The notes under the pieces are model-generated. The model worked only from the letters and a program-made list of their open reading frames with translations. It searched no databases and had not been told where the DNA came from. This document shows, one piece after another, positions 1 to 23,700 of a DNA stretch of 23,700 nucleotides (the stretch's first letter is position 1; the number at the start of each line of letters is the position of its first letter). The position numbers and the translations under genes were made by a program. Origin of the DNA: Trueperaceae bacterium (GTDB lineage: Bacteria; Deinococcota; Deinococci; Deinococcales; Trueperaceae); assembly GCA_040905465.1 (NCBI GenBank), contig JBBDRK010000057.1:1-23700 (forward strand), read 5' to 3'.

Positions 1-182
1 AAGCCTACCGCTTCCCACTTAAGAGGTCTGTCCGAAAAACGGGGTCCAGCTATCCCTTCGTTACGATCAGTGCGCGCCGCGCCGATCATGACACTCTTCC
101 CTACCAGGAAACAAGCTCAGAACGCCGGTCCTTCGCAAGTTCCCGCTCGACAATACATCGAGACGAGAAGAAAACGCGAAAG

Positions 183-207
183 GGGCCGGAGCGCTTGGCT
201 CCGGCCC
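183..207 (-). terminator. Intrinsic terminator of the fasciclin gene
   Basis: Perfect 10-bp stem GGGCCGGAGC (183-192) / GCTCCGGCCC (198-207) with a 5-nt loop. On the minus strand it is followed by CTTTCGCGTTTTCTT, about 50 nt after the stop at 258. Confidence 0.75.
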
Positions 208-257
208 GAACTGCGTCGTCAGGTCGATGACGGCAACGCCGCATCGACTAACCGTCT

Positions 258-1478
258 TCAGATGCCAGAGTCGGTGTCCTCCTCATCAGTAGTGTCGTCG
301 GTGTCCAGGCCGTCGTCTTCAGTGTCGGTATCCATCTCAGTGTCGGTGTCCATGCCGCCATCTTCGGTGTCGGTATCCATCTCGGTATCGACGTCCGTAT
401 CGGCATCGGTTTCGCCGCCAACGTCGGCATCGTCGGTTTCAGCGCCTTCCGCACCGTCTTCGGTGTCGGTCTCAGGCTCGACATCCGTTTCGGTGTCGGT
501 CGTGTCGGCCTCGCCGCCGCCGGCTACGCCTTCGAGGTCGAGGTCGAGGGTGTCGGGTACCAGAACAGTGTCGATTCCGTAAATGACCCCACTCGGCGAT
601 TCCATGGCGCCGTGGGTAACTGTGGCTTCACCGATTCTCAGCCCCATCCCGGCGTCGGCTCCGGCCGGATCCATTGGCTGGGCAGCAGCATCGGCGTCGG
701 GCGCGGTTTCCACATCACCTGGTTGCTCAGCGTCGCCAGGCTGTTCACCGTCCTGAGCGTCGCCGTCCACGGCTCCATCATCCTGCTCGCCCGGTTCTGC
801 CGGTTCGTCGGCGGGTTCAGCAGGTTCGGCAGGCTCGGCAGGCTCAGCCTGACCGCCACCGGCAACCTCGCCCTCGTCATCTGCACCGGCTATCGGCTGA
901 TCCGTCCCCGGCGCAACGGCGAATTCGTTTCCGAGAAGCGTCACCACACCGGCAAGGGTCCCAAGCTGATCGGCCGCAACCATGCCGGAAATGATGTGGT
1001 TGCGTACCAACGTCGTCAGCTGTTCCTGATCGAGCTGATCGAACTCGAAGCCTGCCTGCTCGAAGGCCTGGTTCGTCGGCGCCAGGATCGTAAACGGTCC
1101 TTCCTGTTCGAGCGTGTCGCTCAACCCTGCCTGTTCGACGGCGTCGGCGAACATGCTGAAGTCGGGATTCGACCGTAGCGCGTCAACCAAGCTCTGGCCG
1201 TCCTGCTCTCCGGCAGCCTCATCAGCGGGCTCGGCCGGTTCCTCAGGTTCGGCGGGCTCGGCCGGTGCCGGCTCTGCAGGTTCGGCAGGCTCAGCCGGCT
1301 CTGCCGGTTCGGCTGGCTGAGTCATGTCCTCTTCGGTGCCAGGCGCTTGCTCCTCCGTCTGTTCACCTGCCGGCTGATCCGCCGGTTGGTCGGCTGGCTG
1401 GCCGGCATCGTCCTGGCCCAATGCCATTCCGAACGCCAAGACCAGACTCAATACCCACGCGTATAGAGTTCCCTTCAT
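258..1478 (-). CDS. Secreted fasciclin (FAS1) domain protein with Pro/Ala/Glu and Asp/Thr/Glu low-complexity regions
   Basis: ATG at 1478 follows SD-like AAGGGGGAG. Signal peptide MKGTLYAWVLSLVLAFGMALG-Q. FAS1 H1 motif GPFTILAPTNQAF, then NHII, and H2 motif GVIYGIDTVLVP. The ORF-track start at 1535 adds 19 implausible residues. Confidence 0.85.
   Translation of the reverse strand: MKGTLYAWVLSLVLAFGMALGQDDAGQPADQPADQPAGEQTEEQAPGTEEDMTQPAEPAEPAEPAEPAEPAPAEPAEPEEPAEPADEAAGEQDGQSLVDALRSNPDFSMFADAVEQAGLSDTLEQEGPFTILAPTNQAFEQAGFEFDQLDQEQLTTLVRNHIISGMVAADQLGTLAGVVTLLGNEFAVAPGTDQPIAGADDEGEVAGGGQAEPAEPAEPAEPADEPAEPGEQDDGAVDGDAQDGEQPGDAEQPGDVETAPDADAAAQPMDPAGADAGMGLRIGEATVTHGAMESPSGVIYGIDTVLVPDTLDLDLEGVAGGGEADTTDTETDVEPETDTEDGAEGAETDDADVGGETDADTDVDTEMDTDTEDGGMDTDTEMDTDTEDDGLDTDDTTDEEDTDSGI
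265..520 (-). repeat. Intragenic (E/G)MDTDTE / DTDTE acidic repeats in the C-terminal tail
   Basis: Recurrent GTGTCGGTATCCATCTC units on the + strand (about 322 and 367); translation ...EMDTDTEDGGMDTDTEMDTDTEDDGLDTDD... Confidence 0.8.
1213..1320 (-). repeat. Intragenic (PAE)n tandem repeat, with a second copy at about 790-850
   Basis: Translates as QPAEPAEPAEPAEPAEPAPAEPAEPEEPAEPADE; the second block is AEPAEPAEPAEPADEPAEP. 9-nt periodicity is visible in the DNA. Confidence 0.85.
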
Positions 1479-1715
1479 GCTCTCCCCCTTAGTTCTGTGT
1501 TGGTGCGGCGACAACCGGCGTGCTGCCTCGTGCAATCCTGGTGTCGCTCACCGATGCGAGTATGGACCCACCGACGAAGACGCGAATATATCCTGAGTCA
1601 TAGTCGCTAAGCCCTGATTTTGACATTCCATGCGCGCCTTGCCCAAGCCGGCCGCGGCCCGGCCACACTGGACAGCGACAAGTGGCCTCTTTGACGCCGG
1701 GAGGAGTTGGGGCCG

Positions 1716-1724
1716 TGCTACATT
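1716..1724 (+). promoter_or_regulatory. Extended -10 (TGcTACATT) of a leaderless mglB transcript
   Basis: TG-n-TAnnnT ends 6 nt before ATG 1731; no SD at a usable spacing. Confidence 0.6.
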
Positions 1725-1730
1725 CTCGTC

Positions 1731-2231
1731 ATGCTGGAGCCGTCCCTTGAACTATACGGACAGACCTTCGAGGAAGTGGACGAGCTGCTGAAGGACCTGT
1801 TGGCCAAGAGTCACGCCCGCTACGCGATGATCATCGACCTGAAAGGGTTTGTCCTCATGCACAGCCGCGCGCTATGGGCTCCGAAGCCGCCTTCACTGGA
1901 CTCGCTGGCCACACTTATTGCATCGAACTATTCCGCGAACACCGCGATCGCCAACCTCTTCGGCGAGACCGGATTTCAGGAGATGGTGCAGCAGGGCGCC
2001 GAGGTTGGCACCTATCTCGAAGAACTCGGCGACCGAGCTCTGTTGGTGACGGTCTTCGACAGCAGCGCCGCACTTGGTCGGGTAAAGCTGTTCACCAAGA
2101 AGACTGCCCAGGCCATAAAGAACCTGCTGGAATCCAACCATGAGGAACCACCGGAAATGACGTTCGACCAAGAGTGGAGTTCCAGTACCGAAGCCCTGCT
2201 CGATGGCCTGTTCGGAACGGAAGAATCATGA
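1731..2231 (+). CDS. mglB: MglB roadblock/LC7 protein (GAP partner of MglA)
   Basis: Roadblock pattern ([11 protein letters not shown]...[22 protein letters not shown]...LLVTVFD...LGRVKLF) plus an acidic C-terminal helix ending LLDGLFG. ATGA overlap with mglA. ATG 1731 preferred over TTG 1707. Confidence 0.88.
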
Positions 2232-2818
2232 GCACGATCAACTTCTCCGCTCGTGAAATCAACTTCAAGATCGTTTACTACGGGCCTGGTTTGTCGGGCA
2301 AGACTACCAACCTGAAGCAGATCTACTCCAACGTACCTGGTGAGTCGAAGGGCGACATGGTGAGCCTTGCGACCGAGGACGAACGGACCCTGTTCTTCGA
2401 CTTCCTGCCTCTCGACCTCGGCAGCGTGAATGGCTTCAAGACGCGCTTTCATCTGTACACGGTCCCAGGCCAGGTCTTCTACAACTCTAGCCGTAAGCTG
2501 ATCCTGCGGGGCGTGGACGGGATCGTATTCATTGCCGACTCTGCCCCGAACCGTCTGCGGGCCAACGCCGAGAGCCTGCGCAGCCTGAGGGAGAATCTCC
2601 AGGAGTACAATCTGTCACTCGCCGACGTCCCTCTCACGATCCAGATCAACAAGCGTGACATGCCGGAAGCGCTGCCGGTCGAAATGATCCGACAGGTGCT
2701 GGACCCTAGTGGCACAGTACCGGTGTTCGAGGCGGTGGCGCAGGAGTTCAAGGGCGTCTTCGAGCCGCTGCGCGCGGTCAGCAAGCTGGTGCTAGAGAAG
2801 CTCGCTCAGAAGACTTGA
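2228..2818 (+). CDS. mglA: MglA Ras-like small GTPase
   Basis: [29 protein letters not shown] (G1), DERTLFFD (intrinsic Arg finger), TVPGQVFY (G3), NKRD (G4). Confidence 0.95.
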
Positions 2819-2936
2819 GCATCCCGCGGGATGCAGCGACACCTGGGGCCCCCCTGTCGTAGGCGTACCTGGGACGGTAACGGGGCCAGCCAGGGCAACG
2901 GTCCGACACTGATTCAGCGTGATATCGTCGGCGGCG

Positions 2937-3995
2937 ATGAAACGCACTCCACTTCATGAAGCCCACCTGGAGCTAGGCGCCCGGATGGTGGAGTTCTCGG
3001 GCTGGGCCATGCCTTTGCAGTACCCCACGGGCATCAACGAGGAGCACCTGGCAGTTCGGCAGAGCGTGGGCCTTTTCGACGTAAGTCATATGGGAGAGTT
3101 GTCGATCCGCGGACCGGAGGTCGTCGACTTCCTGCGCTTCGTTGCCCTCAACGATGCGGGCCGACTACGCCCCGGTCGTGCTCAGTACTCGATGCTGCCA
3201 AATGAGCGAGGGGGCCTGGTGGACGATGTCTATGTCTATCGTCTCGCGGATACCGAGTACCTGATGGTGTGCAACGCGGGGAACCGCGAGGCGGTCGTGA
3301 GCCATCTCACGCGCTTGGCGTCCGACTACGACTGCGTAGTGGTCGACGAGTCCGAGGATGTCGCCCTCATGGCGCTGCAGGGACCCGGCTCGGCCGTCCT
3401 CCTGGAGAGGTTGGGCGACACCGACCTCACCGGACTCCGCAAGAACGGTCTGCTCGACCTGGAGTTGTTCGGCCAGGAAGTCCGCATTGCCCGGACCGGA
3501 TATACCGGCGAGGATGGCTTCGAGATCTTCGTTGCGAGCACGAGCGCAGACGCCGTCTGGCGTGGCCTGGTGACAGCCGGCGCGTTCCCGTGCGGCCTGG
3601 GCGCCCGGGATACCCTGCGGCTGGAGGCCGGCTTCGCGCTGTTCGGCTTCGAGTTGACGGGCGATACCAATCCGCTATGCACACCTTTCAAATGGGTGGT
3701 CAAAGACAAGCCGTTCTACGGTCGGGAACGACTGTGGGCGGCTAGCTGCCCACGCAGGCTCGTCGGGCTGAAGCTTACACAGAGGGGCGTCGCCCGCCAC
3801 GGCTATCGTCTTTACCAGGGACAGCAGGAGATCGGCGAGGTTTCGTCGGGTACGATCTCCCCCGTTACCAGGGAGGGAATCGCCATGGCTTGGATCGAAC
3901 GTCAGTTCGCGACTCCCGGCCAAGCGATCAGCGTCGAGATTCGCGGCCAGAAGATTCCCGCGACCATAGTGGATCTGCCCTTTATAGAGGGCTGA
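2937..3995 (+). CDS. gcvT: Glycine cleavage system aminomethyltransferase T
   Basis: [28 protein letters not shown] and [13 protein letters not shown] motifs; first gene of the gcv cluster. Confidence 0.96.
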
Positions 3996-4029
3996 ACGTT
4001 CCAGGCCGGTGAGGCCCAAGGAGAAAGAC

Positions 4030-4416
4030 ATGGATTTCCCGGAAGATCTCAAGTACAACCGCAGCCATGAATGGGCACGCGAGGACGATGGCCTGGTGAC
4101 GATAGGCATTTCAGATTACGCCCAGGACCAGTTGGGCGACGTCGTATTCGTGGAATTGCCGGCCGCGGGCAGGAAGGTCGCCGCCAGTGAGGCGGTCGCA
4201 GTGGTGGAATCGGTCAAGACCGCCAGCGATATTTATTCCCCGGCCGATGGCGAGATCGTCGAGGTAAACACCGCCCTCGAGAGCAATCCCGAGCTCCTCA
4301 ACGAAGCGCCGTACGGTGACGGCTGGATGTTCAAGCTCCGGCCGAGTGCTCCAGAGGCCCTGGCTGACATGCTCGATGCCGCTGGCTATCGCGCGGCTAT
4401 CGAGGAGGATTCTTGA
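4030..4416 (+). CDS. gcvH: Glycine cleavage system H protein (lipoyl carrier)
   Basis: [23 protein letters not shown], lipoyl-Lys motif [21 protein letters not shown] before ATG 4030. Confidence 0.96.
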
Positions 4417-5804
4417 ACTACACGCCACACACGGAAGAGGATGTGACGCGCGCGCTGGCAGCAATCGGCGCGCGTTCCGTCGACGATCTCTTTTCAGCGA
4501 TTCCGGTCGAACTGCTCGATCCGCCCATCGATCTGCCCTCGGGCATGGACGAGGTCAGCCTGCTTGCCCGGATGCGGCAGCTCGCCGAAGCGAACGCCAG
4601 GAGCTCGACACTGATGGGCGGCGGTCTGGCCAAGCACTTCATTCCCTCGGTCGTTCAACACCTGACCATGCAGAGCGAGTTCGTCACCGCCTACACTCCG
4701 TATCAACCCGAGGTGTCACAGGGCATTCTGCAGGCGACCTTCGAATACCAGACGATGATGAGCGAGTTGACGGAGTTGCCGGTCAGCAACGCCAGCATGT
4801 ACGACGGGGCAAGTGCGGTCGCGGAAGCCGCACTGGTGGCGGTCCGCCATACCGGCCGCGAGCGAGTTCTGGTGTCAGCCGGCGTGCACCCGGAAACGCG
4901 TGAGGTGCTGGCCACCTACCTCGGCCCGCTCGACATCGAACTGACCACCGTTGCGTTGGATGACCGGTTGAGCACGCCGCGGCTGCAGGTAGGAAACGAC
5001 GTTGCGGCCGTGCTGGTGCAACAACCGAACTTCCTCGGCTACCTGGAGGACATGGAACCGCTGGCCGAGGCGGCGCACGCGGCCGGAGCACTGTTCGTCT
5101 CGGTTGTCGACCCCCTCAGCCTCGGCCTGTTGCGGCCGCCCGGGTCGTACGGGGCGGACGTTGCGGTTGGAGATGGTCAGACGATCGGCAATCCGCTTTA
5201 CTTCGGGGGCCCGCATTTCGGATTCATGGTCGTCACCGAGCAGTTGCTGCGGCAACTTCCAGGCAGGATCGTCGGCCAGACCGTCGACGTCGACGGACGC
5301 CGAGCATTCGTTCTCACCCTGCAGGCCCGCGAGCAGCACATCCGGCGTGCTCGGGCGAAGAGCAACATCTGTTCGAACCATCAGCTCACGGCGCTGATGG
5401 CAACGGTAAACCTGGCAGCGCTGGGGCCGGAAGGGCTGTGCGAGGCAGCTACCGGAAGCGTCGCCGCGGCTCACCAGTTGGCCGACGACTTGGCCGGCGA
5501 GGGTTACCGGGTGAGACGGGAAGCAAACTTTTTCAACGAGTTCGTAATCGAGTTGGATACCGTTGAGTCGGATAAGGACGCGCTAGATCCTGTCGAACTA
5601 TATTCCGCCTCCCGAGCGGCGGCAAGCGCCTTGGCCGCCCGAGGAGTGCAGGCCGGGATCCCGGTGCCGTCCGAATACGGGCTGAATCGCCCGGCACTGC
5701 TGCTGTGCGCGACGGAGTTGACCAGCGCGGAGGAGCGCAGGAGGCTCGTTCGGGCGATGTCCGAGGTGGTGCCGGTGAGCGCCGGTACGGGCGGCCGCCG
5801 ATGA
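4413..5804 (+). CDS. gcvPA: Glycine dehydrogenase (decarboxylating) subunit 1
   Basis: TTG start overlaps the gcvH stop (TTGA). Motifs [28 protein letters not shown] and SNICSN. Confidence 0.95.
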
Positions 5805-7273
5805 AGCGGCACCCGGTGCTGGAGCGTGAGCCCGATTTCCCGCTCATCTTCGAACGGTCGCGCCCCGGCCGCCGGGCAGCAGTGCCGCCCGCAGCCGCCG
5901 ACATCGACCTCGCCGCGGCGCTCGGTGATAACCAGTTGCGGCAGGACCCTCCGCGCCTGCCCGAGGTGAGCGAGCTCGACCTGGTGCGCCATTACACCCA
6001 GTTGGCGCACCGTCAGTTCAGTATCGACAGCCACGTCTATCCGCTCGGTTCCTGCACGATGAAGTACAACCCGAAGGTCCATGAGGAGGCGGTCCGGGAC
6101 TTCCAGGATCTGCATCCCTATCAGGCGCAGGAGACGGTCCAGGGAGCGCTGGAGCTTCTATTCGAACTGCAGCACGACCTCGCGACATTGACCGGCATGG
6201 ACGCCATGAGCCTGCAACCGGCGGCGGGTGCGCACGGAGAGCTGACAGGCATCCTGATCATCCGCGCTTATCACCGCTCTCGCGGCGAAGACGAGCGTCG
6301 GCGAGTGGTCCTGGTGCCCGATAGCGCGCACGGCACCAATCCCGCGACGGCGGCAATGGCGGGGTACCGGGTAGTGGAGGTTCCGACCGGACGCGACGGC
6401 CAGGTCGATCTCGACGCGTTCCGCAGCGCGCTCTCCCCTTCGGTTGCAGCCGTGATGCTCACCAATCCGAACACGCTCGGCATTTTCGAGCGAAACATCC
6501 TTGAGATCAGCCGGCTTTCCCATGCGGCGGGCGCGCAACTCTATTACGACGGTGCGAACCTCAATGCCATCGTCGGCAGGGCCCGTCCCGGCGACATGGG
6601 TTTCGACGTGGTGCACCTGAACCTCCACAAGACGTTCACGACCCCCCACGGCGGAGGCGGACCGGGAACCGGGCCGGTCGGAGTGAAAGGGCACCTGCGC
6701 GGCCATCTGCCCGTTCCGCTGATAAGGCGAGACGGCAACGGCTTCGCCTTCGACTACGATTTACCCGCGAGCATCGGGCGGGTGCGTTCGTTCTACGGCA
6801 ATTTCGGAAACTTGGTCCGAGCCTACGCTTATATTCGAAGTCTCGGCCTGGAGGGCCTGCGGGCCGTTTCGGGGATGGCGGTGCTGAACGCGAACTATCT
6901 TCAGGAGCGCATGAAGCAAGCGGGTTACCGCCTTCCGTTCGACGGGCGCTGCATGCACGAGTTCGTGGCTCAGCCGCCTACCGGCCTGCGCACGCTGGAT
7001 CTCGCCAAGGCGCTCCTGGATGAAGGAGTGCACCCGATGACCGTCTACTTCCCGATGGTGGTCAAAGAAGCGATGATGGTCGAGCCTACCGAGACCGAGT
7101 CGCTCGAGACTCTGGACCACTACGCGGAGTTGCTGGGCAAGGTCCTGGAGTCGGCACGTGAGGATCCGGAACGACTTGCGCAGGCTCCCTTCTCGACTCC
7201 GGTAAGGCGCCTCGACGAGGTTACCGCGGCACGCCGGCCGATCCTCCGCTTCGACTTCAAGGAGAGCAGTTGA
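5801..7273 (+). CDS. gcvPB: Glycine dehydrogenase (decarboxylating) subunit 2
   Basis: ATGA overlap with gcvPA. Motifs YPLGSCTMKYNP, QPAAGAHGE, AHGTNPA and the PLP-Lys motif HLNLHKTFTTPHGGGGPG. Confidence 0.95.
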   Translation: MKRHPVLEREPDFPLIFERSRPGRRAAVPPAAADIDLAAALGDNQLRQDPPRLPEVSELDLVRHYTQLAHRQFSIDSHVYPLGSCTMKYNPKVHEEAVRDFQDLHPYQAQETVQGALELLFELQHDLATLTGMDAMSLQPAAGAHGELTGILIIRAYHRSRGEDERRRVVLVPDSAHGTNPATAAMAGYRVVEVPTGRDGQVDLDAFRSALSPSVAAVMLTNPNTLGIFERNILEISRLSHAAGAQLYYDGANLNAIVGRARPGDMGFDVVHLNLHKTFTTPHGGGGPGTGPVGVKGHLRGHLPVPLIRRDGNGFAFDYDLPASIGRVRSFYGNFGNLVRAYAYIRSLGLEGLRAVSGMAVLNANYLQERMKQAGYRLPFDGRCMHEFVAQPPTGLRTLDLAKALLDEGVHPMTVYFPMVVKEAMMVEPTETESLETLDHYAELLGKVLESAREDPERLAQAPFSTPVRRLDEVTAARRPILRFDFKESS

Positions 7274-7300
7274 GCGCAGGCAGTCAGCCGGCCGAATAGA

Positions 7301-7335
7301 GCGAGGGGGCGACCTGATGGGGGCCCCCCCCCGCG
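7301..7335. terminator. Possible GC-rich hairpin between convergent gcvPB and the Fe-S carrier gene
   Basis: GGGGGC (7305-7310) can pair with GCCCCC (7323-7328) around an inner CC-TGAT-GG; no U-tract on either strand. Confidence 0.3.
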
Positions 7336-7352
7336 CCGATTGCCGGAAGTGT

Positions 7353-7751
7353 TCAGCTGCCGCAGCCGACACTCCCCTCTCCACCCGGGGCCTGGTTGCC
7401 GTCGGTACGAAAGGAGCTGCCGCAACCGCAGGCAGAGGTCGCGTTGGGATTGTTCACGCTGAAGCCTCCACCCATCATGTTCTCGATATAGTCGACCTCG
7501 CTGCCACGCAGGAGAGGCCAACTCATCTGGTCTACCACCACGCGAACGCCGCGGTCTTCGAAAGTACGATCACCTTCGAGCTGCCGGTCATCGATGGCCA
7601 TGCCGTAGCTGTACCCACTGCAGCCGCCCGACTTGATGAAAACACGAATCGCCGCCGAATCCGAACCGTTCTTGGCGAGCAACTCCCCGGCCTTGCCGGC
7701 TGCCGCCTCGGTCAGGCTCATCGCTTCAGTTTCTGATTGGGCAGTATTCAC
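7353..7751 (-). CDS. A-type Fe-S cluster carrier (HesB/IscA/ErpA family)
   Basis: Cys motifs GGCSGYSY and [17 protein letters not shown] at 7751 lies 7 nt after SD AAGGAGG. Confidence 0.93.
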
Positions 7752-7790
7752 GTCCAAACCTCCTTGCCAGACAGTAACTGCACTACGGTC

Positions 7791-7799
7791 TTTATACCA
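7791..7799 (-). promoter_or_regulatory. Extended -10 (TGgTATAAA) for the Fe-S carrier gene
   Basis: Minus strand reads TGGTATAAA about 40 nt upstream of the start codon. Confidence 0.5.
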
Positions 7800-7875
7800 T
7801 GACTGGCACGAGTGAACGGTGCCCCGGACGCCTTACCGCCGGCCGTGCGCCGAAGTTCGGTCGTCGTCGCCGCTG

Positions 7876-7904
7876 TTGGCAATGCCAACTCGACTTGATA
7901 TACT
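7876..7904 (+). promoter_or_regulatory. Sigma70-type promoter of tRNA-Trp
   Basis: -35 TTGGCA (7876-7881), 17-bp spacer, extended -10 TGaTATACT (7896-7904), ending 15 nt before the tRNA. Confidence 0.8.
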
Positions 7905-7919
7905 TCGGAGGCAAAATTT

Positions 7920-7995
<76 letters not shown>

Positions 7996-8024
7996 CTAAA
8001 AGCACCGTCTAGGACGGCAACAGT

Positions 8025-8057
8025 AAGACCCGCGCTTGGCGGGTCTTTTCTAATTTT
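8025..8057 (+). terminator. Intrinsic terminator after tRNA-Trp
   Basis: Stem AAGACCCGC / GCGGGTCTT with loop GCTTG, followed by TTCTAATTTT. Confidence 0.88.
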
Positions 8058-8162
8058 GGTGGGGTTTACGACTACTTGGGTTCCAAAGCTCAGTTCAGCG
8101 TCCTCGTCGAGCCCACCGGAAAGAAGACCAAGGAGGTGGTGGGCGCGTATTATCGGGTGGAA

Positions 8163-10931
8163 ATGCGAAGCGAGCTACCTGTCCGGGTCGCGGCGTTCAT
8201 CGGCCGTGAGCGTGAGCGTGCTGAGGTGGCCGACTTGGTCGCGGCTGCCCGGGTGGTGACGTTGACCGGTCCGGGTGGCTGCGGTAAGACGCGGTTGGCG
8301 GTTGAGGTCGTCGGGGACGTGGCGTCGCGGTTTTCCGATGGGGCCCGTTGGGTGGACCTGCAAGGCGTGAGCGAGCCGGCGATGGTTGCTCTGGCCGTCG
8401 CTGCGGCGGTGGGCGTTCACGAGGGACCCGGACAGGCGCTGGTCGACACCCTCGCCGAGCAGCTTCACGCACGGCATCTGCTGGTAGTGCTCGACAATTG
8501 CGAGCACTTGGTGGAGGCGTGTGCGGAGTTGGTCGGCGAGTTGTCGTCGGCGTGTCCGCAGCTGCACGTGTTGGGTACCAGCCGGGTGCCGCTGGTCATC
8601 GAGGGTGAGGCGACGTTCGAGGTCGCCCCGCTGCCGGTGCCCGATCCCGATGCTCGCTCGGCCAGCACGGTCGCGGCCGTGGATGCGGCGCGGTTGTTCG
8701 AGGTGCGGGCCCGGCAGGTGGCAGCGGACTTTCGGATCGGTGACGATAACGCTTCTGCGGTGGCGGAGATCTGCCGGCGTCTGGATGGGATTCCGCTGGC
8801 GATCGAGCTGGCGGCGGCGCGGGTACGAGTGCTGACGCCGGGCCAGATCGCGGCCGGGTTGTCGGACCGGTTCGGGTTGTTGACCGGCGGGGTGCGGGGG
8901 GCGCCGGCACGTCAGCGAACGTTGGAGGCGTCGCTGGACTGGAGCTACCAGTTTCTAGACGACGCGCAGCGTTTGGCGTTGGAGAGGCTGTCGGTGTTCG
9001 CCGGCTCGTTCGAGCTCGACGCTGCCGAGGCGGTCGTGGGGGGCGCCGGCATCGACAGCGACGACGTGCTCGACCTGGTCGCTGGGCTGGTCGAGCAGTC
9101 GATGGTGCAGGTCGTCCAGCGCCGCGGCAGGGCCCGCTACCGGCTGTTGGAGACTATCCGGGTGTATGCCCGGCAGAGACTGTCGGAGCTTGACGATCCC
9201 AATCGGGTGCGTGGCCGCCATCTGGAGTTTTACGTCGGGCTGGCGGGGCGGGCGCAGGAGGGCCTCAACGGTGGACAACCTGAGCCCTGGATGGCGCGGC
9301 TTGCGGGCGATCTCGATGATCTGCGCGCTGCGATGGACTGGGCTGCGGAGTCCGGGGACCTGCGCGGGCTGGTGGATCTCACCGAGCCGATCGTCCGCTT
9401 CTGGTTCGATCGCGGCCTGTCCGGAGAGGTGCACCGACGGCTGCACGACGCCGCCCATGGCCCCGACACCCCCGTTGACGAGCGGGTGCGGGGGCTGACC
9501 ACCGCGGCGCTCGTGGCCCTCAGGGGCGGTGAGCTGGCCGGCGCCTATCGGTCGGCCAGCCAGGCGGTCGCCGCGGCTCGCGCCGCCGATGTGGGCGGTG
9601 CGCTCGCGCTCGCTTTGAGCGTTCGGGGTCAGGCGGGGGCCGTGTCGGGGCAGTCGACCAGCGAGCAGGTGGACGCTGACGTCGAGGAGGCGATCGAGCA
9701 CGCCGAGCAGTGCGGAGATGCTGCGGTCCACGCCTTCGTCCTGCCGATGTCAGGATGGACGTTGCTTCGCAGCCGCACGATCGACGCCGGGTGCCGCCTG
9801 TGCGAGCAGGCGATCGAGGTCTGCGAAACCGCGGACGTCGCCTTCCACCTGCCTGGCGCCCATGCGATCCTTGGACTGTGGCCGGTTTGGTCCGGGCGGC
9901 TCGACCGGACGCGTGATCACGCTCGGCGTGGCTGGGAGCTCGCGCGCCAGGTGGGACGTCCGGGTTGGGAGGCGGTCGGGCTCGCCGGCCTCGGAGCGGC
10001 CGACGTCCTGCACGGTGATCACGGCCGGGCGAAGGAGTGGCTGTCCAGGGCGCAGGACGTCCTGCGACGACCTGGCATGGAGGGGACCGAATACGACATG
10101 TTCGTCCGTCCCTGGCTCGCGTTGTCGGCGTACGCGTCCCGCGAGCTAGAGACCGCTCGGGCCACAGCTGGGGAGATCGTACGGATCGGCCGTCGTCGTG
10201 CCAGCCGCTGGGACGAGTCCATCGGCGAGTGGCTGCTGGGCGTGGTCGCACACGGCCAGGGGCGCCGCGACGATGCGCGAGCACATTTGGAGGCCGGGCG
10301 GGCACTGTCGACCGGCCCACGGCTCCCGTTCCCGCTGGGTCGGTCGTTGCTCGGCCTCGCGGCGCTGGCCGAGGAGGACGAGGACATCGAGAACGCGTGG
10401 AAGCTGGCACACGACGGCTTGGAGGTCCTGGACGACTACGGTGATCGGGTCGGGGCCGTCGCGGCGATGGAGATGATCGCCGACCTGGCCGTAGCCCTCG
10501 CCGAGCCCGAACGGGCGCTGCGCCTGCTTGCCGCGTCGCAACGGTTCCACACCGGTTCGGGCATCGCCCGCTCCCCCTTACAGGCCGACCTTTTCGATCG
10601 TGCCCGCACGACGGCACACGCCGCGCTGGACCCCCCCGATGCGGCCGCTTGCTGGGAGGCGGGCGGTGAGCTGTGGCTGGCCGACGCGGTCGCCTATGCC
10701 CGTCGCGGGCGGGGTGAGCGTCGACGCCCGCAGTTCGGCTGGGCGGCGTTGACCCCCGCCGAACGTGACGTCGTGCGGCTGGTCGCCCACGGCCACACCA
10801 ACGCCCAGATCGGTAAAGTCCTGTTCATCTCCGTCAACACCGTCAAGAAGCACCTTTCCCACGTTTACGAGAAGGTCGAGGTAGGCGGACGCGCCGACCT
10901 CGCCGCGCAGGTTGCCCGCCGCGACCTGTAG
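8163..10931 (+). CDS. STAND (NB-ARC-like) ATPase with TPR-like helical sensor and C-terminal LuxR HTH; transcriptional regulator
   Basis: LP..FIGRERE, Walker A GPGGCGKT, Walker B LLVVLDNCEH, LDGIPLAIELAA, RYRLLETIR, and C-terminal GWAALTPAERDVVRLVAHGHTNAQIGKVLFISVNTVKKHLSHVYEK. Start is uncertain (ATG 8163 preferred; GTG 8139/8157 or TTG 8076 possible). Confidence 0.9.
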   Translation: MRSELPVRVAAFIGRERERAEVADLVAAARVVTLTGPGGCGKTRLAVEVVGDVASRFSDGARWVDLQGVSEPAMVALAVAAAVGVHEGPGQALVDTLAEQLHARHLLVVLDNCEHLVEACAELVGELSSACPQLHVLGTSRVPLVIEGEATFEVAPLPVPDPDARSASTVAAVDAARLFEVRARQVAADFRIGDDNASAVAEICRRLDGIPLAIELAAARVRVLTPGQIAAGLSDRFGLLTGGVRGAPARQRTLEASLDWSYQFLDDAQRLALERLSVFAGSFELDAAEAVVGGAGIDSDDVLDLVAGLVEQSMVQVVQRRGRARYRLLETIRVYARQRLSELDDPNRVRGRHLEFYVGLAGRAQEGLNGGQPEPWMARLAGDLDDLRAAMDWAAESGDLRGLVDLTEPIVRFWFDRGLSGEVHRRLHDAAHGPDTPVDERVRGLTTAALVALRGGELAGAYRSASQAVAAARAADVGGALALALSVRGQAGAVSGQSTSEQVDADVEEAIEHAEQCGDAAVHAFVLPMSGWTLLRSRTIDAGCRLCEQAIEVCETADVAFHLPGAHAILGLWPVWSGRLDRTRDHARRGWELARQVGRPGWEAVGLAGLGAADVLHGDHGRAKEWLSRAQDVLRRPGMEGTEYDMFVRPWLALSAYASRELETARATAGEIVRIGRRRASRWDESIGEWLLGVVAHGQGRRDDARAHLEAGRALSTGPRLPFPLGRSLLGLAALAEEDEDIENAWKLAHDGLEVLDDYGDRVGAVAAMEMIADLAVALAEPERALRLLAASQRFHTGSGIARSPLQADLFDRARTTAHAALDPPDAAACWEAGGELWLADAVAYARRGRGERRRPQFGWAALTPAERDVVRLVAHGHTNAQIGKVLFISVNTVKKHLSHVYEKVEVGGRADLAAQVARRDL

Positions 10932-10955
10932 TGCCACCCTTGGCGGCCGAAGCGT

Positions 10956-10997
10956 ACCCGCTCGGGTGATGTTCTCCGATGCCTCCTCTGTCATCGT
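10956..10997 (+). promoter_or_regulatory. Palindromic operator ACCCG-CT-CGGGT plus weak -10 (CATCGT) upstream of the hydrolase
   Basis: Inverted repeat at 10956-10967; CATCGT at 10992-10997 lies 6 nt before the in-frame ATG 11004. Confidence 0.45.
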
Positions 10998-11033
10998 GCA
11001 GGCATGACCACACAAGACAGAGGGAGACCGCAC

Positions 11034-11867
11034 ATGAGCAGCCAACGCACCCATTACGTGACCACCAGCGACGGCGTCATCATCGCTGGGACCCGGCACG
11101 GCCAAGGGCCGGCGCTGGTGTTCCTGCAAGGGATCATCGGCGATGGCGACCTCGACTGGCAGGCGCTGCTGCCGCACCTGAGCGGCCGGTTCACCTGCTA
11201 CCTGCCGAGCATGCGGGGTCGTGGCCTCAGCGGCGATCACCCCGACCTCAGCATCGGTCGGCAGGTCGACGACGTCATCGCCTACGTCGACAGCATCGGG
11301 GAACCGACCGGATTGGTGGGTTGGTCCGGCGGCGCCGGCCTGGCACTCGCCGTGGCGGCGCAGTCCGACCTGGTGGACGCGGTGGCCCCCTTTGAGCCTG
11401 GGATGATGAGCCTGGCGGACGAGCAGGAGCAGGCGGCTATCGGCGCCGCCGTCGCCGGGATGGGCGAGTTGGCCGCCGCCGGCAGGTTGGCGGCTGCAGC
11501 TCGCGCGTTCGCCGGTTGGACCTTCAACGACCAGGACATCGCCGTGGCCGAGGACGCCGGCTACTTCGAGGCCGCAGGGCGCTACGTCCCGAACCTGCTC
11601 AACACCCTCCAGCAATGGATGGCGCACGAAGGCCCCACCATTGATGACTCGGCCGTGCTCGGCAAGATCTCCGCTCCGGTGCTGATGTTGCACGGATCGG
11701 ACACCAGGCCCTTCTTCATCGCCAGTGCGCGGCACGTGGCCGACCACGTCCCCAACGCGACGGTACGCGAGATCGCGGGCGCCGGACACGCCGCCCCGCT
11801 GACCCATCCCGAGGCGCTCGCCGAGACACTAATCGAGTTCTTCGCCCCAGCCCAGAAGCCGGCCTGA
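11034..11867 (+). CDS. Alpha/beta fold hydrolase
   Basis: YVTTSDG, GQGPALVFLQG, RGRGLS, nucleophile elbow GWSGG, APVLMLHG and catalytic His in GAGH. SD AGGGAG precedes ATG 11034; alternative leaderless ATG at 11004. Confidence 0.9.
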   Translation: MSSQRTHYVTTSDGVIIAGTRHGQGPALVFLQGIIGDGDLDWQALLPHLSGRFTCYLPSMRGRGLSGDHPDLSIGRQVDDVIAYVDSIGEPTGLVGWSGGAGLALAVAAQSDLVDAVAPFEPGMMSLADEQEQAAIGAAVAGMGELAAAGRLAAAARAFAGWTFNDQDIAVAEDAGYFEAAGRYVPNLLNTLQQWMAHEGPTIDDSAVLGKISAPVLMLHGSDTRPFFIASARHVADHVPNATVREIAGAGHAAPLTHPEALAETLIEFFAPAQKPA

Positions 11868-11872
11868 CCCTT

Positions 11873-11985
11873 GTTCGCGGCACGTTCGGCGACAACGCCA
11901 ACACCATCGCCGGCCTCTGGGAGGTCTCGCGGGACAGCTCGAAATGGGATGACGACCTCGAAATACCTATCGGCGGGTACGGTAG
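11873..11985 (+). pseudogene. 3' remnant of a small beta-rich protein gene with a -1 frameshift
   Basis: Reads VRGTFGDNANTIAGLWEVSRDSSKWDDDLEI, then after a 1-nt shift TYRRVR-stop (TAG 11983-11985). Coding-like codons, no start codon. Confidence 0.55.
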
Positions 11986-12009
11986 CCGAGCAGTCGGCCG
12001 ACCGCCGAC

Positions 12010-12396
12010 TCACTCCTCGCTGACTTTGTCCGCCTCGTGCGCTGCAGCGTCGATCTTTACGTTGGCTCCCGCCCGGTGTATGACGAACCGGGATGCGGCC
12101 GTGCAGATTGCCTGGCACTCTCCGGCCGCCAGCGCACTGTAGACCTCGCTGCCTCGGTAGAAAGAGGCCAGGACGGCTCCCTCTGGCGCCGCATCGGTTA
12201 CCCGCCGGTCCTCGAAGACGAAGCCCAGCCCCTCCATGACCTTCACGATCCGGAGGGCATCGTCCCGGTCCTCCAGCGGCCTGAACTGCTCGACCCGGCC
12301 CCCGTCGTCGGTCTGCCAGCCGCCGCGAGTGCGGGTCCACCGCAGCAGATCAACGGTGAGAAGCTGTTCTAGATTCCTGTCCTGGGGGCGATTCAA
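12010..12396 (-). CDS. Hypothetical protein (about 128 aa), possibly phage ABA-sandwich/BC1872-like fold
   Basis: TTG at 12396 lies 5 nt after SD AGGAG, with a consensus promoter upstream. Pattern FRPLEDRDDALRIVKVM...ASF...QAICTAA. The ORF-track extension to 12810 is antisense to nfeD. Confidence 0.75.
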   Translation of the reverse strand: MNRPQDRNLEQLLTVDLLRWTRTRGGWQTDDGGRVEQFRPLEDRDDALRIVKVMEGLGFVFEDRRVTDAAPEGAVLASFYRGSEVYSALAAGECQAICTAASRFVIHRAGANVKIDAAAHEADKVSEE

Positions 12397-12423
12397 CAGC
12401 ACTCCTAACGGACGTCCGATTGA

Positions 12424-12432
12424 ATTATAGCA
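12424..12432 (-). promoter_or_regulatory. Consensus extended -10 TGcTATAAT for the 12396 gene
   Basis: + strand ATTATAGCA equals minus-strand TGCTATAAT, in an AT-rich patch of a GC-rich genome. Confidence 0.75.
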
Positions 12433-12453
12433 ATTCGGGCAGCCGCACGGGCG

Positions 12454-12462
12454 TGGTATTCT
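12454..12462 (+). promoter_or_regulatory. Extended -10 (TGgTATTCT) of a leaderless nfeD operon transcript
   Basis: Ends 6 nt before GTG 12469; no SD. Confidence 0.65.
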
Positions 12463-12468
12463 CGATTC

Positions 12469-13812
12469 GTGACGCGAACGTGCCTCGGCGCCGTTGTCGC
12501 CGTGCTGGCGACCATGGCACTCCTGTCGGCCGGCTCCGCCTTCGGCCAAGGCAACACTCGGGCCGTCTGGTTGATTCCGATCGATACCGACATCACCCCG
12601 GCTACCGCACAATTCGTGAGCTCGCGCGTGGAGCGCGCCAACGACGAACAGCCGCTGGCTCTGGTGTTCCTGATCGACACGCCGGGCGGTCAAGTGAGCG
12701 CCATGGAGAGCATCGTGGCGACGATCCTCAACGATGCCAGGCTGCCTACCATCGCCGTCGTCGAAAACGCGTTCAGTGCGGGAGCACTGATTGCGATGAG
12801 CGCGGAGCACCTGGCGATGCTGCCGGGATCTTCAATCGGCGCCGCGTTGCCGATCACCATTTCGCCTGTCGGCATCAATCCGGTCGGTGAGAAGATGAAC
12901 TCGGCCATGCGAGGCCAGTTCCGCTCGGTGGCCGAGGCGCGAGGTCGCAATGCCCGCGTTGCCGAGGCGATGGTAGATCAGCGGATCGAGATCCCCGGCC
13001 TGTCGACGAGTGAGGAGTTGCTGACGCTGACCGCTTCCCAGGCCGTCGAGCACGGTATTGCCGACCTGCAGGCGGCGAACATGCAGGATGCTTTGGAGAG
13101 TTTCGGTTACGGCGGAGTACGGATAGAGCGTATCGAACGGAATCTGAGCGAGCGCTTTGCGACGATGTTGGCCAACCCGGTAGTCGCGGCGATCCTGTTG
13201 GTGCTGGGAGTCGGGGGCATCCTGCTGGAGGCGTTCACGCCTGGATTCGGAATCCCCGGGGGAATCGGGATAGTGGCGCTGGCTCTGCTTGCCGCCGGTG
13301 CCTACATGGCGACCCCGGCCGGCACGTTCGATGTCCTGCTGATCATCGCAGGAGTGCTGCTGATCGCGCTCGAGGTGCTCGTGATCCCTGGTTTCGGGGT
13401 GGCCGGATTGCTGGGAATCGCCGCCATCGGAGTCGCCGTGTTCAGGATCTTCCAGGAGGACTTCCTCGCCATAGTCGGCTGGTCCGCTCTCTTCGGAAGC
13501 GTGCTCCTGGGCATGGCCCTGTGGCTGCTTCCAAACCTGCGGATTGCATCACCGCTGATGCTCGAGACGCGATTGGGCAGGCGGCCGGGCGGTGCGCCGG
13601 GCGATACCGGTGGAGTCGCGACCGGGCCGTATGATCACCTGTTGGGCCAGTCCGGCATAGCCGCCAGTGACCTGAGGCCGGCCGGCGTGGCCAAGGTGTC
13701 CGGCGAACGGGTCGACGTCGTAACGCAAGGAGATTTCGTGCCCGCCGGCAGGCCGATAGAGGTCTTCCGGGTCGAGGGAAACCGTATCGTAGTTCGAGAA
13801 CTCGAAGGCTGA
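12469..13812 (+). CDS. nfeD: Long-form NfeD (YqeZ-like): signal peptide, ClpP-like serine protease domain, membrane domain, OB-fold
   Basis: [39 protein letters not shown], two PGFG membrane motifs, and C-terminal DLRPAG...[11 protein letters not shown]...VEGNRIVVR. Confidence 0.92.
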
Positions 13813-13823
13813 AGGAGCCCCTA

Positions 13824-14801
13824 ATGTCCATAAGCATACTGATTGTCGCCGCTGCCGCCGTCATCTTCTTCATGATCCTGTTTACCGTGATCCCGGTGGG
13901 GCTGTGGATCTCGGCCGTCGCCGCCGGAGTGCGTGTGAGCCTCATATCGCTGGTGGCGATGCGACTCAGGCGCGTTCCGCCGAACCGGATCATTCTGCCG
14001 TTGATCAAGGCCGACAAGGCCGGAATCGACGTGGGGCAGAATCAACTCGAGGCCCACTTCCTCGCGGGGGGCAACGTCGACCGGGTCGTCGACGCGCTTA
14101 TCGCCGCAGACAAGGCACGGATTGCACTACCGTTCGACCGTGCCGCCGCTATCGACCTCGCCGGCCGTGACGTTCTCGACGCCGTCAAGGTGTCGGTTAA
14201 TCCGCGGGTAATCCAGACTCCGAACGTTTCGGCGGTCGCCAAGGATGGTATCGAACTCATCTCGACCGCTCGAGTGACCGTCAGGGCCAACCTGGAGCGG
14301 CTGGTCGGGGGCGCCGGTGAAGAAACCATCATCGCTCGCGTGGGCGAGGGCATCGTTTCCTCGATCGGCTCCACGTCCTCTCACAAAGGCGTCCTGGAAA
14401 ACCCCGACACCATCTCCAAGACCGTCCTGGCCAAGGGCCTCGATTCGGGTACCGCCTTCGAGATCCTGTCGATCGACATCGCCGACGTGAACGTCGGCCG
14501 CAACATCGGGGCCGAGCTCCAGACCGACCAGGCGGAGGCCGACAAGCGCGTTGCGCAGGCCAAGGCCGAGGAGCGCCGGGCGATGGCCGTGGCCGTCGAG
14601 CAGGAGAACCGGGCGCGAGTCGAGGAGATGCGGGCCAAGGTCGTCGAAGCCGAGGCAGAAGTGCCATTGGCGATCGCCGAGGCGTTCCGGGCAGGCAACC
14701 TCGGGGTAATGGACTACTACAATCTGCAGAACATCCAGTCGGATACCGATATGCGCGGTCACATCGCCAGAGCGACCCGCCCGGGTGATGACCAGGAATG
14801 A
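13824..14801 (+). CDS. floA: Flotillin-like protein FloA (YqfA, UPF0365)
   Basis: [75 protein letters not shown]. Confidence 0.95.
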
Positions 14802-15367
14802 GCTTCGACGCCCTGCTGTCCATCATTTTCATACTGTTTTTCGTGGTGGGCCCACTACTCAGGCGTTTCAGCGGCCGCGGCCAGTCGACCCGTCAACCCC
14901 CGCAGCGCCGTCCGCAAGCCGGCCAGGAAGCCCGACCGCCACGTGAGGCGACTGCCGAAGGCGAGGGCCCGCTGTCCCGGCGGCTCGAGGAGGCCAGACG
15001 GCGTGTGCAGGAGGCGATGGGTGACCAGGTGGAGCCGCATCTGGAGAGCAAGCGGTCTGCCGCCGACTCGCGCTCGACGGCCTCCACTCGCGAGCTCGAC
15101 TGGCAGGCCTCGGCAAAGGTCGTTCCGGCGTTTCTGACACCGACAGCTCGTCCGGCCAGCCGCCGCAAGGCCGACACCGCGGCGGAATCTGCGGCGTTGC
15201 GCAAAGACCGTTCCCGGGTCCGGCAGCCCGCTAAACTACGGCTCGGGCGCCGTCCGGCGTTGGATGACAACGGCATTCTCAACGGCGTCATCTGGCATGA
15301 GATCCTTAGCGAACCGGTGTCCAGAAGGGGAACCAGGAGGCAGCCATCGCGACTTCGGTCACGCTGA
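14798..15367 (+). CDS. YqfB-like single-pass membrane protein
   Basis: N-terminal TM helix, disordered basic middle, C-terminal [11 protein letters not shown] motif; third position of the nfeD-floA operon with ATGA overlap. Confidence 0.7.
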
Positions 15368-16275
15368 AACTTCGCAGTCCGGCGGAGGCGGTGACTCTGT
15401 TCGGGCAGAACGACGAGAACCTCAAACTGCTTCGCAACCGGCTTGGTGCCCGGGTGATAGCTCGCGGCGACGAGTTGCGCCTGTCCGGCGAGGAGAGTGA
15501 AGTCGCCGAGGCCGAGCGGACCTTTCGCTCGTTACTGTCGACGATCCGCCGCGGCGGCAAGTTGAGTCTGGTCGAACTCGAGCACAGCGACCTGACGACG
15601 TTGGACGAGCCGTCCAACGGTGCCGTGGACGAACCCCGCCTACCTCTTCGGGCGCGCCCGAAAACTGCCGGCCAGCGACGCTACGTCACCGAGATAGCCG
15701 GAAGCCCGATAGTCTTCGGTGTCGGTCCGGCCGGTACGGGCAAGACCTATCTGGCGGTTGCCATGGCGGTGCAGGCCCTGCTCGACAAACGTGTAAAGCG
15801 CATCGTCCTGACCCGGCCCGCGGTCGAAGCCGGCGAGAAGCTGGGGTTCTTGCCCGGCGACCTGCAGGCGAAGATAGATCCGTATCTCCGGCCTCTTTAC
15901 GACGCCCTCTACGATATGCTCCCGACCGACCGCTTCGAGCAACTGCTGGAACAAGGCATCATCGAGGTTGCGCCGTTGGCCTTCATGCGTGGCCGAACGC
16001 TGAACGACGCCTTCATCATCCTCGACGAGGCCCAGAACACGACACCCGAGCAGATGAAGATGTTTCTCACCCGGATGGGCTTCAACTCCAAGGTCGTCGT
16101 TACCGGCGATATGACTCAGACCGACCTGCCCGGCTCGATGCGCAGCGGGTTGTCGGTGGCCGAACGGATCCTGAAGGACATCGAGGGCATCGGTTTCGTC
16201 TACTTCACGGAAAGCGACGTGGTGCGCCACCCGCTGGTTGCGCGCATCATCAAGGCGTATGAGCAAGGCGGCTAG
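15346..16275 (+). CDS. phoH: PhoH-family ATPase (KH-like N-terminus), probable ATC start
   Basis: GPAGTGKTYLA, LTRPAVEAGEKLGFLPGD, FMRGRT, DEAQN, DVVRHPLV. The first canonical start is GTG 15391, but SD AGGAGG points to ATC 15346. Confidence 0.92.
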   Translation: MATSVTLKLRSPAEAVTLFGQNDENLKLLRNRLGARVIARGDELRLSGEESEVAEAERTFRSLLSTIRRGGKLSLVELEHSDLTTLDEPSNGAVDEPRLPLRARPKTAGQRRYVTEIAGSPIVFGVGPAGTGKTYLAVAMAVQALLDKRVKRIVLTRPAVEAGEKLGFLPGDLQAKIDPYLRPLYDALYDMLPTDRFEQLLEQGIIEVAPLAFMRGRTLNDAFIILDEAQNTTPEQMKMFLTRMGFNSKVVVTGDMTQTDLPGSMRSGLSVAERILKDIEGIGFVYFTESDVVRHPLVARIIKAYEQGG

Positions 16276-18229
16276 AAGGACCTTTCCTCGCCTGCTGGCC
16301 CTGTACGTGGTCAGTACGATCGGGCTGGCGGTGCTGCTTTACAGCGTTTACGGTCAGCGCCAGCGAGCACCGCTTCAGCCGGGTCAGCCGAGTCCACAGA
16401 CATATATTGCACCGGTGGACATCGACGTTATCGACCGGGTAGCTACCGAACGGCAGAGACAAGCGGCGCGAGCTCAGGTCGACACCATCTTCACCGGCGA
16501 TCCGCGACTCCAGCAACTGGTCCTCTCGTCGATCGCCACGACGGGGCTCCCGGAGGATGTCGAGGACCTGTTGGTGCGCGAGTACCGCGACCCGCAAGGC
16601 GTGACGGCCGCCGACCTCGAAGAGCTGCTCGAAGTTGCCGCTGCCCTCACACCCGAGCCCCGGCAACGTGAAGTGTCGCTGCTGCTCGAGAGGCGCCTGA
16701 TTCCGACGTCGGTGCCGAACGCGCGGCTCACCGAGGCGGCCCGTGACGCGGCCGCCGCCGCGATTCAACCGGTTCTCCAGTCGCTGCAGGCGGGACAGGC
16801 GATACTCCGCGAAGGCGATCTCATCTCCGAGGACCACTTGCGGGTCCTGCAGTCGGTGGGTCTTTACAGTCCGCGCTACGCCCAGCTGACGCAGGCGTTC
16901 TGGATAGCGCTCGGCTGTCTGGCGCTCTCTTCCCTGCTCAGCCTGCCGCTTTTCTTCGCCGAGCGGCGACTGCGGGGCAAACTTACGCTATCGCAACTCG
17001 GTTTTCTCATGACGCTCACTCTGCTGGTTCTCACCGCGCAGCGCCTGGCCCTTCTGGTGTCGCCTGCGTTCCTGTTCGTGATGCTGGTGCCGCTGCTCGT
17101 GTCGGTCCTGCTGTCGGACGAGACGGCCGTGATGTGGGCGGTATGGCTGGGGGTGGTGATGGCACTGCTGGTGCCCTCGGCGCCGCTCTACACCCTCGTC
17201 GCCACCATTGCCGGGGCCTTGGCGTCCAGTCTGCTGGCAACATCGCTACCGTCGCGAACATCGCTGTTGTTCGCCGGCGTGGTGGGAGGCGTGGTCAGCG
17301 CCGCTGGACTCGCCATCATGACCCTGGCTATCGGCGGTTACACACCCTGGGCCACGCTGATTTCAGCCGCGATCATGATCTTCGCCGGTATACTCGCGGG
17401 CGTCGTAGGACTCGGTCTCTTGCCCTTGGCCGAAAGCAGTTTCGGATTCGTCACCGAGTTTCGACTGGTCGAGCTGTCGAGCCCGACGACTCCGCTCCTG
17501 CAAAAGCTGCTGCTCGAAGCGCCCGGCTCGTACCAGCACAGCCTGATCATCTCGAACCTGGTCGAGCAGGCCGTAAAGAACATCGGCGGCAACTCCTTGC
17601 TGGCCAGGGTGGGGGCGCTCTACCACGATGTCGGCAAGCTCCGCAGGCCGCACTTCTATACCGAGAACCAGTTTACGGGCGAGAACCCGCACGACAAACT
17701 GAGTCCTCACCTGAGCTATCTGATTATCGTCTCGCATGTGCGTGATGGCGTCGAGCTGCTGCACGAATTCCGTATTCCAAGGGCGATCGAACCGTTCGTG
17801 AGCGAGCATCACGGAACCACCGTCATGACCTACTTCTACAAGCGGGCACTCGAGGACCAGACCGGCCTGGAGGAGTTGAACTTTCGTTACCCGGGACCAC
17901 GGCCCCGCACCAAGGAGACAGCTGTTCTCATGCTGGCCGACGCGGTTGAATCGGCATCGCGCTCGCTGGTCGAGCCGAGTCAGGGCAGCATTCGGGCGCT
18001 AATCGAGCGGCTCGTGGAGCAGCGCCTGCAGGACGGTCAGCTTGCCGAAAGCGCCCTCAACTTCCACGACATCGAGGTAATCAAGAACACGTTCGAGCGG
18101 ATGCTCACCGCCATCCTGCACAGGCGCGTCAGTTACCCCACCCCCGAAGAGATCCGCGGCGCGCGCAAGGGGGGAGGTGCCGCACGTGGTGGAGAGCCTA
18201 GACGAAACGAACCGCTTCCCGCACGTTGA
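16259..18229 (+). CDS. pgpH: 7TM-HD phosphohydrolase, PgpH/YqfF family (probable c-di-AMP phosphodiesterase)
   Basis: N-terminal TM, extracytoplasmic domain, multi-TM block, then APGSYQHS, YHDVGK, SHVRDG, EHHGT, FRYPGPRP and MLADAVE; sits between phoH and ybeY. Confidence 0.85.
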   Translation: MSKAARRTFPRLLALYVVSTIGLAVLLYSVYGQRQRAPLQPGQPSPQTYIAPVDIDVIDRVATERQRQAARAQVDTIFTGDPRLQQLVLSSIATTGLPEDVEDLLVREYRDPQGVTAADLEELLEVAAALTPEPRQREVSLLLERRLIPTSVPNARLTEAARDAAAAAIQPVLQSLQAGQAILREGDLISEDHLRVLQSVGLYSPRYAQLTQAFWIALGCLALSSLLSLPLFFAERRLRGKLTLSQLGFLMTLTLLVLTAQRLALLVSPAFLFVMLVPLLVSVLLSDETAVMWAVWLGVVMALLVPSAPLYTLVATIAGALASSLLATSLPSRTSLLFAGVVGGVVSAAGLAIMTLAIGGYTPWATLISAAIMIFAGILAGVVGLGLLPLAESSFGFVTEFRLVELSSPTTPLLQKLLLEAPGSYQHSLIISNLVEQAVKNIGGNSLLARVGALYHDVGKLRRPHFYTENQFTGENPHDKLSPHLSYLIIVSHVRDGVELLHEFRIPRAIEPFVSEHHGTTVMTYFYKRALEDQTGLEELNFRYPGPRPRTKETAVLMLADAVESASRSLVEPSQGSIRALIERLVEQRLQDGQLAESALNFHDIEVIKNTFERMLTAILHRRVSYPTPEEIRGARKGGGAARGGEPRRNEPLPAR

Positions 18230-18620
18230 GGTCCTCGACCGCACGATGAACGCACTCCTGGCAGAGTTGCAGCTCGACGATCGTGAAGTAACATTGGTTC
18301 TGGTGGACGATGACTCGATGCGCCGCCAGAACCACGAGCATCGCGGTGAGGACGCGCCTACCGACGTACTCTCCTATCCCACCGGCGAGCCAGACGATAG
18401 TGACATTCCCACCGTCGCCCACCTGGGCGATATCTTCATAAGTGTCGACACCGCCCAGCGGCAGGCGGCGGAACACGGCCACGACCTGCTTACAGAAACC
18501 CTGATATTGGCCGCTCACGGGCTGACGCACTTGCTCGGCTACGACCACCAGACGGAGGACTCATGGGACATCTTCCGGGAAACGCAACAGCGGATTCTCG
18601 CCCTCAAGCCGGCCTCTTGA
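18186..18620 (+). CDS. ybeY: rRNA maturation endoribonuclease YbeY
   Basis: PTDVLSY, LGDIFIS and the Zn motif HGLTHLLGYDH; GTG 18186 lies 8 nt after GGAGG. Confidence 0.93.
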   Translation: MVESLDETNRFPHVEVLDRTMNALLAELQLDDREVTLVLVDDDSMRRQNHEHRGEDAPTDVLSYPTGEPDDSDIPTVAHLGDIFISVDTAQRQAAEHGHDLLTETLILAAHGLTHLLGYDHQTEDSWDIFRETQQRILALKPAS

Positions 18621-18982
18621 GCGCCGCGGCCCGACTGCGACGCTCAGCCGGGTTCGCCTGGAGCGGTCTCGCTCACGCCTGGCGGGAACAGCCCAACTTC
18701 CGTCTGGAGCTTGCTATCGGCGCGAGTGCCGCGCTTATGGCGGTCTGGTTGGGAACCGGGCTGGTACCGGTCGTGTTGAGCGCCGCGTTGGTGATCTCGC
18801 TGGAATTGTTGAACAGCGCCGTGGAGGCCCTGGTGGACCTCGCGTCGCCGCAGCAGAACCCGTTGGCCCGGGCCGCCAAGGACATGTCCGCTGGCGCGGT
18901 ACTGGTGGCTTCATTGGCCGCCCTCGTCGTCGGCCTGCTGGCCCTGGGACCGGCGCTGCTACAGAGGCTCGGAGGAGCGTGA
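18617..18982 (+). CDS. dgkA: Diacylglycerol/undecaprenol kinase (DgkA family)
   Basis: FAWSGL, QPNFR, ELLNSAVEALVDL, AKDMSAGAVLV; TTGA overlap with ybeY. Confidence 0.9.
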   Translation: MSAAARLRRSAGFAWSGLAHAWREQPNFRLELAIGASAALMAVWLGTGLVPVVLSAALVISLELLNSAVEALVDLASPQQNPLARAAKDMSAGAVLVASLAALVVGLLALGPALLQRLGGA

Positions 18983-19389
18983 CTAGCGTTCCCGGTAGCG
19001 TCCCCGGTGATCTGCTCGAGGCCGCTCGGGCGGCCTTCGAGAACGCCTACGCACCCTATTCGCGCTTTCGGGTCGGTGCGGCGCTACGTGCGGCCGACGG
19101 CACCGTGATAAGCGGCGCGAACGTCGAGAATGCGTCTTTCGGCCTCTCCCGCTGCGCCGAGCAGAGCGCGGTCCAGGCGATGGCCACACTCGGCGAACGC
19201 GGATTCAGCGAGATCGTCGTCTACACCGAGAGCGACCCGCCGGCCAGTCCCTGCGGCGGTTGCCGTCAGGTGCTTGCGGAATTTTCACCGGAGGCGGCCG
19301 TGTACTTGGTAAATCATGCTGGAGAAGCGGTGACGACGACAGTCGGTAAGCTTCTCCCCGGGGCGTTCAGCCTGGAGCCGCCGGTGTAG
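18979..19389 (+). CDS. cdd: Cytidine deaminase (homotetrameric type)
   Basis: AYAPYSRFRVGAA, GANVENAS, CAEQSA, PCGGCRQVLAEF; SD GGAGGA and GTGA overlap. Confidence 0.95.
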   Translation: MTSVPGSVPGDLLEAARAAFENAYAPYSRFRVGAALRAADGTVISGANVENASFGLSRCAEQSAVQAMATLGERGFSEIVVYTESDPPASPCGGCRQVLAEFSPEAAVYLVNHAGEAVTTTVGKLLPGAFSLEPPV

Positions 19390-19437
19390 CTCGGCGGTGA
19401 CCCGGCATGCGCTTCAAGCTTCTCACGGGGCCGGCGT

Positions 19438-19443
19438 TATACT
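19438..19443 (+). promoter_or_regulatory. -10 TATACT of a leaderless TPR gene
   Basis: Ends 7 nt before ATG 19451; pyrimidine-rich spacer with no SD. Confidence 0.65.
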
Positions 19444-19450
19444 CCTCCAG

Positions 19451-21568
19451 ATGAAAAAGCTAGCTGGCCTACTATTCGCCCTCTTCGTCATCTTCGGGTC
19501 CGCGCTCGGTCAATCACAGGCGCCTCAGCGCGTGCTGGTGCTGCCGTTCGACTCGAGTCGCTCCTTCGAGCCTTACGGACTCGGCCTGGCTACCGGCCTG
19601 CAGCGCACACTCAACTCCCTGGACGGCGTATACGCTCCCGCGGTCGCCGAGGGTGGCCTGTACGTTACCCGCGCACACGAAGCAGGGCTGGACGCGATCG
19701 CCACGGCAGTCGCCGCCTTCGAAGCCGACCTGGTGGTGAGCGGCGGGGTGAACGGCTCCGGTTCACTGCTGGAAGTCACCGTCGTATTCAACGGACCCAT
19801 TCTTGCCGAAGCCGAGCAGATCCGATTGCAGCTCCCGAGCGATCCGGCACAAGCGGTCGAGGGCGTCATATTGGCGGTCATCCAGCGGTTGGGCCGCAAC
19901 GACAGCGCGTCACAGGCGACCGTCAGGAACCTGGCCGGCGAGACCCCCGAGTTGGCGAGCCTGTCGGCTGTGTCGCGGGCCTCCTCTCGACTCGGAACCA
20001 ATCTGGGTGAGATGACGGCGGCTGCCGGACTCAATCCGGAGTCGAGCTGGGTTCTGGCCGAACAGGCCCGCGCACTGGCGCTGGACGGACGCACCGAGCA
20101 TTCATTGGCTGCCGCGGTCGGTGCCGTTGCCGCCAACCCCGAGGATGCCGAAGCGGCGGCCGTCCTCGGCGTAGTTGCCGACGCCGCCGGCCAGGATGAG
20201 CAGGCGCGCGCGAGCTTCCAGAACGCCCTGGCACTAAACGCCCACCACGCGCTGGCGCTGACAGGCCTCGCTGGCCTTACCGAGGACCGAGCGGAGTCGA
20301 CCGATCTCCTGGAGCGGGCCGTCGCCGCCTCACCCAGGCAGGTAGAGGCCGTTCTGCGCCTGGCGGAGTTGGAAACCAGTCATCAACGAGCGCTTCAGCG
20401 GCTGCGTCGGGCGAGCTCCAATCTGCCGGAGTCGGTGGCCCTGCACAGAGCTTTCATCGAAAGAGCCGTGGCCGCTGGAGATCCGGCAGGAGCGCTCTCG
20501 TATCTGCGACAGGTTACGAGCCAAGTCATGTCTTCCTCACCGGCGCTCTACGCCCAAGCCACGGCGCTTCCCGATCAGTTGGCCGAGCAAGCCCTGAGCC
20601 TGGTGCGCGAGGGCCGGGAGAAGTACCCGGAAAGCAGCGGACTGCAACTGACGGAAGCGGAGTTGCTGAGAGAGGCGGGCCGCATCGATGAAGCGGTGAC
20701 GGTGCTCGAGGATCTGTACGAGCGGTTTCCGGAGAGCGTGGAGGTTGCCAACTCGCTGGCGGTCGCGCTCGCGAGCGACGGTGACGTCGAGAGGGCCCGT
20801 GAGGTATTCGCTGCGGCAGCCGACGACAGCCAGGTGGCGCAAATCAACCTGGGCCGTTTGCTGCTGCAGGCCGGTCAGGCGCGAGCAGCGATAGCTACTC
20901 TCGAGCCGCTGGTCGAGCAGAACCAGCGGGACGCCGAACTGTTCACGCTCTACGGGATCGCGTTGGGGCGCACGGGACGCATCGACGAGGCGCAGTCCGC
21001 GCTGTCGCGCGCCCTGGAGATCGATCCCGAGTCGCGGCCCGCCGCACGGGCACGCGACCTGCTCGAGCAACAGCGGCGTATCGTCGGAGACGACGCTATC
21101 GCGTTCGAAGGCGAGGCGGCCGCGGCCTTCGAGCAGGGTCTCTACGGCCTCGAGACCGAGTCTCCGTCGGAAGCGGCATCGTCGTTCGCTCGAGCTTTCG
21201 AGTTGAGCGACCACCCGTTGGCCGCCTTTTACCACGGCTATGCGCTCCACCGGGCCGGCAGGCCGCGCGACGCGATCTCGCCCTACCGACTAGCCCTGGA
21301 GGCGTATCCGCAGAGCGACACGGTGCTGAACAATCTCGGGTACGCTCAACTTCAGTTGGGCCGGCTCGATCTGGCGCTCGACCTGCTCCGCCGGGCCGTG
21401 GCCGCTAATTCGGAGAATCCAAATGCCCACGTCAATCTGGGACTGACTTTCTTCGGACTCGGCCGCTACGGCGAGGCACTCGAGTCATGGGAGCGGGCTG
21501 TGTCCCTCGACCCTGGCCTGCAGGACGACCTGGCGGATATTCGTAGACGCGCGGAGGACAGGCGCTGA
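19451..21568 (+). CDS. Exported tetratricopeptide-repeat protein with N-terminal TolB_N/CsgG-like alpha/beta domain
   Basis: Signal peptide MKKLAGLLFALFVIFGSALG-Q; RVLVLPF...ADLVVSG pattern; many TPRs such as VLNNLGYAQLQLGRLDLA and AHVNLGLTFFGLGRYGEA. Confidence 0.85.
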   Translation: MKKLAGLLFALFVIFGSALGQSQAPQRVLVLPFDSSRSFEPYGLGLATGLQRTLNSLDGVYAPAVAEGGLYVTRAHEAGLDAIATAVAAFEADLVVSGGVNGSGSLLEVTVVFNGPILAEAEQIRLQLPSDPAQAVEGVILAVIQRLGRNDSASQATVRNLAGETPELASLSAVSRASSRLGTNLGEMTAAAGLNPESSWVLAEQARALALDGRTEHSLAAAVGAVAANPEDAEAAAVLGVVADAAGQDEQARASFQNALALNAHHALALTGLAGLTEDRAESTDLLERAVAASPRQVEAVLRLAELETSHQRALQRLRRASSNLPESVALHRAFIERAVAAGDPAGALSYLRQVTSQVMSSSPALYAQATALPDQLAEQALSLVREGREKYPESSGLQLTEAELLREAGRIDEAVTVLEDLYERFPESVEVANSLAVALASDGDVERAREVFAAAADDSQVAQINLGRLLLQAGQARAAIATLEPLVEQNQRDAELFTLYGIALGRTGRIDEAQSALSRALEIDPESRPAARARDLLEQQRRIVGDDAIAFEGEAAAAFEQGLYGLETESPSEAASSFARAFELSDHPLAAFYHGYALHRAGRPRDAISPYRLALEAYPQSDTVLNNLGYAQLQLGRLDLALDLLRRAVAANSENPNAHVNLGLTFFGLGRYGEALESWERAVSLDPGLQDDLADIRRRAEDRR

Positions 21569-21629
21569 ACTCGCGCGGCCTCAGCCAATCCCCCGCCGGA
21601 CCAGCGACAGGAAAGCCTCGACCGTACGG

Positions 21630-21635
21630 TAAACT
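21630..21635 (+). promoter_or_regulatory. -10 TAAACT of a leaderless his operon transcript
   Basis: Ends 7 nt before ATG 21643; spacer CCCCTTC contains no SD. Confidence 0.6.
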
Positions 21636-21642
21636 CCCCTTC

Positions 21643-22701
21643 ATGAGTATCCGCGCGCGAATCCGCGAACTCGCACCTTACGACTTCGCGCCCCACGCGG
21701 AGGGCGTGAAACTCGACCAGAACGAATTGCCCGAGGATATCCCGGAGAGTTTGCGGGAGGAGTTGGTCGAGCGCGTCGGAAGCGTGGCCTTGAACCGTTA
21801 CCCGGACCTGACCGCGAGCGAGCTGCGAACTCGGCTTGCCGAACTCCACGGGTGGCCGGTCGACGGCGTTATCGTTACCCCCGGCTCGAACGTACTCATC
21901 CAGTGCCTGGTCATCGCCGCCGGGATAGAGCAGCGCGTTATCGTTCCTTCCCCTTCCTTCGGGGTCTACCGGCTGCAGGCTCGAATGCTCGGGGCCGAGC
22001 TGAACGAGGTACCGATGTCCGCCGGCTTCGGTCTGCCGGTAAGGAGCATGCTGCGGGAGATGGAACGAGGACGAGGGGTGGTCTTCATAGCGAACCCTGC
22101 GGCCCCGACCGGGAACCTGCATCCACGCAGCGAGCTGGAGGCGTTGATCGCGGCCGCCGATGACCGCTGGACGATCGTGATAGACGAGGCATATCATCAA
22201 TTCGCCGGCAGCGACTTCCTGGAACTCGCGCAAAACCCGTCGGTCGTCTCGCTGCGCACGCTCTCCAAGGCGTTTGGCCTCGCGGGCGCCCGGGTGGGCT
22301 ACGCACTTACCTCCCCCGAGTTGGCCGAGGAACTTCGCAAGACCGTGAACCCGTTCGCGGTATCGGTGTTGCAGCAAGCAGCAGCGCTTACGATGCTCGA
22401 CCATCAGGACCTCGTGCTCGCCCGAGCGCGCGAGGTGGCGGTCGAGCGCGACTGGTTGTTCGACAGGCTTCTCGAGCTCCCCGATGTGTCGCCGTTCCCG
22501 TCTGTCGCGAACTTCATACTGCTGCGGCTGACGGACGGCCCTCGAGCGCACCGTGAGCTGTTGCGACGGGGCGTGATAGTTCGGCGCCAGGACGGCGGCA
22601 TGCTGACGAACTGCCTGCGTGTTTCGGTAGGCACCAGAGCGGAAAACCGGCGTTTTCTCGATGAGCTGCGGCAGGTAGTGGCGGAGGTTGGAAATGGCTA
22701 G
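21643..22701 (+). CDS. hisC: Histidinol-phosphate aminotransferase
   Basis: KLDQNE, NRYPD, NP..PTG, IDEAY and PLP-Lys motif RTLSKAFGLAGARVGY; upstream of hisB and hisH. Confidence 0.93.
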   Translation: MSIRARIRELAPYDFAPHAEGVKLDQNELPEDIPESLREELVERVGSVALNRYPDLTASELRTRLAELHGWPVDGVIVTPGSNVLIQCLVIAAGIEQRVIVPSPSFGVYRLQARMLGAELNEVPMSAGFGLPVRSMLREMERGRGVVFIANPAAPTGNLHPRSELEALIAAADDRWTIVIDEAYHQFAGSDFLELAQNPSVVSLRTLSKAFGLAGARVGYALTSPELAEELRKTVNPFAVSVLQQAAALTMLDHQDLVLARAREVAVERDWLFDRLLELPDVSPFPSVANFILLRLTDGPRAHRELLRRGVIVRRQDGGMLTNCLRVSVGTRAENRRFLDELRQVVAEVGNG

Positions 22702-23275
22702 GACTGCCGAGAAGACGAGGCGCACGAAGGAGACGGACATTACCGTCAAGGTCGACCTCGACTCAGCACCGGGCGGTGGCATAGACACCGGCCACGGTTT
22801 CCTCGAGCACATGCTGGCCCAGGTGCAGCGTCACGCCGGCATCTACCTCGACATCGCCGCCAAGGGCGACTTGCACATCGATGTGCACCACCTCGCCGAG
22901 GACTGCGGCATCGTGCTCGGACAGGCCGTGGCCGCCGCACTGGGCGACCGGCGCGGAATCGAACGTTACGGCGACTCTTTCGTGCCGATGGACGAGACTC
23001 TCGCGCATGTGGTGATCGACCTCTCGGGCCGGCCATTCCTCGCGTTCGAGCCCGGTGGTTTCGAAGGCGACGCCGGCGGTTTCAACACGCACCACCTGCG
23101 CGAGCTGCTGAGAGGGTTCTGCAATCACGCCGGCTCGACCGTCCACGTCCGCGTGCTCGCGGGCCTGGAGACCCACCACGTGTGCGAGGCCGTCATCAAG
23201 GCTTTCTCGCGTGCTTTGGCGCAGGCATGCCGGGTAACCGGCGAGCATCTTCCGTCCACCAAGGGCGTCCTCTGA
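22694..23275 (+). CDS. hisB: Imidazoleglycerol-phosphate dehydratase
   Basis: RRTKETDI, GFLEHML, DVHHLAED, PMDETL, THHVCEA, PSTKGVL; SD GGAGG before ATG 22694. Confidence 0.96.
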   Translation: MARTAEKTRRTKETDITVKVDLDSAPGGGIDTGHGFLEHMLAQVQRHAGIYLDIAAKGDLHIDVHHLAEDCGIVLGQAVAAALGDRRGIERYGDSFVPMDETLAHVVIDLSGRPFLAFEPGGFEGDAGGFNTHHLRELLRGFCNHAGSTVHVRVLAGLETHHVCEAVIKAFSRALAQACRVTGEHLPSTKGVL

Positions 23276-23278
23276 ACG

Positions 23279-23700
23279 GTGAAAACGGTCCTGATCGATT
23301 ACGGAGCGGGCAATCTGCACAGCGTACACAAGGCGTTGCTGCGGTCGAACCTCGACGTCGAGCTGACCGCGGATCCGGCACGGGCGGCGCAAGCAGACGC
23401 GCTGGTGCTGCCTGGCCAGGGGCACTTCGGTCAGGTGATGCGCTCGTTTCTCGCGTCCGGATTCGAGCCGGTGGTCAGGCGCCACCTGGCGGAACAGCGA
23501 CCCTTCCTGGGCATCTGTGTCGGCCTGCAACTGCTGCTGGAGAGCTCGGAGGAGGCGCCGGACGTGCCCGGGCTGGCTGTTCTGCCGGGCAAAGTTCGCC
23601 GCTTTCCGGCGGGCATGCGCGTACCCCAGATGGGTTGGAACCGGATCCGCAAGTGCGGACGTTCGCCACTGCTGGAAGGTGTCGACGATGGGGCGCACGT
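23279..23700 (+). CDS. hisH: Imidazole glycerol phosphate synthase glutaminase subunit (partial, runs off the window)
   Basis: Not in the ORF track. GTG 23279 reads MKTVLIDYGAGNLHSV...LVLPGQGHF...PFLGICVGLQLL...VPQMGWN. Confidence 0.94.
   Translation, partial: MKTVLIDYGAGNLHSVHKALLRSNLDVELTADPARAAQADALVLPGQGHFGQVMRSFLASGFEPVVRRHLAEQRPFLGICVGLQLLLESSEEAPDVPGLAVLPGKVRRFPAGMRVPQMGWNRIRKCGRSPLLEGVDDGAH

Follow-up and report, generated by a model that had tools for sequence, protein, structure and literature searches.

In Escherichia coli, AUC, AUA and AUU are reported to initiate translation at 1-2% of the level of AUG, and an N-terminal methionine has been confirmed for AUC (bioRxiv 10.1101/063800). 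In Staphylococcus aureus the same three codons are described as reaching ~10% of AUG when they are preceded by extended Shine-Dalgarno sequences (PMC13009471). Closer to the genome considered here, Deinococcus has been reported to use ATC for dnaA and CTG for rpsL and folK (Baudet et al. 2010, PMC2830850), the dnaA start having been established by N-terminal proteomics, and the same paper mentions a proposed ATA start for infC of Deinococcus and Thermus. Deinococcus-Thermus is thus known to use non-canonical starts, to which the phoH gene of the Trueperaceae adds a further case. The main text of PMC2830850 contains no occurrence of phoH, and literature searches on a non-canonical start or IF3 dependence of phoH, on YbeY/YbeZ and the initiation codon, and on start codons in Truepera returned no report of an ATC, ATA or ATT (hereafter ATH) start for this gene.

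The window analysed, that is, the whole stretch of DNA under study, comprises 23,700 nucleotides (positions 1-23,700 of the forward strand of contig JBBDRK010000057.1) of Trueperaceae bacterium GCA_040905465.1, whose draft assembly consists of 81 contigs. The following features define the 5' end of phoH in this window.

15307..15309, + strand: in-frame TAG bounding the phoH reading frame on its 5' side, 39 nt before ATC 15346
15335..15340, + strand: Shine-Dalgarno sequence AGGAGG, ending 5 nt before the phoH ATC
15346..15348, + strand: ATC at which phoH is proposed to initiate, with fMet; ATH in 120/120 family loci, with codon periodicity from the next codon
15346..16275, + strand: phoH (ybeZ-type) gene, 309 codons plus TAG, with a PF02562 match; homology in relatives extends to residue 1
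15364..15366, + strand: CTG, in frame, overlapping the TGA of the upstream ORF as CTGA; rejected as conserved start
15391..15393, + strand: GTG, first canonical in-frame codon, from which the mechanical ORF call begins; rejected as conserved start

The spacer between AGGAGG and ATC is CAGCC, and the codon listing of the window contains no ATG, GTG or TTG in the phoH frame between 15310 and 15390. Translation from ATC 15346 would yield (M)[25 protein letters not shown]..., a protein of 309 residues that opens with (M)ATSVTLK. A sequence-only reading of this DNA had drawn attention to the perfect Shine-Dalgarno sequence 5 nt before an in-frame ATC, and to the TAG that leaves no canonical codon before GTG 15391; both observations are exact. 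The product is a PhoH protein: PF02562 matches residues 104-306 with E=1.2e-97 (325.8 bits vs a cut-off of 27), the ATPase domain is present with its P-loop, and G127-K133 is invariant in 46 sequences. The only solved-structure match, 3B85, covers the same residues 104-306 (E=1.7e-86) and is without the N-domain. None of the 27 database PhoH predictions viewed starts at the ATH codon; these proteins, 290-349 aa long and drawn from a search limited to 169-541 residues, are either shortened by 3-18 residues or extended with residues encoded by the Shine-Dalgarno sequence.

The start region was compared across 120 phoH loci from 119 Trueperaceae genomes representing 34 genera, single-contig assemblies included. 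The codon aligned with ATC 15346 is ATC in 84 loci, ATA in 21 and ATT in 15, and in none of the 120 is it ATG, GTG or TTG, although the loci come from kin genomes and such counts overstate their independence. At least eight switches among ATC, ATA and ATT have taken place within genera, and none to ATG. With C, A and T replacing one another at the third base, and G never turning up there, an efficient ATG appears to be selected against at this position. The draft state of the source genome, with its 81 contigs, might have pointed to an assembly or sequencing error, or to a private mutation of an ATG. However, the same class of codon occupies this position in 119 genomes, including those assembled as single contigs; the comparative data refute this explanation and leave its probability practically nil.

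Because a conserved internal isoleucine codon would also show AT followed by any base except G, the argument for a start rests on the upstream stops, the Shine-Dalgarno sequence and the onset of codon periodicity. Of the 120 loci, 91 have GGAGG exactly 5 nt before ATH, and 119 have GGAG(G) at a distance of 4-10 nt. The association of a Shine-Dalgarno sequence with ATC in the window is more than chance, since the same layout recurs in all 120 loci. An upstream in-frame stop with no canonical codon between it and ATH is present in 66/120 loci, in some of which a TAG stands merely 3 codons before ATH, while the first canonical codon downstream may come as early as codon 5 or later than codon 50. 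In 53 non-redundant loci, the entropies at positions 1, 2 and 3 of codons 2-16 are 0.83, 0.56 and 1.58, respectively, and those of the 5-nt spacer are 1.6-1.95: protein-coding constraint starts at codon 2, directly after ATH. These comparisons strongly support ATC 15346 as the start of phoH. The sequence-only reading had proposed this very start, and had regarded ATG in relatives, or initiation at GTG 15391 or CTG 15364, as findings that would speak against it. The proposal stands: ATG is absent from the aligned position, and neither of the two downstream codons is conserved as a start.

Translation from GTG 15391 would produce a 294-aa protein devoid of the first 15 residues. This codon is the first canonical one in the frame and has a GGAGG (15384-15388) just upstream, but only CG, 2 nt, separates the two, a spacing that speaks against it. 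Moreover, the aligned codon is GTG in 1/119 loci and canonical in 35/119, being mostly a non-start codon; the 15 residues preceding it show protein-level conservation along with synonymous variation; and PhoH proteins of other phyla begin with an ATG ~14-18 residues before the LFG motif, which is about the distance of ATH from that motif here. As the phoH start, GTG 15391 is highly improbable, although it could give rise to a minor truncated PhoH product in the source genome. I consider CTG 15364 an equally poor candidate. It is a table-11 start that overlaps the upstream TGA in an arrangement (CTGA) reminiscent of ATGA-type coupling, and rpsL has a CTG start both in the Deinococcus-Thermus phylum, according to PMC2830850, and in the source genome. 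Yet there is no Shine-Dalgarno sequence within 23 nt of this CTG, residues 2-6, encoded upstream of it, show the conservation of coding sequence, and the aligned codon is CTG in 63, TTG in 9, ATA in 4 and a non-start leucine or valine codon (CTC, CTA, TTA, CTT or GTA) in 42 of 118 loci.

The phoH start is embedded in a series of closely packed genes.

12469..13812, + strand: nfeD, upstream gene of the same tightly packed unit as phoH
13824..14801, + strand: floA, upstream of phoH in the same unit, with an ATGA overlap with the small ORF
14798..15367, + strand: small membrane ORF, tentatively YqfB-like, carrying WHEILSEP as a C-terminal motif; stops at TGA 15365-15367, 19 nt beyond the A of ATC
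16259..18229, + strand: pgpH-type 7TM-HD gene, likely from ATG 16259 with a 17-nt overlap with the phoH 3' end; TTG 16238 is also in frame
18186..18620, + strand: ybeY, from GTG 18186 or from 18177/18189; has a GGAGG of its own (18173-18177) and overlaps the 3' end of pgpH
18563..18982, + strand: dgkA, with its own GGAGG 4 nt upstream
18979..19389, + strand: cdd, with a GTGA overlap with dgkA

The order from phoH onwards is phoH, 7TM-HD, ybeY, dgkA, cdd, and phoH is syntenic with ybeY. The small membrane ORF has no Pfam or NCBIfam match. An ORF with the WHEILSEP motif is found upstream of phoH in 98 of the 120 loci, and its stop falls at +1 to +22 relative to ATH in 86 of these 98 and 27-112 nt before ATH in 8. 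In the window, the small ORF and phoH overlap by 22 nt, and this overlap contains two rare codons, AGG AGG. Such an overlap could be taken to mean that ATH encodes an internal isoleucine of a longer PhoH, made either from an upstream start or, by -1 frameshifting, as a fusion with the YqfB-like protein, all the more as 49/120 loci have an in-frame canonical codon upstream of ATH (mostly 9 or 17-18 codons away, inside the upstream ORF). However, in-frame stops occur 3-4 codons before ATH in several loci (e.g. TAG GAG GAA GAG ATA), and the spacer displays no amino-acid conservation. A fusion is further contradicted by the 8 loci in which the upstream ORF ends well before ATH, by the absence of a slippery heptamer X XXY YYZ in 15310-15367, and by the 27 PhoH predictions viewed (search range 169-541 residues), none of which has a transmembrane N-terminus. 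An internal isoleucine is thus even less probable than a start at GTG 15391 or CTG 15364; in the 49 loci with an upstream canonical codon, a longer PhoH form is formally conceivable.

At the other end of phoH, 15 of 19 family loci have a pgpH ATG within phoH itself, 5-20 nt ahead of its stop codon. Since the 3' end of the upstream ORF usually contains the phoH start, and since pgpH overlaps the 3' end of phoH, translational coupling is likely across both junctions. The sequence-only reading had supposed that the gene overlaps downstream pass on the effect of the phoH start. The overlaps do exist, and that between phoH and pgpH is kept in the 15 loci just mentioned, but ybeY and dgkA each have a GGAGG of their own.

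A leader or riboswitch at the phoH start was considered and dropped: RNAalifold gave no consensus structure around the start for 58 non-redundant sequences, and Rfam had no match at E<=1 in 14700-15600. Folding around the start had a mean z of +0.36 vs mononucleotide shuffles (30 of the 58 sequences). A search of 12300-19500 for sigma-70-like promoters returned no site, a scan that is uninformative for the Deinococcota phylum.

Other genes of the family also start with ATH. In mutM/fpg, ATC directly precedes PELPEV in 21/25 family loci, and here the position of the start is fixed by the catalytic N-terminal proline; mutM provides an internal control that ATC does initiate in the Trueperaceae lineage. 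The infC start is ATA or ATC in 14/14 family loci, and that of rsmB, a 16S rRNA methyltransferase gene, is ATH in 6/21. A genome-wide scan of GGAGG-led 5'-most starts in the source genome, using a GC3 coding filter, found 232 canonical vs 6 ATH candidates, with no enrichment of ATC over other codons; of these six, phoH, mutM and rsmB are backed by homology and three are doubtful. Given these numbers, ATH starts are rare (~1%) and do not reflect a general relaxation of start-codon choice. Unlike its Deinococcus counterpart, dnaA has ATG and GTG codons available as ordinary starts in the source genome. Loss of the three G:C pairs of the initiator tRNA was examined as a cause of ATH tolerance and rejected, as 5/5 complete family genomes carry the canonical anticodon stem-loop motif; the motif sits in a tRNA-Met in 4/5 of the loci fetched from these genomes. 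The source assembly itself contains no assembled initiator tRNA.

The reading I favour, with a probability of roughly 0.88, is that phoH is translated from ATC 15346, and that this near-cognate start is fixed and selected family-wide and likely lowers the synthesis of PhoH and PgpH. The position and the conservation of the phoH start, of its Shine-Dalgarno sequence and of the overlaps are established by the aligned genomes themselves; the functional steps that follow draw on analogy. AGGAGG would position the ribosome on the ATC 5 nt downstream, where initiator tRNA would read this codon as fMet, aided by the strength of the Shine-Dalgarno sequence and probably by ribosomes that reach the stop of the overlapping upstream ORF. 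The near-cognate start would be a fixed, selected trait of the whole Trueperaceae family. Judging from efficiencies measured in other organisms, PhoH synthesis is likely ~10- to 100-fold below that of the upstream nfeD-floA-yqfB-like genes, and PgpH synthesis would be lowered likewise through the conserved overlap at the phoH 3' end. The ATH start thus probably keeps PhoH scarce. Given that infC in Trueperaceae also keeps ATA or ATC, IF3 probably discriminates against the phoH start.

An extension of the favoured reading rather than a replacement for it, and one that goes back to the sequence-only reading, is that the ATH start is a dynamic sensor of IF3 activity or 30S maturity and that PhoH, PgpH and perhaps YbeY would feed back on ribosome maturation. 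Several observations are compatible with this idea. The ATA or ATC start of infC in 14/14 family loci suggests that IF3-type discrimination of ATH is active, rsmB shares the ATH start in 6/21 loci, and the phoH/pgpH overlap is conserved; in E. coli, 30S assembly mutants (rbfA, ksgA) are reported to raise initiation at near- and non-cognate codons (PMC6868393), and YbeZ is described as binding YbeY (PMC5101352). On the other hand, mutM is a DNA repair gene, which means that use of the codon extends beyond ribosome genes, and, with both mutM and rsmB using ATH in Trueperaceae, a feedback through ybeY is weakened as a story specific to phoH. In addition, ybeY, having its own GGAGG, need not depend on phoH translation, and neither a conserved RNA structure nor a known RNA family was found around the phoH start. 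Finally, 30S subunits of a ybeY mutant are reported to carry more IF3 (PMC5101352), from which one would expect ATH initiation to fall rather than rise, and which makes the direction of any YbeY loop uncertain. The passages of the literature on YbeY/YbeZ and 30S assembly that were consulted describe no effect of PhoH on initiation fidelity. A sensor function is therefore unlikely. Quite unlikely, too, is a broader version, in which Trueperaceae, and perhaps a second Deinococcales family, would keep a small IF3- or 30S-maturity-responsive set of ATH genes (infC, phoH with the coupled pgpH, rsmB and mutM), the never-ATG start of phoH/ybeZ matching the YbeZ-YbeY module of 16S 3'-end maturation to ribosome quality in the initiating pool. 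Should this set respond to IF3, ribosome-maturation factors and initiation fidelity would be connected through it.

Gene finders miss the ATH start, and taking it into account would correct the N-terminus of PhoH in more than 100 public genomes. With it, the record of non-canonical starts in Deinococcus-Thermus grows by new genes and now covers a third family, and phoH offers a clean natural example of the apparent exclusion of an efficient ATG over long divergence.

The AUU start of E. coli pcnB is conserved more narrowly than the phoH start. There, a low-abundance enzyme is held down by a near-cognate start, as would be the case here, in a gene unrelated to phoH (cited in 10.1101/063800 and PMC2830850). 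The S. aureus genes ccpN (AUA), cvfC1 (AUU) and citZ (AUA), as described in PMC13009471, resemble phoH more closely in combining a conserved AUH with a conserved strong Shine-Dalgarno sequence at a fixed spacer, an arrangement read as attenuation; their starts were mapped by Ribo-Ret and tested with reporters, in which they gave ~10% of AUG, whereas the phoH start is known by comparison and falls within the 3' part of an upstream ORF. Deinococcus dnaA, rpsL and folK belong to the same phylum, and, as with phoH, their annotated N-termini are heterogeneous and become uniform once a non-canonical start is taken, the ATC being read as methionine; N-terminal proteomics supports the dnaA start, that of phoH being deduced from sequence comparison. 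In infC (AUU/AUA), whose autoregulation by IF3 is known from E. coli, the product of the gene itself judges the start codon and closes a loop, while no influence of PhoH on the choice of start codon is known; what infC and phoH have in common is a Shine-Dalgarno-led AUH start that is conserved over long divergence and presumably discriminated by IF3.

The probable start of phoH (ybeZ-type) had been placed by a sequence-only reading at the non-canonical codon ATC 15346, and the description on which this rested, namely the Shine-Dalgarno sequence (SD), the ATC itself, the TAG at 15307 and the GTG at 15391, proved exact when the window was read again. The elements of the start region are as follows:

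15307, + strand: in-frame TAG upstream of the phoH start, read from the sequence
15335-15340, + strand: SD AGGAGG, followed by a 5-nt spacer (CAGCC) and ATC 15346
15364, + strand: CTG in the phoH frame, overlapping the TGA (15365-15367) of the upstream ORF
15391, + strand: GTG, with GGAGG at 15384-15388, a spacing of 2 bases

In the window sequence, the first ATG, GTG or TTG of the phoH frame after TAG 15307 is GTG 15391. Translation from ATC 15346 yields 309 residues, of which residues 104-306 form the PhoH ATPase domain (PF02562, E=1.2e-97), the same span being matched by the solved structure 3B85. The source assembly (family Trueperaceae, order Deinococcales), a 95% complete draft, consists of 81 contigs and has 65% G+C.

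The 5' regions of phoH were compared at 120 loci, drawn from 119 genomes that represent 34 genera of Trueperaceae; 20 of the loci came from the homology search and 100 from fetched regions. A phoH match was found in 126 of the 128 genomes searched; seven matching genomes are left out of the count (one unpublished, one with the N-terminus off the contig end, five with no N-terminal row listed). In two of the fetched regions (L182 and L224), where automatic extrapolation missed the position by a few codons, the ATH codon (ATC, ATA or ATT) was placed by eye beside the SD. This alignment of relatives, the check that the sequence-only reading had proposed, shows that SD and ATH are both conserved: at the position aligned with 15346, 84 loci carry ATC, 21 ATA and 15 ATT, and none of the 120 has ATG, GTG or TTG. 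A GGAG(G) core lies 4-10 nt before ATH in 119/120 loci, and GGAGG lies exactly 5 nt before it in 91. At 66 loci the frame can be seen to be closed upstream by a stop codon, and no canonical start intervenes before ATH; at several loci the stop is only three codons before ATH, within the SD (TAG GAG GAA GAG ATA). An upstream in-frame canonical codon is present in 49 loci, mostly 9 or 17-18 codons before ATH and inside the preceding ORF, while in the remaining 5 the frame is open as far as the fetched sequence extends.

Over codons 2-16 of 53 non-redundant loci, the entropies at the three codon positions are 0.83/0.56/1.58, a clear coding signature that sets in at the codon directly after ATH, and the five spacer bases before ATH are nearly unconstrained (1.6-1.95). 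Homology to Trueperaceae relatives extends to residue 1 of the ATC-started protein, and in other phyla the PhoH start codon, an ATG or sometimes a TTG, precedes the conserved LFG motif by about 14-18 residues, which is the distance of the ATC in the window. Downstream of ATH, the first canonical codon occurs anywhere between codons 5 and 45, and 8 loci have none within 50 codons. Initiation at GTG 15391 or CTG 15364 was considered, and neither is conserved among the 118-119 aligned loci: the codon aligned with the former is GTG in 1/119 loci, that of the source genome itself, and canonical in 35/119, and the codon aligned with the latter is a non-start Leu or Val codon in 42/118. Taken together, the comparative evidence indicates with high confidence that phoH starts at the ATH codon, and the proposed start at ATC 15346 is strongly supported by the ATH in 120/120 loci, the SD, the upstream stops and the periodicity. 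Public phoH protein predictions have heterogeneous N-termini, none of the 27 viewed beginning at ATH. One locus, L204 (G122:C12:81708-82628), is possibly a pseudogene: its phoH match contains one TGA and two TAG in frame, and SD and ATT are kept.

Changes in the third base of the start codon have been recurrent: two different ATH codons coexist within each of at least 8 genera, and another 7 genera are uniformly ATA or uniformly ATT, counts that overstate independence, the genomes being kin. No change has led to G, even though this base is the most frequent one at the third position of neighbouring codons. The same pattern would arise from a conserved internal Ile codon, and selection for a weak start can therefore be argued only through the separate evidence that ATH is the start.

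Outside the family, start codons vary. In 3/4 Deinococcus loci, phoH has TTG after GGAGA and is extended at the N-terminus by about 20 residues; the Thermaceae-like family f3 uses ATG or GTG and family f4 TTG or ATG. In f5, a further family of the order Deinococcales, one genus has TTG and one ATG, and in three genera most loci (L298-L301, L303, L306, L314, L035) have no ATG, GTG or TTG before LFG. Among these, L301 reads GGAGG, 5 nt, then ATT. One f5 group has AAGGA then ATC, with one member reading ACC there, so that the start in this group may be ATC, ACG or another codon. Weak or non-canonical phoH starts may thus predate the Trueperaceae. Two other variants were seen. In L037, L048 and L052 (Ruminococcus-type), the codon that is TTG or ATG in close relatives reads TTA, TTT or GTT, with conserved residues directly after the odd codon and the nearest canonical starts further upstream. 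In G005, G017, G019, G025, G032, G057, G153 and other genomes (including L309:160-2163, - strand), several hundred codons are inserted in frame into phoH after about residue 218, following MRGRT; those in G032 include a LAGLIDADG_3 domain (E=5.8e-9), so the insertion looks like an intein.

phoH lies in a tightly packed unit, in the order nfeD, floA, a small membrane ORF, phoH, a 7TM-HD pgpH-type gene, ybeY, dgkA and cdd, whose first members are:

12469-13812: nfeD
13824-14801: floA
14798-15367: small membrane ORF, between floA and phoH

floA and the small ORF share an ATGA overlap, and the small ORF overlaps phoH by 22 nt. Further on, the overlaps are 17 nt for phoH/pgpH (provided that pgpH starts at ATG 16259), about 44 nt for pgpH/ybeY and 58 nt for ybeY/dgkA, both ybeY and dgkA having GGAGG sites of their own, and dgkA/cdd share a GTGA. 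The small ORF encodes an N-terminal membrane helix and a C-terminal motif, G(I/V)(I/V)WHEIL(S)EP, that is conserved across the order (WHEILSEP in the window). It has no match in Pfam or NCBIfam; the only lead to its identity is YqfB (PF27722), from a look-alike search of the Atlas, which would fit the Bacillus-like order nfeD-floA-yqfB. An ORF with this motif lies within 240 nt upstream of phoH in 98/120 loci. Its stop falls at +1 to +22 from the A of ATH in 86 of the 98, 2-12 nt upstream of ATH in 4 and 27-112 nt upstream in 8; at ATA loci the sequence ATAGCG makes its TAG stop overlap the phoH start in an ATGA-like manner. The position of this stop at or near ATH makes translational coupling of phoH by terminating ribosomes plausible, though not obligatory. 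Likewise, in 15/19 family loci an ATG for pgpH precedes the phoH stop by 5-20 nt, usually within the KAYEQ codons, which makes it probable that PgpH synthesis is coupled to that of PhoH. No conserved RNA structure and no Rfam family were found around the phoH start.

On these sequence grounds, the ATH start most likely serves as a fixed attenuator, in which a perfect SD, together with coupling, would rescue initiation at a weak codon; the attenuation would keep PhoH, and PgpH with it, well below the genes of the upstream flotillin module. In E. coli, AUA, AUC and AUU give 1-2% of AUG, and N-terminal Met was found from AUC (Hecht et al., bioRxiv 10.1101/063800); in S. aureus, conserved AUA/AUU starts that have extended SDs were located in a 2026 study and give about 10% of AUG (PMC13009471). 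The phoH start is probably IF3-sensitive; IF3 in excess is inhibitory both to initiation at non-canonical codons and to re-initiation in the absence of an SD (PMC2268962). A fidelity feedback involving ybeY, as the sequence-only reading suggested, is a speculative possibility and would not be specific to phoH. In published work, 30S assembly mutants show more mis-initiation (PMC6868393), YbeY is bound by YbeZ, and increased IF3 on 30S subunits is reported for a ybeY mutant (both PMC5101352). Literature searches on phoH non-canonical starts and IF3, on YbeY/YbeZ and the initiation codon and on Truepera start codons yielded no report of an ATH phoH start. The main use of the phoH start assignment is as an annotation correction and a clean comparative example.

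An ATH start is not special to phoH. When the source genome was scanned, under a coding filter, for 5'-most starts preceded by GGAGG, 232 canonical starts emerged versus 6 ATH candidates; ATH starts are rare (roughly 1% of the starts with a strong SD) yet recurrent in Trueperaceae. The genes with non-canonical starts discussed here are:

C43:104323-105213 (L114:301-1191), + strand: mutM/fpg (relatives L231-L260)
C57:44812-46182 (L118:301-1671), outside the window: rsmB, with NusB and RsmB/F domains (relatives L261-L290)
L122, on contig C56: infC (relatives L332-L360)
L125, on contig C15: rpsL, CTG before PTVNQLLRKG, AAGGAG 9 nt upstream

In mutM/fpg, the ATC sits within the 3' end of the preceding gene and is followed by CCC GAA CTG CCT GAG GTC, giving (M)PELPEV. 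The catalytic nucleophile of the Fpg family is the N-terminal proline left after Met removal, and the start therefore cannot be elsewhere than at this ATC, which is conserved in 21/25 Trueperaceae loci (ATG in 3, GTG in 1; ATG in 5/5 outgroup loci). rsmB probably starts at ATC behind GGAGG, the aligned codon being ATH in 6/21 family loci with an N-terminal match and ATG or TTG in several other genera. A CTG of another kind occurs in the window, in a class I/II aminotransferase gene (21565-22701), where CTG 21565, with GGAGG 7 nt upstream, lies 26 codons before the in-frame ATG 21643; because the Pfam match begins at residue 47 of the CTG form, the ATG is sufficient and the CTG with its GGAGG is probably there by chance. 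The three-G:C-pair motif of initiator tRNA was found in 5/5 complete Trueperaceae genomes, inside tRNA-Met in 4/5 loci fetched; the draft source genome has, among 38 tRNAs, one with a CAT anticodon, of elongator or Ile-type look, and its initiator tRNA gene appears not to have been assembled.

In Deinococcus, N-terminal proteomics placed the dnaA start at ATC, and CTG was proposed for rpsL and folK and ATA for infC (Baudet et al. 2010, PMC2830850, the main text of which does not mention phoH). In contrast to Deinococcus dnaA, that of the source genome has ordinary start options. infC of Trueperaceae, behind GGAGGTG, has ATA in 13 and ATC in 1 of 14 family loci; TAA directly precedes ATA in two outgroup loci, and f5 has GTA at the aligned position, preceded at two codons' distance by an ATG that lies very near the SD. 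The Trueperaceae ATA agrees with that proposed for infC of Deinococcus and Thermus, as the rpsL CTG does with the CTG start reported in Deinococcus-Thermus.
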